Assembly (NCBI GenBank): GCA_965219455.1
Contig: OZ244744.1
Span: forward strand, 4,864,001-4,928,000
Direction of reading: 5' to 3'
Source: Candidatus Latescibacterota bacterium
GTDB lineage: Bacteria; Latescibacterota; UBA2968; GCA-2709665
Length of the DNA stretch: 64,000 nt
This document shows, piece by piece, positions 1 to 64,000 of this stretch (position 1 is its first letter; the number at the start of each line of letters is the position of its first letter). The translations under genes and the position numbers were made by a program. Below the pieces are notes generated by a model. It was not told where the DNA came from. It saw only the letters and a list, made by a program, of their open reading frames with translations, and did no database searches.

Positions 1-1293
1 ACGATTTGTCGACGCGACGGAGGAGGCGGGGGTGGGCGATGAAGGATGGGGGGGCGGCGTTGCCTTCGCGGACTACGACGGCGACGGCGACCTGGACCTT
101 TACGTCGCGAACTACGTGCGTTACCGGTTCGGCGAAGAGGGCGGTGGGAGCCGGATACCCTATCTCTCCGAAACCCTGCGGGAAAGGGCGCGTGGAGATC
201 TTCCGCTCTATGCCAGTCCGCTGAATTTTCCCGCGGCATCGAATCGATTCTACCGGAACGACGGCATCGGGCGATTCGTGGATGTCGCGGCGGGGTTGGG
301 TGTGGACGACGCCGACGGGCGGGCCATGGGGGTGGTGTTTTCCGACTGCGATGGGACGGCGATCCGGATTTGTTCGTTTCCGACGACCAGGGTGGGAACA
401 GCCTGTTTCGCAACGACGGACCCTGGCCGGGGGGACGTTTTTCGGACGTGGGTTTGTTCTCGGGCACGGCCTTCGACGGAGACGGCAACGCGCAGGCGAC
501 CATGGGGGTTGCGGCCGGGGATTACAATAACGACGGCAGGTTCGATCTGGCAACCACGGCGTTTCAGGATGAAGTGTTTGCTTTCTACCGGAACGAGGGC
601 GCCGGGCTGTTTCTGGACGTGGCATACCCGTCGGGCCTCGGGCAGTCCACCCGCGGGGTGTTGGGTTGGGGCGTCTTTTTCTTCGATTACGACAACGATG
701 GCTGGCTGGATCTCTTCCTGGCAAATGGGCACGTGCAGGACGGAATCGAGCAGGTGGACCCGGGCGCGTCCACGGCACAATCCAACGCATTGTTTCGAAA
801 TATGGGAAATGGAAGTTTCGAAGACGTGTCATCCGCGTCCGGGCCGGGGTTGATGCTGAGACGTCAGAGCCGGGGCGCGGTGTGTTTCGATTACGATAAC
901 GACGGCGACCTGGATATCGCCGTATTGAATCGGTATTGCCGGATGCCCGGCGGGGTCGTGTCCGGCGTGGACGTGTTGCGCAACGACGGCGGAAATCGCG
1001 GTCACTGGTTGAAGTTGACCCTCAGGGGACGGGGTGGGGGGCCGGGCTCGACAAACGCGTCCGGGGTTGGGGCGAGGGTGACGGTCTGGACGGGGCGGCG
1101 GCGTCAGGTGCGGGAGGTGCGGGCCGGGTCCGGGTACCAGTCGCAGAACGATATACGTGTACACGTGGGCCTGGGCAAAGTGGCGGGTGTGGACAGCATG
1201 GAGGTGCGGTGGCCGGGAGGCGCGCGGCAGATGCTCTACGGCCTGGAGGCGAATCGGGAGATGGTCGTTGCCGAGGCGGGACCCTGGCAGTGA
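1..1293 (+). pseudogene. CRTAC1/ASPIC-UnbV family FG-GAP repeat protein, 5'-partial and frameshifted near 353
   Basis: DYDGDGDLDLYVAN and DYNNDGRFDL repeats, plus a C-terminal ASPIC-like region (GVGARVTV...REVRAGSGYQSQN..VHVGLG). The reading frame switches from ORF 32..853 to ORF 46..1293 at 'gatgggacggc'. May be a sequencing error rather than a true pseudogene. Confidence 0.85.
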
Positions 1294-1345
1294 CGCTCGG
1301 GCCCGATTTCAGGCCTTACGTTGTGTTTGTACCGGGGGAACCGAC

Positions 1346-2101
1346 GTGAGCGAGTCCAACTGGTTGGAAGCGGCAACGGCAACCTGGCCGGAGTGCAGGG
1401 AATTTCTGATAAACACGCCGGTTGCGATCCTGCCTCTCGGCGCAACCGAGCAGCACGGCCCCCACCTGCCCCAGAACACCGATACGGTGCTTGCGGAGGC
1501 TCTGGCCCTCGACGTCGCGAAGAAGACTTCAGGCCTCGTGCTGCCATCGGTCCAGGTGGGGTACTCCTGGAGTTGGCGCGACTATCCGGGCACGCTCACG
1601 TACTCGTTCGACACGTTCAGGGAGGTGGTGAAGGACCTGGCGCGCAGCGTGCACCGGAGTGGCTGCCGGGCGCTGATGACGCTATCAGGACACGGCGCGA
1701 ATCCCGTGCCGTTGAAGATGACCGCCAGAGAGCTTGTCGACGAACTGGATTTGAAGGTGTTGAATGTCTTCTACCCGGGCCTGGATGAAGTGATGGCGGA
1801 TGCCGAGTCGCCGCAATGGGCGCCGATGAATTTTCACGCGGAGGAGTTTGAAACCTCGTTGATGCTCTACCTGAAGCCTGAATGGGTCAGGATGGACCTG
1901 GCCGTGCGGGAGTATCCGCCGCGGTCCGCGGAGTACGAGATGTCCACGCTGCCCCTGGGCAGTCTGTCCGGATCGGGGGTGTTCGGCGATGCCACGGTCG
2001 CCTCCAGGGAGAAGGGCGAGCGGTGGTTTCACGCGTGTGTGACGCGCATGGCCCGGGTGTGGACGGAGTTCCTGTCCGGGCTGGATCCGGGGGGGGCGTG
2101 A
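1346..2101 (+). CDS. creatininase/creatinine amidohydrolase family protein
   Basis: PLGATEQHGPHLP..TD, SGHGAN, HAEEFETS and GVFGDA..AS.EKG motifs. GTG start inferred. Confidence 0.9.
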   Translation: MSESNWLEAATATWPECREFLINTPVAILPLGATEQHGPHLPQNTDTVLAEALALDVAKKTSGLVLPSVQVGYSWSWRDYPGTLTYSFDTFREVVKDLARSVHRSGCRALMTLSGHGANPVPLKMTARELVDELDLKVLNVFYPGLDEVMADAESPQWAPMNFHAEEFETSLMLYLKPEWVRMDLAVREYPPRSAEYEMSTLPLGSLSGSGVFGDATVASREKGERWFHACVTRMARVWTEFLSGLDPGGA

Positions 2102-3024
2102 TGGGAACGGTGATGACGGTGCGGGGGGAGGTCGATGGCGGCGATCTGGGCATTGTGGATTACCACGAACACCTCTATTTCGACGCGCCAGACTGGCTCC
2201 TGAGGGAAGATCGGGATTTCCGGCTGGACAGCGTGGAGCGGTCGGCCGCTGAACTTCGTTCCTGGGTGCGCGCGGGCGGCAGGACCGTGGTCGAAATGTC
2301 GGCGATTGACTTCGGACGCAATGTGCGGCAGGTGATCCGGATTGCGGACATGGTGCCCGACGTGCACGTGGTTGCAATAACGGGATACAACAAGCCCTAT
2401 TTCTGTGACCGCGCGATCCTGAATCAGGACGAAGATACGATGATCAGAAGTTGCATCCGGGATATAAAGGTGGGTATCGACGACACCGGAGTAAAGGCCG
2501 GCATCGTGAAGGGCGGCAGCGGATACAATACGTTTCACGAGGCCGATAGGAAGCTGATGCGTATCGCGGCAAAAGTACATGTGGAGACGCGGGTGCCCGT
2601 CATAACGCATACGGAAGCCGGAACGATGGGGTACGATCAGGTCACGTTTCTGGACGCGCGCGGTGTGCCTCCGCACCGTGTATGTTTGAGCCATATGGAC
2701 AGGAATCCGGATTTCTGGGAGCACCGCCGTATTGCGGAAACCGGCGCCTATCTTGGCTACGACTGCCCGGGGAAAGTGAAATACGGCCCGGATGAATTGC
2801 GCATTTCCGTTCTGAAGCGGATGATCGAAGCCGGACTGGGCGACCGGATTCTGCTGGGCAACGATCTGGGGCGGCCCAGTTACTGGCGAAGCTACGGCGG
2901 CGGACCGGGGTTGGACCACGTGCTGACCCGGTTCGTTCCCCGGCTTCGGGAAGAAGGGGTTTCCGACGGCGCGATCCAGGACTTGCTGGTGAACAATCCG
3001 CGGAGGTTTCTGGCGGGGGCGTAA
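2101..3024 (+). CDS. phosphotriesterase (PTE/Php) family amidohydrolase
   Basis: DYHEHL, THTE, LSHMDR and LLGNDLG metal-ligand motifs. Abuts the upstream stop codon. Confidence 0.9.
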   Translation: MGTVMTVRGEVDGGDLGIVDYHEHLYFDAPDWLLREDRDFRLDSVERSAAELRSWVRAGGRTVVEMSAIDFGRNVRQVIRIADMVPDVHVVAITGYNKPYFCDRAILNQDEDTMIRSCIRDIKVGIDDTGVKAGIVKGGSGYNTFHEADRKLMRIAAKVHVETRVPVITHTEAGTMGYDQVTFLDARGVPPHRVCLSHMDRNPDFWEHRRIAETGAYLGYDCPGKVKYGPDELRISVLKRMIEAGLGDRILLGNDLGRPSYWRSYGGGPGLDHVLTRFVPRLREEGVSDGAIQDLLVNNPRRFLAGA

Positions 3025-3056
3025 CGCGGCCGCGGGCATCGCGAGACCTGGCTTAT

Positions 3057-3114
3057 CAGCCCGTTGAAAAAGTCCATCCGGTCTCGTCTGCAGAGCAACT
3101 TTTCCAACGGACTG
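3057..3114. mobile_element. 58-bp MITE-like element with 17-bp terminal inverted repeats and a TTAT target duplication
   Basis: cagcccgttgaaaaagt (3057-3073) matches the reverse complement of 3098-3114 at 15/17 positions. TTAT at 3053-3056 and 3115-3118. Confidence 0.7.
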
Positions 3115-3116
3115 TT

Positions 3117-4616
3117 ATGGCACTGGTTGTCGGAATCGATCTGGGCACATCCAGCACCAAGACCGTTGTTCTGGACGAAGGCGGCTCGGTAGTGGTTTCG
3201 GCCAGTGCACGTTATACCATGCAAACGCCGCAGGCGGGCTGGGTGGAACAGGACGCGGACGACTGGTGGCGGGCGGTCTGTGAGACAACCCGACGGGTCG
3301 CTGTCGAGCTCCGGGAGCAGGGACGATCCGTCGATGAAGTCCGGGGCGTGTCGCTGTCCGGGCATATGAACGGGGCCGTGTTCGTGGACGGCGCAGGCAA
3401 TCCGCTGAGGGCACCCATTCTCTGGCTCGACCGCCGCTCGCAGGCCGAGTGCGACGCCGCAAACGCGCGCGCTGGCGATCTGCTGAGAACCAGGGCCATG
3501 CACGTGCTGAATCCCATCAACACGCTTGCCAAGGTGCTGTGGGTCCGTGCCCACGAACCGGAGGTATACCAGGACGCGCGGTATGTGCTGATTCCGAAGG
3601 ACTGGGTGCGGTTTCGGATGACCGGTACGTTCGGTACGGACGTGTCGGACGCGTCTGTATCCGCGGCCGCGGATCTTCGGTCGAGGGATTGGAGCAACGA
3701 GATTCTGGATGCCCTGGAGGTGCGCCGCAACCTGTTTCCCGATATTTCGGAGTCTCCCGATGTGATCGGAGCGCTGACCGGCCGGGCTTCCCGGGAGATG
3801 GGGCTGGCCGCGAAGACGCCCGTATGCGCGGGCGGCGGCGATGTCTCCTGCCTCGCGGTGGGCAGCGGTGTTATCGGACCCGGCGTCGTGAACGTGGGCA
3901 TCGGCACGGCGGGGCACGCGCTTGCCTTCGCGGAGAGATTGGATGCCGCGGCTTTCAACAGGCTCTGGCCGATGTGCCATGCGGTCCCGGGCGCCTTTTT
4001 CTGGCTCGGATGTTCGTATACGTGCGGTGCGAGTATGGCCTGGTTGAGTACACAATTCGACGAGGACGTAGCCACCCTCACACGGCACGCGGCGAAGGCG
4101 CCCGCCGGCAGCGAAGGACTTTTCTTTTTTCCGTGGCTGGAAGGGGCGGCAACGCCCCACCCCGACGCGCGCGCCCGGGGCGGCTGGGCGGGTCTGACGC
4201 TGCGTCATACGAAAGCGCACCTGGTACGCTCGCTGATGGAGGGCGTGGCGTTCGATCTGAGACGCTCTCTGGAGTGTTTCGAGGACATCGGGCTGTCAAT
4301 AAAGGACCTGCGAATTGGCGAAGGCGGCGCGAGGTCGGCGCTCTGGCGTCAGATCCAGGCGGACGTGTTCGGACGGGACGTGCGGGTGCTGGAGGTGCAG
4401 GATGCGTCGGCGCTGGGCGCGGCGGTGATTGCCGGCGTGGGTGTGGGCGTGTTTCCCGATTTTGAAACGGCCTGCGAACGCTCGGTGGGCCTGGGCGCAA
4501 CCGTCCGGTGTTGTGCGGCGCGGGCGGTTGAATATGAGAAACAGTTTCACCGGTACTGCGGACTCTATCCAAGCCTGAAAGGCTGGTTTAATGAAAGCGC
4601 GGGCACGAAGAACTGA
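3117..4616 (+). CDS. xylB: xylulokinase (FGGY carbohydrate kinase)
   Basis: GIDLGTSSTK, SGHMNG, ILWLDRRS, TDVSDAS, GGGD and GGARSALWRQIQADV motifs. Confidence 0.88.
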   Translation: MALVVGIDLGTSSTKTVVLDEGGSVVVSASARYTMQTPQAGWVEQDADDWWRAVCETTRRVAVELREQGRSVDEVRGVSLSGHMNGAVFVDGAGNPLRAPILWLDRRSQAECDAANARAGDLLRTRAMHVLNPINTLAKVLWVRAHEPEVYQDARYVLIPKDWVRFRMTGTFGTDVSDASVSAAADLRSRDWSNEILDALEVRRNLFPDISESPDVIGALTGRASREMGLAAKTPVCAGGGDVSCLAVGSGVIGPGVVNVGIGTAGHALAFAERLDAAAFNRLWPMCHAVPGAFFWLGCSYTCGASMAWLSTQFDEDVATLTRHAAKAPAGSEGLFFFPWLEGAATPHPDARARGGWAGLTLRHTKAHLVRSLMEGVAFDLRRSLECFEDIGLSIKDLRIGEGGARSALWRQIQADVFGRDVRVLEVQDASALGAAVIAGVGVGVFPDFETACERSVGLGATVRCCAARAVEYEKQFHRYCGLYPSLKGWFNESAGTKN

Positions 4617-4660
4617 CGACTGCGGTTTTCGTCCGGTTCCTCCCGAATGGAGGTTTGACA

Positions 4661-5050
4661 ATGGATAAGGCATTTGAGCGACCCTACCGACCTTCGCATC
4701 TGGACACCTCGTGGATCGGTTCGTTTCCGCTGCTTGCGATGGCGGAACAGCTGACGGCGGAAGAAGCATTCGCCAAATCGGGTCGGAACGCGCTGACGCT
4801 GGTCAGAGGGGAAGATTTGACCGTGGTGCTCACCGTCATCAGGGAGGGGGCGCTTATCCACGAACATCGAGCGCCAGGCCCCGCGACCGTAATCACGCTC
4901 AGCGGGAGCATTCGGATATTGACCGGCAATGAGAAAATGACCCTGGAACACGGTTCGGCGGTATCGTTCACGGCAGACGTCCCCCACGCAGTGGAAGCCG
5001 GGCAGGACAGTGCGTTCCTTATCGTGATAGGCGGCAGAGGTCCGGGGTGA
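4661..5050 (+). CDS. cupin domain protein
   Basis: IHEHRAPGPA...PHAVEA cupin motifs; GGAGG RBS upstream. Confidence 0.8.
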   Translation: MDKAFERPYRPSHLDTSWIGSFPLLAMAEQLTAEEAFAKSGRNALTLVRGEDLTVVLTVIREGALIHEHRAPGPATVITLSGSIRILTGNEKMTLEHGSAVSFTADVPHAVEAGQDSAFLIVIGGRGPG

Positions 5051-5279
5051 AACGCGGAAATAATCCGCAGGTCAAACGGGGAGGCACCTGGCATTCAAGA
5101 CCCATTCCAAATTTGGTGATTGTCCGCAAATTCCTGTCGTTCACGGCGCAGGAAAGAAGCCGCCATTGTTCAGGCCGGTCATTTGACGTGCGAATCAACA
5201 CCGCCGGTCCACCCGCGGTCCGGGCTGGCGACAGTTGAAAGATCGGGCCAGTTCCCGAATGCAAGGAGGATTCTTCAAT

Positions 5280-6083
5280 ATGGAAATGCTGAGCGAATCG
5301 CAGGTTGCTTTTTTCCGTGAAAACGGGTACATCCGCCTGGAAGGGATGTTCTCTCCGGAAGAAGTGCATGAGATGGGCGAAGAATTGAACTATATCATGG
5401 AAGTGTTCGCGAACTGGGATTCGGCCTGGAAAGGGCCATGGCGGAAGAAGTATATGGATGAAGAAGAGGATGCGGTCGCGACCCTTGTGGCTATCCATGA
5501 GTTGCAGCACTATTCTGCGGCCTGGTCCCGTGCCATCACCAAGCGGGAATTGGGCGCTGCGGTCGGAGACCTGCTGGGATCGGATGCCGTCGAATTGCAT
5601 CACGTAACGCTACACGCGAAACCTCCGGACAAAGGGGCGCCGTTTCCCATGCATCAGGACCTTCCGTTCTTCCCTCACCACGACGGCCGGTACGCCGATT
5701 GCCTTGTGCACCTGGACGATGCCGGCGAAACCAGCGGATGCATCAAATTTCTAAGAGGATCCCACAGGCTCGGCAAGCTGGAACATATTACGGGCGCCGG
5801 TACCGCGCCCCACCTGCCCACAGACCAGTACCGGCTTCAGGATGCCGTGTCGGTTCCGGCCAGGGCCGGCGACGTGGTCCTGTTCTACCTGTGGACCGTT
5901 CACGGGTCGGCCGTCAATCACAGCGGCAACTGGCGCCGCCTGGTGCGGCTCGGTTTCAGAGACCCGCGTAACAGGCAGGAAGGCGGGCAGGGAATGGGGC
6001 GGCCCGGCTTCATGGTAAAGGGCGTCAGACCGAAGGTGGAGGGCGTGGAGGTGGACGTGTACGGCAACTGGGCCGAAAAATAA
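5280..6083 (+). CDS. phytanoyl-CoA dioxygenase (PhyH) family 2OG-Fe(II) oxygenase
   Basis: FFRENGY, AKPP..PMHQD, GSH, GDVVLF...VHGS..N...WRR motifs; AAGGAGG RBS. Confidence 0.9.
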   Translation: MEMLSESQVAFFRENGYIRLEGMFSPEEVHEMGEELNYIMEVFANWDSAWKGPWRKKYMDEEEDAVATLVAIHELQHYSAAWSRAITKRELGAAVGDLLGSDAVELHHVTLHAKPPDKGAPFPMHQDLPFFPHHDGRYADCLVHLDDAGETSGCIKFLRGSHRLGKLEHITGAGTAPHLPTDQYRLQDAVSVPARAGDVVLFYLWTVHGSAVNHSGNWRRLVRLGFRDPRNRQEGGQGMGRPGFMVKGVRPKVEGVEVDVYGNWAEK

Positions 6084-6202
6084 GTCAGGGGTGAGGATCG
6101 AGCGCCGATAAAACGCGGCGTCACGTACGGTTTTCGCGCCGAAATCGAGTACGAAGCGTGCAGGACCAGGGCGCGGATTTTAACGTTTTCCAATGGATTT
6201 CA

Positions 6203-6859
6203 ATGATGAGCGCACACAGATTTTCCATCGCTGAGGCGCTGCGGTTCGGCTGGCGGACAACGACCGGGAATTGCGGTTTTTTTATTGTGGTGGGTATTCT
6301 GGTGCTGGCGATAACCCTGGGTCTGAACGGCGCCGTCGTGGAGATGAATTCGTACTCCGAGGGCTGGGCGTTTATTCTGGGGATTATCACGCTTTTCGCC
6401 GGGATCGTGTTGGACGTGGGACTGATTGTCATTACGCTGCGATTCTGCGACGGTGACCGAGGAACGGTCACGGATCTGTACATCCACTACCCGCTCGGGC
6501 CACGGTATTTCATCTCAAAGATTATTTTTACTCTGATGGTACTCGTCGGGATGGTCTTCCTTATTGTGCCGGGTGTCATACTTGCATTGGTGTTTCAGTT
6601 TTGCGGCTACCACGTTGTGGACGAAGGTACGGGAGCGGTGGAGGCATTGCGGCGCAGCGCAGCCACGACCAGGGACGCCAGATGGCGCCTTTTTCTCTTC
6701 GCTCTTCTGGTGCTGCTGATCAACATCGCCGGATTTCTGTGTCTGCTGGTGGGGTTGTTGTTGACCGTGCCCGCAACGCTATTGGCATATGCGCATGTTT
6801 TCAGGCAACTGCAGGCGCATGGATCGCACGGGTCTTTAACGAACGCATCCGGCGGGTAA
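6203..6859 (+). CDS. integral membrane protein (DUF975-like)
   Basis: About five hydrophobic segments; LIVPG and 'EALRRSAATT' patterns. Confidence 0.7.
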   Translation: MMSAHRFSIAEALRFGWRTTTGNCGFFIVVGILVLAITLGLNGAVVEMNSYSEGWAFILGIITLFAGIVLDVGLIVITLRFCDGDRGTVTDLYIHYPLGPRYFISKIIFTLMVLVGMVFLIVPGVILALVFQFCGYHVVDEGTGAVEALRRSAATTRDARWRLFLFALLVLLINIAGFLCLLVGLLLTVPATLLAYAHVFRQLQAHGSHGSLTNASGG

Positions 6860-6878
6860 TCCGAACAGGGAGACTGTC

Positions 6879-8057
6879 ATGTATCGCATCGGCGATCCGG
6901 AACTCAGGCGTGTCGAGCGGTTGTTCAGGGACGGAGGCATTTTTCGGTACGGACGAACTGGAGAATGCGACCGGTTCGAGGCCAGTTGGGCAAAGCACCT
7001 GGGCGTTAAGTACGCCAGGATGACCACGAGCGGTACGTCGGCGTTATATTGCGCGCTGGTGGGATTGAAGGTGGGTCCCGGTGACGAAGTCATTGTCCCT
7101 GCCTGTACATATATGGCCACCGCGCTGGCGGTGCTGGCGGCAGGCGCGATTCCCGTTGTGGCCGACGTGGACGATTCGATCACGCTCTCCGCGGGAGACG
7201 TGGAGCGCCGGCTGTCGCCCCACACAAGGGCGATCGTTCCCGTGCATATGTGGGGCCTGCCGTGCAACATGAAGGCGCTGATGCGCATTGCGCGCAGGCA
7301 CAAACTGCTTGTGCTCGAGGATGCGTGCCAGGCCGTGGGCGGCGCTTACGAAGGCAGGATGCTGGGTTCGATCGGACACGCGGGCGCCTTCAGTTTCAAC
7401 TTCTACAAGAATATTTCGAGCGGCGAAGGCGGCGCATTCGTGACAGGCAACAAGACGGTTTTCGGACGCGCATCCGTCGCCTCGGATTGCTGTTCGTACT
7501 ATTGGAATCCTGGCCAGAAGAAGGAGGACGAGCAGTTTGCGGGACTTAACTTCAGGGCCCCGGAAGTTTCAGGTGCGATTCTGAATGCCCAGTTGCGGCG
7601 CCTCGATGGGATGCTGGAGAAGATGGGCGCCCACAAACGGCAGTTGTTGGAGGTCGGGGAGACCGCGGGGTTGACCTCCATCGTTAACAACAGTCTGTCG
7701 TATGAGTGTGGCAGCCATCTGGGGTTTATTTTTCCAAACGAGGAAGCGGCGAGGGCTTTCGCAGACGGTCTGCGCAGAAACCGCACCGGCGGATTCCTGC
7801 CCATCGATACGGGACGCCATGTCTATACCCGGTGGGATCCGATTATGAGAAAGCAGGGGGCGCATCACCCCGATATGAATCCTTACAACTTTCCGGCGAA
7901 TCGGAAGTTGAACGTGACGTATTCGATGGATATGTGCAGGGATTCCCTCGATATACTCAGCAGGGTGGTAATGGTATCGATGCATCCCGACAATACGCAG
8001 GTCCGCGTTCGAGAGATGGCGGAAGCGATCAGGAAGGCGGCCGAGGCGTCCCGTTGA
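6879..8057 (+). CDS. DegT/DnrJ/EryC1/StrS family PLP-dependent aminotransferase
   Basis: SGTSAL, GPGDEVIVP, PVHMWG, EDACQA and FSFNFYKNISSGEGG (PLP lysine) motifs. Confidence 0.92.
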   Translation: MYRIGDPELRRVERLFRDGGIFRYGRTGECDRFEASWAKHLGVKYARMTTSGTSALYCALVGLKVGPGDEVIVPACTYMATALAVLAAGAIPVVADVDDSITLSAGDVERRLSPHTRAIVPVHMWGLPCNMKALMRIARRHKLLVLEDACQAVGGAYEGRMLGSIGHAGAFSFNFYKNISSGEGGAFVTGNKTVFGRASVASDCCSYYWNPGQKKEDEQFAGLNFRAPEVSGAILNAQLRRLDGMLEKMGAHKRQLLEVGETAGLTSIVNNSLSYECGSHLGFIFPNEEAARAFADGLRRNRTGGFLPIDTGRHVYTRWDPIMRKQGAHHPDMNPYNFPANRKLNVTYSMDMCRDSLDILSRVVMVSMHPDNTQVRVREMAEAIRKAAEASR

Positions 8058-8158
8058 ACCGCATACTGCAGCGGCGTCCGGCAAGTGGGTGCAGCCGTTG
8101 AAAGGCGGCGTATCCTCCTGATGGCGCCGCGTCAAATGAGCAGTCGAGGAGGGGAATC

Positions 8159-9115
8159 ATGAAGGCGGCATGGGACTGGCATCTGCCGGTAAGAACGGCG
8201 GCACAGCAGCGGGAAATTGTGGAATTCACGCGCGATCTGGGTTTCGATACCCTGATCGTGCGCGAACCAACGGAGGTGATGGCGCGCCGGGGCGTGGAGT
8301 TGGGGGTCAGGGTTGTCGCCGTCGTGTACGCCCGGCCCTCTGACGTGTTTGCCAAAGCGCATCCGGAATGTCTTCAGCGGCTGCTGCCCGCCGAGGAGGA
8401 GATTGCCCGGCTCGAAGGACAGGATACACCCGCCAATTTCCAGCTGTTGTCGCACCGGTGGTTTTCCATCGTGCAGGACGACGCGACGCTGTGCTTCGAG
8501 CACGAGGCTTCAAGGTCGTTTCTGAAGGAGCGGGTGACCACGGCGCTGGAAATCGCGGACGGCGTGTCGTTCGACGGGTTCGGTTTCCGGAACCACTATG
8601 CGTGCTTCTGCGATCGATGCGTCGCTACCCGTAAGGCGATGGCCGTTGAGCAGAACGGGGCGCATGAACCCGAATGGGTCGCACGGATGTCAGAGACGAG
8701 TCTGGTGACGGTTTCCGACGTCCTGTATGAACACGCAAAGGCAATCAAACCGAATGCGATTGTGACCAACCACGTCTGGCCGCCGTTTTACCCCAACGAA
8801 TATTACGGAAACAGGTTGCGGCTGGATTATTGTACACAGACGATTTCCTGGTTCTATACGCCGCACTGGAGCCTGCGCCGCGTGGAATTCGAGACGGCGG
8901 AGATGAAGCGGCTCGAGGATCCGGGACGGAACACGTTTGTGCCGTTTATCGGACTCTATTCGGATCCGTATCTGGTTCGTTCGCCCGAGCGGGTGCGGGC
9001 GGAATTCGAGATCGCTGGCAGGTACGTCGACGGCCACGTCGTGTTGTGCAATCTGGAAACGCCGAGGCTGCATCCCGAAATCGCGGTGGTCGTCAAAGAC
9101 GCACTGGGACAGTGA
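8159..9115 (+). CDS. hypothetical protein, probable glycoside-hydrolase-like TIM barrel
   Basis: LGFDTLIV, DGVSFDG and CFCDRC motifs reminiscent of GHL10/GH42-like proteins; GAGGAGG RBS. Confidence 0.55.
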   Translation: MKAAWDWHLPVRTAAQQREIVEFTRDLGFDTLIVREPTEVMARRGVELGVRVVAVVYARPSDVFAKAHPECLQRLLPAEEEIARLEGQDTPANFQLLSHRWFSIVQDDATLCFEHEASRSFLKERVTTALEIADGVSFDGFGFRNHYACFCDRCVATRKAMAVEQNGAHEPEWVARMSETSLVTVSDVLYEHAKAIKPNAIVTNHVWPPFYPNEYYGNRLRLDYCTQTISWFYTPHWSLRRVEFETAEMKRLEDPGRNTFVPFIGLYSDPYLVRSPERVRAEFEIAGRYVDGHVVLCNLETPRLHPEIAVVVKDALGQ

Positions 9116-9210
9116 GACCGCGTGGCATGAACGTCAAGACGCGGCAATCTGCGCGTTTCCCGCGAGTTCCGTAACCACTGGCACAGGCGCCGCCCCCAAA
9201 CCCCTCCAGG

Positions 9211-11016
9211 TTATTTCAATTGAATTTTCGGAAGATACGTTTTGAGATAGGTGCGTTTCCACCATTCGCCTGTCCGGCTTTCTTCATCCGGGGTTGTGAA
9301 GCGATAGTCGTACAGTTGCGCCCGCAAGTACCGTGGGGGGCTGTTGGGAAACGGATTCCGGGCAAGAAGGTCGGTCACCGCCGGCGACCCTTCGAGCAGC
9401 CGGAGACAGAGGTGGGCGAACCAGGGACTCTGCCGGTAGTGGCCGAGCGCGGCGAACCACATCTGCCAGTCCAACCGGGGCTGGTGCGGCGCCACAACCG
9501 GGGGCCGTCCGGCCGGCGCGCCGGGTTTGTAGCGAAATTCGTAGGGTAGCCAGGTTTTGCCGTCCCTGCTGCCTTCGAGGATGATTTCCGGTCTCCGCGT
9601 GGTCATCACCTGGAAAAGACCGTAGTTGTTCACGATATGGTAAGGGGCCACCGCCCGGTTGAGAGCGACCAGGGCGTGGGGCCAGGGCGGTTTCAGGCGC
9701 AGGCTGAAACTGCACAGGTACACGAGGCTCAGGATCACGACGAAAACGGCAAGCGGTACCGCCGCCAGCCGTTGGATGCGTTGTAGGGTCCGATTTCCCG
9801 GTTCGGAGCCGGAAAAAAGGGCTCTGAGGCGTTTCGGCCACGATACGTCGTCGATCAGCCAGAGACAGAGGGCCGCCGCGAGCAGGTTGAAATAGGTATA
9901 GTTGCCGGTGAGCGCAATACCGAACTGCAGGCCGGCCAGCATCACACAGGCTGCGGTCCGGAGCCGTCGAGGCGCGAAGATGAAGAAGGGCGCCACCAGT
10001 TCAACGAAGAACATCGCGGCCGCGGAAACGACGTGGACGCCTTCCGGCAGATGATGGGCGTACCAGGCCAGGGGATTGGGAAGGGGTTGTGTCTGGTAGT
10101 GATAGGTGAGTGCGCTGAGGTCGCGCCAGGTCGCGTCGCCACTCGTGAGTTTGACAACGCCGGAGGCGAACATGAAGCGAAAGAGCAGCCAGCGATAAAG
10201 CCAGGCAACGAGTCGTGCGGGCACAATGGCGCCGCGTCTCGCCGGAAGTTTCCAGGGTGCGAGAAACACGGCCAGCAGACCGGCTTCGAGGAGCAGGACG
10301 TCCCATTGAAAGGATAGAAAGGGGCCGCCGGCCGTGACGATGGAAAGATAGGCCGTCCAGAGCAACAGAAAGGCGAGGCCGGAGGCGGGAACGAGCACGG
10401 CGCCGAGCGCGAGCAGCGTGCCGGCGCCGCAGAGGAAGTGGAGAAACATGTCGCTCTGGTCGAACCAGAACAGGGTGGGGTACCGGAGCGGGTGGCCATC
10501 TTCCGCGGCAAGACGAATGGATTCGCCGATCGGCAGGATACCCCGGGTGCCGATAAGGCCATGCGCCTGCACCCAGAACGATAGAAAAGCGATCAGGTAA
10601 ATAACGGCCAGGGCGCGTAGGAACAGGTCGGCGGACGTCCGATACGCGGGTCGGCGGAGGTCCTGTCCCCACAGCCACCGCGTAACCGTTGACACCGTTT
10701 TCCGGTTGCGGGCGACCAGCCGGTAGCCGGCTTCCACGCCCCCGGCGAACCCGGGCAGCCGGCGGTAACACCACCACAACAGCTTCCCCGCCGGCCCCGT
10801 GAACGCGAGCAGACAGAGAGCGGCCCTGGCGCCGCTGTAGACTTCGCCGTCCGGCCGGATCCACTGGACGGCGTTTTCAAATTGCTCCGGGGATATGTGC
10901 GGAAATCGGTGGGCAACCTCTTGGGAAGCCGCGAAATCAACCCGATCACCGGTGGCGGCGCGAATGCGGTCCACCCACCGCGTGCAGAAGCCGCAGTTGC
11001 CATCGTACACAAACAT
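9211..11016 (-). CDS. lipase maturation factor (LMF) family protein with N-terminal DCC thiol-disulfide oxidoreductase domain
   Basis: N-terminal YDGNCGFC; LMF motifs FQWDVLLLEAG, SGVVKL, HYQTQPLP and PHQPRLDWQMWFAAL. Confidence 0.92.
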   Translation of the reverse strand: MFVYDGNCGFCTRWVDRIRAATGDRVDFAASQEVAHRFPHISPEQFENAVQWIRPDGEVYSGARAALCLLAFTGPAGKLLWWCYRRLPGFAGGVEAGYRLVARNRKTVSTVTRWLWGQDLRRPAYRTSADLFLRALAVIYLIAFLSFWVQAHGLIGTRGILPIGESIRLAAEDGHPLRYPTLFWFDQSDMFLHFLCGAGTLLALGAVLVPASGLAFLLLWTAYLSIVTAGGPFLSFQWDVLLLEAGLLAVFLAPWKLPARRGAIVPARLVAWLYRWLLFRFMFASGVVKLTSGDATWRDLSALTYHYQTQPLPNPLAWYAHHLPEGVHVVSAAAMFFVELVAPFFIFAPRRLRTAACVMLAGLQFGIALTGNYTYFNLLAAALCLWLIDDVSWPKRLRALFSGSEPGNRTLQRIQRLAAVPLAVFVVILSLVYLCSFSLRLKPPWPHALVALNRAVAPYHIVNNYGLFQVMTTRRPEIILEGSRDGKTWLPYEFRYKPGAPAGRPPVVAPHQPRLDWQMWFAALGHYRQSPWFAHLCLRLLEGSPAVTDLLARNPFPNSPPRYLRAQLYDYRFTTPDEESRTGEWWKRTYLKTYLPKIQLK

Positions 11017-11020
11017 TCGA

Positions 11021-11734
11021 TTACCGGACGAAACTGGCGATGAGTCCGAGGAAACCGCCGAATACGCCGCCCCAGACCACGAGCCAGCCAAGGTGTTCGC
11101 GGATCATCTCCTGCACGATCTGCTTGACCATTTCGGGTGTGAGTTCGTCCAGCCGGCGGGTCACGATGGTGTCCGCCCTGGCCACCAGGGCTTCCCCGGC
11201 GTAAGCGCTTTTCAGGCCGGACATGATTGCGTCTTTGAAGGAGTGAGAAAGCAGCATATCTCGGAGTTCGTCCTTCATCTTGATCTTGAAGGGGTCCCGG
11301 AGCGGTTCCAGCGCTCTGGCGCCGCCCACGATTCCTAGCATGCCGCCAAACGGAGACGCGAGCACGACGTCCACGAAACCGGCGTAGATGCGATCATAGT
11401 CAACGGCGTCGACGACGGGGTCAGGGTTGAACGGTTCTCCTTTGTGAGGCGCCTCCATGGCGAGAAATTCCTCCACCTTCTCCCGGGTGAAGAATTGTTC
11501 CATAATGAGCTTTCGAATGCCGGTTTTGAATTCTTCGAAACGTTCGGGAACCACGCCGGAGCCGTAAAGGCCGGGTACTTTTTCGAAGAGCATATGTACG
11601 GCCAGCCAGTTCGTAAAAGCGCCCGACGTCGCGAACAGCCCAACGGCCAGGATTTGATCCCGATATACCGGACTGAGTGCGCCGGCGCCAATGAGCCCCA
11701 GTGATATGAGGTTTGTCAGCAGGCTTTTGTTCAT
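11021..11734 (-). CDS. DUF445 family membrane protein
   Basis: TNWLAVHMLFEKVPGLYGSGV and C-terminal HLGWLVVWGGVFGG. Confidence 0.85.
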   Translation of the reverse strand: MNKSLLTNLISLGLIGAGALSPVYRDQILAVGLFATSGAFTNWLAVHMLFEKVPGLYGSGVVPERFEEFKTGIRKLIMEQFFTREKVEEFLAMEAPHKGEPFNPDPVVDAVDYDRIYAGFVDVVLASPFGGMLGIVGGARALEPLRDPFKIKMKDELRDMLLSHSFKDAIMSGLKSAYAGEALVARADTIVTRRLDELTPEMVKQIVQEMIREHLGWLVVWGGVFGGFLGLIASFVR

Positions 11735-11743
11735 AGAGTCAGA

Positions 11744-11775
11744 CTTACATGGATAGACAGGATAGTCAGGATAAG
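11744..11775 (-). repeat. 9-nt periodic ATCC repeat (atcctgact atcctgtct atccatgta on the minus strand)
   Basis: Three ATCC units 9 nt apart; related to copies near 26.6, 28.7 and 39.6 kb. Confidence 0.6.
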
Positions 11776-11984
11776 AGCCAAGAGCAGGGCAAATGCTCAC
11801 TCTTCCGTGCCAAAGTGATGAATCCTTACCTTTGTTGTGCAACGGTCGAGTCCCGGATCATTGCACTGGAGGCCGGGACGATGTGGCGTTGAATTACGTT
11901 TTTCGAGATTAAATCTACATATATAGAAATCTTACTTTAATTTTATTTAAGATATATTGAATAATACAAAATACGCTGCCCGCC

Positions 11985-12006
11985 GCCTGCCGGACAGGCA
12001 GACAGG
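11985..12006. repeat. short palindromic element GCCTGCC...GCAGACAGG
   Basis: Has the same ends as the reverse complement of the 39-bp repeats at 50277 and 50406. Confidence 0.5.
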
Positions 12007-12050
12007 TGATACCCGTGGTTTGTCAAGACGGTTACGAATCTGGTGTGAAG

Positions 12051-12074
12051 GTGGGGCAGACATTCCTGTCTGCC
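12051..12074. repeat. REP-like palindrome gtggggcagacattcctgtctgcc
   Basis: GGCAGACA/TGTCTGCC stem preceded by a GTGG tetranucleotide, typical REP architecture. Confidence 0.55.
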
Positions 12075-12168
12075 GCTTTCATTAATCGATCCTGCGATGA
12101 CACTCTCTTACCACCACCGTAATATCTCTCAATCGACAGCGCCCGTTGCCGCGCATCCCGCGGGTTTT

Positions 12169-13257
12169 TCAGGATGGTCCCGTAAAGGCCGCCAGATATT
12201 GCACGGTGGCCTTCTCCCAGGAGTATTCACGCCGCACAAAGGCCCGGACCCGCGTCCTCACACAGTCTTTATCTTCTGCGGGGAGGTCCACGTACCGGTG
12301 GATCTGTTCGACAAAAGCGGCATAGTCCCCGGGCGAGACACGGAAGCCGCCGTCGCGCAGGCTCTCGCCCAGGGCATCCACGTTGAAATAGACCACGGGA
12401 AGGCCTGCGTACAGACACTCCAGAGGGGCGATGCCGAAGCCTTCCGCGTCGTGGCGAAGATGGATATTGGGCATCAGGAAGAGTTGCGCCTCCCGCCGAA
12501 GCATGGCCACCGTGGAATCGTCCAACCTGCCGAGCGTAAAGACGCGGTCCCCCAGATTCCGGGATTCGACGGCGGCAGTAATGCGATCCTGCGTGGGTCC
12601 GCTTCCGCTGATGAACAGGCAAATATCTTTCCTCATCAGGGGCATGCCGTTTTCGATGAACTCGACCATTCCCTTCCGTCGAACCTGCCGCCCGTAGTTC
12701 AGCAAAAAAGGGCGTTCTTCCAGGCGAAGGCCGTGCGCCTGTTCAAAGCGGTCTCTCAGGCGCCGGTGCTCCGCTTCGGAAGGGATGACGGCGTTAATGC
12801 CCTGATAAATGACGCGCGTTTTTTCCGCTGGCAGGCCGCTTCGGGAGGCAAGCGCCGCCGTTGCTCGGCTGACCATAACGGCCCGGTCGCAGGTCCGGGC
12901 GCCCGCCCGCATGAGACGGCCGAAGAAAGCGCGCCGGAATGTCAACTCGGCGCCGTGGATGGTCACCGTGAACCACGCCGGCGTGAAGGGGCGCAGAAAC
13001 GGCGCGAGGGCGGCGGTAACCCCGTCCATAAAGAAAATGACGTTGGGACGGCGGCGGAGAATGTGGAACACGGCGGCGCAGAACGCATAGGGCATGAACC
13101 AGGCCAGGTGATAGATCGGTTCTTTGCCAAGGGCGATAAGCGTTACGGGACACCGTTGGCGAAGCCTCGTATGGAGTTCCTTCGCATAGGTCTGAATGCC
13201 GCCCACCGAAGGTGGATAACGCCTGGCGAGAAAGAGGATGCGTGGGCTGGGAATCAT
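12169..13257 (-). CDS. glycosyltransferase family 4 protein
   Basis: YPPSVGGIQ, TIHG, GRQVRRKG and EGFGIAPLE motifs. Confidence 0.92.
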   Translation of the reverse strand: MIPSPRILFLARRYPPSVGGIQTYAKELHTRLRQRCPVTLIALGKEPIYHLAWFMPYAFCAAVFHILRRRPNVIFFMDGVTAALAPFLRPFTPAWFTVTIHGAELTFRRAFFGRLMRAGARTCDRAVMVSRATAALASRSGLPAEKTRVIYQGINAVIPSEAEHRRLRDRFEQAHGLRLEERPFLLNYGRQVRRKGMVEFIENGMPLMRKDICLFISGSGPTQDRITAAVESRNLGDRVFTLGRLDDSTVAMLRREAQLFLMPNIHLRHDAEGFGIAPLECLYAGLPVVYFNVDALGESLRDGGFRVSPGDYAAFVEQIHRYVDLPAEDKDCVRTRVRAFVRREYSWEKATVQYLAAFTGPS

Positions 13258-13484
13258 TGGCGGTCCGCGGTCGACAGTTTACGTCCAGCCGAATCAGGCC
13301 TAAAGCATACATTATAACTGTCCTATTATATGCGCCTTATGCGGTGCGTTGCAAGAAGTATTAGAGGAGGGCGCGGCCGTCGGGTGTCGAATTTCCGATG
13401 CGCCGCATCTGCACTTCGAACCGGCATTTCGCGATCGCCCGCCCGCCCGCGGCCTGGTCCGCACCCGATGGGGTTTTTTGTGCT

Positions 13485-13513
13485 TTGACAGCTCCGGCGC
13501 ACACGGGTATCTT
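13485..13513 (+). promoter_or_regulatory. sigma-70-type promoter
   Basis: TTGACA-17 nt-TATCTT upstream of the oxygenase gene. Confidence 0.55.
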
Positions 13514-13658
13514 GTGATCGAGCCGGAAGCATGAAGCCTGTAAACGCGTTGATGTTTCTGTAGATTCCAGGTCGTTATCCCCGGCGTCGGGTTGGACGCG
13601 GCATCGGGCACGCCGGTTTCAACGATTGCCGAACTCGATCACAACGGAGAGTGGCAGG

Positions 13659-14681
13659 ATGAATTCAGACACACAGGGACTGGACAGAGGCGAGCGAGCC
13701 ACGGACTTCGTGCTTCCCCTGGCGCCGGATGGCACGCCGACCCGGTTCTATTCGAGGGCGGGCGGCGCCCCCGCGGTGCTTGTGTTTTCGGGCGCCTGCG
13801 ACGAACGCCTGGCGGGCTTTTCGGCCGCCCTGGACAAACGGAATGTGGACATCCTGGCCGTGGTGGCTTCCGGGGCGGCGCAGACGCCGCGGTGGCCCCA
13901 TCCGGTTTTTGTGGATGCGAAAGGCGTGGTTCGTTCCGCGTATCGGATCGGGGATTCGGGAGCATCCGTCGTGTTGGTGCTGGATGCGAATCTGCGTGTG
14001 CTCGCGTCGGTTGTTCTGGATGACGCCCCGAACGCCGCACGGAAGGTGCGGAACGTATTGGATTCAAACCAGGCCGAACCCGAACCCAGGGTGGTTGACA
14101 CGCAGGCCCCCGTGCTATTGATTCCCAATGTACTGGATCCCGAGATCTGCCATTTTCTGATGCAGGTGTGGGAAAACAGAGGCAACGTGGAAACCGGCGT
14201 GGAGCAGTCTCAAAGTACGGGTCGGGGAGAGCGGATCGACGTGGAACAAAAAAGCCGCAGGGACCATACCGTAAACGACGACAAACTGGTGAGGTTGCTG
14301 TCCTCCACCGTCGGGCGACGGGTGATGCCTGAGGTGCAGCGGTCGTTTGCGTACCGCGCCACACGATTTGAAGGGTTCAAAATAGCCCGTTACGACGCCG
14401 CGTCCGGCGGTTTTTTTCACGCGCATCGGGACAATCTGAGCCCGTCGACCGCTCACAGGCGGTTTGCGCTCACGTTGAACCTGAACGAACAGTACAGGGG
14501 TGGATACCTTCGTTTTCCGGAGTTCGGCCCCCATCTCTACGGACCCCGGGCCGGCGGCGCGGTGGTATTTTCCTGTTCGCATCTGCACGAGGTCACCCAG
14601 GTGACGTCGGGGATGCGGTTCACCCTGCTTTCCTTCCTTTTCGGAGAGGAGGAAACGCGATCTCCGCGACAAACTCGCTGA
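13659..14681 (+). CDS. redoxin-fold + 2OG-Fe(II) oxygenase fusion
   Basis: N-terminal GERATDFVLP redoxin-like domain; C-terminal FHAHRDN...YRGGYLRFPE...HLHEV...RFT. Confidence 0.85.
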   Translation: MNSDTQGLDRGERATDFVLPLAPDGTPTRFYSRAGGAPAVLVFSGACDERLAGFSAALDKRNVDILAVVASGAAQTPRWPHPVFVDAKGVVRSAYRIGDSGASVVLVLDANLRVLASVVLDDAPNAARKVRNVLDSNQAEPEPRVVDTQAPVLLIPNVLDPEICHFLMQVWENRGNVETGVEQSQSTGRGERIDVEQKSRRDHTVNDDKLVRLLSSTVGRRVMPEVQRSFAYRATRFEGFKIARYDAASGGFFHAHRDNLSPSTAHRRFALTLNLNEQYRGGYLRFPEFGPHLYGPRAGGAVVFSCSHLHEVTQVTSGMRFTLLSFLFGEEETRSPRQTR

Positions 14682-14705
14682 AAAGACGCAACCCGGCAGT
14701 GCGCA

Positions 14706-16625
14706 TCACCACGTATGTACCATTTTTCCATCGCCCGGGAACCAGATCGCATCGGTGAGCGTCGAGATGCCCACGCCGAGGGTATAGCCGATGAGCAGGC
14801 CCACAAAAAAGGGTTGGAAATTGCGGTAGAGCGCGATACCGCCGATCCGAAGCACAAGGGACTTGAAAGCCCACACGAGAAAAACCGTGAAGGCGGTAAC
14901 CCTTACCGGGAACGCGTAACCGACCGTGAAGCCGATGGGGTGCAGCGGCCACCACGGAAAACGCAGCCTGAGCATTCCCAGTAGAAGCGTGCCCGCGGCG
15001 CCGGCGGCCAGAAAGGCGAGTTCCGTTCCGGTGAACGTGGGCGCGGCGCCGGCCCATGTGACCACGCGGTCGAACATTCGGAGGCCATACCCTCCGAAGA
15101 CGTAGACGTGTCGGATGTTGGCCGCGCCGGTCGCGCTGTAACAGAGGTTCAGGGTGTAAGCGATAGACGCGACGAAGCCGACCACGAAGGCCGCACAGAG
15201 CGCCGCGGTCATACGGAAGCGATTCCAGCGAAAGCTGTGGTGGATGCGAGCGACGTGTACCAGCGAGGGCAGGATATATTGCCGGTGACTCTCAACGGCG
15301 TTGGCTGCAAGGGCCAGACCCACGTGATCGGCGGTCTGTACCTTCGTGCTCAGTATTGCGGCGGTCAGCGCCTGGGTACGCTGCGGCGTTTCGATGTAGA
15401 CCAGGCCGGTTTCGGCGACGATCTTGGACAGGCCCAGAAAGAAGATGAGCAACAGGCCGAGCTGGACCGTGACCGCGAGGATGGAGATGCCCAGCGCGTG
15501 CAGCCACCCTGCGGCATAGACCAGGGACACGATCAGACCGATTACGGCGGCGCGGTAGGACAGCAGTTCGTCCGCATCGTCGAGTTCCGGACGCGGCCGC
15601 CAGGCGCTGCGGAAGACGTTGGCAATATGGGATCGGGCCATATAAAGGCCCAGGAGAACGAGCGCCACGAAGCCGCCCGCCTGCTGCAGAAGAACGCCGC
15701 CGTGGTATTCGCTGCTGACGATAATGCCAAGACGGTTGGTCAGGCCGATCTCAAAGAGCGATAGCAGATGAAAGACCCATACGGATAACAGCACCTCCAG
15801 GTTCGTGAGATAACCGAACGCGGCGACCACGAAATTGAATTTTATCTGCAGCGGCGGGAAGTCGTGGCCGAAGGTGAGGGCGCTCGAATACGTGGGGCCG
15901 AGTGGAATGTAGGGCACGCGGTGAGAGAACCGGGGCAGCACGTTCCACGCGAGAACGAAAATGCCGATCCCGAATCCGGTCCAGAAACGCCGGTTGTTGA
16001 AGAGCGGGATGGCGCCCGACCGGGGATCGGATATCATCATCAGCGGCAGCCGGGCCAGAGGAAAGACGATCCGTTCGTGTTCCACCCACTGCTTGCGGAG
16101 GATCACGGCGATGCTGAGGCAGGCGAAAAAGAGCGCGAAGAGCAGGGTGAACCACCAGAAGAGAGGCGCCAGCCAGACCTCCCATGGGACGGTCTGGCCT
16201 CTTGGCAGCCCTTCCCACAGGTGGGTGATGGCGCCGTTCAGGTTGCCGGGGACGGACCAGGGCCGCAGGTGTTCGATGACGAACTCACCCCATCGGTTTT
16301 CGGGTGTCGCCTTATAGTACGGCGTGGCGAGGACGGCGATCAGGCGGCCTGCGACGTTTTTTGTGGGAAATGCGCTCCCGATGAAGCCCATACAGAGGAC
16401 GAGACCGAGTTCCTGGCCGTTCAGGGTCCAACGCGGCCGGACGTTCTGAAGGACCCGGTTGGTCAGGAAGAGGAGCAGGAACGGCAGCCAGAGGGACATG
16501 GGCAGGTGGCCCAGGGAGACGCGGGAGGCGCGCAGGCGGTAGGTGGTGTCTGTCGCGAAGAGGCAGATGACAACGGTAAGCGCAAGGCCGATGAGGATGG
16601 ACCGGCGGCTGACAGTCTGTGCCAT
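14706..16625 (-). CDS. DUF6785/DUF6784-type multi-pass membrane protein (putative transporter)
   Basis: ILRKQWVEHERIVFPL, WWPLHPIG and GGIALYR..PFFVGL motifs; many transmembrane segments. Confidence 0.75.
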   Translation of the reverse strand: MAQTVSRRSILIGLALTVVICLFATDTTYRLRASRVSLGHLPMSLWLPFLLLFLTNRVLQNVRPRWTLNGQELGLVLCMGFIGSAFPTKNVAGRLIAVLATPYYKATPENRWGEFVIEHLRPWSVPGNLNGAITHLWEGLPRGQTVPWEVWLAPLFWWFTLLFALFFACLSIAVILRKQWVEHERIVFPLARLPLMMISDPRSGAIPLFNNRRFWTGFGIGIFVLAWNVLPRFSHRVPYIPLGPTYSSALTFGHDFPPLQIKFNFVVAAFGYLTNLEVLLSVWVFHLLSLFEIGLTNRLGIIVSSEYHGGVLLQQAGGFVALVLLGLYMARSHIANVFRSAWRPRPELDDADELLSYRAAVIGLIVSLVYAAGWLHALGISILAVTVQLGLLLIFFLGLSKIVAETGLVYIETPQRTQALTAAILSTKVQTADHVGLALAANAVESHRQYILPSLVHVARIHHSFRWNRFRMTAALCAAFVVGFVASIAYTLNLCYSATGAANIRHVYVFGGYGLRMFDRVVTWAGAAPTFTGTELAFLAAGAAGTLLLGMLRLRFPWWPLHPIGFTVGYAFPVRVTAFTVFLVWAFKSLVLRIGGIALYRNFQPFFVGLLIGYTLGVGISTLTDAIWFPGDGKMVHTW

Positions 16626-16842
16626 GGAATGGGATCCGGGCTTCTGCGCGAGGTTGGAAGGACGGGCGGATGGGGCGATTGACATCGGGAATCGACGCCG
16701 GGCTGTTGCGCGCGGGGCCCAGAGTGGCGATAATATGAAGCGTATGGGCTGCCGTGTCAACGGATGAATAGCCCGTCTTTCTCACGTTCCTTTCCGCCTG
16801 CAGCCAGTGGCCTGCGGGCGGGTGCGGTCCGCCGGAGGGCGT

Positions 16843-17706
16843 GTGTCCGATATCGAGCAAAGTATACATATCCGGCCGATGACGCCGGCGGATGTCGCGA
16901 CCGGCATGCGGTTCAAGACACTGGCCGGCTGGAATCAGGTCGAACAGGACTGGCGGCGTTTTCTGGCGCTCTCGCCCGACGGATGTTTTGTCGCCGACGT
17001 CGGGGGCGAGCCGGCCGGTACGGTGGTGACGGTAACGTTCGGCGGGGTCTGTGGCTGGGTCGCGATGGTGCTGGTACCGCCGGCGCGACGGCGTCAGGGA
17101 ATCGGCACGGCGATGTTGCGGCACGGGATCGCCCACCTTCAGGCCAATGGCGTGAATACGATCAAGCTGGACGCGACGCCCATGGGCCGGCGGGTGTACG
17201 TGCCGCTCGGATTTCGAGATGAGTACGGGTTGCAACGGCGGGAAGGGGTCGGACAGGCGTGCCGGTGGGCGTCGGTGCGCCCGATGCGCAACACGGACCT
17301 GGCCGACGTGGTTGCCTTCGATACGCCATACTATGGCGTTTGTCGTGAGGATCTGTTAAGGTTTCTGTACCGGGATTCAGGGGGCTTGTGCGGTGTCTTC
17401 CCACAGGACGGGCGCGCGATCGCAGGTTACGTGATGGTCAGGCCAGGCAGCGGCGCTTTTCAGATCGGACCTCTGGTGGCGGAACACGAGCGGGCCGGCA
17501 GGGCGCTGTTCTGCTGGGCGCTGGACCGGCTGGCCGGCGAACCGGTTTTCTTCGACCTGCCGCTGGTTAATCCGGACGGGACGGCGCTGGCCGGGGAATT
17601 CGGGTTTTCGGTGCAGCGCGGATTCACACGGATGTACCACGGCGAAGACCCTTACGGGGGTTATCCGCGGCAGGTGTATGCAACCTCGGGCCCTGAAAAA
17701 GGTTAA
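16843..17706 (+). CDS. tandem GNAT N-acetyltransferase (YitH-like)
   Basis: GWNQ, RRQGIG, LDATPMG...Y..LGF and QIGPLVA motifs. Confidence 0.85.
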   Translation: MSDIEQSIHIRPMTPADVATGMRFKTLAGWNQVEQDWRRFLALSPDGCFVADVGGEPAGTVVTVTFGGVCGWVAMVLVPPARRRQGIGTAMLRHGIAHLQANGVNTIKLDATPMGRRVYVPLGFRDEYGLQRREGVGQACRWASVRPMRNTDLADVVAFDTPYYGVCREDLLRFLYRDSGGLCGVFPQDGRAIAGYVMVRPGSGAFQIGPLVAEHERAGRALFCWALDRLAGEPVFFDLPLVNPDGTALAGEFGFSVQRGFTRMYHGEDPYGGYPRQVYATSGPEKG

Positions 17707-17737
17707 GAGCGGCGGCGGTTTGAATAAGGGTGATACG

Positions 17738-18757
17738 ATGACACGGCGTCCGTTGCTGGGGATCACGATGGGAGATGTCTGCGGCATCGGTCCGGAGGTG
17801 ATCGCAAAGGCGTTGAGTCATCCGGAGGTATACGCGTTCTGCCGGCCGCTCGTGGTCGGCGACGTGGATGCCCTTGTCGCCAACCTGGCGCATTCGAAGC
17901 GTCGGATCGAGGTTCGAAGGGTCGACGCGCCAGAACAGGGTCGATACCGCTTCGGACAGATTGATCTGTGGGCACCAGTCGACGTGGATCATGCGCAGGT
18001 CGAGACAGGCCGGGTCTGTCCCGAAGCGGGCCGGGCGGCCGTGGAATGGGTGGTTCGGGCGGTGGATCTGGCGGTGGCGGGGCGGATCGATGCAATCGCG
18101 ACGGCGCCGCTGAATAAGGAGGCGATGAACCGGGCCGGATTCCGGTATGCGGGTCATACGGAACTGCTCGCGGAGCGCCTGGGCGTTTCGGATGTCCGTT
18201 TGATGCTGGCGTCCGAACGCTTGAACGTGGCCCATGTCACGGGACACGTGGCGCTGGCTAAGGTGCCGGAATGGTTGACGGAAGCGCGCGTTCTCGGCAC
18301 GATCAGACTGCTCCACGGCGCTCTGACAAACATGGGCCGGCCGCGTCCCCGCATTGCCGTGTGCGGGTTGAATCCGCACGCGGGAGAGGCGGGTATCCTG
18401 GGCGGAGAAGACATGGAATTGATTCACCCGGCAGTTCATACGGCGAATGCCGAGGGAATGCGGGTTGCCGGGCCGTTGCCCGCGGATACGGTTTTTCTGA
18501 AGGCGTACAACGGGGAGTTTGATGGCGTGGTGGCGATGTACCACGACCAGGGCCACGCGCCCGTCAAGCTGGTGGCGTTCCACGATGCGGTAAACGTGAC
18601 GTTGGGCCTGCCCATCGTCCGGGTGTCCGTGGACCACGGTACGGCGTTCGATATCGCGGGCAAGGGCGTGGCGGACGAGAACAACATGCTCGAAACGCTA
18701 CGCCTGGGGACGCGCCTGGCCGAAAGAAAGGAATTGAGACCGGTTGACGATGAGTAA
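17738..18757 (+). CDS. pdxA: 4-hydroxythreonine-4-phosphate dehydrogenase (PdxA/PdxA2 family)
   Basis: TMGD..GIGPE, GHTE, GLNPHAGE, AMYHDQG and RVSVDHGTAFDIAGKG motifs. Confidence 0.93.
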   Translation: MTRRPLLGITMGDVCGIGPEVIAKALSHPEVYAFCRPLVVGDVDALVANLAHSKRRIEVRRVDAPEQGRYRFGQIDLWAPVDVDHAQVETGRVCPEAGRAAVEWVVRAVDLAVAGRIDAIATAPLNKEAMNRAGFRYAGHTELLAERLGVSDVRLMLASERLNVAHVTGHVALAKVPEWLTEARVLGTIRLLHGALTNMGRPRPRIAVCGLNPHAGEAGILGGEDMELIHPAVHTANAEGMRVAGPLPADTVFLKAYNGEFDGVVAMYHDQGHAPVKLVAFHDAVNVTLGLPIVRVSVDHGTAFDIAGKGVADENNMLETLRLGTRLAERKELRPVDDE

Positions 18758-18783
18758 GACTCTGGCCCCGCGCCTTTGCGATT

Positions 18784-19161
18784 TCAGTCCATACCCGCGA
18801 TGAAATCCATGGTCACGAGATGGTCGCCGATGTCAGTAAACACCGGTGAACGCGCCGGTGGGTTTTCCGGGAAGAATGCGGCATAGGCGTCGTTGAAGTC
18901 CGCGAATAGCGATCGGTTGTTGAGGAAGACGGTGACCTTGAGGACGTTTTCCAGCGAGGTTCCCGCGTCTTCAAGAATGCCGGATACATTGGTGAGGATG
19001 CGGCGGGTCTGCGCCCTGACGTCGCCGGATTCCGGGTTCCCCGTTTCCGGATCCACCGGCGGCTGGGCGGAGATGAACATAAGGTCGCCGTATACAATGG
19101 CCTGTGAGTAGGGAAATTTGGGGATGTTTCCTCTCGGGCTGGTGAATGGTCTTTTTTTCAT
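18784..19161 (-). CDS. RidA/YjgF/UK114 family protein
   Basis: PYSQA, NVLKVTVFL and FN..YA.FF...PPAR motifs. Confidence 0.88.
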   Translation of the reverse strand: MKKRPFTSPRGNIPKFPYSQAIVYGDLMFISAQPPVDPETGNPESGDVRAQTRRILTNVSGILEDAGTSLENVLKVTVFLNNRSLFADFNDAYAAFFPENPPARSPVFTDIGDHLVTMDFIAGMD

Positions 19162-19256
19162 GGCGTGTCCTTTCCGGTAAACATGCACTTTGTGGTCTCT
19201 GAGTGCCGTAATATACACCCCGCGTCTGCTTGCAAAACACATATCCCGTCAGGTAG

Positions 19257-19898
19257 ATGACCGATATGAAAACATCTGAATTTTCCGCGTACGAGCATAT
19301 CCTGGACAATCGGCACCACAGCGTGGCCGATTTTCTGCGAGTTCACCTGTCCGACGCCGACGTGTATCGTCTGGTTTCGGCGTATTTTACGATCTACGGT
19401 TACGAGGCTTTGGAATCCGAACTGCGGGGCGTAAAGGATGTCCGCTTTCTTTTCGGCGATCCTGCGTCCGTGGGCGAATTGGACCCGGGAGAGAAAGAGC
19501 CGAAATCCTTCGACCTGACAGAAGACGGACTCTCGCCGCATCACGTTCTGCAGCAAAAACACCTGGCGCGGAGGTGCGAGGAATGGGTGCGGAGAAGACG
19601 TGTGAGTATTCGGTCCATTGGCAAGTCCAACTTTCTTCACGGCAAAATGCATCTCTCTGAATCTTCCAATGGAGGAGCAGCGGTGGTAGGAAGTTCCAAC
19701 TTTACCAAGAGGGGACTTGGTTGCGATCAGGGGGCAAACGTCGAAATCAACCTCTCAACCGCTGATCCGGCAATTCGTAATGAATTGCGTACCTGGTTCG
19801 ACGATCTCTGGACAGACAAGGAACTCACCCGAAATGTAAAAAGGGAGGTCCTCGCCGCTCCCTCTGTGCCTATATTAATGAGGCAGGGTTCCCCGTAA
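19257..19898 (+). pseudogene. N-terminal PLD-nuclease fragment of a PLD-SNF2-type helicase (truncated)
   Basis: LVSAYFTIYG, FLHGKMH, VGSSNFT.RGLG...N.E.N and WFDDLW motifs. Similarity stops near 19858 and no helicase motifs follow. Confidence 0.75.
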
Positions 19899-19910
19899 AT
19901 TAGTGAGCAA

Positions 19911-20285
19911 TTGAGAGGGCAAAGGAGCGTGAGGCCGCTTGAAGAACCCCTTTCCAACGGCAGACGAAGTCTGCTTGATATATTGGTCGATGAGAAAACG
20001 GCTCCCCCTGACACCGACCTCTTGCGCGAATCTGCGCTGAAACAGATATACGAAGCGCTTGAGCTCCTCACACCTCGTGAGTCGCATGTCATCAGACTCT
20101 ATTTTGGCCTCAATGGCAATGACGGCCTGACGCTTGAAGAAATCAGCCACATGATGAAGCTCACGCGCGAGCGGATTCGCCAAATCAAAGAGAAGGCACT
20201 CAAAAAGCTACGCCGTCGGGCGCGTTACGAGGAGCAAGAGTTAGTAACCAAATGGCCTATTACGTCAAGGTATCGAACGCCGTGA
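19911..20285 (+). pseudogene. RpoD/SigA-like sigma factor C-terminal fragment (regions 3.2-4 only)
   Basis: LTPRESHVIRLYFGL...TLEEI....LTRERIRQIKEKALKKLR; region 2 is absent and there is an in-frame stop at 19896. Confidence 0.75.
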
Positions 20286-20329
20286 CAGCCCACGTGGGCG
20301 GTGTGAAAAAGAAACGCATATTCGGGAAC

Positions 20330-20376
20330 TACGGATTCACGGCGGGCGAAATACGAGGCTGCCCGTGAAATCCGTA
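20330..20376. repeat. inverted repeat tacggattcacgg...ccgtgaaatccgta
   Basis: Imperfect hairpin with GGAT/ATCC core, possibly related to the periodic ATCC family. Confidence 0.5.
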
Positions 20377-20469
20377 CAACCGGACCGAACTGATTTTGAG
20401 TTGGTAACGTCGCTTGTTATCTTTGAACGTGTAAGCTTAAAACATGCTTAATTGGACGGAACAGTCAAA

Positions 20470-21690
20470 ATGGCAAGTCTGACACAAGCGGATCTAACAC
20501 GTATCGTCGAAGCCCGCGAGTCTGATCGCGTCGAGTTCAAGGAAACACTGTCTGGTGATGCGACTACCAGGATCAGGGAAGCTATCTGCGCTTTTGCAAA
20601 TGACTTGCCGGATTACGATACTCCGGGCCTTGTTCTTGTGGGCGTGAAAGACGATGGGACGATTTGCGATTTCAGTGTAGCGGATCGGGTGCTCCAGACG
20701 TTGGCTGATATGAAAACCGACGGGAATATCGTCCCTCCGCCCTCGATGACGGTGGAAAAGCGTACGCTGCAGGGAAGAGAATTGGCGTTGATTACCGTGC
20801 AGCCATCCAATTCGCCGCCGGTTCGATACAAAGGAGCCATCCACATCCGAACGGGTGCCCGCCGTGGGACAGCCACGGCACAAGATGAAAGGATCCTCAA
20901 CGAAAGACGTCAGTACGGAGATCGCCCATTCGACATTCATCCGGTTTCTTTCGCTGCCCTGAGCGATCTCAACCTTTCCCAGTTCGAGCATGAATACTTG
21001 CCACAGGCCTTTGATCGCGATGTTCTGGTAGCCAACGAACGCACGCTCGAAGAACGGTTGGCCGCGACAAAGATGATTGCCTCCGCTGCTGATCCCGTTC
21101 CTACTGTGCTAGGCCTACTCGTACTCGGCAAACGGACGCTGGATCACCTGCCGGGAGCGTACATTCAGTTCTTGAGATTTGCCGGCAATGAAGTAACGGA
21201 CGACATAACCGATGAAGAGGCAATCAGCGGAACCGTTATGGACGTGCTGCGGCGCCTCGACGAGAAGCTGAACGGACACAACCGGACATCGGTTGACGTT
21301 ACATCGGGATCAAGAGAGAGGCGAGTCAGTACGTATCCTATCGCAGCGATCCAGCAGATCGCTCGCAATGCAGTCATGCACCGATCGTACGAGGGGAACT
21401 ACACTCCAACGCGAGTTTACTGGTACGACGACCGCATAGAAATACTAAGTCCCGGGGGAGTCTTCGGCTCAGTAACAATAGAAAACTTCGGTCGATCTGG
21501 CATAACGTCGTACCGGAATCCCAATCTCGCGGAGGCGATGAGAAACTTGGGATTCGTGCAACGATACGGCATAGGCATTCCATTGGCCAATCGGCTGCTT
21601 CGACAGGCCGGGCATCCGGAAATGGAATTCAACGTTGATATGAACAACGTTCAAGTCATAATACCTTCTCGCAAGGACGACCTGACATGA
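20470..21690 (+). CDS. Schlafen/AlbA_2 domain + HATPase_c_4 (GHKL-like) protein
   Basis: ESDRVEFKE, ICAFAN and LVGVKDDG (AlbA_2); NAVMHRSY, DRIEILSPG and YRNP.LA...LGFVQRYG.G (HATPase_c_4). Confidence 0.88.
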   Translation: MASLTQADLTRIVEARESDRVEFKETLSGDATTRIREAICAFANDLPDYDTPGLVLVGVKDDGTICDFSVADRVLQTLADMKTDGNIVPPPSMTVEKRTLQGRELALITVQPSNSPPVRYKGAIHIRTGARRGTATAQDERILNERRQYGDRPFDIHPVSFAALSDLNLSQFEHEYLPQAFDRDVLVANERTLEERLAATKMIASAADPVPTVLGLLVLGKRTLDHLPGAYIQFLRFAGNEVTDDITDEEAISGTVMDVLRRLDEKLNGHNRTSVDVTSGSRERRVSTYPIAAIQQIARNAVMHRSYEGNYTPTRVYWYDDRIEILSPGGVFGSVTIENFGRSGITSYRNPNLAEAMRNLGFVQRYGIGIPLANRLLRQAGHPEMEFNVDMNNVQVIIPSRKDDLT

Positions 21691-22703
21691 CCGTTCCCGT
21701 TTTGACCTTTTTCAACAATAAGAGCGGTGTTGGCAAGACATCCCTGGTCTATCATCTGGCGTGGATGTTGTCCGACGTCGGTTATCGGGTGTTGGCCTGC
21801 GACCTCGACCCCCAGGCGAATCTAACCGCCGCATTTCTAAATGAAGAACAGTTGGAAGACCTGTGGCACGAAAACAACGACGCCTCCAACCGGACCATCC
21901 TGCAGTGCGTCTGGCCGCTGACAAAAGTCGGAGACATCAATGACCCGGGGCTTGCGGAAATTACACCTGCGTTAAGCCTGATACCGGGAGACTTGGCACT
22001 GGCGGGATTCGAAGACACGCTGTCGACGGAATGGCCTAACGCATTGGGTTCCGGCGAACTCTACCGTTCATTTCGTATTCTGACTTCTTTCTCAACCGTG
22101 ATGCAGCGTGGTGCAATGCAGATGAACGCCTCGGTCATTCTTGCAGACGTTGGCCCCAATCTTGGCGCGATTAATCGCTCGGCGTTGATTGCAACCGATC
22201 ACATCATCGTTCCCCTGGGCACCGACCTGTTTTCCCTCCAGGGCCTGCGCAACCTCGGTCCTACGTTGAATCGGTGGCGGGAAGACTGGAAGCGGCGACG
22301 GGACAACTGGAAGCAGCCGGAATTTCAACTGCCGGACGGGGAGATGCGCCCCGTCGGGTACGTGGTGCAGCAGCACGGCGTACGCCTGAGCCGCCCCGTC
22401 AAAGCATATGACAAGTGGGTCAATAGAATGCCGGCAGAGTACGCCCGGAACCTGTGTGACGATAACGAAGGACCGTACCCGCCCACACCTGCACAAGATA
22501 CGGAACACGCCCTTGCCACCGTCAAACACTACCGGAGTCTGGTGCCAATGGCTCAGGAAGTTCGCAAACCCATTTTTCATCTAACGACGGCTGACGGAGC
22601 GATTGGCGGCCACGCCGCCGCTGCAAATGACGCGCGCCGGGACTTCAGGGAACTGGCGATGAAGATCGTACAGCGAATCAATCTCGGGGATCGGTTCCAA
22701 TAG
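21687..22703 (+). CDS. ParA/AAA_31 family ATPase
   Basis: FFNNKSGVGKT, DLDPQANLT and DVGPNLGAINRSAL motifs; ATGA overlap with the upstream gene. Confidence 0.9.
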   Translation: MTVPVLTFFNNKSGVGKTSLVYHLAWMLSDVGYRVLACDLDPQANLTAAFLNEEQLEDLWHENNDASNRTILQCVWPLTKVGDINDPGLAEITPALSLIPGDLALAGFEDTLSTEWPNALGSGELYRSFRILTSFSTVMQRGAMQMNASVILADVGPNLGAINRSALIATDHIIVPLGTDLFSLQGLRNLGPTLNRWREDWKRRRDNWKQPEFQLPDGEMRPVGYVVQQHGVRLSRPVKAYDKWVNRMPAEYARNLCDDNEGPYPPTPAQDTEHALATVKHYRSLVPMAQEVRKPIFHLTTADGAIGGHAAAANDARRDFRELAMKIVQRINLGDRFQ

Positions 22704-22808
22704 GTAGTCAAATTGTGTCCATAGGGGCATCTTGTAGCGTCCAACCGGAATCTCCGTTCGGGGCGACCCTACAGAGGGGACGGATGCCATTGGCAAGGAG
22801 AAAAATAT

Positions 22809-24497
22809 ATGAATATCAATGCGAGTATTATCGATCAGAGGATAGCGGGTATCGTTGAAGATCACCTCGAATGGCTGCCGGAAGGGAACGACATCAACAA
22901 AATGAAGTCGGCGGCATTTGTACTCCTGTGCATGTCAACGTGCCTTGAAATAACGCTTGCAGACAGTGCCGAATTGCTTACCGAGGGCGGGAACGATGCC
23001 GGCGTTGATGGGCTTCACGTTGGCGAGGTTGAAGACGGTGATTTTCTCGTCACGATTTTCCAAGGCAAGTACAAAGTCAAGGATCTAGGCGGCAAAGCAA
23101 ACTTCCCGGAAAACGATGTGCAAAAAGCTATAGGTACCGTTAGGGTGCTGTTTGATCCCAATAGGAGCGTCGCGCTAAACAAAAAAATAGCCCCTAAAAT
23201 TGAGGAGATTCGCTCGTTGATCCGCGATGCGTATATCCCCAATGTTCGGGTAATCCTTTGCAATAATGGAGAGCGGTGGACATCGCAAGCAGATCATTGG
23301 GTAACTGGCGCAGAAGAGGATTACGGCGACAAAGTAAAGTTCCTCCACTTCAATCACGATTCCATAGTCAGCATCTTGCAGCGCAGCAAACAGGTGGATA
23401 CCACCCTGACTCTGAGTGGGCAAGCTATTGTAGAAGATATGAACTATATGCGCGTTTTGGTTGGGCGCGTTTCCGTTCAGGAGATCCAACGACTGTTTAA
23501 CGAGCACGGAGACAGCCTGCTCGAGCGCAATATCCGCCGCTACCTTGGGCTGCACACCAATCGCGTCAACACTGCAATTCACGAGACGCTTTGCGCTTCA
23601 GACAAATCTGACAAATTCTATTTCTACAACAATGGCATTACCGCAGTCTGCGACCGATTTGATTACAACGCCTTTCAGCAATCAGACTATCAGGTGCAAC
23701 TCAAGAATATGCAGGTGATCAACGGGGGTCAGACCTGCAAGACGATTCAAGAAACGCTAAATGGCAGTTTGCCCAACCTATTCGGCGAATCAGCTTATCT
23801 GTTAATCCGCGTTTACCAGTTGGGCGATACAAATAAAGAGTTTGTCCAAGATATCACCTACGCCACTAACAGTCAGAATCCAGTGGACCTCAGGGATTTG
23901 CGATCCAACGATGAGATGCAGAAGCAATTGGAGTTGGGCCTGTCTGGTCTGGGCTATACGTATAAACGCCAGCGAGAGGAGGGCGGGGGTGAGTCAGCGG
24001 TCATTACCAGTTCGACTGTGGCAGAAGCCGTGCTGGCAATCTGGCAAGAAAGGCCGCACCAAGCCAGATTCCGTCGCAAAGAGCATTTTGGCAAACTGTA
24101 CGAGGATATTTTTAAGCCGCTCAACGCAGCGCAGGCACTGCTTGCGGTCTTGATTTTCAGAGCTGTGGAGAACGAAAGAAAACGCCCGACAACGGCAACG
24201 CCACCGGACTTTCTGCCCTATTCGTCCCACTACATCGCCATGTTGATCGGCCGCAAGCTGCTAAAAGATGAGGGGCTTACCCTCGACCGAGTTTCCCATC
24301 GAAACGTTCAGAGACTCCGACAGGTGCTTGAAGGCGAGCGAGATCAATACTATGCGGATGCCGTCCAAGCACTGAAAAATGCGTTAAAGGCTTGCTATGG
24401 CGACCGGGTTGTTTCACTCCAGCAGTTGTCGGCGACCTTCAGGCGCGGCGACCTATTGGAGATGCTCGACGACAGCGAGAAAATGGAGCAGGCATGA
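22809..24497 (+). CDS. AIPR family (abortive infection phage resistance) protein
   Basis: GNDAGVDG..FQGKY nuclease-like N-terminus; LLERNIRRYLG, FYFYNNGIT, QVINGGQT and ATNSQN AIPR motifs; AAGGAG RBS. Confidence 0.92.
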   Translation: MNINASIIDQRIAGIVEDHLEWLPEGNDINKMKSAAFVLLCMSTCLEITLADSAELLTEGGNDAGVDGLHVGEVEDGDFLVTIFQGKYKVKDLGGKANFPENDVQKAIGTVRVLFDPNRSVALNKKIAPKIEEIRSLIRDAYIPNVRVILCNNGERWTSQADHWVTGAEEDYGDKVKFLHFNHDSIVSILQRSKQVDTTLTLSGQAIVEDMNYMRVLVGRVSVQEIQRLFNEHGDSLLERNIRRYLGLHTNRVNTAIHETLCASDKSDKFYFYNNGITAVCDRFDYNAFQQSDYQVQLKNMQVINGGQTCKTIQETLNGSLPNLFGESAYLLIRVYQLGDTNKEFVQDITYATNSQNPVDLRDLRSNDEMQKQLELGLSGLGYTYKRQREEGGGESAVITSSTVAEAVLAIWQERPHQARFRRKEHFGKLYEDIFKPLNAAQALLAVLIFRAVENERKRPTTATPPDFLPYSSHYIAMLIGRKLLKDEGLTLDRVSHRNVQRLRQVLEGERDQYYADAVQALKNALKACYGDRVVSLQQLSATFRRGDLLEMLDDSEKMEQA

Positions 24498-26583
24498 GAG
24501 AGGAAATCCAAGCCGCCTTGGTTGGGATTCCAAGCAATGACTTTAAGGCGGCAGTGCAGGACCTGCTGGCGGTCCTTGGCTACCGCGGCGAGCGGACGTT
24601 ACCCGGTCAGACGGGCGCCGTGGCCGATTTTATCGCGCAGTTTCCCGCTGCGAAAGAACGTACGAGGACGGAGCAGGCATTCTGCGAGTTGGTTCGGTCC
24701 ATGCGGCTCGTTTTTCAGGTGACAAGCGACGAGATTGCCGCCAGCACTCAACCCATGATAGCATTTGATCCCGCTTCCTTTGACAAAGCACATCAGCAAA
24801 GCTTTATTTTCTTCGCAGTCGAACTCAAGGAAGCGACCTGCACTCGAGGACAGTACGCACGATTCACCCGCGAGATCAACAAGCGCTTGAATCAACCCTC
24901 CGTTGTTCTCTTCCGCACCACATCCAATCTGCTGACTCTTGCCTTTGTTCACCGACGTGAGCACAAGCTGGATCGGAAACGTGATGTACTGGGCAAAGTG
25001 TCGCTGATACGCGAGGTTGACCCGGAGAATCCCCACCGCGCCCATTTGGACATATTGGCTGAACTGTCGCTGGCCGAGTGCGCTAGATGGATGGATCTCC
25101 ACAGCAAGCCGCATAATTTTGACGGCCTGCTGGCCGCCTGGTTAGACAAACTGGACACCGAGGAACTCAACCGACGGTTCTACGGCGAACTCTTCGACTG
25201 GTTCGAGTGGGCGGTGGAGGATGCGAAATTCCCGTCGACCGTGCCTGCGGAGCAACAGGTAATCCGTTTGATAACTCGAATCCTTTTTGTCTGGTTCATC
25301 AAGGAAAAGGGATTGGTCAGGGAGGAATGGTTCGTACAAGCCGAAATGGAACAGTTGCTGAGCAGTTTCGGTGGCTCCGACTACTACCGCGCAGTCTTGC
25401 AGATGCCCGTACCGGGGATATTTACCTGCTTTTCTACGAAAAAGGTTGTCAACTGCTGAAACCTACCCAGGGTTTGTTGGCCTATATCACCTCCAACAGT
25501 TGGTTGAAGGCCAAATACGGCAAGGCCCTTCGCCGGTACTTCTCGGAGCGACACACGCCCCTTCGCCTGCTGGAGATGGGTAAGGATGTATTCAAGAATG
25601 CAATTGTCGATACAAACATCCTGATATTACGCACCGGAAAATGCAATGAAACCGGCAAGGCGGTGGATATGGACCGTCTGGCGGATGAAGACTTCCCACC
25701 ACCCGAGGATCTTTGGGGGACGTTTCGACCGCGGGTTGAAAAGCCTTGGAGCTCGCTTTCGGCCAGTGAACAGCCCATTTTGGACAAGATGGAAGCAACC
25801 GGGATACAGTTAATAGAATGGGATGTCGAAATAAATCGCGGGACCGTAACGGGTTACAATAAAGCCTTCATCATTGACGATGCGACCCGACAGGCGTTGA
25901 TTGGCGCACATCCAAATTCAGCAGAAATCATCAGGCCGGTGCTGCGCGGGCGTGACATCCAGCGGTATCAGGCACGGTGGGCGAACTTATGGTTAGTATA
26001 CATCCGAAAAGGTACAGAAATTAAACGCTATCCGGCGATTTATGGCCACCTGCAAAGATATATGGTCGGGCTCTCAGAGAAAGCGGGAGCGAACAAATGG
26101 TATGAATTACAGGCGAGGTGTCTCATTCCTATTGACATGTTCCGGAGTCCGAGCGAAATGCTTGACGCGCGTTTTAGACAGGAGAAATTAGTCTGGATGG
26201 ACCTGACGGATCAAGGATGATTCGCATTTGACGGAGACGGAATGTTCTGCACCAACACAGTGTATATGTTGACCGGCCACTCGGTCAAATACCTATGTGC
26301 AGTACTCAACTCGAATCTGATAACTTGGTTTATGCGGAATACCGCGCTTACTTCAGGAATGGGCGTAACCAGATGGTTTAGTATTTTTGTCGAAACCATC
26401 CCTATACCTAAAATCACCCCTGTAATGCAGCGTCCGTTCGTCCTCATGGTGGAATGCATCCTTGCCGCCAAAGCGGCTGATCCAGCGGGGGACACCAGCG
26501 AGCAGGAAGCGGAGCTTGATCGGCTGGTCTATACGCTGTACGGACTGACGGCGGAGGAGGTTGCGGCAGTGGAAACTGTCTGA
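24494..26583 (+). pseudogene. type IIG (Eco57I/TaqI-C-like) restriction-modification enzyme, internally deleted and nonsense-mutated
   Basis: N-part LDTEELNRRFY, IRLITRILFVWFIKEKGL, YYRAVLQ joins out of frame near 25403 to ARTGDIYLLFYEKG...YITSNSWL. No SAM-binding or NPPY motif remains. TGA at 26218. C-terminal tail DRLVYTLYGLT. Confidence 0.85.
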
Positions 26584-26687
26584 ACCGCAGATGAGGCGGA
26601 TTATAAGGACTATACAGATTAAATCCTCATCATCCGAAGATCCGTTACACGCGCAGCGCAACGCCAGTAATCCTGGTCCTGATAATT
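26582..26687 (+). repeat. degenerate GAT/ATCC periodic repeat
   Basis: gaaccgcagatgaggcggatt...aatcctcatcatccgaagatcc...aatcctggtcctgataa; the 3' end matches the copies at 28.7 and 39.7 kb. Confidence 0.55.
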
Positions 26688-27102
26688 GCGTGGAGGGAGT
26701 ACCCGATCGGAAACGGTATGTAATTAGACGGCAAATCGTCCAAGATATTGGCCGATTTTGGGAGGATCGCCTCTCGGGAGAAAGCCAGAAGCCCTTCAGG
26801 CGATGGCTCGAAGCAAAGTAGCCGGCGGTCCTGGACGAGCCTGCGTAGGTACATGGATGTGGCTAATGGATGCGTAACAATTTTGCTCTGGATCTGGCAT
26901 ATACAGGCGATTTGCATACGCACAGCAATGATAATAAAAAAATGAAAGACCGTTCTATCGCAATTAACCGATATTCTCCTACGTTGCGCCGACTGGAATT
27001 TACCTATTGCCAGCACTGCGGGTCGACGATTCAGTAAGAATAAAAAAGCCCGGCTTGATTGAGGGGTTAATAGATCAACCGAGCTTGAAAGGACTTCTCA
27101 CC

Positions 27103-28125
27103 ATGTCCAAGTCAGAATTACCTGCTGAAGATTCGGGAATTGACACTGCTGAATCGGGGCTTAACACAGCCATTGCGGCAATCACGGGAGTACCTATTCC
27201 TGGACCAGTTAGGCAGAACGCCTGGAAAGCATTTGGGCGTCTCTGTTCAGCAGCTATAGAGGTGCCATCAGCTTATTTTGATGGTGTCGCTGCTGAAAAA
27301 AGAGCCATAGCGGAAGCACGGGTAAAACTTATTGAATCGAATGCAACACAGATAGCCCGCCAGATAAAAGTAGATGAAGAATATGCGCGGGTTGCAGTTC
27401 GAAGGTATGGACAGAAGATCATCCGTGAACAGGTGAATCTCGATCTAATCAGTGAGGAAGCTGCACGCCAGCTAAACGACACTAACGACGCTCAGACAAG
27501 CGGAGAGGTTGGACAAATAGACGACGATTGGCTTAATCATTTTGAAAAGGAAGCGAGTCAGCGAAGCACCGAAGAAATGCAGCAGCTATTTGGAAGAATT
27601 CTCGCAGGAGAGATTCGTCACCCCTCGTCCTTTTCCATTAGAGCTGTGAAGATTATGGGTGAAATAGATACAGTAGCCGCCAACCTGTTCAAGAAACTTT
27701 GTTCGATCTGCATTGTGTCGAGGATCCCGGGGAGGAACCAGGTACTCGAGGCTCGCGTGCTATCTCTTTCTGGGAATGCGGGAAACAATGCACTTCAGAA
27801 ATACGGATTAGACTTCGATCAACTCAATATCTTGCATGAGTATGGGTTGATCATTTCGGACTACAATTCATGGAGGGACTACGGGTCATCCGTTGCAAGT
27901 AAGGATAATGTAGTCTTACTTGGATTTTCATATCAGAATACTTATTGGGGCTTGTTATCAGAGGGAGATCGAAAGGAAGGGCAAGAACTAAAACTACATG
28001 GTGTCGGTTTATCCAAAGCGGGACGAGAGTTACTCAACATAGTAGAGACAGAACCGATTGAGAATTACACCAATGATCTCGCAAATTTCTTTGCCAAAAA
28101 AAAGCTGAAGATGATACCAATATAA
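27103..28125 (+). CDS. DUF2806 domain-containing protein
   Basis: REQVNL, IDDDWLNHF...STEEMQQLFGRILAGEI..P.SFS motifs; visibly low GC. Confidence 0.8.
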   Translation: MSKSELPAEDSGIDTAESGLNTAIAAITGVPIPGPVRQNAWKAFGRLCSAAIEVPSAYFDGVAAEKRAIAEARVKLIESNATQIARQIKVDEEYARVAVRRYGQKIIREQVNLDLISEEAARQLNDTNDAQTSGEVGQIDDDWLNHFEKEASQRSTEEMQQLFGRILAGEIRHPSSFSIRAVKIMGEIDTVAANLFKKLCSICIVSRIPGRNQVLEARVLSLSGNAGNNALQKYGLDFDQLNILHEYGLIISDYNSWRDYGSSVASKDNVVLLGFSYQNTYWGLLSEGDRKEGQELKLHGVGLSKAGRELLNIVETEPIENYTNDLANFFAKKKLKMIPI

Positions 28126-28135
28126 AGAAAAAGTC

Positions 28136-28249
28136 ATGAAAAGCGGTGAGCAAGAAGCGGAGATAGATCAACGTGTCTATGCGCGGTACGGCCTGATGGA
28201 GGAAGAGATTGTCATCTTGGAGAAATCTATCTGTCTGAAGGGAGATTAA
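28136..28249 (+). pseudogene. orphan second copy of the type IIG R-M C-terminal tail (37-aa mini-ORF)
   Basis: MKSGEQEAEIDQRVYARYGLMEEEIVILEK compared with EQEAELDRLVYTLYGLTAEEVAAVE at 26500-26583. Confidence 0.75.
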
Positions 28250-28498
28250 CCTTCGGCCGAACTCAGGTCAAAGCCTCATTGATTACGTAGCCAAATTTCA
28301 AAATATATTGAAGGGATGTTTAAAAAATGCGGAGCCTCCCATTCTTGAAGTAAATGGAATCTGTCCACTCCGATAGTGTTCCGCGGGATAAGGTATTCGC
28401 AATGCTTCCAGCACCTGTTCATCCGCTTGGGTCACTGCGTCGTCCAAGAACGTAAGCGGGAAATCAATGGGCGACCCGAACAGGCCCCGCATTTTTAC

Positions 28499-28687
28499 AA
28501 TCTTGTCGCCAATCAAGTTGTGGTTGAGCTAAAAGCGGTCATTGAGCTGGCGGATGTTCACATTGCACAGGCGAGAAACTATGTGGTGGCGTACGATTTT
28601 GATTACGGTCTATTGATCAACTTCGCGGCAGAATTCCTGGAAAACAAACGGCTGTACAACAAGAAGCCAAATCCTGTCAATCCATAA
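28499..28687 (+). pseudogene. GxxExxY (PD-(D/E)XK-like) protein, C-terminal half only
   Basis: LVANQVVVELKAV..L.DVH.AQ..NY......GLLINF....LE.KR; the N-terminal GxxExxY motif is missing. Confidence 0.8.
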
Positions 28688-28712
28688 ATCCAGTAAATCC
28701 TGATCCTGACAA
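28669..28712 (+). repeat. periodic ATCC repeat overlapping the GxxExxY stop codon
   Basis: ATCC at 28671, 28680, 28688, 28697 and 28703, ending aatcctgatcctgacaa. Confidence 0.7.
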
Positions 28713-28764
28713 TTTCCACCCAACGCCAGGTTGGAACCACGCCCACACACGGAGGAGTCGTAAC

Positions 28765-29997
28765 TTGAAAATCAGACCTGACCTCGTACCCTCGGCCGAG
28801 GAGGACAACCTGGAGGTCATCCAGCTTACGGATGAGTCGATTCCCTCGTCACACATCTACATGGAAGCGCAGATTTTCACGCCCGACTCACAGCGGCTGG
28901 TGCTCCATCGTTCCGCGCACCCCCATGGCTCCGATCCCAGGGACCCGGAACACAGGTATCTGATCTGCGACCTGGAAGATCGCTGCCGTCTGACGCCAAT
29001 TACGACCGAACCGGGAACGACCGCGCCCTCCATCTCACCCGACGGCGACTGGCTCTACTACTTCGTCGATGAGACCGACCCCGCGCGGCCCGGGCCGCTC
29101 ACGCTCAAACGGGTGAGTCCGGACGGGTCGGATTGCGAGGTGATCTATGTCCTGGATCACGCCATCCCGGGCACGGATTTCCGGATCAGCCGTCCGTATC
29201 CGCTCTCGACCATTTCATCCGACGGCAGGCGGATTGCCATTTCAGGATTCCTGGGCGACGGCCAAACCGAAGGCGCGCCGTGGGGCCTGCTCGTCTTCGA
29301 GATCGACGAGCCATCCGTACGGTTGGTCTTTCACGGCCCGACCTGGTGCAATATCCACCCGCAGTACACGCGGCAGACCGGGCCGGACGCCTCCCACGAC
29401 ATCATGATTCAGGAGAACCACGGAAACGTCGCGTCCCCCGACGGCAGGCTGGAGAAACTCGTGAGCGGACGCGGCGCCGATATCCACCTCATCCGGGACG
29501 ATGGAACCTGTCTCCGTGACTTTCCGTGGGGCCGGGACGGGAACGAATTCTGTCAGGGACACCAATGCTGGCAGGGACGGTCCGATATTGCGATCACGAG
29601 TACGTCGACACGCGAACCGAACGAGAGACAACTCATTTCCGGCCGCGCCGCGGCGCACGCCGGTCACCACGGCAGCCGGACTCCCGACGGATGGCGAAAC
29701 GACCTGTCCCGTTCGTTCAACGGACCGGATTTCTGTCATTTCGCCACGGACGTCGCCGGACGCCGTCTGATTACGGATGCCGGCCCCAGGGACGGGGGCG
29801 GCGCGGTATGGCTGTTCGATCTGCCCGGCGAGGCGCACGGCGCGTTATCGAGTGCAAGGAAGGTCGCGAGCCCCGGGTCGTCCTGGCGAAAGCATACCCA
29901 CATCCACCCGTTTCTGGCGCCGGACGGACTTTCCGGCTTCTTCAATTCCGACGAAAGCGGCGTACTCCAGGCGTACATGGTGCGCGGCTGGTCCTGA
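28765..29997 (+). CDS. beta-propeller protein, oligogalacturonate lyase/TolB-like
   Basis: IQLT, HIYME..IFTPDS, SPDG repeats, NIHPQY, GHQCW and HIHPFLAPDG...FFNSD motifs; GGAGGAG RBS with TTG start. Confidence 0.7.
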   Translation: MKIRPDLVPSAEEDNLEVIQLTDESIPSSHIYMEAQIFTPDSQRLVLHRSAHPHGSDPRDPEHRYLICDLEDRCRLTPITTEPGTTAPSISPDGDWLYYFVDETDPARPGPLTLKRVSPDGSDCEVIYVLDHAIPGTDFRISRPYPLSTISSDGRRIAISGFLGDGQTEGAPWGLLVFEIDEPSVRLVFHGPTWCNIHPQYTRQTGPDASHDIMIQENHGNVASPDGRLEKLVSGRGADIHLIRDDGTCLRDFPWGRDGNEFCQGHQCWQGRSDIAITSTSTREPNERQLISGRAAAHAGHHGSRTPDGWRNDLSRSFNGPDFCHFATDVAGRRLITDAGPRDGGGAVWLFDLPGEAHGALSSARKVASPGSSWRKHTHIHPFLAPDGLSGFFNSDESGVLQAYMVRGWS

Positions 29998-30034
29998 GCA
30001 CGTCTGAAATACCGCCGGTCCTTGAGTGTTTCCA

Positions 30035-31066
30035 ATGAAAGCCGTATTGCTGAAAGAGCCAGAGCGACTCGAGGTCATCGAACTACCCGACGAATCGCCG
30101 GGGCCCGGTGAGGTGTCTCTTCGAATCGAAGCCTGTTCAATCTGCGGGTCCGATCTGGAAGGCTTTCACGGACGGCACCCCAAAATGTCGTTTCCACGGG
30201 TCATGGGCCACGAGGTCGCCAGCGTCGTTCACGAGGTGGGCGAGGACGTTCTCTCTGTCAAGGTTGGGGACCGCGTCGCGGGGACCGGGCAGAAGGCCTG
30301 CCGAAACTGCGATCGGTGCCGATCGAGCCAGCCTTTCAGATGCATCCGTCCGGGTGGACCCGGATTCACGGCGCACGGTGCGTACGCGGAACGCATGGTC
30401 GTTGTTCCAGGTCGGCTGACGCCAATTCCTGACGGCATCACCTTCGAAGAAGCGGCGGTAGCGCAGCCGGTCGCCGTCGCCAATCACGCGGTGGCGGGTC
30501 GGGCCGGAGTGAAAGCAGGGGAGACGGTCCTCGTCCAGGGCTGTGGCCCAATTGGGCTGGCCTCGATGCTGCTGTCGAAGCTGAAGGGTGCGCGCGTGAT
30601 CTCCACGGATATCGTCGACTACCGGGTCCGGCGGGCGCGGGAACTCGGCGCGGACCTGGCGCTGAACGTCCACAGGGAGGCATTGCTGCCTCCAACCCTC
30701 GACCTGACCGGCGGCCGCGGCGTAGACAAGGTCATCGAGTGTGTCGGGGGCGACCAGGACGAAACGTTGCCCCAGGCGGTGGAAGCCGTCAAGCCAGGTG
30801 GGCTGGTGACCGTGGTGGGGTCATTCGTGAACAACAGGGCGACGCTTCCCGTGATCGATTTCAAGTTCAGCGAGAAGTCGGTGATCGGGTCGCAGGGCAT
30901 GCCGGAGGGATACGGTCCGGTCTTTGAACAGATGGCCGAGGGTCGACTGGACGTAAAGGCCCTGATCACCCACCGGATGTCACTTGAAGGTGCGCCCCGT
31001 GCGCTTGATCTGATGGACCGGAAAGCGGAAGAGGTGATGAAAGTAGTACTCTTCCCAAACGGATGA
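30035..31066 (+). CDS. zinc-binding (MDR) alcohol/sugar dehydrogenase
   Basis: CSICGSD, MGHE, CRNCDRC...C and GCGPIG motifs. Confidence 0.92.
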   Translation: MKAVLLKEPERLEVIELPDESPGPGEVSLRIEACSICGSDLEGFHGRHPKMSFPRVMGHEVASVVHEVGEDVLSVKVGDRVAGTGQKACRNCDRCRSSQPFRCIRPGGPGFTAHGAYAERMVVVPGRLTPIPDGITFEEAAVAQPVAVANHAVAGRAGVKAGETVLVQGCGPIGLASMLLSKLKGARVISTDIVDYRVRRARELGADLALNVHREALLPPTLDLTGGRGVDKVIECVGGDQDETLPQAVEAVKPGGLVTVVGSFVNNRATLPVIDFKFSEKSVIGSQGMPEGYGPVFEQMAEGRLDVKALITHRMSLEGAPRALDLMDRKAEEVMKVVLFPNG

Positions 31067-31199
31067 TCCGATTGCGCAGGTACTGAATCCGGGGCAGCGT
31101 TGGCTTCTCGCTGGTGCCAAAGCGTCGTGAAGAAGGCTGCCGGAGCGGCGAACCTCGACCGCTGAGGCGCTCGCTCTCAATTCACAAAGGAGATTCACC

Positions 31200-31556
31200 A
31201 TGGCCTTGGAGGTTTATCAGTATACAAAATGCGGCACCTGTCGCAAGGCGATCAGATTCCTGGACGATCTGGGCATCGAATACAACGCTCGAGAAATTAC
31301 GGAAACCCCGCCCTCGGAGCCGGAATTGCGGGCCATGCTCAACCACTACAATGGCGATATCAGGAAGCTCTTCAACACTTCGGGTCAGTTGTATCGCAAA
31401 TTGAAAATGAAGGATCGCCTGGACACACTGACAACCGAGGAAGCCGTAGGCCTCCTGTCGCAAAACGGGATGTTGGTCAAGCGGCCCTTTCTGCTGACGC
31501 AGGATGCCGGCCTCGTTGGATTCAGGGAAGACGCCTGGCGCCGCGTTTTGGCGTAA
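31200..31556 (+). CDS. ArsC/Spx/YffB family protein
   Basis: KCGTCRKA, LFNTSGQLYR and MLVKRP motifs. Confidence 0.9.
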   Translation: MALEVYQYTKCGTCRKAIRFLDDLGIEYNAREITETPPSEPELRAMLNHYNGDIRKLFNTSGQLYRKLKMKDRLDTLTTEEAVGLLSQNGMLVKRPFLLTQDAGLVGFREDAWRRVLA

Positions 31557-31629
31557 AGCGTAACCGCGGCGGAGCGTCGTCGGTTGGCAACGGGTATGGC
31601 TTCTTCAAAGGTGATAACGGGAGGGCAAG

Positions 31630-32274
31630 ATGAAGAAAGCGTTGATGGTATATGGCGGCTGGCAGGGTCACGAACCCGGACAGTGCGTGGAAATTTTCGC
31701 GCCGATCCTGGCCGATGAGGGCTTCGACGTGACGCTGTCGGACACGATGGACGTGTATCTCGATGCCGATCGGATGGCCGAATTGAGTCTTGTCGTACCG
31801 GTCTGGACGATGGGCACAATTGAACGGGAACAGGCGATGGGGCTGCTGTCAGCCGTCAGGAGTGGCGTGGGGATAGCCGGGTGGCATGGCGGAATGGCGG
31901 ATGCATTCCGGGAACATACGGAATATCAATTTATGGTTGGCGGCCAGTGGGTGGCGCATCCCGGCGGCGTTATCGACTACGAGGTGAACGTCGCGGATCA
32001 TGAAGATCGGATTACCCGCGGGATTCAGGATTTCAAGATGCATTCGGAGCAGTATTATATGCACGTGGATCCATCCAACCGGGTGTTGGCGACGACCACG
32101 TTCCAGACCGCGGTTGCGCCCTGGGTGAACGGGTGCGTGATGCCGGTCGTCTGGAAGCGGATGTGGGGTGGGGGACGGGTGTTCTACTCGTCGTTGGGGC
32201 ATGTAGCCCGGGATTTCGACGTGCCGGAAGCACGCGAGATTCAGCGGCGGGGGATGGTATGGGCGAGCCGGTAA
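31630..32274 (+). CDS. ThuA domain protein
   Basis: [27 protein letters not shown] and [10 protein letters not shown] motifs. Confidence 0.88.
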
Positions 32275-32309
32275 CCGGGACGGAATTTCCGCGAAGTTGT
32301 GCGAGAGGC

Positions 32310-32338
32310 TTGACAAGGGCGCGCAGGTATTGTATTTT
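32310..32338 (+). promoter_or_regulatory. sigma-70 promoter of tRNA-Cys
   Basis: TTGACA-17 nt-TATTTT with an extended TG. Confidence 0.7.
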
Positions 32339-32353
32339 CAGATCATAGAGCGA

Positions 32354-32428
32354 GGCGGCGTGGCCAAGCGGTAAGGCAAGGGCCTGCAAAGCCCCGATTC
32401 GGCGGTTCGAATCCGCCCGCCGCCTCCA
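32354..32428 (+). tRNA. tRNA-Cys(GCA)
   Basis: GGCGGCG/CGCCGCC acceptor stem, CTGCAAA anticodon loop, GGTTCGAATCC T-arm, encoded CCA. Confidence 0.95.
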
Positions 32429-32506
32429 TTTGAAGGGTGGTTACACGACTGTCTTCTAGAGATTAGTCGTTGTTTTTTTGGAAGTAGGATGAACGGATAA
32501 TCCCGC

Positions 32507-32535
32507 TTGACAATATACGGACCGTTAGCTATTTT
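32507..32535 (+). promoter_or_regulatory. sigma-70 promoter of tRNA-Leu
   Basis: TTGACA-17 nt-TATTTT. Confidence 0.7.
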
Positions 32536-32545
32536 CGTACCCGGT

Positions 32546-32631
32546 GCCGGAGTGATGGAATTGGTAGACATAGGGGACTTAAAATCCCCCGGGCCGATAA
32601 GCCCGTGCCGGTTCGAGTCCGGCCTCCGGCA
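32546..32631 (+). tRNA. tRNA-Leu(TAA)
   Basis: GCCGGAG/CTCCGGC acceptor stem, GGGGA-CTTAAAA-TCCCC anticodon arm, long variable arm, GGTTCGAGTCC; CCA not encoded. Confidence 0.95.
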
Positions 32632-32664
32632 CTCTCACGATACCGAATCCAAGAGGGCTGTCCT

Positions 32665-33069
32665 ATGAAAATGGGAGATAAACAACTGATTATTGTGGGG
32701 GATAGGGTCCTGGTCAAACAGGAGGAACTCCAGGAGCGTACCGATGTGGGCCTGTATCTGCCGCAGACGGTTGTTGAAAAGGAGGAGGTTCAGGGCGGGC
32801 GTATTATACTGACGGGTCCGGGGATGCCGCTGCCGCAGCCCCACGACGTCGACGACGTGCCCTGGCAGAGCGTACCCGACCAACCCAAGTACCTTCCGAT
32901 GCAGGCCCAGGTTGGCGACTACGCCTTATTCCTGAAAAAGATGGCGATGGAGATCAAATTCGAGGGTGAGAAGTACCTGATTATTCCGCACAACTCCATA
33001 CTGGCGCTGGTTCGGGAAGACGGGGACGGCCTGGAGGGGTTAGAGGACATGGATGATTTCGAAACCTGA
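32665..33069 (+). CDS. co-chaperonin GroES/Cpn10 family protein (orphan type)
   Basis: GDRVLVK...T.VGLYLP...G...GPG...VGD...KYLII motifs, with an internal insertion. Confidence 0.85.
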   Translation: MKMGDKQLIIVGDRVLVKQEELQERTDVGLYLPQTVVEKEEVQGGRIILTGPGMPLPQPHDVDDVPWQSVPDQPKYLPMQAQVGDYALFLKKMAMEIKFEGEKYLIIPHNSILALVREDGDGLEGLEDMDDFET

Positions 33070-33102
33070 CGAGCCCGTCCGAAGATCCGCGCATGCGCCT
33101 TC

Positions 33103-33138
33103 GCGCCGGTTCGATACCCGAACCGGCGCTTCTTTTCT
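33103..33138 (+). terminator. rho-independent terminator
   Basis: gcgccggttcg/cgaaccggcgc stem followed by ttcttttct. Confidence 0.7.
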
Positions 33139-33847
33139 ATGTGGGTGCCTGGTCGGATCCTCCGGCAACCGTAGGCAGGTTTGAAAGCGGACTTGCCGGC
33201 TTATCTGAGGGCGTGGATTTCAGCGCATCCGGAATGACAACTCCGGCCGAGACGATCATCTGCAACGCTTCTTCAACCGTGAGAGAAACGTTCCGCACCT
33301 TTTCCGGCGGAAATACGACCGTCCAGCCGGTGGCGGGATTCGGTGAGGTCGGAATAAACACGCAACAACCAATCTGGCCTTCCTCGCCCATCGGAATGTC
33401 TCCGGTCGCGAAACCCAGAATCCACAGCCCGTCGGTAGGATATTCGGCGAGTACAACCCGGTTGAAGCCCCTTTCTTCGCCCGGTGAAACGACCGATTCC
33501 ATGAACTGTTTTATCGGGCCGTAAATGCTGCCGATCACCGGAAGACGTTTCACCAGGTCGTCTCCCTTGCCGATAAGGCGTTTGCCAAATACGTTGCCGG
33601 CCAGTAAGCCAGCCAGCCAGATCAGGATAAGCGTCAGGATCAGGCCCAGCCCGAAAACATCGTCTTTTGTCTGGAAAATGCGTTTCACCAACGGCTGAGC
33701 CAGCCCGTCGAGCCACTGAAAGACGATCTGCAGAACGATAAAGGTAACCGCTACCGGAACCAGGATCGCAATCCCGGCAAACAAGGTGCCGCGAAAACTC
33801 ATCCGCGCGCGTTTGCCCAAACTCGAAAAATGATCTTGCTGGCCCAT
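33137..33847 (-). CDS. DUF502 family membrane protein
   Basis: RLPVIGSIY, VVLAEYP and VFIPTSPNPATGW motifs. Confidence 0.9.
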   Translation of the reverse strand: MGQQDHFSSLGKRARMSFRGTLFAGIAILVPVAVTFIVLQIVFQWLDGLAQPLVKRIFQTKDDVFGLGLILTLILIWLAGLLAGNVFGKRLIGKGDDLVKRLPVIGSIYGPIKQFMESVVSPGEERGFNRVVLAEYPTDGLWILGFATGDIPMGEEGQIGCCVFIPTSPNPATGWTVVFPPEKVRNVSLTVEEALQMIVSAGVVIPDALKSTPSDKPASPLSNLPTVAGGSDQAPT

Positions 33848-33933
33848 CGATCCTCTGCTCCGGAGGCGCTGCAGCGTTCGACTGGATGTTTCCCGTTCCG
33901 AATTATACGGTCTTCTCGAATGAAAAGCAAGGT

Positions 33934-34971
33934 TCAGGGCGTCGAATCCACCTGTTTGAAAGTCCGGGCCATGAGGTCGATCTGCCGAAGATAGGGTTCT
34001 TTGCGCTTATTTGGCGAATAAACCCCGCAGTCGATGTAGAAAAACCGATTGGTTTCGACATCCACGAACGCGTAACTCTTGAATGGGCCCCCGGCCCATT
34101 TTTTTTTGTTTTCCCAAAGGCCCTGCAATACAAAAGCCAGGTTCCCCGCGAACTCGGCCTGGCCAATTTCCAGGTGATCCTGTACAATGCGGTCGCGATC
34201 GAAAAACCTCTGCGTGATCGTGTCGCGTTTTCGGATGCACCATTCCTCTGAGAGTTCGTCGGGGGACGTACCGTCCTCCCAGTAGACAAACAACCACCGG
34301 TTGGGTTCCTCCTTGGTCAACACCACAAATCCGCTGTCGGGATAGGCCTCCAGGATCCGGTATCCGAAGGCGACACGCACCTGCCAACCGAATTCGCGCC
34401 CAAGGCGGTCCGTAACGTCCGTCCGTTCGCCATATCGGTAGATCAAACTGCGAATCCCCTTGTTGCGTGCGTCTTCGATCCGTTCGTAAAGCCGGTCCGC
34501 TTCCATCCGGAGGTTTTCCACGAGGCCGGCGCTATCGTTGCCCGACACCGCCATAAGAAGTTGTTCTTTCGCCCAGACGTCCTCTTTCCAGAATACGGCG
34601 GACCGCTTCCGCCGCACGGCGTTTTGCGCGTTGGGACTCAGGATGTTCCTCAGGAAGTCCGCGGCGGGATGTGGGGCGTCCAGTTCGGCGACAACCAGGA
34701 TGTTTTTGCGCCTCTTGTTCTCGTACCTTTCGAAATCGGCCACATTGCCGAACTGCAACCGGAAGATTTTCTCTTCCTGGGGCGTATAGAGAATTCTCTC
34801 AAATACCTCTTTCAAGTGCGGTTCCAGGTACTCCCGGTCGGCCGGGTCAATCAGGACCAGAATCTCCTGTGCCGGTCCGACAGATTCGGGCAGCCGGGGT
34901 CCGCATCCGGCCAACGTGACCAAACCGAGTGCGGCCACGAATATCCAGTGATGTTTTCGGATTTTCGCCAT
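33934..34971 (-). CDS. DUF4837 family lipoprotein
   Basis: LAGC lipobox; TPQEE..F, DVWAK.Q, GLWE....GGPF.SY and YSPNKRK motifs. Confidence 0.75.
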   Translation of the reverse strand: MAKIRKHHWIFVAALGLVTLAGCGPRLPESVGPAQEILVLIDPADREYLEPHLKEVFERILYTPQEEKIFRLQFGNVADFERYENKRRKNILVVAELDAPHPAADFLRNILSPNAQNAVRRKRSAVFWKEDVWAKEQLLMAVSGNDSAGLVENLRMEADRLYERIEDARNKGIRSLIYRYGERTDVTDRLGREFGWQVRVAFGYRILEAYPDSGFVVLTKEEPNRWLFVYWEDGTSPDELSEEWCIRKRDTITQRFFDRDRIVQDHLEIGQAEFAGNLAFVLQGLWENKKKWAGGPFKSYAFVDVETNRFFYIDCGVYSPNKRKEPYLRQIDLMARTFKQVDSTP

Positions 34972-35440
34972 GGTGTCTTGATCGTCGGTCTCGAGGGAAG
35001 TGAAATTGCCGGCGGGCGGACATGCGTCGCTGCCGGCAATTGGTTTCTGACGTTACGCGTCAGAATATGACGTGCCCGCCGATCGCAAGAAACAACGATG
35101 GCGCGCGCCGCGCACGTCCGTCGTTGGCGGATCCGTAAACCACGAAAACCAGGAAAGCGTGAGGATGAGTTCCACCGGAACGCTCAACCCAGGGCCGGCG
35201 TGCCCATCTTAACCGCAGCCAGCGCCGCGGCGGGAAGCGCCTTCGAAATAAAATAAACGCGACGAGTCGGTGGGGAAAATAACGAATAAATCGAACATCA
35301 GAAAGGAAAAAAGCGGCGCTCGGTTTCAATGGCCGTAGACCATCGGGGAACATGTGAAACGGGGTCGGCGTTAGCCCGACTCGAGATCTCGAAAACCTGG
35401 TGGGTTGGCCGGCGTGCGCCCGGGGCCACGCCTGAAGGTG

Positions 35441-37303
35441 TTATTTGGCCGTACCCAGTTCCAATTGCATGGACCAGGTGTTCGACAGACCGCTCTGGGT
35501 GGTTTTTACCGCGTATCGCGCGGAAACGCGGAGGCGCCGCCCGGCGCAGGTGAGCCGGAAGCCGGCCGTACGGCCTCTGCCGGACAGGAGTTGCAGGCGG
35601 CTGCCTCCCCATACATCGGGCTCGAACGTATAGATGCGGGAATCGAAGTGCATAACGTTGAATAGAGCCAGCCAGGCGTCGGCCCGAAGGCGCGTCTTTC
35701 GCTGGAGGCGAAGGTCGATACCTGCGGCGCTGCCGCCACTCTTGCGGACCGGGGAGCGGGCGCCGGTGCTTTCCAGCCAGAGGTTGAGCCGCGCGGCGGA
35801 CCGCGGAATCGTGATACGGAGTCGGGCGCGTCTCTGGCGTCTAACGCCCGAGGATCCCGAAATCGTAGCCGTCTGCCGCCGCGTGCCCAGCACGAGCCGT
35901 ATGGTGGCGTATTTAAGGCGTTGTCTCAATTTGAGGGAGAATCGTTCTCCCCGCGCGGGTAGTATTAGATTGCCCGCAGGCGCGAGGCGGCCGTGACGGT
36001 CCAGGGTGGCCTGAACCCGGGTTCGCCGGCCGGGCCGCCAGGAGGCGCCTGTGAAAAGACCCCACTCGTTTCCGCCGCTGTACGCGGAGAAGGGGCCGCC
36101 GTGCAGGCTCGAAAATCCGGCCTGGTACCGGCGGGTAAGCATCACAAGGGTGAGGCGACCGAACCCGTGCCGCGCGCCGGCCAGCCAGGCGGTGGCGTTT
36201 CTGCCGGAAGCCGCGAATTCGCCGAAGACGTTCAGACGGCTCGAACGCAGGTCCCAATCCATACCGGCTGAATGCTGGCGCCGAACGTGCCCATGCGGAG
36301 GCGAGAATGTGGTTCGGACGAGGGTGGCTGCGACCCGGCCGACCGGCAGGTCGACGTGCGGTCGAAGCGCGGCCAGATTTTCCAGCAACTTGCCTCTGCG
36401 TTCCCGCTGGGTCCGGGTGACATGCAGGTCGGCGGTACGGATTGCGGCAACCCCCGCGCTGTCTATGGCGGCATCCCAGTGGTTTCGGGCAAACATGGCC
36501 GTCCACGTGATCCGGCCGGACCGGCCTTCCGCAAAGACGCCGCGGAGGGCACCGTCTTCAATCGCGGAGCGATTGCCCACGCGGCGGGCGTTGGCCGGTC
36601 TGGCCCACTCGAGCCCGGTCGAGGATCGGTTGTGCCTGCTGAAAAGGAGTCCCTGTCCGTATCCCGGGCGGAAGTCGCCCACGAGCAGACGCTGTAAGCC
36701 GGGAACGGCGGAGACCCTCAGGTATCCGCTGAGAAAGTCCGCGAGTCGTCCTTCCAGGGGGTCGCGTTCCGTGAGGAAAACGCCTTCCGCGTGCCGTGTG
36801 GCGATCTCGGACCGCTGGTAGAGCCTCAGGGTTGGCCAGGCGGTTGGATGGTTCGACGGACGCGTGATCCGGAGACGCGTCCGGACACGCGGACCTCGTC
36901 GGGAAGATACCGAAAGATATGGGCGAATTGCGGCGAGGACATCCGATGTGACGCCGGGCACCCTTCGAAGGTCGTTAAGGTTCCGGAACGGGCCGAATCG
37001 CCTTCGGTAGGTGATGACCCCGCGCGCGACTTCCGGAGATAGCCATGGCAGGGTCTGAAGGTCCTGCATACTTGCCTTGTTGACGTCGATGACCTGCCCT
37101 TCCAGATCCCGCAGCACCGCGAGGTACGATTCTGCGGTTTCAGGGTTTATCGATTCCTGCGCACGGGGGGTGGCAACGTGCAACGTGAACGGAAGCAGCA
37201 CGATGAACGCGATTTTCGGTCTGTGCCGGGCGGATTGAAAGAAATCGCATATCACGGACTGTTTCCCCCGACATGGATATTGCACATAAAATATTGGTAA
37301 CAA
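35441..37303 (-). CDS. ComEA-type helix-hairpin-helix protein with long C-terminal beta-rich domain (start uncertain)
   Basis: IDVNKAS..DLQTLP....A..VI.YR...GPF....DL.RVPGV; then ERDPLE, VGDF...YGQGL and RIYTFE motifs. Confidence 0.75.
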   Translation of the reverse strand: MLPIFYVQYPCRGKQSVICDFFQSARHRPKIAFIVLLPFTLHVATPRAQESINPETAESYLAVLRDLEGQVIDVNKASMQDLQTLPWLSPEVARGVITYRRRFGPFRNLNDLRRVPGVTSDVLAAIRPYLSVSSRRGPRVRTRLRITRPSNHPTAWPTLRLYQRSEIATRHAEGVFLTERDPLEGRLADFLSGYLRVSAVPGLQRLLVGDFRPGYGQGLLFSRHNRSSTGLEWARPANARRVGNRSAIEDGALRGVFAEGRSGRITWTAMFARNHWDAAIDSAGVAAIRTADLHVTRTQRERRGKLLENLAALRPHVDLPVGRVAATLVRTTFSPPHGHVRRQHSAGMDWDLRSSRLNVFGEFAASGRNATAWLAGARHGFGRLTLVMLTRRYQAGFSSLHGGPFSAYSGGNEWGLFTGASWRPGRRTRVQATLDRHGRLAPAGNLILPARGERFSLKLRQRLKYATIRLVLGTRRQTATISGSSGVRRQRRARLRITIPRSAARLNLWLESTGARSPVRKSGGSAAGIDLRLQRKTRLRADAWLALFNVMHFDSRIYTFEPDVWGGSRLQLLSGRGRTAGFRLTCAGRRLRVSARYAVKTTQSGLSNTWSMQLELGTAK

Positions 37304-37418
37304 GCGATTTATATGCCGTTGTCGATACGTCTAGCCGTCGCTTGCTGAAACCAATGCAATAGAAATGCCAGGGGGAAGCCGGGAATGGCGTGAGGAGGGA
37401 TTTTTCAGGTAGAGGCAA

Positions 37419-39341
37419 TCAGGGTTCCGACGTGGCTTCGTCCGTGGGGGCGTTTGAGAGGAGCTGGAGCTTTCCGTTGCGGATGGTCAGCATGTACATC
37501 CAGGCATTTTCACGATTGCCTTTGCTGAAGGATATTCTTCCGGTGGCGCCGGGTATTTCGCCCAGATTTTCAAGGGTGTTCTGAAGCCGTTGCCGAGACG
37601 TACCGCCCCTGTCGATAGCGGTCAAAACCGCTGACATGGCGTCGTATCCCAGCGCGGCCGCAATGCCCTGGTCTCGATTGAACCGTTCCCTGAAAGCGCC
37701 CAGGAACTCGTGAACGGAGACCATATTGCTACGTGTGGAGTACTTGGCGACAAAGACCGCGCCGTTCGTATAGGAATCTCTCGCGACCGCATGATGGTTC
37801 CAGCCGTCGCTGCCCAGCAACTGCGCGTGGATGAGGTGAAAGGCGATCTGAGGCGCGATCAGAAGCACATCGTCCTTTCCCCCCGCGATAAGCAGGCCGT
37901 CCAACGTACGCACCGGTTCCGGCTGCACCGTGTCGGGATCGACGATAACCGGGGGCGCTGGCGCCAGGCGAATGCTCCCCAGGAGCAGGGAGTCCATTTC
38001 GTCCGCCAGAATTGCGGGCGGGTGCAGCGCCAGACCGGCGTCCCGGACGCGTTTCAACTGACCCTTGTAGTCGGTTGTACCGGGTTCGTACCATGTCTGG
38101 ACAATGACCTCCGAACCCAGATCTTCCGCGCGGGCACTGAACTCATTGGCGATTCTTTCCCCGTAGGAATCCCGCGATGCCAGTGAAGCCAGCGTACGCA
38201 GGCCCAATTCCCGGACCGCGTAGTCGGCAATTCTGCGGCCCTGAGCGCCGGGCGTGGCGTTGACCTGAAAAACGAAGGGGCTGAGGGAGGCGAGTCCGTC
38301 TTCCGAGGCCGTGGGTGCAATCAGCGGGACCTTATGGGGGCCCGCCAGCGCGGCAATGGGAAGGGTTTCGGCGCTCGTCAGGGCGCCGACAATGGCAATC
38401 ACACCGTGTTCTTCGATGAGGCTCTGAGCGGCCTTGACCGCGCGTACCGGGCTGCCTCCCGAATCTTTGAAGACGAGAGCGACCTGCTTTCCGGATTTGA
38501 GTGGGCGGATTTCTCTGGCAAGCAGAACACCGTCAATCATGTCCTTCCCCAGAGGGCTTGCCAGTGGCGCGATCAGGCCAATCGTGTAGTGCGCATCGGC
38601 CTGGCGTTCTGTGGCGACCGCGCGAGGTGTCGGCTGCGCTTCCGCCGCGGTCGGCGGAGCGGGCCGCGGTTTCGGGGGTTTAATGCGCGCCAGCGCCGCG
38701 AAAATACCGTTGGGATACCGATCCAGAAAAACGGTCATTTCCCTTCCGGAGGGTTCGGCCCCGGCAAGTCTCAACGGCCAGCGAGCCCGGCCGAAGGCGA
38801 CGGCCTCATCGATAATGGCACTTCCGAAGTCGTTTTGAAGACGGGCGACGTCGCCATCCGTGATTCTTCCTGCTCCTGCAAGTTGGCCCAACCGATCCGC
38901 GGCTCTGGCCTTCAAACGGAGGTCGCCCCGTCCCGTCACCACGTGAGCGTACTGGGTTGCAGCGCTGTAGACCTGGCCCCGATGAAATCTGCAGTCGCCG
39001 ATGATCAGGTCGGCTTCAGGGAGATAACGGCTATGGGGGAAGGCGTCGTAGAGTCCGGCTGCAGCGGCGGGAGCCAAGCCGTACTCTTTGAGTTTGTACA
39101 GCGATTTGGCCAGCATCAGCCTGGCGGCCGACGTGCGCTCGTGGGCCGGGTCGGCCTCTACCAACGCCTGGAAGGCCCGTTTCGCCTCGCGATAGCGGCC
39201 GTTAGCGTAGTCGCCAAGCGCCTTTTTGAATTGGGTTTCGACTTCTCTGCGGCCTGGCTGCGGTATCGAAGGTTGTGCAGCTGCAAGATGGGCAACGAAG
39301 ACAAGCCAGATCAGACAGCACGCTGAAGAGATTCGGTTCAC
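37419..39341 (-). CDS. TPR + periplasmic binding protein (penicillin-binding protein activator / LivK-like)
   Basis: Signal peptide; TPR-like helices; IGLIAPL, AIVGALTS, LLGSDGW, LGYDA and GATGRISF motifs. GTG start inferred. Confidence 0.75.
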   Translation of the reverse strand: MNRISSACCLIWLVFVAHLAAAQPSIPQPGRREVETQFKKALGDYANGRYREAKRAFQALVEADPAHERTSAARLMLAKSLYKLKEYGLAPAAAAGLYDAFPHSRYLPEADLIIGDCRFHRGQVYSAATQYAHVVTGRGDLRLKARAADRLGQLAGAGRITDGDVARLQNDFGSAIIDEAVAFGRARWPLRLAGAEPSGREMTVFLDRYPNGIFAALARIKPPKPRPAPPTAAEAQPTPRAVATERQADAHYTIGLIAPLASPLGKDMIDGVLLAREIRPLKSGKQVALVFKDSGGSPVRAVKAAQSLIEEHGVIAIVGALTSAETLPIAALAGPHKVPLIAPTASEDGLASLSPFVFQVNATPGAQGRRIADYAVRELGLRTLASLASRDSYGERIANEFSARAEDLGSEVIVQTWYEPGTTDYKGQLKRVRDAGLALHPPAILADEMDSLLLGSIRLAPAPPVIVDPDTVQPEPVRTLDGLLIAGGKDDVLLIAPQIAFHLIHAQLLGSDGWNHHAVARDSYTNGAVFVAKYSTRSNMVSVHEFLGAFRERFNRDQGIAAALGYDAMSAVLTAIDRGGTSRQRLQNTLENLGEIPGATGRISFSKGNRENAWMYMLTIRNGKLQLLSNAPTDEATSEP

Positions 39342-39553
39342 ACCTGTTTCCCCGCGGAAGAGGCACCCCGGAATACCTGGTTTGTCAACCCCGCCGGATA
39401 CGCTGGCGACCGGATTCGAGACCCGGCGGGAGGCTGAGGGCGCAAGGCGTCGTGTTCGCAGGATACCGCGACAATAAGACTCAAATATACGGACAATCCG
39501 CCGGACGGTCGAGAATTTTGTATCCGGACCGGAACAGGTTCCGTAGATTGTTA

Positions 39554-39582
39554 TTGACAAAACCCATGCGAGTATATAGAGT
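39554..39582 (+). promoter_or_regulatory. sigma-70-type promoter
   Basis: TTGACA-17 nt-TAGAGT. Confidence 0.45.
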
Positions 39583-39633
39583 ACGAACGAGGCGGCACAC
39601 GGGCAGTTGGAGCCCGGACCAAAGCGCTGAACC

Positions 39634-39728
39634 AATCCTGCGATCCTGTAAATCCTTGAATCCTGATCCAGACGGTGTTTGCGAGTACAGTCACCACGCG
39701 AAAAAATCCTGTAAATCCTGATCCTGAA
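39634..39728 (+). repeat. two blocks of periodic ATCC repeat
   Basis: ATCC at 39635, 39643, 39652, 39660, 39666 and at 39706, 39715, 39721; both blocks end aatcctgatcc(a/t)ga. Confidence 0.7.
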
Positions 39729-39738
39729 AGGATTACCA

Positions 39739-40938
39739 ATGAAAACCGACCAATCGTCCTCCACAAGCGCGGCTGAGCCGGCGGAAACGTCCTACAGGGC
39801 GCCTGCCTTCGCCGACGCTATGCCGGAGTTGTCGGCGCCGGGGGCCACGCCCGAGCGACTGGCTCACCTGGAAGCGCACGGATTCGTCATCATCAACGAC
39901 TTTGTCGACAATCCCTGGATCCCGGTCCTTCGGGAAGCGGGCCGCCGGGTTACCGAGGCGTGCGCGCCATCCAACGGCTATGGCAAGATCGACTGCTCCC
40001 GTGGTTACGTCCACCGGACCGGTGCGGACGAGCCGTGGGCGATTCGCGGTCTGGTACATCCCGCTTTCGATGAGCCGTGTTTCGCGAAGTTTCACGGCGC
40101 TACCGATTTCCTGGACTTTGTCCAATCGTGGTGCGGTGGTCTCCAACCCGAGGATGTCACGTTCGGCGGTTTACTGTTGTGGTGCAACCCCCGCCAGGCG
40201 GAACACGCCCTCGGTTGGCACCGGGACGTCACGTGGTGGGGAACCGGCAAACCCTACTTCGCGCAACGCGAGATCCGGGGCGAGGGACCCGAAGCATACA
40301 CGGAGGAGGTCGAGCGGGAACGCTGGGCGGAGATTCGCGCGAATAACGCCAGGTCGATCGCGAAGAGGAACGGCGTGAGCATGTTCCTGGCGCTGGTCGA
40401 CGACGAGTGTCATGAACTCATACCCGGCAGCCACGATCGTTGGCGCACGCCCTACGAGCACGATGTCCTCCTCCCCAAAGGTATGAAGGAGAAGGGTGTT
40501 CCTTACACACCCAGTTGGAACGGCGTCGACCCGCTGCCGAACCAGGTCGCGGTCCGGCTCAGGGCGGGTGAAGCCCTCATCCGGATCGGCGCGAACATTC
40601 ACACGGGTCACACCGTTCCGGATAGAGAACGGAACACGCTATCCATCGGGTGGTCCAGGTGGTCCGAGCCGTTTACGGGTGAGCCCGCGGTGGCCGACGT
40701 GCGAAGCGCGTGGCAACTCGATCCCGATGTGCGGGAAGCCTTGCCCTACGATTGGATGAAAACGGCGTGGGACCGGTGGGCCGAAACGCAAAAACTCGGT
40801 GATACGCTCGAAGACCGGTACCCCGCCTATGACATCCGCCGGATCAAGGCCGGGGACGTGGTGGGCTGGCGCGGTGAGTTGGAACGCCAGGCAGCCGCGG
40901 CCGGTGAAGCCTGGAAGCCCTTCGAGCGGGCCGGGTGA
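39739..40938 (+). CDS. PhyH-like 2OG-Fe(II) dioxygenase, divergent
   Basis: LEAHGFV, LGWHRD, LIPGSH, GEALI...IHTG and R.TL motifs. Confidence 0.7.
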   Translation: MKTDQSSSTSAAEPAETSYRAPAFADAMPELSAPGATPERLAHLEAHGFVIINDFVDNPWIPVLREAGRRVTEACAPSNGYGKIDCSRGYVHRTGADEPWAIRGLVHPAFDEPCFAKFHGATDFLDFVQSWCGGLQPEDVTFGGLLLWCNPRQAEHALGWHRDVTWWGTGKPYFAQREIRGEGPEAYTEEVERERWAEIRANNARSIAKRNGVSMFLALVDDECHELIPGSHDRWRTPYEHDVLLPKGMKEKGVPYTPSWNGVDPLPNQVAVRLRAGEALIRIGANIHTGHTVPDRERNTLSIGWSRWSEPFTGEPAVADVRSAWQLDPDVREALPYDWMKTAWDRWAETQKLGDTLEDRYPAYDIRRIKAGDVVGWRGELERQAAAAGEAWKPFERAG

Positions 40939-41176
40939 GGCCTCAGCCCCGTTTTCAAACCCCGTGCCGCTCTCCCCGGGTCCGGCGAATTGGCGGCCAT
41001 CGGGAGGATTGTGGATTCCACGCATTCGCGCCCCGATGTGGTCCGACGTATCCGGGCAGGCCGCGGGTATGGGGCTCGCCGGCGGCCGATTCCACACTGG
41101 ACGACGCTTTTTTTGAACAACTGCGCTTGACAAGCGTATATAAAGTAACGTCAATCCTGAAAGACCAACCTTTTGC

Positions 41177-41539
41177 GTGAGGCATGTCGTGATTCGCGCC
41201 CTCTCCATCTCATGTCTGGCCATCGGCTTCGTTCTCTCGGCCATCCAATGCCTGTGCGGGATGTCGGTGCAGGCTGAGGTCTGCCACGTTCAGGCAGCCG
41301 CTGCTGACTGCTGCTGCACCGGGACGGACGGCAGGGTAACCGACGCGCCACCCGACCTGCCTCCCGCCCTGGCGGCCGCGAGTCCCCGGTTTTCGGGTCC
41401 CGATTCCCATACCGCACCGCAAGGGGCCCCATCCCTGGTGGTCCTCTCTTTGCGTTTCCGTCAGGGGGATGCGTCTCATTCCGATTCGACCCATACATTA
41501 CCCCCGCTGTACCTGATGAAGTCTGCTTTTTTGATCTGA
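41177..41539 (+). CDS. small Cys/His-containing exported protein upstream of the metal efflux operon
   Basis: Hydrophobic N-terminus, CH...DCCC, and C-terminal PPLYL...FLI typical of efflux-operon leader ORFs. Confidence 0.6.
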   Translation: MRHVVIRALSISCLAIGFVLSAIQCLCGMSVQAEVCHVQAAAADCCCTGTDGRVTDAPPDLPPALAAASPRFSGPDSHTAPQGAPSLVVLSLRFRQGDASHSDSTHTLPPLYLMKSAFLI

Positions 41540-41697
41540 TTTCCCCCCTCGTCCGCGTCTTCCGCGGCATGTTCGATTTTACCCGTCTTCGTTCTCTGTT
41601 CGGACCGCAATCGCTCGAGGCGAACTCTTGGCTTTGCCATGAGTGTGTGTTTGCGTGATTTTCGTGACCAAATTTCCAGCCAGGGAGGTGACCTGTC

Positions 41698-42960
41698 TTG
41701 AAGGGATTCCCGTTACTCATAGGTTTGTGCCTCGTGCAGGTTCCACGCATCGCCGGCGCGGGAGCGCCGGAACTGGAAGGGCTGATTGACTCCGCGCTCG
41801 TGAACAATACCGGGTTGAAAGTACTTGAACACCGGCTGGCGGCGTTCGAGGCCAGGGTGCCGCGGGCGGGTGCGCTGGAAGATCCGATGCTGCGATTGGA
41901 TCTGATGAACCTGCCGACCAATGGCCTGGATTTCGACAGCACGCCGATGTCCGGTAAGCAGTTGACGATCAGCCAGCGGATTCCCCTTCCGGGCCTGCTC
42001 AGGGCCAGAGAACAGACGGCCGAATACGCGGCCGGGGCGGCCAGGGAGGTGCTCGCGGACAGGGAGGGCGTCATCGTCAATCTGGTGAAGCAGGGATATT
42101 ATGCGCTGGCGTTCCTTGACCGGGCAATCGAAGTGACCGAAAAGAACCGGGTCCTGCTCAAGGATCTGATCCGGATTTCCCGGACAAAGTACATGGTCGG
42201 TCGAGGTCTGCAACAGGATGTGTTGAAGGCGCAGGTGTCGCTTTCGGCGTTGGATGATCGGTTGATCAGGCTGAAAACCGGACGCCGGTTGGCGCAGACA
42301 CGGCTCAACCGGGTGATTAATAGACCCCCGCGGACGTCGGTGGACACACCCGATGAGGTAAGGCCAACGCCACTGGATCTCACGTTGCAGGAAATTCAGC
42401 GGCAGGCCGTGGACCATCGCCCGCTTTTAAAGGAAATTGACCAGAGCATTTCCCGGTGGGCGGCGACCGAACAGGCCGCGCGACGGGAGGGCTGGCCGCA
42501 ATTTACGTTTCTTCTCGGATATCGTCAGCGCGCGCTCGTCGGATCGGATCCGGTAAAGGGAAGCGATTTCCTCTCGCTCGGCGTCGGTCTGAACCTGCCG
42601 ATTTTCAACGGGAGGAAACGGGATTCCCGGATTGCGGAGTCGCGGGCCAACATGCGAATGGGCCAGGCGCAGAAAGAGGATGCAAGCCGAAATATTCAGT
42701 TCCGGGTGGAGGAGATTTGTCTCGAAATTGAACAACATTGGGAAGAGGCGGAGCTCTTTCGTACCGCAATTCTGCCCCAGGCTCAGCAGTCGCTGGAGTC
42801 CGCGATGGCCGGATACCAGGTGGACAAAGTCGACTTTCTGACTCTGTTGAACAACCAGGTCTCCCTCTTCAATTTTGAAATTGAATATTATCGGCATGTC
42901 ATCCAGCGCGAGAAAAAACTGGCCGAACTCGAAGCGGTTGTGGGGAAACGCTTGTTCTAG
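41698..42960 (+). CDS. TolC family outer-membrane efflux protein (CusC-like)
   Basis: LEDP, SQRIP.PG, QQDVLKAQV, LNLPIF and YQVDKVDFLTLL motifs. Confidence 0.9.
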   Translation: MKGFPLLIGLCLVQVPRIAGAGAPELEGLIDSALVNNTGLKVLEHRLAAFEARVPRAGALEDPMLRLDLMNLPTNGLDFDSTPMSGKQLTISQRIPLPGLLRAREQTAEYAAGAAREVLADREGVIVNLVKQGYYALAFLDRAIEVTEKNRVLLKDLIRISRTKYMVGRGLQQDVLKAQVSLSALDDRLIRLKTGRRLAQTRLNRVINRPPRTSVDTPDEVRPTPLDLTLQEIQRQAVDHRPLLKEIDQSISRWAATEQAARREGWPQFTFLLGYRQRALVGSDPVKGSDFLSLGVGLNLPIFNGRKRDSRIAESRANMRMGQAQKEDASRNIQFRVEEICLEIEQHWEEAELFRTAILPQAQQSLESAMAGYQVDKVDFLTLLNNQVSLFNFEIEYYRHVIQREKKLAELEAVVGKRLF

Positions 42961-43025
42961 AACCCGTCTGTATTTCGTGCGTGCTCCCAACGACCGCACG
43001 CACGGTGAAGAGGAAAGGTCGTGCT

Positions 43026-44309
43026 ATGTATACGAAAACGATTGTAGCGGTGATTCTCGCTCTGGCCATTGGATTTGTGGTCGGGATATGGTTGGGTGGA
43101 GACGACGGCCCGGAATCACACGACACGGGACCGGGCGTGTACCGGTGTCCGATGCATCCCACGGTGGTGTCGGATAGGCCCGGAAGCTGCCCGGTCTGTG
43201 GAATGGACCTGGTACCGGATCAGCCGGGTCCATCGGCGCACGAAGGCAGCCACGGAGAGGAAGTCGCCGAGGTCCGGATCGATCCGTCAACGGTTCAGAA
43301 TATGGGAGTCAGATTCGCGAGGGTGGAACGGCGGGCGTTGAGCCGGACCGTGCGCGCCCTGGGACGTGTGGATTACGACGAGACCCGGATGACGGACGTG
43401 AACACGAAGGTGACCGGTTGGGTGGAGGGGTTGTTTGTCGATTTTACCGGGCAGGAAGTGAAGAAGGGACAACCGTTGCTGGAAATCTACAGTCCCGAAC
43501 TTGTGGCCGCGCAGGAGGAGTATCTGACGGCGCTGGACTATGTACGGCGACTCGAGGACAGTGCGTCTGCCGAGGCCCTCGAGGGCGCCAGAGCGCTGTT
43601 GGGCGCGTCCCGGCAGCGTTTGATGTACTGGGATATTACGGAAGCGCAGATCCTCGAATTGAAAGCGACACGCCAGACAAAGCGTACGATGACGATCCAT
43701 TCCCCCCAGGAGGGCGTGGTGGTGCATCGAGCAGTCTTCGACGGCGCATACATCAAGGCCGGGGAGCATCTCTACCGAATTGCCGATCTTTCCCGGGTAT
43801 GGGTTTATGCCGATATCTACGAGTACGAGTTGCCGTGGATCCGTAAGGGGCAGGCAGCCGAGGTCGTGCTTTCATACTCGCCCGGGCGCGTGTTCCAGGG
43901 GGTGGTGACCTACATCTACCCGTTTCTGGAATCCAAGACTCGCACCGCGAAAGTGCGGATGATATTTGACAACCCGGAACTGGAACTGAAACCCGAGATG
44001 TTTGCCACGGTGAGGATCCGGTCGGAGGTTGCGAAACAGGCCGTCGTGGTTCCGGCACAGGCCGTGATTCGTTCCGGCGAACGAAACGTGGTGATCCTGG
44101 ATCTGGGCGAGGGCCGTTTCGCGCCTCGTGAGGTGACCCTGGGGGTCGAGACGAGCGACGTCTACGAGGTGACGGAGGGGCTGCGCGGAGACGAGCGGAT
44201 CGTCATTTCGTCGCAGTTCCTGATCGACTCGGAGAGCAATCTGAAGGCGGCGCTGGCGACGATGGGCGGAAATCACGAAGCATCTGCGCCGATGGAACAT
44301 CGGCATTGA
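43026..44309 (+). CDS. cusB: RND periplasmic adaptor with heavy-metal-binding domain
   Basis: YRCPMHP...CPVCGMDL, IYSPEL..AQEEY, IADLS.VWV, LKPEMF and SQFLIDSES motifs. Confidence 0.9.
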   Translation: MYTKTIVAVILALAIGFVVGIWLGGDDGPESHDTGPGVYRCPMHPTVVSDRPGSCPVCGMDLVPDQPGPSAHEGSHGEEVAEVRIDPSTVQNMGVRFARVERRALSRTVRALGRVDYDETRMTDVNTKVTGWVEGLFVDFTGQEVKKGQPLLEIYSPELVAAQEEYLTALDYVRRLEDSASAEALEGARALLGASRQRLMYWDITEAQILELKATRQTKRTMTIHSPQEGVVVHRAVFDGAYIKAGEHLYRIADLSRVWVYADIYEYELPWIRKGQAAEVVLSYSPGRVFQGVVTYIYPFLESKTRTAKVRMIFDNPELELKPEMFATVRIRSEVAKQAVVVPAQAVIRSGERNVVILDLGEGRFAPREVTLGVETSDVYEVTEGLRGDERIVISSQFLIDSESNLKAALATMGGNHEASAPMEHRH

Positions 44310-44402
44310 GAATGGGATCCGTAAGCGCGTTCCGGCGCGGAACCCGGGTTGGAGTCTATATCTCATATACCGAACGTTGAACTCCAAACGAAGGTTGATC
44401 GT

Positions 44403-47400
44403 ATGATTGGTCAAATGATAGAACTCAGTCTCCGAAACCGCTTTCTAATCGTGATTGCCGCGGTTTTTGCAATCGCCTGGGGTGTTTACGCGATGTTGAA
44501 CACGCCCCTGGACGCGATTCCGGACCTGTCGGACGTGCAGGTGATCGTGATGACCGATTTTCAGGGACAGGCGCCGCAGGTGGTGGAGGATCAGGTTACC
44601 TACCCCCTCACCTCCGCGATGCTGGCCGTACCCCATGCAAGGGTCGTGCGGGGATACTCCTTCTTCGGGTTGTCGTTCGTTTACGTGATTTTCGAGGATG
44701 GTACGGATATTTACTGGGCCAGGAGCCGGGTTCTGGAGGCGCTCAATACCGTTTCGAATCGGCTGCCGACGGGCGTGGCGCCGCGGCTGGGGCCGGACGC
44801 GACGGGGGTCGGATGGGTGTACGAATACGTTCTGGTTGACAGCACCGGGCGCCGTGATCTTTCGGAACTGCGATCCATCCAGGACTGGTACCTGCGCTAC
44901 GAACTCAGCAGCGTCCCGGGTGTGGCGGAGGTGGCGGCCGTGGGCGGGTACGTGAAGCAGTACCAGGTAACCGTGGATCCGAACCGGTTGCTGGCGTACA
45001 ATATTCCATTGCAAAAGGTACGGACGGCAATCCAGCGGAGCAATAACGACGTGGGCGGTCGAACCGTGGAATTCGGGGAAACGGAGTTTATGGTGCGCGG
45101 GCTGGGCTATATTCGATCGCTGGAGGATATCCGCAATATCGCGTTGGGGGTCGATGCCCGGGGTACGCCCGTCAGGGTTGGAGATATCGCCACTGTACAG
45201 CTGGGTCCGGAGATGCGCCGGGGCCTGGCGGAATGGAACGGCGAGGGGGAGGTCGTGGGCGGGATTGTCGTGATGCGTTACGGCGAAAACGCCCTGGCCG
45301 TGATCGACCGGGTGAAAGAAAAGATCGACTCGCTCAAACCGGGCCTGCCCGAAGGCGTGTCGATAAAGGTTGCCTATGATCGGTCCGCGCTGATACGCAG
45401 CGCCGTCGGCAATCTGCGAACCAAGTTAATCGAGGAAATGGCGGTGGTGGCGCTGGTCTGCGTCGTGTTCCTGTTGCATTTTCGCAGCGCATTCGTGGCG
45501 ATATTCGCGCTGTCAATCGGCGTACTGATCTCGTTCGGCATGATGTTCACACAAGGTATGAATTCCAATATCATGTCGCTCGGGGGGATCGCGGTTGCCA
45601 TCGGCGCGATGGTCGACGCGTCGATCGTGATGATTGAGAACGCCCATAAACACCTTGAGCAGAACAACGGGCAGCGAGGCCATCTCGAGATCATCGCTCG
45701 CGCTTCAAAGGAGGTGGGACCTGCGCTGTTTTATTCGCTTCTGGTGATAACCGTCTCGTTTCTTCCGGTGTTTACGCTTCAGGCCCAGGAGGGCCGTTTG
45801 TTCAAGCCGCTGGCCTATACAAAGACGTTTGCGATGGGCGGCGCGGCGTTGCTCGCCATCACGGTCGTTCCCGTGCTGGTGAGCTTTTTTGTCCGTGGCA
45901 GAATCCGGCCGGAGGCGCGGAACCCCATCAGCAGGTTTTTCATCTGGACCTATCGTCCGGTAATCGAATGGGTTTTGAGAAACAGGCTCGCCACGGTTGT
46001 GCTGGCGGGCGCTGTGATGTTCATTACGCTCTTCCCATTCCGGAGCATCGTGCTCGAGCGGTTTTCGGATGCGCCACGCAGCCTCGCGTATCGGGCGCTT
46101 GTAAGGCTGGACCGCCTGTTCCCGTTGGATAAGATCGGTTCCGAGTTCATGCCGCCCCTCTATGAAGGAGACCTTCTCTACATGCCCACCACACTGCCGG
46201 GAATCTCGGTGACCCGGGCACGTGAATTGCTGCAGCAGACGGACAAGATCATCAAGGCGTTTCCGGAGGTCCGGGACGTATTCGGCAAGATCGGGCGGGC
46301 CGAGACCGCAACGGACCCGGCGCCGCTCGCGATGATCGAAACCACGATAACGTTGAAGCCGGAGAGCGAATGGCGCCCGGGAATGACGCCTGAAAAGTTG
46401 ATCGAGCGGCTGAACCGGGCAATTCAGTTCCCCGGCCTGACCAACTCGTGGACAATGCCGATCAAGACGCGAATCGATATGTTGTCAACGGGGATCAAGA
46501 CGCCGGTGGGTGTCAAGATCGCGGGGGAGGATCTGGAGGTCCTGCAGCGCCTGGGTCAACACATCGAGAGGGTGATTCGCGATCTCCCGGGTACCCTGAG
46601 CGTGTTTGCCGAACGGGTCGTGGGCGGGAACTATCTGGACTTCGATATCGACCGGGAGGAGGCCGCGCGTTATGGGCTCACGGTGGGGGACGTGCAGGAC
46701 GTGATTATGTTTGCCGTCGGGGGGATGAATATAACAACGACCGTTGAGGGTTTGGAACGCTATCCGGTCAATCTGCGTTATGGCAGGGAACTGCGCGACA
46801 ACCTGCCGGCGCTGCGCCGGGTGCTGGTGCCGACGCCCACCGGCGCCCACATTCCCATTCAGCAACTCGCGGACATCCGTATCAGAAAAGGACCGCCGGG
46901 AATCAAGAGTGAGAACGCGCGTCTGAATGCCTGGGTGTACGTGGATATCCAGGGCATCGACGTTGGAACCTACGTGAAACGCGCGCAACAGGCGGTGCTG
47001 GAGAAGGTGTCCATGCCGCCGGGCTATTCGGTATCCTGGAGCGGGCAATACGAGTACATGCAGAGGGCGGAAAAACGATTGAAACTGGTCGTGCCTCTCA
47101 CCCTTGGAATCATCTTCCTGCTGTTGTATCTCAACTTCAGGAATGTACCGGAGAGCCTTATCGTCATGTTGTCCCTGCCCTTTGCGATGGTGGGCGGCAT
47201 CTGGTTGATGTACCTGCTGGATTACGATATGAGCGTTGCAGTTGGCGTCGGGTTCATCGCACTGGGCGGTCTGGCTGCGGAGACGGGCGTGGTCATGCTG
47301 GTCTATCTGGATCAGGCGTACGACCGCATTCGCAAGGCACGGGGAGATGAAATGAACGCCGTGGACCTCAGGAGAGCGGTTGTTGCAGGTGCGGTGGAAC

Positions 47401-47606
47401 GCGTCCGGCCGAAAATGATGACCGTGCTGACGACACTTTTGGGGTTGCTGCCCATCATGTGGGGGCACGGGATCGGGTCAGAGACAATGAAGCGTATTGC
47501 GGCGCCGATGGTCGGCGGCGTCGCTTCGTCCGCACTTCTGACGCTGATTGTGATACCTGTCGTATACGCGTTGTGGAAAGGTCGATCGCTGAAAGATGAG
47601 AGTTGA
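44403..47606 (+). CDS. cusA: CusA/CzcA heavy-metal RND efflux pump (Cu(I)/Ag(I) type)
   Basis: LDAIPDLSDVQV; Met triad contexts LLYMP, PLAMIET and RIDMLSTG; RVRPKMMT. Confidence 0.95.
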   Translation: MIGQMIELSLRNRFLIVIAAVFAIAWGVYAMLNTPLDAIPDLSDVQVIVMTDFQGQAPQVVEDQVTYPLTSAMLAVPHARVVRGYSFFGLSFVYVIFEDGTDIYWARSRVLEALNTVSNRLPTGVAPRLGPDATGVGWVYEYVLVDSTGRRDLSELRSIQDWYLRYELSSVPGVAEVAAVGGYVKQYQVTVDPNRLLAYNIPLQKVRTAIQRSNNDVGGRTVEFGETEFMVRGLGYIRSLEDIRNIALGVDARGTPVRVGDIATVQLGPEMRRGLAEWNGEGEVVGGIVVMRYGENALAVIDRVKEKIDSLKPGLPEGVSIKVAYDRSALIRSAVGNLRTKLIEEMAVVALVCVVFLLHFRSAFVAIFALSIGVLISFGMMFTQGMNSNIMSLGGIAVAIGAMVDASIVMIENAHKHLEQNNGQRGHLEIIARASKEVGPALFYSLLVITVSFLPVFTLQAQEGRLFKPLAYTKTFAMGGAALLAITVVPVLVSFFVRGRIRPEARNPISRFFIWTYRPVIEWVLRNRLATVVLAGAVMFITLFPFRSIVLERFSDAPRSLAYRALVRLDRLFPLDKIGSEFMPPLYEGDLLYMPTTLPGISVTRARELLQQTDKIIKAFPEVRDVFGKIGRAETATDPAPLAMIETTITLKPESEWRPGMTPEKLIERLNRAIQFPGLTNSWTMPIKTRIDMLSTGIKTPVGVKIAGEDLEVLQRLGQHIERVIRDLPGTLSVFAERVVGGNYLDFDIDREEAARYGLTVGDVQDVIMFAVGGMNITTTVEGLERYPVNLRYGRELRDNLPALRRVLVPTPTGAHIPIQQLADIRIRKGPPGIKSENARLNAWVYVDIQGIDVGTYVKRAQQAVLEKVSMPPGYSVSWSGQYEYMQRAEKRLKLVVPLTLGIIFLLLYLNFRNVPESLIVMLSLPFAMVGGIWLMYLLDYDMSVAVGVGFIALGGLAAETGVVMLVYLDQAYDRIRKARGDEMNAVDLRRAVVAGAVERVRPKMMTVLTTLLGLLPIMWGHGIGSETMKRIAAPMVGGVASSALLTLIVIPVVYALWKGRSLKDES

Positions 47607-47696
47607 TTATCGATGATTGTTGTCATATATTCGAAGTTGCAGGCGTCAGGTTTCGGAAAACGCCAAACTTTCCCTTTCGTCAGAGGAGATTGATCC

Positions 47697-48050
47697 ATGC
47701 GCAAGACCACTTCCGTCCTGCTTTCCAACGTACTCGCGTTCTGCTTTCTCGCCGTCACAGCGTGTTCCACGGCGGAAACCCGCACGGCGAAAATCAACGT
47801 GCCCACCGCGCAGTGTATGATGTGCGCAAATAAGATTGACAAGGCCTTGAAAAATGTGGATGGCGTGAAAAAGGTGGACGTTGATATGGACATCAAGGTT
47901 GTCAACGTAACCTACGATGCGGCGCGCACCGACACCGCAAAGTTGGAACAGGCGATTGCGCAGGCGGGTTATCAGGCGAATCAGGCGCCCGCGGACAGCG
48001 TGGCCTACGCGAATTTGCCGGATTGTTGTAAAGTGCCACCGCCTCAATAG
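47697..48050 (+). CDS. heavy-metal-associated (HMA) domain lipoprotein
   Basis: VTAC lipobox, AQCMMC, AGY and C-terminal LPDCCK. Confidence 0.85.
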   Translation: MRKTTSVLLSNVLAFCFLAVTACSTAETRTAKINVPTAQCMMCANKIDKALKNVDGVKKVDVDMDIKVVNVTYDAARTDTAKLEQAIAQAGYQANQAPADSVAYANLPDCCKVPPPQ

Positions 48051-48266
48051 ACCCCGCGGCCGCCGTGGATTGCACATCAGATCGACGTTCCGAAATGGTT
48101 CCGGACTCCCCATTGCAGATTCGGGGCGATGAACGGCCTCCGCAATGGGGCGCAAATGTTCCACTCGCGTTGCCGTACGGTCGCACCTTTGGATTCAACG
48201 GGGGGCAGGTTTCGGCGTTGTGGGTAGTCGGGGATGTCTGCATCCAAAGAACCACAGGAGGCGTTG

Positions 48267-48746
48267 ATGTTTAGCAAGGAAATTCAGTCGGCGCTGAACG
48301 AGCAGATCAACAGTGAATTTCTCGCCTGGTATACCTATCTGGCCATGTCCTCCTATTTCAAATCGATCAGTCTGAACGGATTTGCCAGGTGGATAGAGAA
48401 GCAGGCCCAGCGCGAGATGACGCATGCAATGAAGATCTACGAATTCCTCCACGAGCGGGAGGCGACGGTCGGGTTCAGTTCAATTCATGAACCCCCGTCG
48501 AATTGGCGTTCTCCTCTGGATGCGATTTCGGAGGCGTATCGGCGCGAACAGGAAGCCAGCGGACGGATCAACAATCTGGTCGATCTGGCAATGAGGAACC
48601 GCGCCCATGCGACCAACACGTTCTTGCAGTGGTTCGTCAACGAACAGGTGGAGGAGGAGGCGCGGCTTCGCGCCATTGCGAAAAAGCTGGAGCTTGTGGG
48701 TGATGATCGTTACGGGCTGTTCCTGATCGATCGCGATATGCGCTGA
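48267..48746 (+). CDS. ftnA: non-heme ferritin
   Basis: LNEQIN.E...Y.YLAM, EMTHA and FLQWFVNEQVEEE motifs; AGGAGG RBS. Confidence 0.9.
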   Translation: MFSKEIQSALNEQINSEFLAWYTYLAMSSYFKSISLNGFARWIEKQAQREMTHAMKIYEFLHEREATVGFSSIHEPPSNWRSPLDAISEAYRREQEASGRINNLVDLAMRNRAHATNTFLQWFVNEQVEEEARLRAIAKKLELVGDDRYGLFLIDRDMR

Positions 48747-48838
48747 ATCCCGCTGGCGTGAGTCAGGTGGCGATCTGAATTCGGCCGCTTCTGGAATGGG
48801 TACGGGGGCGGCCTTTTTCTATCCGGGGATTTACACCG

Positions 48839-49528
48839 ATGGTTTACGTCAAAGACCTGTGGAAAAAATACCCCGCTGCGTGGGCGCTCAGGGGTGTGTC
48901 GCTGACGGTGGCGCGCGGAGGGGTGCTGGGCGTGCTGGGCGAAAACGGAAGCGGTAAGAGTACGTTGTTCCGGATTCTTGCCGGGGTGACGCGGCCCACC
49001 CGGGGAAGGGCGCTGATCGGAAAGATTCCAGCCGGGTTCGCCACAAAGCGAATCGTATCTTATTTACCGGAAATCGATCCGTTTTATTCCTGGATGAGGG
49101 TGGGCGAACAACTGGAATTTCTTTCGAAATTCCGTTCCGGGTGGGATACGGGGCAGGCACTAAAACTCCTCGATTTCATGAACCTGCCCGACGATCGGAA
49201 GGTAGGCGCCCTGTCAAGGGGGCAGCGCGCGAGGCTGAAGGTCGTGTATGCGTTCTCCTGGCCCAGCGACGTGGTACTGATGGATGAACCCCTTGGCGGC
49301 ATCGATCCTCCGTCCCGAAAGCGAATTCTTGACGTCCTCTTCAATGAGTTCCGGCGGGCCGACCAGACGATACTGATTTCGACCCATCTGGTTTCCGAGG
49401 TGGAGCCGTTTATCGAGGATGTGCTGCTTCTGCGAGACGGCGAGATTTGTATTTCGGGCCCGGCGGGTCAGTTGCAACAGGACCACGGGGAGTCTCTATC
49501 TGAAATCTTCGCATTGTATGTGGATTGA
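48839..49528 (+). CDS. ABC transporter ATP-binding protein
   Basis: GENGSGKST, LSRGQ, LMDEP and STH motifs. Confidence 0.92.
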   Translation: MVYVKDLWKKYPAAWALRGVSLTVARGGVLGVLGENGSGKSTLFRILAGVTRPTRGRALIGKIPAGFATKRIVSYLPEIDPFYSWMRVGEQLEFLSKFRSGWDTGQALKLLDFMNLPDDRKVGALSRGQRARLKVVYAFSWPSDVVLMDEPLGGIDPPSRKRILDVLFNEFRRADQTILISTHLVSEVEPFIEDVLLLRDGEICISGPAGQLQQDHGESLSEIFALYVD

Positions 49529-49548
49529 GGAGATAGAGGTAATCTGCA

Positions 49549-50244
49549 ATGAGGATGTTTATTGCACTGTACATCAAAGAGATAAAGGACGTCAGGGGTG
49601 TGTTCTGTATCCTCGGGATCGGCACTCTGGTGTTGCAGGGCTGGGTCTTGCTGGCCGTTGAGACCCAGATGATCGCCCTGTTTCTTTCGGGTCTTCCCCT
49701 CTGGGCAATCATGTTTGCCTTGCCATTCCTGCTGGCTTCTTCGTTCAACGGGGAATGGCGCGGCAATACGAACCATCTGCTGTTTGCGCTTCCCATCCGG
49801 GCCGGTGTTATGGGTCTGTGCAAATTCGCCGCGATTCTGAGTATCGGCCTCCTGCTGTTCGCGATCGCGGGTACAGGCGTATACTTCGTCGTTTCGCGCG
49901 CCCCCCAGGAAGCCGTTTCCCAGATTCTGAGCACTTTCGGCGTCACGCCAGCGGCGGTTTCCGGATACGCCGCGGGATTCTTCGCTTCCTTTGTGCTCCT
50001 GTCGCTTGGCGTCGTGACAGCCATGGAGGGCGTCAAGTACACGGCCTCGCGTCTCAGAGGTTTGGCCGCGGCGGCTTCATTTGTTTCGTGCGCTGTCATT
50101 TATCTGACGATGGCGGGTTACTTCGTCGTCGCAATGCGGGAATATCTGTCAACTGGCGAGGCATTAATGGCCTACACGGTTCTCGCAGGCCTGGTCTTTC
50201 TGCTGATCGGGCTGTTCCTGTTTGAAAAATTCGTGGAGATCTAG
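49549..50244 (+). CDS. ABC-2 type permease
   Basis: Six hydrophobic segments and EW.GNT..LLFALP motif; follows the ATPase gene. Confidence 0.8.
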   Translation: MRMFIALYIKEIKDVRGVFCILGIGTLVLQGWVLLAVETQMIALFLSGLPLWAIMFALPFLLASSFNGEWRGNTNHLLFALPIRAGVMGLCKFAAILSIGLLLFAIAGTGVYFVVSRAPQEAVSQILSTFGVTPAAVSGYAAGFFASFVLLSLGVVTAMEGVKYTASRLRGLAAAASFVSCAVIYLTMAGYFVVAMREYLSTGEALMAYTVLAGLVFLLIGLFLFEKFVEI

Positions 50245-50276
50245 TATCCCGTCCCAGAATTGTGTCACCATTCATC

Positions 50277-50444
50277 CGCCTGTCTGCGTGCGTGAGACAG
50301 CACGCACAGGCAGGCCGGTTCATCCCGTCTCGCTGCGTTGCTTGCGCTACCTGTGCTGAGCCTGTCGAAGCAAGCTTGTCGAAGTGCCTTCACTGGCCGA
50401 CCTTGCGCCTGTCTGCGTGCGTGAGACGGCACGCACAGGCAGGC
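50277..50444. repeat. two 39-bp palindromic direct repeats (50277-50315 and 50406-50444) among ctgagcctgtcgaag motifs
   Basis: cgcctgtctgcgtgcgtgagac(a/g)gcacgcacaggcaggc, 38/39 identical; ctgagcctgtcgaag at 50356 and 50471. Confidence 0.8.
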
Positions 50445-50531
50445 AGGTCGGCTTGCTCAGGCGCCGGTTCCTGAGCCTGTCGAAGATCCGGCGCGCCCAT
50501 GGAAAAATGTTGAATACGAAAGGACGAGCCC

Positions 50532-53500
50532 ATGTCGGACAGGAAAGAGTCCCTTCGGAAGCTGAAACAGCCGAAGAAATCATACCCGGACACGATGCTG
50601 GTTAAACACGGAACGGCCGTGTCGGCGATCGTCTGTCCGGATGATGCGCGCTACCGTGAACTGGCTGCAGAATTGCAGGGCAGAATTCGGGATCTTTCCG
50701 GCGCGAACCTTTCCGTGGTAACGGATACGGACGCGACGACGCCTCCGGACCGGCATCTTCTCCTGCTGGGGAACGTGAATACGAACCGCGTGGTATTTCG
50801 TCTCTACGGATACAATTATACCCCTGCGGATGACGTGTATCCGGGGCAAGGGGGGTATCTTGTTCAGACCATCCACGACCCGTGGGGGAACGGAAAGAAC
50901 GCCGTGGGGCTGTTCGGCAGCGACCTGGAAGGGGTCTGGACGGCGGTCGGCCGGTTCACGGAGGCGCTGGATGGTGAAAAGACGCTCTCGACGGGGCCGC
51001 TTTTCGAGGTCCGGTTCGGCCCGGAAGCTTTGCGGATTCCGAAGCTTGAAGACGAGCCCGACGTCGATTCGGAGATGGAGGCCGCGGAGGAGGCGCTGCG
51101 CCGCGGCGAACATACCGGCCTTTGGGGTCGGATTGGAGAGCGGGGGTTGTTGTACGGGCTGACGGGCAAAGACGTCTACGCCGAGCTTTACAAACGCCTC
51201 GTCGATCGAATGTACCGGCACGCGATGTCCGACCCCGACAACTACGGCGGCATCTGGGGGTTCGACGCGGATTTCGCCCTTTACAAGGTGATGCCGGGGT
51301 GGGATCTCGTGGAGGAAAGCCCTGTAATTTCGGAGGACGACCGGCTGCGGATTACCCGGATCCTGTTTGAATTCATCAACGATTGCGTGCCTCACGTGGG
51401 CAATATGAAGATACCCCACGTGCGGCACAACCATACCACGTTCGCCGCGTTGGGGCTGCATTACGCGGGCACTTACTATCGGAAGTATTACGGGTTGCCG
51501 GAGGCGGATGCCTGGCTGGCGCTGTCCGACGAGTGTTTCCGGCTCCAGGCGCAGGCGTTCAAGCCCCACGAAGATTGCAGCGGGTACCAATGGCTGACCC
51601 ACTATCATCTGACCAGGTATTCGCTTTCCTGTGGAGATATGACGTTCTTCGAGAATGGGTGTGCCCGGAAAGCCGCGGACTATTCCATTCTGACAACGGA
51701 CAATCTGGGCTATGCGCTTCCTTATGGAGACAACGCGTCGCCGTTCGGCTGGTGGAGCGAACTGCCCTATCTGAGGGCGGCGGTTTTTGTGCTGGGGGAT
51801 GGGCGCTATCAGTGGATGCTGGACAAGAAGACGGCCGTTGAACCTCAATTTGCCGCGTATGAATATCACAGACGGGTAACCCCTGTGGAACCGGCGGATC
51901 TGGACGGGACGCAGGTGTTCCCGGTGGATCCGCTGTATTACGAGTCGAACCTTGGAGAAGACCATCTTCCGTTGAAGAAATCCTTCGATAAGGTGGTGTT
52001 TCGAGACGGGTACGACCCGATGTCGCAGTATCTGTTTCTGGACGGGCTCTCCAACGGCGGTCACAAACATTACGACGGGAATTCGATATCCCGGATAACG
52101 CAGAGGCGGCGGATCTGGCTGGCCGACTGTGACTATATCAAGTCTCTGCCCAAGTTTCACAACGGCGTGCTGATTTTCAGAAATGGACAGTCCGCCGAGA
52201 TCCCGCCGTTTGTCGAACTCGAGCGTGCGGCGAATTTCGACAGGTCGGGATTTTCCGAGACGACACTGCGCAACTACAGCGGGGTGGACTGGCACCGGAA
52301 CATTCTCTGGAATCGGGGGCTGTTTTTTCTAGTCATCGACGAGATGGAGGCTCTCAGGGAGGACGACTACAGTTTCAGGGCGATATGGCAGACGCTGGGC
52401 AATGTGTCCGTGCGCGGCGGCGGGCTGGCGGTGGAGCAGGATGGGGAGCGGTTTTTTATCCAGGGATTGAAGGGACCGTCTCTGAAACTGGAGGATGACG
52501 AGGAAACGGGGAAGAACTGGGTGGGCTATCCGCATGCGGACCCGGTCGTGCGGATTCTGCAGCAGATCGTGGACGTGCATTTGAAGGCTCGTGAGACGTA
52601 TCGGTTCTTCAATCTGCTTTATTGCGGCGGCGAACCGGCGACGCGGAATTTGAAGCTGACGCAACTGACCGATGGGGCTGTCCGGGTCGACGGAGGTGAC
52701 GAGGTCGTCTTCGCCGGCGTGGGGGAAACCGATGTTCTGAGCGAAATTTCAGACGGTCCGGCCGTGGCCGCGGCGCAGTTTCTGGTGTCTCCGTCCCGGC
52801 TGGCGATCGTGGACGGCACCCGGGTCCGGTGGGGCGACCTGGAACTGACGTCGGAGCAGCCGGTGTCTTTAGAATACGATCTGGTGCGGGGTGAAGGTCG
52901 GACGATGGCCAGGAACGCCACGCGGCTGTGTCTGTGGACGGATGGTCGTTCGGTCGTCACCGTGGATGGAAAACCGGTGGACGCGTCGGTTTCCGGCGGC
53001 GTGGTCGCGTTTACGTTGCCGAAGGGCGAACATCGATTCTGCCTGGTGCCGGACTCCGTGATGAGCTTGCGCCGGGCCGCATCCCGTACGGTGCGCCCGA
53101 AGGCGACGCAACCGGCGTTGATCCGACCCAGGCGGGGTCGTGTCGGTCAGTTGAAGGCGATGTGGACGTTTCCGGAGGAGGGGCCATTCCTTTCCTTGTA
53201 CGGTGCCGATCTGCTGCGGGATGGGTCGGATGTTGTGGTGGCTGGCGGCCGGGGTGCATCGGTTTGCGCGCTGCACGACGGTGAGGCGCTCTGGCGGTTC
53301 CGGACAGGAGGTGAGGTCCGCTCCGTGTGGGCGGCGGACCTGGCGCGTGACGGCAGGACGCAAGTGATTGCCGGGTCTGCCGATACGAAGGTCTACGTAC
53401 TGAACGCAACGGGACATAAGGTATGGGACTATGAAATTCCACTGTATTATCGTACGCCGATGTTGAAAACGGTGTTCGCCGGCGATATCGATGGGGACGG

Positions 53501-54230
53501 CAAGCTGGAGGTGATCGCCGGAGCGGAGTCGTGGCGTTACTATGCGTTCACCCACGAAGGCAGGCTCTTGTGGTATCAGATGACGGTGCACTCATCCACC
53601 CATGGCTGCGCGGCGGACGTCGACGGGGATGGCAGGGACGAGGTGATTGCCGGAACAGAATATCACCGCTGGCACTGTATCGACGGCAGTGGAGAGATTC
53701 GTTGGTCCTACCATCCGAGGACGGGCCCCCGGACAAATTCCACCGCAGCGGGCGATCTGGATGGCGATGGAATGAAAGAAGTGGTCTTCGCCGGGGCCGA
53801 TACGCATATCCACACCCTGAACGCAGAGGGTAAGCTCCTCTGGCAGTTCAACACCGGAGATGAGGTCACGCAGGTCGTGACGGCCGATATGGATGGAGAC
53901 GGGTTGGACGAGGTCGTGGCATCATCGATGAGTTTCAACGTGTACGTGATAAAGGGCGACGGACGTACACAGATCTGGCGCGCGGATCTCGGGGAGGTCG
54001 TGCGATGTATTTCGGTGGGTGATTTTGACGGCGACGGCAAACCCGAAGTGGCCGCCGGAACCGAGGACGGTGTGGTGCACCTGCTTGCCAACGGAGATGG
54101 CCGGACGGTGGCGCGTTTCAAGACCGGTGGCCCGCTGTTGACAATGACCGCCGCGGACGTGGACGGCGACGGTATTCCGGAGATTGCCGCGGCGTCCGAA
54201 GATGGCGTGCTGTATGTGTTGAAGCCCTAG
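50532..54230 (+). CDS. large heparinase II/III- or alginate-lyase-like protein with C-terminal FG-GAP/PQQ propeller
   Basis: HNHTTF, E.CSGY, YGD, GHKHYDGNSI and HNGV motifs; multiple D.DGDG..EV repeats. Confidence 0.7.
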   Translation: MSDRKESLRKLKQPKKSYPDTMLVKHGTAVSAIVCPDDARYRELAAELQGRIRDLSGANLSVVTDTDATTPPDRHLLLLGNVNTNRVVFRLYGYNYTPADDVYPGQGGYLVQTIHDPWGNGKNAVGLFGSDLEGVWTAVGRFTEALDGEKTLSTGPLFEVRFGPEALRIPKLEDEPDVDSEMEAAEEALRRGEHTGLWGRIGERGLLYGLTGKDVYAELYKRLVDRMYRHAMSDPDNYGGIWGFDADFALYKVMPGWDLVEESPVISEDDRLRITRILFEFINDCVPHVGNMKIPHVRHNHTTFAALGLHYAGTYYRKYYGLPEADAWLALSDECFRLQAQAFKPHEDCSGYQWLTHYHLTRYSLSCGDMTFFENGCARKAADYSILTTDNLGYALPYGDNASPFGWWSELPYLRAAVFVLGDGRYQWMLDKKTAVEPQFAAYEYHRRVTPVEPADLDGTQVFPVDPLYYESNLGEDHLPLKKSFDKVVFRDGYDPMSQYLFLDGLSNGGHKHYDGNSISRITQRRRIWLADCDYIKSLPKFHNGVLIFRNGQSAEIPPFVELERAANFDRSGFSETTLRNYSGVDWHRNILWNRGLFFLVIDEMEALREDDYSFRAIWQTLGNVSVRGGGLAVEQDGERFFIQGLKGPSLKLEDDEETGKNWVGYPHADPVVRILQQIVDVHLKARETYRFFNLLYCGGEPATRNLKLTQLTDGAVRVDGGDEVVFAGVGETDVLSEISDGPAVAAAQFLVSPSRLAIVDGTRVRWGDLELTSEQPVSLEYDLVRGEGRTMARNATRLCLWTDGRSVVTVDGKPVDASVSGGVVAFTLPKGEHRFCLVPDSVMSLRRAASRTVRPKATQPALIRPRRGRVGQLKAMWTFPEEGPFLSLYGADLLRDGSDVVVAGGRGASVCALHDGEALWRFRTGGEVRSVWAADLARDGRTQVIAGSADTKVYVLNATGHKVWDYEIPLYYRTPMLKTVFAGDIDGDGKLEVIAGAESWRYYAFTHEGRLLWYQMTVHSSTHGCAADVDGDGRDEVIAGTEYHRWHCIDGSGEIRWSYHPRTGPRTNSTAAGDLDGDGMKEVVFAGADTHIHTLNAEGKLLWQFNTGDEVTQVVTADMDGDGLDEVVASSMSFNVYVIKGDGRTQIWRADLGEVVRCISVGDFDGDGKPEVAAGTEDGVVHLLANGDGRTVARFKTGGPLLTMTAADVDGDGIPEIAAASEDGVLYVLKP

Positions 54231-54272
54231 TGTCCCGTCTCCCGGCAATCTATTGCCGGGACGGGACACTAG
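54227..54272. mobile_element. 46-bp CTAG-bounded MITE-like palindrome (IS630-like ends), probable bidirectional terminator
   Basis: ctagtgtcccgtc...gacgggacactag perfect 13-bp inverted repeat with an inner stem; lies between convergent genes. Confidence 0.6.
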
Positions 54273-54354
54273 GGGAGGCGTACGCGATTTCTATCCGGCG
54301 CCGAGATGCTCTGCTCCGCCCGCACAAAGACCGCAGGGGGTTTTAAGACAGCTT

Positions 54355-54915
54355 CTAAAGGCCAAGTTCCCGCGCGATGCCGGCCATTGCATCCCGCACG
54401 AATGCAATGTGTTCGTCCAGGTCCACCCCGAGTTCCGATGCCCCGGTGCGGATGTCCTCCCGGTTGACGGCCCGCGCGAATCCTTTCTGTTTCAACTTCC
54501 TGCGTACGGACGAAATTTTCAGGTCTGCCAACCTCCTGGAAGGTTGCATGAGGGTAACGGCCACGATGAACCCTGTAAGTTCATCCGCGGCGAACAGGGC
54601 TTTGTCGAGCAGGCTGTCTCTCGGCACGCCCAGATAAGTGGCGTGGGACTTGATGGCGTGGATGACGTCAGGGGGATATCCTTTTTCCGTGAGGATGCGA
54701 ACGCCGACCATCGGGTGCTCCTCGGGATCGGGGTGCTTTTCGTAGTCGAAGTCGTGCAGCAGCCCCGTGATGCCCCACAAATCCTCGTTCTGCCCGAATC
54801 TGCGCGCGTAGGCCCGCATTGCCGCTTCGACAGCCAGCATGTGCTTGATAAGATTCGGATTCCTGGTGTGGTCGCACAACAGTTGAAAGGCTTCATCCCG
54901 GCTGGGTAGTGACAT
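54355..54915 (-). CDS. HD (HDIG) domain metal-dependent hydrolase
   Basis: KHMLAVE, GLLHDFDYE, AIKSH, DELTGF and FARAVNR motifs. Confidence 0.9.
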   Translation of the reverse strand: MSLPSRDEAFQLLCDHTRNPNLIKHMLAVEAAMRAYARRFGQNEDLWGITGLLHDFDYEKHPDPEEHPMVGVRILTEKGYPPDVIHAIKSHATYLGVPRDSLLDKALFAADELTGFIVAVTLMQPSRRLADLKISSVRRKLKQKGFARAVNREDIRTGASELGVDLDEHIAFVRDAMAGIARELGL

Positions 54916-54929
54916 ACAGGCTCCTCGTG

Positions 54930-55544
54930 CTATGCCATGTGGCCGTTACCGCGGGTTCTCCGCTTGACTTCGAGAACGGTCTTCAGGGCGTCTTCCAGGG
55001 TGTCCGATACGGACCGCAGGCGTCGGTTCACGGAGGTCGTTTCCAGAAATTCCTGTTTCTCGGAGAGTGTCAGGTTGAGGCTGGCGGCAATGGCATAAGA
55101 AAGCTCCGATGGAGGACAGTTCGACTCCCGTCTCCAGTCCAGCCAGCCAAGCGAGAGTTTGACCGCGTCCTGGTAGAGTTCGAGGGCGCGGTTGGCGAGC
55201 TCAGGGTCCGCGGGTTCCCGTGCATCTTCGACTTCCTCCACGATTCCTGATATATAGGGGTGGACATCCAGGCGTTTTAACACCCGGAAACGCCTGGTGC
55301 CCCGAACCACAATATTCATGCGCCCGTCCGGAAACCGGGTGACCAGCTTTGAAACGGTCGCGCCGCACCCGGTATCGTGAAAGTTGTCGTCTGTGCCGAA
55401 CACGAGCCCGAATTCCGCCTTCGTATCCATACATCGCTTGATCATTTGCCGGTATCGATCTTCAAAGATATGAAGTGGAATCTGCTGGAAGGGAAAGAGG
55501 ACCAGTTCCAGCGGAAAAAGAGGCAATTCAAATGGCTCACTCAT
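54930..55544 (-). CDS. LON peptidase substrate-binding domain protein
   Basis: LPLFPL..VLFP...PLHIFEDRY, DGR.NI..RG.RRF and KQ..LE motifs. Confidence 0.9.
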   Translation of the reverse strand: MSEPFELPLFPLELVLFPFQQIPLHIFEDRYRQMIKRCMDTKAEFGLVFGTDDNFHDTGCGATVSKLVTRFPDGRMNIVVRGTRRFRVLKRLDVHPYISGIVEEVEDAREPADPELANRALELYQDAVKLSLGWLDWRRESNCPPSELSYAIAASLNLTLSEKQEFLETTSVNRRLRSVSDTLEDALKTVLEVKRRTRGNGHMA

Positions 55545-55616
55545 GTCGAGCCTCTTCTACCGGAGGGGGTGACTGAAGTGTGAGGTCTCCGAATCGGCCG
55601 GCGTCTTTGCGGCGGC

Positions 55617-56501
55617 TTACGGATTGTTGCGGGTGAGCGTTTCGAACAATTTCCGTGTGGCCATCGAAAAACTGCGCCCTTTGCGTTGCAGGACGCCCAG
55701 CGGGCGTATCAATGGCTTGCCGCGAAGCGGAAGCGCCTTGATGGTGTCTTTGAATCTTCCCTGTTTCAATGCCGATGAAGGCACGAGTGAAATTCCGATG
55801 CCGACTTCGACGGCGTGGATCAGCGTCGCAATGTGGTCCAGTTCCATGACCGATCGGAGGGTCACGCCGTGTTTCCGGAAATAACCGTCGATGGCCGTCC
55901 GCGTGGGAGCTTCAGGTGTGAACAGGATAAGCGGATGTTCGCCCAGTTCACCGGGACTGACGGTCGATTGCGTGCTGAGCGGGTCGGATACAGAGCAGAT
56001 CACGACCATCGGGTCTTGCGCGAACGGGACCGCGTCCACATTTCGTTGAGAGCGGGGAAAGGCAACAACCCCGAGGTCGATCTGGCCACTTTCGACGTCG
56101 TCGTAGATATTTTTTGCCTGTGTATACGACAATCGCAGATCGACTCCGGGATGGGACTTGATATAAGTTTTCAGAAACGGGGCCAGTTCCGTCATGCCCA
56201 CGCTGTAGATGGCGGAAAGTCGAACGGTTCCGGAAACCTCGCCGCTCAATGCCTGAATGCGATGTTGCATGTCGTCGAAGCGGCTGACGATCTCCCGTGC
56301 GTAGCCGTAGAAGATTTCACCTTCCGCGGTGAGGGAAAGCCGTCTTTTCTCCCGCTGTACCAGCTGACGCCCCTGTCGTTTTTCGATGCTCTTGAGTTGC
56401 TGGCTGACAGCAGATTGGCTGACGTTATTGAGCAGGGCGGTTTTGGAAAAGCTCTGGGTTTCCATGAGGTCGCAAAAGACCTTCAAGCTTTCTGTAAGCA
56501 C
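55617..56501 (-). CDS. LysR family transcriptional regulator
   Basis: SFSKTA...VSQSAVSQQL..IE helix-turn-helix, LTAEG and GIGISLVP; GTG start inferred. Confidence 0.92.
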   Translation of the reverse strand: MLTESLKVFCDLMETQSFSKTALLNNVSQSAVSQQLKSIEKRQGRQLVQREKRRLSLTAEGEIFYGYAREIVSRFDDMQHRIQALSGEVSGTVRLSAIYSVGMTELAPFLKTYIKSHPGVDLRLSYTQAKNIYDDVESGQIDLGVVAFPRSQRNVDAVPFAQDPMVVICSVSDPLSTQSTVSPGELGEHPLILFTPEAPTRTAIDGYFRKHGVTLRSVMELDHIATLIHAVEVGIGISLVPSSALKQGRFKDTIKALPLRGKPLIRPLGVLQRKGRSFSMATRKLFETLTRNNP

Positions 56502-56952
56502 GAAAAGGTTTCCAATTCGGTGTGAATGCCTTTTTCCGGATGCGAAGGCGATAGGAAGGCGCCCCCGGACGGCATGCGCCCGCATGGGGATTCACATATT
56601 CGGATTGCTTGTTCCATGAACGGGGACGACTCGATTTCGATCGCCCGTAACGGTGTCCGCGTTATCGGAATTCGACGCGCGGCAACGCACGGACATTCAG
56701 CCACGTCAATCAGTGGATCACGCAAGGAAAACTATAAGATTTACGAAAGCAAGTCAATAGAAAACCTATATGTCCGGGCGACGAGCGCGGGGAAGGAAAC
56801 GCAAGCCCGTGCGGCGGGCCAGTCTAACTGCTTGCGAACTATTAATTTTCTTGTCTTAAACTGCCCCTGGGGGTATATTTTGCGTTCCGCCCAAGCCGGT
56901 TCCGGAGGCGCGGAAACGTGGGAATGCAAGGGGTCTGAAAGGAAAAAAGATC

Positions 56953-57846
56953 GTGAATTGGTTTGATCGGTTGAAGTCCGGCATTCAAACGCTGGTCCGG
57001 CGGACAATGCCCGACAATCTATGGATCAAGTGCGAACGTTGCCATCAGACGCTTTACAGCAAACAACTGCGGCAGGAGTTCGGGATATGTCCCCATTGCG
57101 GCGCGCATTTCAGGATCGGCTATAAAGAGTATCTGGATCATATCCTGGAGGCAGGCTCTTTCGAAGAAATGGCCAGCGAGGTGAAATCCGCCGATCCGCT
57201 GCAATTCGAAGATCGCAAGCGATATGCCGACAGGATCCGGGAGGGCCGCAAAGCCACCGGGCTGGATGCGGCGGTTTGTGTCGGCATCGGTAAGATCGAT
57301 GGTTGGCGCGTCGGCGTGGGTATCCACGAACCGGCGTTCATCATGGGTACGCTGTCTTCGGCGGAGGGCGAGCGGTTTTGCCGCCTGATCGATCGCTGTA
57401 TCAGGGAGCGCCTGCCGCTCATCCTGATCTGCCGCTCGGGTGGAGCCCGGATGCAGGAGAGCGCGCTCTCCCTGATGCAACTGGCAAAAATCAACGCCAG
57501 GCTGGCGCGGTTTGCAGACGCGGGGCTATTGTTCATTTCCATACTGACCGATCCCACGACGGCCGGTGTGTCGGCCAGCTATGCCCTTATCGGCGATATC
57601 AATATTGCGGAGCCCAATGCGTTGATCGGTTTTACGGGAGAGCGGATTACCGGGAGCTCGGTGGGCGAGGAGGAATTGGAGGCGCTCCGTCGGGCCCAGC
57701 GCGCCGAAAAGGTCCTGGAGAACGGATTCGTCGATATGATCGTGCCGCGCAACGAAATGCAGCAGACGCTGGCCAGTCTGTTTTCACTATTATTGAACTC
57801 GCAATCCGACGAGGATGTGCGGGTAATGACCACGGATCCGGCCTGA
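56953..57846 (+). CDS. accD: acetyl-CoA carboxylase carboxyltransferase beta subunit
   Basis: LWIKCERC...CPHC zinc finger, SGGARMQE..LSLMQ, DPTT.GVSAS and AEPNALIGF motifs. Confidence 0.9.
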   Translation: MNWFDRLKSGIQTLVRRTMPDNLWIKCERCHQTLYSKQLRQEFGICPHCGAHFRIGYKEYLDHILEAGSFEEMASEVKSADPLQFEDRKRYADRIREGRKATGLDAAVCVGIGKIDGWRVGVGIHEPAFIMGTLSSAEGERFCRLIDRCIRERLPLILICRSGGARMQESALSLMQLAKINARLARFADAGLLFISILTDPTTAGVSASYALIGDINIAEPNALIGFTGERITGSSVGEEELEALRRAQRAEKVLENGFVDMIVPRNEMQQTLASLFSLLLNSQSDEDVRVMTTDPA

Positions 57847-57925
57847 GTTCGGCGCGTGACCGAGGATCCTGACGCCCCGCCTTCTGCATTCCGATTCCCG
57901 GACGGCAATCTCGCGAGAGGCAGAC

Positions 57926-58459
57926 ATGGGTGCGGGTCTCAACGTCTATGTGGCGGTTTTTCTGTTTCGGAAAAACCGTGTTTTATTACTTGAGCGCGCG
58001 CCTCACAAGGGGTTTGCGCCGGGCCGATGGACAGGGGTCGGGGGCCGGGTGGAACCGGACGAGATGTCCAATCTGGAAGCGGCGGCACTCCGGGAGGTGG
58101 CAGAGGAAGCCGGAATCGAAGCGGAGGACGTCGAAGATCTCGACATCCGGGTCGTGTTGACCCGGCCTGAAGACGGCGACGTCACAACCGTGGTGTTTTT
58201 CACGGGGTATACCGATCGCGAGGGGTTGCCGCCCTGTAGCGAAGGCCGGCTGCACTGGGTCGCGATGGATCGCGTCGACGACCTGGATCTGGTAGAAAAC
58301 GCCGGATATGCTCTGAATCTGGCCATTCAGGCGGAGGAATCCGGATTATCGGGCGTTTATTTCGCGGTGGAAGACGCGACGGGCAGTGGCGCCATCAGCG
58401 CCGTGAGGGTCAATCGCTCGGCATTGGGGCATTTGCCAGGACAACGGGAAATACAATGA
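57926..58459 (+). CDS. NUDIX hydrolase
   Basis: GGRVEPDE.....AALREVAEEAG Nudix box. Confidence 0.88.
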   Translation: MGAGLNVYVAVFLFRKNRVLLLERAPHKGFAPGRWTGVGGRVEPDEMSNLEAAALREVAEEAGIEAEDVEDLDIRVVLTRPEDGDVTTVVFFTGYTDREGLPPCSEGRLHWVAMDRVDDLDLVENAGYALNLAIQAEESGLSGVYFAVEDATGSGAISAVRVNRSALGHLPGQREIQ

Positions 58460-59529
58460 AATTCGTGATTCGGGCCGGCGGCGTCGGCACCCGCCTGTGG
58501 CCCTTCAGCCGGACGACGCGGCCCAAGCAGTTCCACAGGATGGTCGGCGAACGCACCATGCTGCAGGAGGCCGTGCACCGGATCCGGCCGCTGGTCGGCG
58601 TCCGCGATCTCCACGTTTCAACGGGCAACGAACTGGTCCCGCTTGTCCGGGAGCAGCTTCCCGAACTGCCCGAGGCTGGCCTCATTGTGGAACCGGCGTT
58701 GCGCAATACCGGCCCGGCCGTTGGGCTCGAATGCGTGCTGCTCGAGAGCCGGTACCCCGGCTGTACCGTGGCCAGCCTGGGCTCGGACCATCATATAGGA
58801 AAGCCTGACGAGTTCGGCCGTCTGCTCCGGGTGGCGGAAGAAGCCGCGGAGGAGGATCCCGAAACGCTGTTTACGCTGGGGGTGAAGCCCACCCGCGTGG
58901 AAACGGGATACGGTTATATTCAGAAAGGCGCGGTCGCCAGGCGGGTAAACGGAGAGCAGGTTTACCGTGTGGAGAGGTTCAGGGAGAAACCCGATGAACA
59001 AACGGCAATGCGATTCGCGGAGAGTGGCGATTATCTCTGGAACAGCAACATGTTCGTCTGGAAGGCGCGTACGGTCCTGGCGCTATTCGAGCAATTCGAG
59101 CCGGAACTCCACCGTATTCTGATGCGCATTCGGGCCGCTGTGGGTACAGGGGCGGAACGGACTGTGATCGAGCGGGAATATCCCCGTATGAACGAGGTGG
59201 CCATCGACAATGCCATCATTGAACAAGCCCCGAAGGTGGCCACCCTGGAGGCGGATATCGACTGGAGCGATATCGGCAGTTGGGGCGCGTTGACGGAAGT
59301 CCTTCCCGTCGACACCGAGGGCAATCTGATCTCCGGTGAGGTATTGAGTCTGAATTCTCGGGATATCACCGCCTATGGTGTAGAGGGCAAGCTGATCGCC
59401 CTTGTAGACGTGGAGGGTCTGGTCGTCGTGGATACGCCCGACGCGCTGCTGATCTGTCGGCGCGACCGGACGCAGCGCGTCAGAGACGTTGTCGCAGCCC
59501 TGCGAGAGGGCCGCGCCGGGTATATATAG
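58456..59529 (+). CDS. manC: mannose-1-phosphate guanylyltransferase
   Basis: AGGVGTRLWP.SR..RPKQF, RNTGPA, SDH, ETGYGYI, FREKP and WSDIGSW motifs. Confidence 0.9.
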   Translation: MKFVIRAGGVGTRLWPFSRTTRPKQFHRMVGERTMLQEAVHRIRPLVGVRDLHVSTGNELVPLVREQLPELPEAGLIVEPALRNTGPAVGLECVLLESRYPGCTVASLGSDHHIGKPDEFGRLLRVAEEAAEEDPETLFTLGVKPTRVETGYGYIQKGAVARRVNGEQVYRVERFREKPDEQTAMRFAESGDYLWNSNMFVWKARTVLALFEQFEPELHRILMRIRAAVGTGAERTVIEREYPRMNEVAIDNAIIEQAPKVATLEADIDWSDIGSWGALTEVLPVDTEGNLISGEVLSLNSRDITAYGVEGKLIALVDVEGLVVVDTPDALLICRRDRTQRVRDVVAALREGRAGYI

Positions 59530-59655
59530 TAAAGGGAACGGGACCTCCGATCACTGGCGCGGTTTACGGTTCGGAAGGCGTCTTGAACGCTTTGCGTGGA
59601 ATAGTGAGCGAACGCGATATCGCGGCGTCTCGGATTTGACAACGGAGAAGCCGAC

Positions 59656-60096
59656 GTGAAAATACTTGTGCTCCAGGGACCGAATCTGAATATGCTGGGC
59701 AAACGGAAGGCGGCTCATTATGGTCTCGTCACGCTGGACGAGATCCACTCCCGGCTCGAGGAACGGGCGGGTGCGATGGGCTGCCAGTTGGAGTTCCTGC
59801 AGTCCAACCACGAGGGCGCCCTTGTCGACAAGGTTCAGGCTGATCGGGATCGTGTCCAGGGGATCATTCTCAATCCGGCGGGGCTTACCGGGTACGGCTA
59901 TTCACTGCGGGATGCGATCGAAGACAGCGGGCTCCCGGCGGTGGAGGTGCATCTGTCCAATATCCACGCGAGGGAAGCGTTCCGAAGGCATTCCTGCTTT
60001 TCGGCCATCGTGGTGGGGCAGGTTGCAGGATTCAAATGGCGGGGTTATATCGCGGCGCTGGAGATGCTGGTGGAGATGCTGAGAGAAGAAGGATAA
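59656..60096 (+). CDS. aroQ: type II 3-dehydroquinate dehydratase
   Basis: GPNLNMLG.R...YG, QSNHEG, NPAG and EVHLSNIHARE.FR motifs. Confidence 0.95.
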   Translation: MKILVLQGPNLNMLGKRKAAHYGLVTLDEIHSRLEERAGAMGCQLEFLQSNHEGALVDKVQADRDRVQGIILNPAGLTGYGYSLRDAIEDSGLPAVEVHLSNIHAREAFRRHSCFSAIVVGQVAGFKWRGYIAALEMLVEMLREEG

Positions 60097-60117
60097 ACAA
60101 AGGCAGGGTCAATTCAC

Positions 60118-60157
60118 AAAAAATACGCCCCGGAGAGATCCCCGGGGCATCTTTGTT
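60118..60157. terminator. probable bidirectional terminator
   Basis: gccccgg/ccggggc stem flanked by an A-tract and a T-rich tract, between convergent genes. Confidence 0.55.
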
Positions 60158-60187
60158 CGTTCTCCGATTTTCCGGAACCGCGCGCGG

Positions 60188-60880
60188 TCAGTTTCGCCTC
60201 GCCTTCACCTCATATCGCATGGCTTCGGCGACAATGCTGGCGGCGCCGTCGATTCCGGTCTGGCAGGTATTGAGCGTCAGGTGATAATTATCCGCGGCGT
60301 TCCAGGCAATCCCGTAGTGTCTCTTGATATAGCGTTTCCGGTAATCGTCCATTTTTCGGATGCGTTTGGCGGCATCGTCGGACTCCAGTTCGTCCCGATC
60401 CATGACCACCTGAATTCGATAGTCGATCGGGGCGACCACCCGCAGATGCAACGTGCCGGATCGGTCTCTCAGCAGGGCCTGTCCGCCCCGGCCAACCAGG
60501 ACCACGTTGTCCCGCTCGGCCAGACGCGAGATGACTTCGCGCGTGATGGAGACGAAAGCCTCTTCGTCCGGTAGAGGAAGACCGGAATCGGCTTGGCCGG
60601 TCAGTTCGGGCACAGTGGCGGTTGCCCACCATTCGTACTCCGAGAGGCCCGTAATGGCCTCCGGATGCCCGGGCGTGAGAAATTTTCGAATCACGCGCAT
60701 GGCGGGATGTTCAGGGCGTTCGTCAAACCGTTCGGCTTCGGAGACCGGAACCTGGGCTTCGTTGGCCACTTCCACGAGCAGGTCTTTGTTCATGCAAAGA
60801 TAACCCAACAGATCGGCTGCTCTCTGAGCGACCGTTCGTCCGTCGCTGCCGTATTCTCTTGAGACGGTAATCACACCCAT
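60188..60880 (-). CDS. cytidylate kinase-like family protein
   Basis: ITVSREYGS.G, VLVGRGG, D..R..Y...HY and YHLTLNT motifs. Confidence 0.88.
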   Translation of the reverse strand: MGVITVSREYGSDGRTVAQRAADLLGYLCMNKDLLVEVANEAQVPVSEAERFDERPEHPAMRVIRKFLTPGHPEAITGLSEYEWWATATVPELTGQADSGLPLPDEEAFVSITREVISRLAERDNVVLVGRGGQALLRDRSGTLHLRVVAPIDYRIQVVMDRDELESDDAAKRIRKMDDYRKRYIKRHYGIAWNAADNYHLTLNTCQTGIDGAASIVAEAMRYEVKARRN

Positions 60881-61079
60881 ATTGAGCCTCGCTGATGTGA
60901 GATGCCGCTTTCGGATTCAGCATTGAGCGGAAGGTGACAAAATCCGGATAATGGCATAAACTAGCCGGTATTTTCAATTTGTCAATGGGTTTGCAGGCCG
61001 GGGTGTCCTGCGGACGGCCACGCTGATCGTTCCTGAAAAGGGGGTTCGGCGGATGCCGCTGCTAACGAGGGGGCAATCG

Positions 61080-63188
61080 ATGAAAGACCAGGTGTGGATG
61101 TACAGGCACGACGAGATTCAGACCGGAAGGCCGTTTGGGATCGACGTGGACAGCGCGGATTGGCTTTGGGAGGGATGCGGACACAACCGATTGACGGGTC
61201 ATAATTTACGTACGGCGGAGACGGTTCAGATTCCCGTACCTGAGATGGCGGGTCGATCGGTCGTCCAGGTCATTGCCTGGCAGGAAAAGCTGGTGCTCAC
61301 CCTGGGGGACGCGCCGTACTACCTGGTTTATGACCCCGTGCGGCGAGCTTGCGAAAGGCGGGAAATCCCCGGCGACCGGCCTATCGTGTGGTACGGGGTT
61401 AAGACCCCGTGTGGGAAGGTGTTGCTCTTCGAGCGCTCGGAATCCAGGGTTCTGGTTCTGGAGGGTCCGCTGGCGGAGCCGCGTGTTGTGGTCTGTCCGT
61501 TTGACGGGCAGCTGGCAAGCGGATGGTGCGTTGACGGGATGGTCTATTCGCCAATGTGTGAACCTTCCCGGATCATCAGGTTCGATCCCCGCACGGAACA
61601 ATTCGTCGACGAGCGCCCTGGCCCCTACCCGGATGCCGCGTTGGCTGGGTACCTCGAACATCGCGGCGTGCTCTATGTCTGGGATACGGCAAAGGGCCGG
61701 ATCTTTCCGATGGAACCGGGTCGGGGCCGGTGGGAGGAAGGGATTCCGACTTCGGATCACGGACAGATTTACGGTTTCATGGGCGGAGGGTTCGGGTTCA
61801 AGGGCCGTGCGTATATTTGCTTGAGCACCTATATGCATCCGAGCCGGCTGGATCCGAAAACGGGTCGGATCGTGATCCCGGACGGCCCGTTGACGGTTGA
61901 CGGCATGCCGCCGAGATTTCTGGACCGATTTCTGATATTCGATCCGGATGCCATGGCGTTCGACTACCTGGCGGCCCCGGAACAACCGGACGGGGTCTCG
62001 CTTCTTTGTTATCACTGGACGGACGGCGAGCGGTTCGTCATTACGGGCACGACGATACCGTACACGCAACCGGGGAAACTCGGAGAGATTTTCGGGTCAT
62101 GGATCGTCATGCAGAGCGAACCGGCCGCGCAGGAGCCGGGTTTCGGCTTGCCGGACGCGGCGTTCGACAGGCGGGCGCATCTGGGACGGTACCGTCGCAC
62201 GTACGGTGCAGAACGGTCGCTCTATCTGCCGCACACGCCGTGGACGCCGCCTGTTGTGAATATGGAGGGTCCGGCAACGGATTACCCGCCGGGGATGGAG
62301 GCCGAGTTGATCCGCCGTGCGTCCAGGACCGATAAGGCGGAGTACCTCGGGCATCTTGCCGAGACCATTACCGGCGGAGCGTCTTCGGACGCGGATGCGG
62401 TCAGGCGGGTTGCGGGCTACGTGAATCGGGCGCTGTATTACAATCCGATCCAGATTCCTGAAACACGGGATCCGGTGGCCATTCTGGAAGGACACGATGC
62501 ACGGTGCGGGCAGGGCGTTACGGTCACGGTGGCTATTCTGGAGGCGCTCGGCATTGGGGTACGGTCCGTGGGTCTTTCCCACCACGTGGTCGCGGAGGCG
62601 ACGTATGACGGGAGCGATCATATCGTGGACGCGCTGTTTTTCGGCGCCAATCAGCCGCAGAAAGCCGGAAGGGTGTTGTCCGTGGCCGAACTGAAGTCGG
62701 ATATTTATTTCGCCGATGGCTTTGCGCAAGAATGTTTCGCGTACGATCCCGAGTTGCTCGAGAGCGAAGACCGGTTCTGGATTCTGGGTTACGTCTTCGG
62801 CATCTGGGGGTCTGAGCCGTATTACTCGTACTATCTGGGTGCCGAGAAAGCCCATCCGCCTACGTTCCCCCTGCCATTGCCGGCGCAGCGAACGGGCCGT
62901 CAGGAGGTCCGGTTAAATTGGGCGCGGTCGATTAAGATGGGTGGCGGCAGGATAGAGTACGACGTACGCGTTTTCTCTGATCGAGCGTGCCGGGAGGAAG
63001 TGATGACGGAAACAACGGGGAACACGTCGATTGTCTGGGAGGTGCCGGAGGCCAATCGGATGTATTTTGTGGAGGTACGCGCCGTGGACGATCATCGGGC
63101 CGGGAATCCGGATACCTGGTATCCCGCAGCACGGACGAATTTCGTGCTGGTTCCCGAAGATCAGTATGGCTGGTACGGCATGATGTGA
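61080..63188 (+). CDS. hypothetical protein: beta-propeller + transglutaminase-like core + FN3-like domain
   Basis: Beta-rich N-terminus (YDP/FDP repeats); ARCGQ...HHVVAE...HIVDA triad; C-terminal LNW...Y.V...YFVEVRAVD. Confidence 0.65.
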   Translation: MKDQVWMYRHDEIQTGRPFGIDVDSADWLWEGCGHNRLTGHNLRTAETVQIPVPEMAGRSVVQVIAWQEKLVLTLGDAPYYLVYDPVRRACERREIPGDRPIVWYGVKTPCGKVLLFERSESRVLVLEGPLAEPRVVVCPFDGQLASGWCVDGMVYSPMCEPSRIIRFDPRTEQFVDERPGPYPDAALAGYLEHRGVLYVWDTAKGRIFPMEPGRGRWEEGIPTSDHGQIYGFMGGGFGFKGRAYICLSTYMHPSRLDPKTGRIVIPDGPLTVDGMPPRFLDRFLIFDPDAMAFDYLAAPEQPDGVSLLCYHWTDGERFVITGTTIPYTQPGKLGEIFGSWIVMQSEPAAQEPGFGLPDAAFDRRAHLGRYRRTYGAERSLYLPHTPWTPPVVNMEGPATDYPPGMEAELIRRASRTDKAEYLGHLAETITGGASSDADAVRRVAGYVNRALYYNPIQIPETRDPVAILEGHDARCGQGVTVTVAILEALGIGVRSVGLSHHVVAEATYDGSDHIVDALFFGANQPQKAGRVLSVAELKSDIYFADGFAQECFAYDPELLESEDRFWILGYVFGIWGSEPYYSYYLGAEKAHPPTFPLPLPAQRTGRQEVRLNWARSIKMGGGRIEYDVRVFSDRACREEVMTETTGNTSIVWEVPEANRMYFVEVRAVDDHRAGNPDTWYPAARTNFVLVPEDQYGWYGMM

Positions 63189-63204
63189 ATGCGAATGCCG
63201 GCGC

Positions 63205-64000
63205 CTATTCGTCGGTGGGACTGCTCCGGGAGACTGGCACGTGAATGAGCGTGGGCAGCCCTGCGCACAGGCCGTCCCGCAGGGCGGGAAGGATCTGCCC
63301 GGCATGTTCAATGCGAATTCCCCGGGCGCCAAAGGCTTCCGCCATCCCCGCGTAGTCGATGGGACCCAATTCGGAGGTTATCCCGCGGCCGTAACGCGCC
63401 TCGTGCCCCGTCAGTGTGATGCCCCAGGCTTCGTCGTCGGCGAGAAGGACGACAAAGGGCAGATTCTGGCGGGCGGCGGTCTCGAGTTCGGCAACGGTGA
63501 ATGTGAGCGCGCCATCGCCCGATATGAGGATAACGGGTCGGTCCGGGTAGAGCAGGCGGGCGCCCATCGCTCCCGGAATACCGTAGCCCACAACGCCGCT
63601 GGCGCCGCAAGTGAGCCAGTGCCCGGGATATCGGTCGCAGAGGACCTGGTGCGCCCACTGCCCGATGTTGCCGCCGTCGATGACGATAACGGTATCGTCG
63701 GTCAGGACGGACTGTACGGCGTGCATGATGTCGAGCGCGTGCATGCCGTTCCCTTTGCGGACGTCCAGAAACTGCCGGCGAAACGCGTTTCGGCGTCTGG
63801 CGGCTTCCTTGAGCCAGGCCGTCTTGGGCGCGATTTTCTTTGTATGCGCGGCTTCGGTCAACCGGGAGAGCGCGGAACCCGGATCGGCCGCCACGCGCAG
63901 GTGGGCGCCGGTTCCCTGATTGAGGTGGAAGGCATCCGGGTGGATGCGCACAATGGTTGCCTCGGGGTGCACCGCGGGCGGCTGAAGGTAGCCGACCCGG
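63205..64000 (-). CDS. thiamine pyrophosphate-binding enzyme (acetolactate synthase-like), 5'-partial
   Basis: IDGGNIGQW, GVVGYGIPGA, SGDGA and DYA.MAEAFG motifs. Confidence 0.88.
   Translation of the reverse strand, partial: RVGYLQPPAVHPEATIVRIHPDAFHLNQGTGAHLRVAADPGSALSRLTEAAHTKKIAPKTAWLKEAARRRNAFRRQFLDVRKGNGMHALDIMHAVQSVLTDDTVIVIDGGNIGQWAHQVLCDRYPGHWLTCGASGVVGYGIPGAMGARLLYPDRPVILISGDGALTFTVAELETAARQNLPFVVLLADDEAWGITLTGHEARYGRGITSELGPIDYAGMAEAFGARGIRIEHAGQILPALRDGLCAGLPTLIHVPVSRSSPTDE

Follow-up and report, generated by a model that had tools for sequence, protein, structure and literature searches.

The 9456-bp block at positions 19257–28712 of the window (the 64,000-nucleotide stretch of DNA analysed here) is probably the local version, within its genus, of a defence island that varies between species and sits between ridA and the gene of a PD40 beta-propeller protein. 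As part of the same explanation, and with comparable likelihood, the original occupant of the site was an ATP-dependent restriction-modification-like operon of three genes coding for an HKD(PLD)-SNF2 nuclease-helicase, a sigma-70-like protein and an Eco57I/MmeI-like type IIG/IIL enzyme. All three of these scaffold genes are dead in this genome. The modules that survive among their remains, Schlafen–ParA, an AbiU-type AIPR protein and a DUF2806 protein, are most likely independent effectors of the abortive-infection type.

The GC content of the block is 0.514 compared to 0.583 for the genome. Each 500-bp bin between 19000 and 28999 has a value of 0.45–0.56, the values on both sides are 0.59–0.66, and a GC content as low as or lower than that of the block is found in only 0.93% of 11,670 sliding windows of the same size. 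All large ORFs of the block are on the + strand, as are the features described below unless noted otherwise. The original prediction of an AT-richer block of ca. 9.5 kb with all genes in one orientation therefore holds, and each gene that it named was found, in the order given, with Pfam, PADLOC and NCBIfam models. The left core flank is ridA (Endoribonuclease L-PSP; 18784–19242, − strand; Pfam, 8e-23), which is kept in 30 of 30 relatives searched; the right core flank is the PD40 gene (28765–29997; PD40, 9e-10), kept in 14 of 14 congeners. The right edge of the island is formed by a GxxExxY (PDDEXK_3) fragment at 28394–28687 (ORF 28376–28687; PF13366, 5.4e-12; TIGR04256, 7e-14) that covers positions 27–110 of 117 of the PF13366 model and was placed at 28394–28630 by the genome scan. 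DNA homology to two relatives begins at 28501 and 28512, close to a junction predicted at 28499, but this point is less clear as a junction in this genome. A short unstranded repeat of the AATCCTG type (28670–28708) immediately precedes the PD40 gene and has matches at the empty sites of G003, G004 (three copies) and G005; a second exact copy is found at 39705–39726 of the window.

Comparison of the ridA–PD40 interval in 14 genomes of the same genus bore out the expectation of a variable defence locus: the interval is 36–221 bp long in five genomes, 0.5–1.3 kb in two and 15–20 kb in six, and one is unresolved. All occupied sites open with one and the same operon of a PLD-SNF2 nuclease-helicase, a sigma-70-like protein and a type IIG/IIL methyltransferase-nuclease. 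The 5′ parts of the helicase gene (82–91% nucleotide identity) and of the IIG gene (82–90%) are common to the window and all six occupied relatives, and in G010 and G002 the three genes are intact (1095, 546 and 1206/1187 aa). The helicase/methylase pair, which had been put forward as an ancestral scaffold that is dead here, is thus a shared occupant and probably an ancestral one; its breaks in the window were located by tblastn and a motif search. Other defence genes at occupied sites differ between relatives. They include a PDC-M47/PD-T4-4 pair (found with PADLOC in G010, with the same Pfam pattern in G013, G001 and G002), SoFic, PDC-M11, a pAgo with a Cas4-like nuclease, a PIN-PrlF pair and a TIR protein. 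The claim that integrases and transposases are absent is correct for genes inside the block (Pfam scan of window ORFs and tblastn) but not for the site in relatives, where a tyrosine recombinase adjoins an inverted specificity cassette in G011 and G009 and IS transposases are present in G013 and G009; the block itself carries an IS3-type end (see below).

The intact operon of the relatives resembles several known systems. Their 1184–1258-aa IIG proteins contain Eco57I, MmeI_Mtase, N6_Mtase and TaqI_C domains and carry motif I (DPAVGSG) and NPPY, as do enzymes of types IIG/IIL (Eco57I/MmeI/DrdV). A fold model of the window's IIG N-terminal domain (pLDDT 77.9) bears a weak resemblance (Z 6.5) to the N-terminal part of DrdV, in which residues 2–143 form the endonuclease domain. 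In contrast to the usual single-protein type IIG, the relatives' enzyme invariably follows a separate HKD-SNF2 helicase and, in many cases, also the sigma-70-like protein; the N-terminal domains of the latter and of the IIG enzyme are paralogous. Pairing of a restriction enzyme with a nuclease-helicase is the layout of type ISP systems. An HKD nuclease N-terminal on an SNF2 helicase, together with an N6-adenine methyltransferase, is also the combination of BREX-related type 2 (Hma-like)/DISARM systems, as described in PMC12839542, and the helicase matches the DrmD, BrxH and HmaA models (best PADLOC model “C3a139 HKD+Snf2”, 1.4e-109). Unlike in those systems, no DUF499 ATPase, DUF3780, DrmA or DrmB was found in the 64 relatives' and 15 window ORFs scanned. 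Likeness to Mza (sigma-like protein to MzaA, 4.4e-61; AIPR protein to MzaE, 3.5e-16) falls far under the NCBIfam cut-offs (208 vs. 800 and 59 vs. 1050 bits, respectively), and no scanned ORF matched any other Mza-named model.

Of the helicase gene, the first 201 of ca. 1097 codons remain (19257–19859, with the ORF running to 19898, into a repeat; PLDc_2, 6.6e-10). Residues 1–201 are 93% identical to the G011 helicase by tblastn; the relatives' genes code for 1094–1097 aa with PLDc_2, SNF2 and Helicase_C domains. Homology to six of six island-bearing relatives ends at 19858–19860, in agreement with a junction predicted near 19858, and a 70-bp copy of an IS3-type left-end repeat occupies 19860–19929. 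Downstream of it, ca. the last 107 codons (region 4) of the sigma-70-like gene are found at 19935–20285 (ORF 19911–20285; Sigma70_r4, 4e-18; MzaA-like, 1.7e-21 with NCBIfam), matching residues 440–536 of the G010 protein at 59% identity (tblastn; the relatives' full protein has 546 aa). A deletion of ca. 4 kb between helicase codon 201 and roughly codon 440 of the sigma gene would account for this arrangement, with the 70-bp IS3-type end as its mark. The repeat has five other copies in the genome and its pattern matches at 10 places; in L005 it is followed by OrfA (HTH_Tnp_1) and OrfB (rve) genes. The genome has one full copy of an IS3-family element and several solo ends, the lengths of which are similar throughout. 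Such uniformity is odd for relics of random deletion, and the 70-bp element could therefore be an independent small repeat.

The type IIG gene is broken at a second junction. Its N-terminal domain (codons 15–314 of 1258) lies at 24494–25402, 78% identical to the G011 IIG by tblastn, and a C-terminal part (codons 861–1256; 57%) follows in another frame at 25405–26601. Homology to six of six relatives ends exactly at 25403, and the tblastn frame switches between 25402 and 25405, as expected from a junction predicted there. The gene is seen as three ORF pieces (24392–25459, 25207–26220 and 26242–26583; Pfam, PADLOC and NCBIfam matches): the N-terminal ORF runs on out of frame to 25459, and the C-terminal part, with partial Eco57I and TaqI_C matches, has an in-frame stop at 26218–26220. 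Unlike type IIG/IIL enzymes, the window's enzyme thus lacks 546 codons with both methyltransferase motifs, in addition to a frameshift and a stop codon. NPPY is absent from every frame of the window's IIG, and the relatives' motifs I and IV map to the missing codons. A likely course of events is loss of the 546 codons, including the SAM-binding and NPPY motifs, with a shift of frame; the stop codon lies further downstream. Other islands are also damaged, by a sigma frameshift (G011), an IS in IIG codon 37 (G013), a fragmented IIG (L074) and, in G001, an interrupted helicase, a truncated Schlafen gene and a truncated IIG.

The original prediction saw in the helicase/IIG pair a recombination landing pad. 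Consistent with this, leftover ends of scaffold genes stand beside cargo. Just upstream of the Schlafen gene, a second allele of the PLD-SNF2 helicase has left its final 44 codons (20296–20427; tblastn, 1.4e-7); such a remnant is also present in G011 and L074, and its nearest matches (58%) are helicases encoded immediately before a Schlafen gene, e.g., in G013 and L100. A second extreme C-terminal IIG tail at 28127–28240 (tblastn, 2e-5 to 6e-3 with the IIG of five relatives) follows the end of the DUF2806 gene at 28125, and L077 and L100 likewise contain IIG tails that stand alone. The tail, predicted as a duplicated one with a junction at 28130, is real, starting at 28127–28142, but short (ca. 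25–30 codons). These traces are compatible with exchange by way of the scaffold genes, and segment 25404–28141, with the C-terminal IIG half and DUF2806, probably entered by recombination that left the old IIG tail behind. The landing-pad idea does not extend to the 19860 deletion, which looks mobile-element-mediated since its junction carries the IS3-type end.

The four cargo genes are full-length compared with their homologues. The Schlafen protein (AlbA_2 and HATPase_c_4; 406 aa, homologues 400–412 aa) is encoded at 20470–21690 (ORF from 20452; Pfam, 1.3e-16 and 3.5e-18). It carries the Ex4ExK motif (ESDRVEFK); 12 homologues all keep E17 and E22, and nearly all keep K24. Its stop codon overlaps the start of the gene for a 338-aa ParA-like P-loop ATPase (21687–22703; AAA_31, 1.1e-25; Walker A, NKSGVGKT) in a four-base ATGA, and the two would be translationally coupled. 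Fusions of Schlafen to HisKinase, which our protein resembles in combining AlbA_2 with an HATPase-type domain, are the commonest prokaryotic Schlafen architecture (34%) in PMC13056530, where phage defence by prokaryotic Schlafens is reported and the HisKinase-type proteins tested in E. coli gave no protection. The ParA gene is directly downstream in 54 of 80 loci with Schlafen homologues, from several phyla, a partner that we did not find described in the available parts of PMC13056530 or PMC12839542. The AIPR/AbiU-type protein (562 aa; 22809–24497; AIPR, 7.7e-53; PADLOC AbiU, 1.8e-51) is 95.6% identical to the 562-aa copy of G001. It spans positions 21–515 of 537, i.e., nearly the whole, of the AbiU model, fits it much better than MzaE, and is also hit by a PHROG family with the description “Abi alpha-like abortive infection”. 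Unlike AbiU, the gene lies within a restriction-like operon, its stop overlapping the IIG start in another ATGA, and its activity is putative. The DUF2806 protein (27103–28125, ORF from 27007; PF10987, 1.6e-26; TIGR03899, 8.5e-22) has 340 aa from its likely start (homologues 340–357 aa). It shares the DUF2806 Pfam domain with the single-gene anti-phage system Belisama, reported from a Vibrio chromosomal integron (bioRxiv 10.1101/2024.07.02.601686).

Schlafen–ParA, and perhaps AIPR, could instead be accessory “backup effectors” of the helicase/IIG system, orphaned here and maybe inert or awaiting loss. A helicase and/or IIG gene is present within 8 kb in 13 of 54 Schlafen–ParA loci compared to 2 of 26 Schlafen-only loci, so that the pair may depend on that system. 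The linkage recurs across at least five named phyla, with either of two gene orders, nested (L025, L074, L077 and L100) or upstream (L039, L043, L047, L050 and L055), and both ATGA overlaps indicate operon integration. According to PMC12839542, BREX and BREX-related loci of at least 1017 taxa contain Schlafen-HisK-wHTH genes, which are there called backup effectors of BREX-like systems. Together with the linkage across phyla, this means that “passenger” may understate the functional link. However, 41 of the 54 loci have no helicase or IIG gene within 8 kb, ParA is missing in 23 of 77 loci having at least 1 kb of downstream sequence, and the pair is intact here, in G011 and in G013, though the genome scan revealed no further system of the helicase/IIG kind in this genome. 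We consider the accessory role unlikely and favour independent effectors.

Somewhat less probable still is neutral decay of the whole island, with cargo intact as damage is recent and none of it selectively maintained in this lineage. The earlier claim that passengers are under selection was not borne out by dN/dS: cargo values (0.12–0.32) are not separable from those of broken fragments (PLD and IIG pieces, 0.10–0.23; sigma piece, 0.32–0.38), and in G001 the Schlafen gene is reduced to its last 90 codons. The PLD and IIG fragments match intact-versus-intact pairs (0.11–0.17), which makes the breaks recent, and cargo intactness could reflect recent damage alone; the damage in G011, G013, G001 and L074 points the same way. 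Against this, four cargo genes with ca. 1650 codons are free of stops and frameshifts, in contrast to the three broken scaffold genes, and Schlafen and ParA keep 60–90% identity between phyla, many alignment columns being invariant. Contigs from an RNA library on these two genes add a weak argument, DNA carry-over being possible.

That the junctions are assembly chimeras is very improbable: while the source is apparently a community sample with related strains, contig depth is higher over conserved segments, many contigs continue into unlike sequence and a repeat sits at the 19860 junction, the genome assembled into one contig of 5.84 Mb, identical short-read contigs of run X1 bridge 25243–25675 and with it 25403, and parts of the same arrangement recur in G011, G001 and L074. 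No contig among those listed bridges 19860, in a repeat that breaks short-read assemblies. The segment 26220–28307 is bridged in runs from three studies (25560–28307 in X4, 25648–28370 in X5 and 26952–28370 in X1). Run X1 may derive from the source sample.

The block at 19257-28712, between ridA on the left (- strand) and a PD40 propeller gene on the right, is a real and well-delimited defence island at a site that varies within the genus. Its GC content lies between 0.45 and 0.56 in every 500-bp bin of 19000-28999 and between 0.59 and 0.66 on both sides; over the whole 9456 bp it is 0.514, compared to 0.583 genome-wide (5.84 Mb), and among 11,670 sliding windows of equal length only 0.93% have a value as low or lower. 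All long ORFs of the block are on the + strand. Searches with Pfam, PADLOC (the latter a check called for by the original prediction) and NCBIfam recovered, in order, a PLD fragment (19257-19898), a sigma-70 region-4 fragment (19911-20285), a Schlafen gene with AlbA_2 and HATPase_c_4 domains (20470-21690), a ParA-like ATPase gene (21687-22703), an AIPR/AbiU gene (22809-24497), a type IIG gene in three pieces (24392-26583), a DUF2806 gene (27103-28125) and a GxxExxY fragment (28394-28687). A short second IIG tail (28127-28240) was identified by sequence comparison. The left flank consists of pdxA and ridA. The anatomy originally predicted was therefore right, and the searches support its gene assignments. 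In the 500 bp between the IIG gene and the DUF2806 gene (26602-27102), an 86-aa ORF (26561-26821) without a family match is found; over its first 245 bp, this interval is similar to sequence downstream of IIG in the congener G013.

An island borne by an integrase at a tRNA gene can be rejected: the Pfam scan and tblastn revealed no integrase in the block, no tRNA gene adjoins it and no direct repeat flanks it. The repeat search of the window detected no repeat pair, direct or inverted, at the two ends of the island; the sole pair spanning it (I1) has 21-nt arms of 86% identity that lie within genes. A prophage or ICE remnant was rejected, since the PHROG matches are generic only and structural and conjugation genes are absent according to the Pfam scan. 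The Rfam scan of the window returned two tRNAs only, tRNA-Cys (32354-32428) and tRNA-Leu (32546-32632), the nearest of which is 3.6 kb beyond the right edge of the island. Across 18700-29100, promoter and terminator predictions were no more numerous than in shuffled sequence.

Both flanks were searched in 30 relatives, and only in the 14 same-genus genomes are they linked to each other. This comparison, also proposed by the original prediction, revealed near-empty, short and long states among the 14 congeners. The distance between flank matches is 36-221 bp in G012, G007, G003, G014 and G008, ~530 bp in G004, ~1.3 kb in G005 (where it holds a PIN-antitoxin pair) and 14.8-20.5 kb in G002, G011, G013, G010, G001 and G009; in G006 the flanks are on two contigs, and in the present genome the interval is 9.5 kb. 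A short AATCCTG-rich repeat is located at 28670-28708, just upstream of the PD40 gene. One copy each is present at the empty sites of G003 and G005, three tandem units of ~95 bp are found in G004 (locus L016, 460-700), and the repeat occurs again at 39640-39726 of the window, upstream of another gene. Lying at the right edge of the site, this repeat may be prone to recombination.

We scanned 64 of the 71 ORFs called in the relatives' regions, the other seven being short ones that overlap the flanks or belong to the smallest sites. All occupied sites open beside ridA with a gene for a PLD-SNF2 helicase of 1094-1097 aa, which in G001 is interrupted after codon 952. A sigma-70-like protein of 539-546 aa comes next in G010, G002 and G009; its gene is frameshifted in G011, and only a truncated remnant is found in G001. 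An Eco57I/MmeI-type (IIG) enzyme of 1184-1258 aa then follows in the occupied sites. The content downstream of it differs from site to site and includes SoFic, PDC-M11, pAgo with a Cas4-like nuclease, a PIN-PrlF pair, a TIR protein, an AAA_15 ATPase with a 195-aa gene (PADLOC PDC-M47/PD-T4-4 in G010; the same Pfam pattern in G013, G001 and G002), IS transposases and a tyrosine recombinase. The 5′ part of the helicase gene is 82-91% identical to the window at the nucleotide level, in step with the core flank (80-94%), a pattern that would fit an ancestral operon with later losses.

Several downstream arrangements were seen in the occupied sites. In G011 (locus L008, 2012-3807) and G009 (locus L011, 7830-9540), the intact IIG gene is directly followed by a tyrosine recombinase gene and another, oppositely oriented TaqI_C specificity cassette, which is the layout of a putative invertible specificity switch (shufflon). 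A 1271-aa protein encoded downstream of IIG in G010 (locus L013, 10067-13882) and G013 (locus L009, 3412-7227) matches PHROG 18693, of unknown function, over its full length (4.8e-145) and has no Pfam, PADLOC or NCBIfam match. The pAgo gene of G009 (L011, 2257-7080) is apparently split by a DDE_Tnp_1_4 transposase gene and is adjoined by genes for a Cas4-like nuclease and an HTH protein.

The PLD-SNF2/sigma-like/type IIG operon fits no named system. It shares an HKD-SNF2 helicase and an N6-adenine methyltransferase with BREX-related type 2 (Hma-like) systems and DISARM. However, it differs from the former in having no DUF499 or DUF3780 (15 window ORFs at E <= 0.01; 64 ORFs of relatives at E <= 1e-4), and PADLOC found no match to HmaC in the window or relatives' ORFs scanned. 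It differs from DISARM in having no DrmA, no DrmB (DUF1998) and no second helicase gene; the PLD-SNF2 protein resembles the DrmD and DrmA models in the helicase domain only. Comparison with Mza gave 207.6 bits for the sigma-like protein against MzaA (cut-off, 800) and 58.8 bits for AIPR against MzaE (cut-off, 1050), with no match to other Mza models in the ORFs scanned. No paper describing the system turned up in a full-text search of an open-access library, which is weak evidence of its absence from print.

The sigma-70-like protein of the operon has regions 1.2, 2 and 4. Its N-terminal 260 aa are a paralogue of the IIG N-domain, with 47% identity (L013 in G010, 3502-5142, and relatives). A sigma factor with a restriction-enzyme domain is unusual. 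The IIG N-domain (24494-25402 in the window) has no Pfam or PDB sequence match, and Foldseek returned nothing at E <= 0.001. Its predicted fold (pLDDT 77.9) aligned with residues 2-143 of the type IIL enzyme DrdV (VIA-align Z 6.5, rmsd 3.6, 119 residues), a weak likeness below the level that excludes chance.

In the present genome this operon is broken at several points. Comparison by tblastn with the relatives' proteins showed that only residues 1-201 of 1097 are retained from the helicase and only residues ~440-536 of 546 from the sigma-like protein. The points matching these two breaks are ~4 kb apart in the closest relative, G011; in the window, the gap is filled exactly by 70 bp (19860-19929), a sequence with five other copies in the genome and pattern matches at 10 places. 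One of the copies runs directly into an HTH_Tnp_1 OrfA followed by an rve OrfB, an IS3-family layout. The genome (copies at loci L002-L007 besides that in the window) contains one full element of this type, outside the window, as well as six or more solo ends 60-108 bp long. The window has only 70 bp of the left end, so the helicase-sigma deletion is marked by the end of a mobile element. Several solo ends retain the ribosome-binding site and the first four OrfA codons. The solo ends are uniform in length, which points to a distinct small repeat family more than to random relics.

The IIG gene is present as three ORF pieces and not as one uninterrupted ORF of ~1000-1300 aa. Residues 15-314 are encoded in one frame, to 25402, and residues 861-1256 in another, from 25405 (tblastn); the C-terminal part is interrupted by an in-frame stop at 26218-26220. 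The missing 546 codons contain motif I (DPAVGSG) and NPPY in G011, G010 and G013, whose IIG motifs at residues 528-553 and 764-835 fall within the interval absent here. Neither motif I nor an NPP[YFW] motif IV was found, NPPY being absent from all three frames of 24391-26850. The C-terminal target-recognition domain is recognizable as TaqI_C at 26242-26583 (1.2e-5, just under the cut-off), and the PADLOC IIG models align to their ends on the gene. No second helicase/IIG system of this type is present elsewhere in the genome. Judged from these lesions, the IIG enzyme and the whole scaffold are dead in the present genome; the restriction-like core has been destroyed recently, in part via the deletion marked by a mobile element. 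Despite truncation, one complete domain is left in two of the scaffold ORFs: the PLD domain in 19257-19898 and the IIG N-domain in 24494-25459.

Part of the stretch was found in 20 public sequencing runs from ten studies. Contigs of one run, X1, which may be the source sample, bridge 25403 with 0-1 differences, and the 26220 stop, the DUF2806 gene and the 28130 junction are bridged, again with 0-1 differences, in X1, X4 and X5. None of the contigs listed bridges the junction at 19860. Contigs from an RNA library (X18) lie on the Schlafen and ParA genes, for which DNA carry-over is possible; none lies on AIPR or DUF2806, which is not a sign of silence.

Four intact small genes, encoding the Schlafen, ParA-like, AIPR and DUF2806 proteins, are left in the island as defence candidates. 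The Schlafen protein (406 aa, with homologues of like length) matches PF04326 at 61.7 bits (cut-off, 25.3) and carries the Ex4ExK motif as ESDRVEFK at residues 17-24; both glutamates (E17, E22) are invariant in 12 homologues, and K24 is almost so. Its C-terminal part is a HATPase-type domain (PF13749, 65.8 bits; cut-off, 26). The only PDB match is an uncharacterised entry, 3lmm. One study describes Ex4ExK as the catalytic signature of prokaryotic Schlafens and HisKinase fusion as their commonest architecture; the HisKinase-fusion Schlafens tested there gave no protection, and the two protective constructs carried other fusions (PMC13056530). Schlafen-HisK-wHTH genes are presented as backup effectors within BREX-like loci in the available text of another study, in which no mention of a ParA partner was found (PMC12839542).

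The ParA-like protein (AAA_31, 91 bits; cut-off, 27) has a deviant Walker A motif with the signature lysine, NKSGVGKT, at residues 11-18, and K12, G14, G16, K17 and T18 are invariant across 18 sequences. No Pfam match to a ParB-like protein was found among the window ORFs scanned. The AIPR protein matches PF10592 at 180.6 bits (cut-off, 25) and the PADLOC AbiU model over nearly its full length (1.8e-51, model positions 21-515 of 537). The DUF2806 gene is also full-length (PF10987, 94 bits; cut-off, 24.5); the same domain characterizes Belisama, an anti-phage gene described in a preprint (bioRxiv 10.1101/2024.07.02.601686).

A ParA homologue directly follows the Schlafen homologue in 54 of the 80 best loci, all from MAGs of Latescibacterota, Poribacteria, Chloroflexota, Rhodothermales, Nitrospirales and Gemmatimonadetes. 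In three of the 26 ParA-less loci the downstream sequence is too short; the rest have no convincing + strand partner, and the + strand ORFs after their Schlafen genes, considered as an alternative partner, look spurious. A helicase and/or IIG gene lies within 8 kb in 13 of the 54 paired loci, the pair being nested in 4 and upstream in 5. Complex prediction for the two proteins scored 0.00 against a mark of 0.32, a value obtained without controls and uninformative on binding either way. A description of the pair was likewise not found in a full-text search of the open-access library, again weak evidence of absence from print. The window Schlafen is 81% identical to that of locus L022 and 62% to that of L100, the corresponding values for ParA being 83% and 90%; this discordance suggests that ParA is conserved while different Schlafen alleles are exchanged next to it.

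Footprints of exchange are visible on both sides of the cargo. Just upstream of the Schlafen gene, tblastn detected a 44-codon C-terminal remnant of a second helicase allele (20296-20427), also present in G011 and in the Latescibacterota MAG locus L074. Its nearest counterparts (58%) are the helicases of G013 and L100, which end in LVIFE as it does, and in both of these loci the Schlafen gene directly follows the helicase stop. The Schlafen-ParA cassette would thus have originated in a helicase-Schlafen-ParA-IIG locus and moved into a helicase-sigma-IIG locus, with one crossover probably within the well-conserved IIG 5′ part. On the right, 25404-28141 consists of the IIG C-terminal half, ~245 bp similar to the G013 region downstream of IIG, and DUF2806. 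The second IIG tail follows, as would be expected if a foreign piece had replaced the old IIG body; in L077 and L100, too, IIG tails stand alone. Synonymous divergence from G011 is 0.03 for Schlafen, 0.18 for ParA and 0.34 for the helicase fragment. ParA, AIPR and the IIG 5′ part, at 91% nucleotide identity, are common to the window and G001, and AIPR is absent from G011. The proposal that the ancestral restriction pair served as a recombination landing pad thus holds in part: leftover helicase and IIG ends beside the cargo speak for it, whereas the helicase-sigma deletion bears the mark of a mobile element.

Neither defence islands nor their decay are new, and the locus itself is ordinary. 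Its value is that of a worked example with dated footprints, since intact, variously broken and empty sites occur in one genus, and it illustrates small effector modules outlasting their large restriction-like host system. Two of its parts provide testable leads and deserve a bench test, the Schlafen-ParA pair, conserved across phyla, and the helicase/sigma-like/IIG operon; a third lead is the conserved gene ends, which may act as recombination anchors for cassette exchange. A speculative reading, possible but in our judgement rather unlikely, is that the Schlafen-ATPase and the ParA-like ATPase form an autonomous two-gene anti-phage system, the latter sensing for or gating a Schlafen tRNA/RNA nuclease. 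The pair would cross distant phyla inside PLD-SNF2/type IIG restriction-like operons, recombine via conserved gene ends and outlive decayed operons, and the operon, with an N-domain of IIG type on its sigma-70-like subunit, would represent a type of ATP-dependent restriction not described so far.

For Schlafen, ParA and AIPR, dN/dS lies in the range 0.12-0.32; the helicase fragment gives 0.10-0.14 and the IIG fragment 0.13-0.23. Since the broken fragments equal intact pairs (0.11 for helicase, 0.17 for IIG), the breaks are too recent for this test, and dN/dS does not bear out the predicted selection on the intact passengers. The lesions in related islands are different ones; in G001, for example, the Schlafen gene is truncated.
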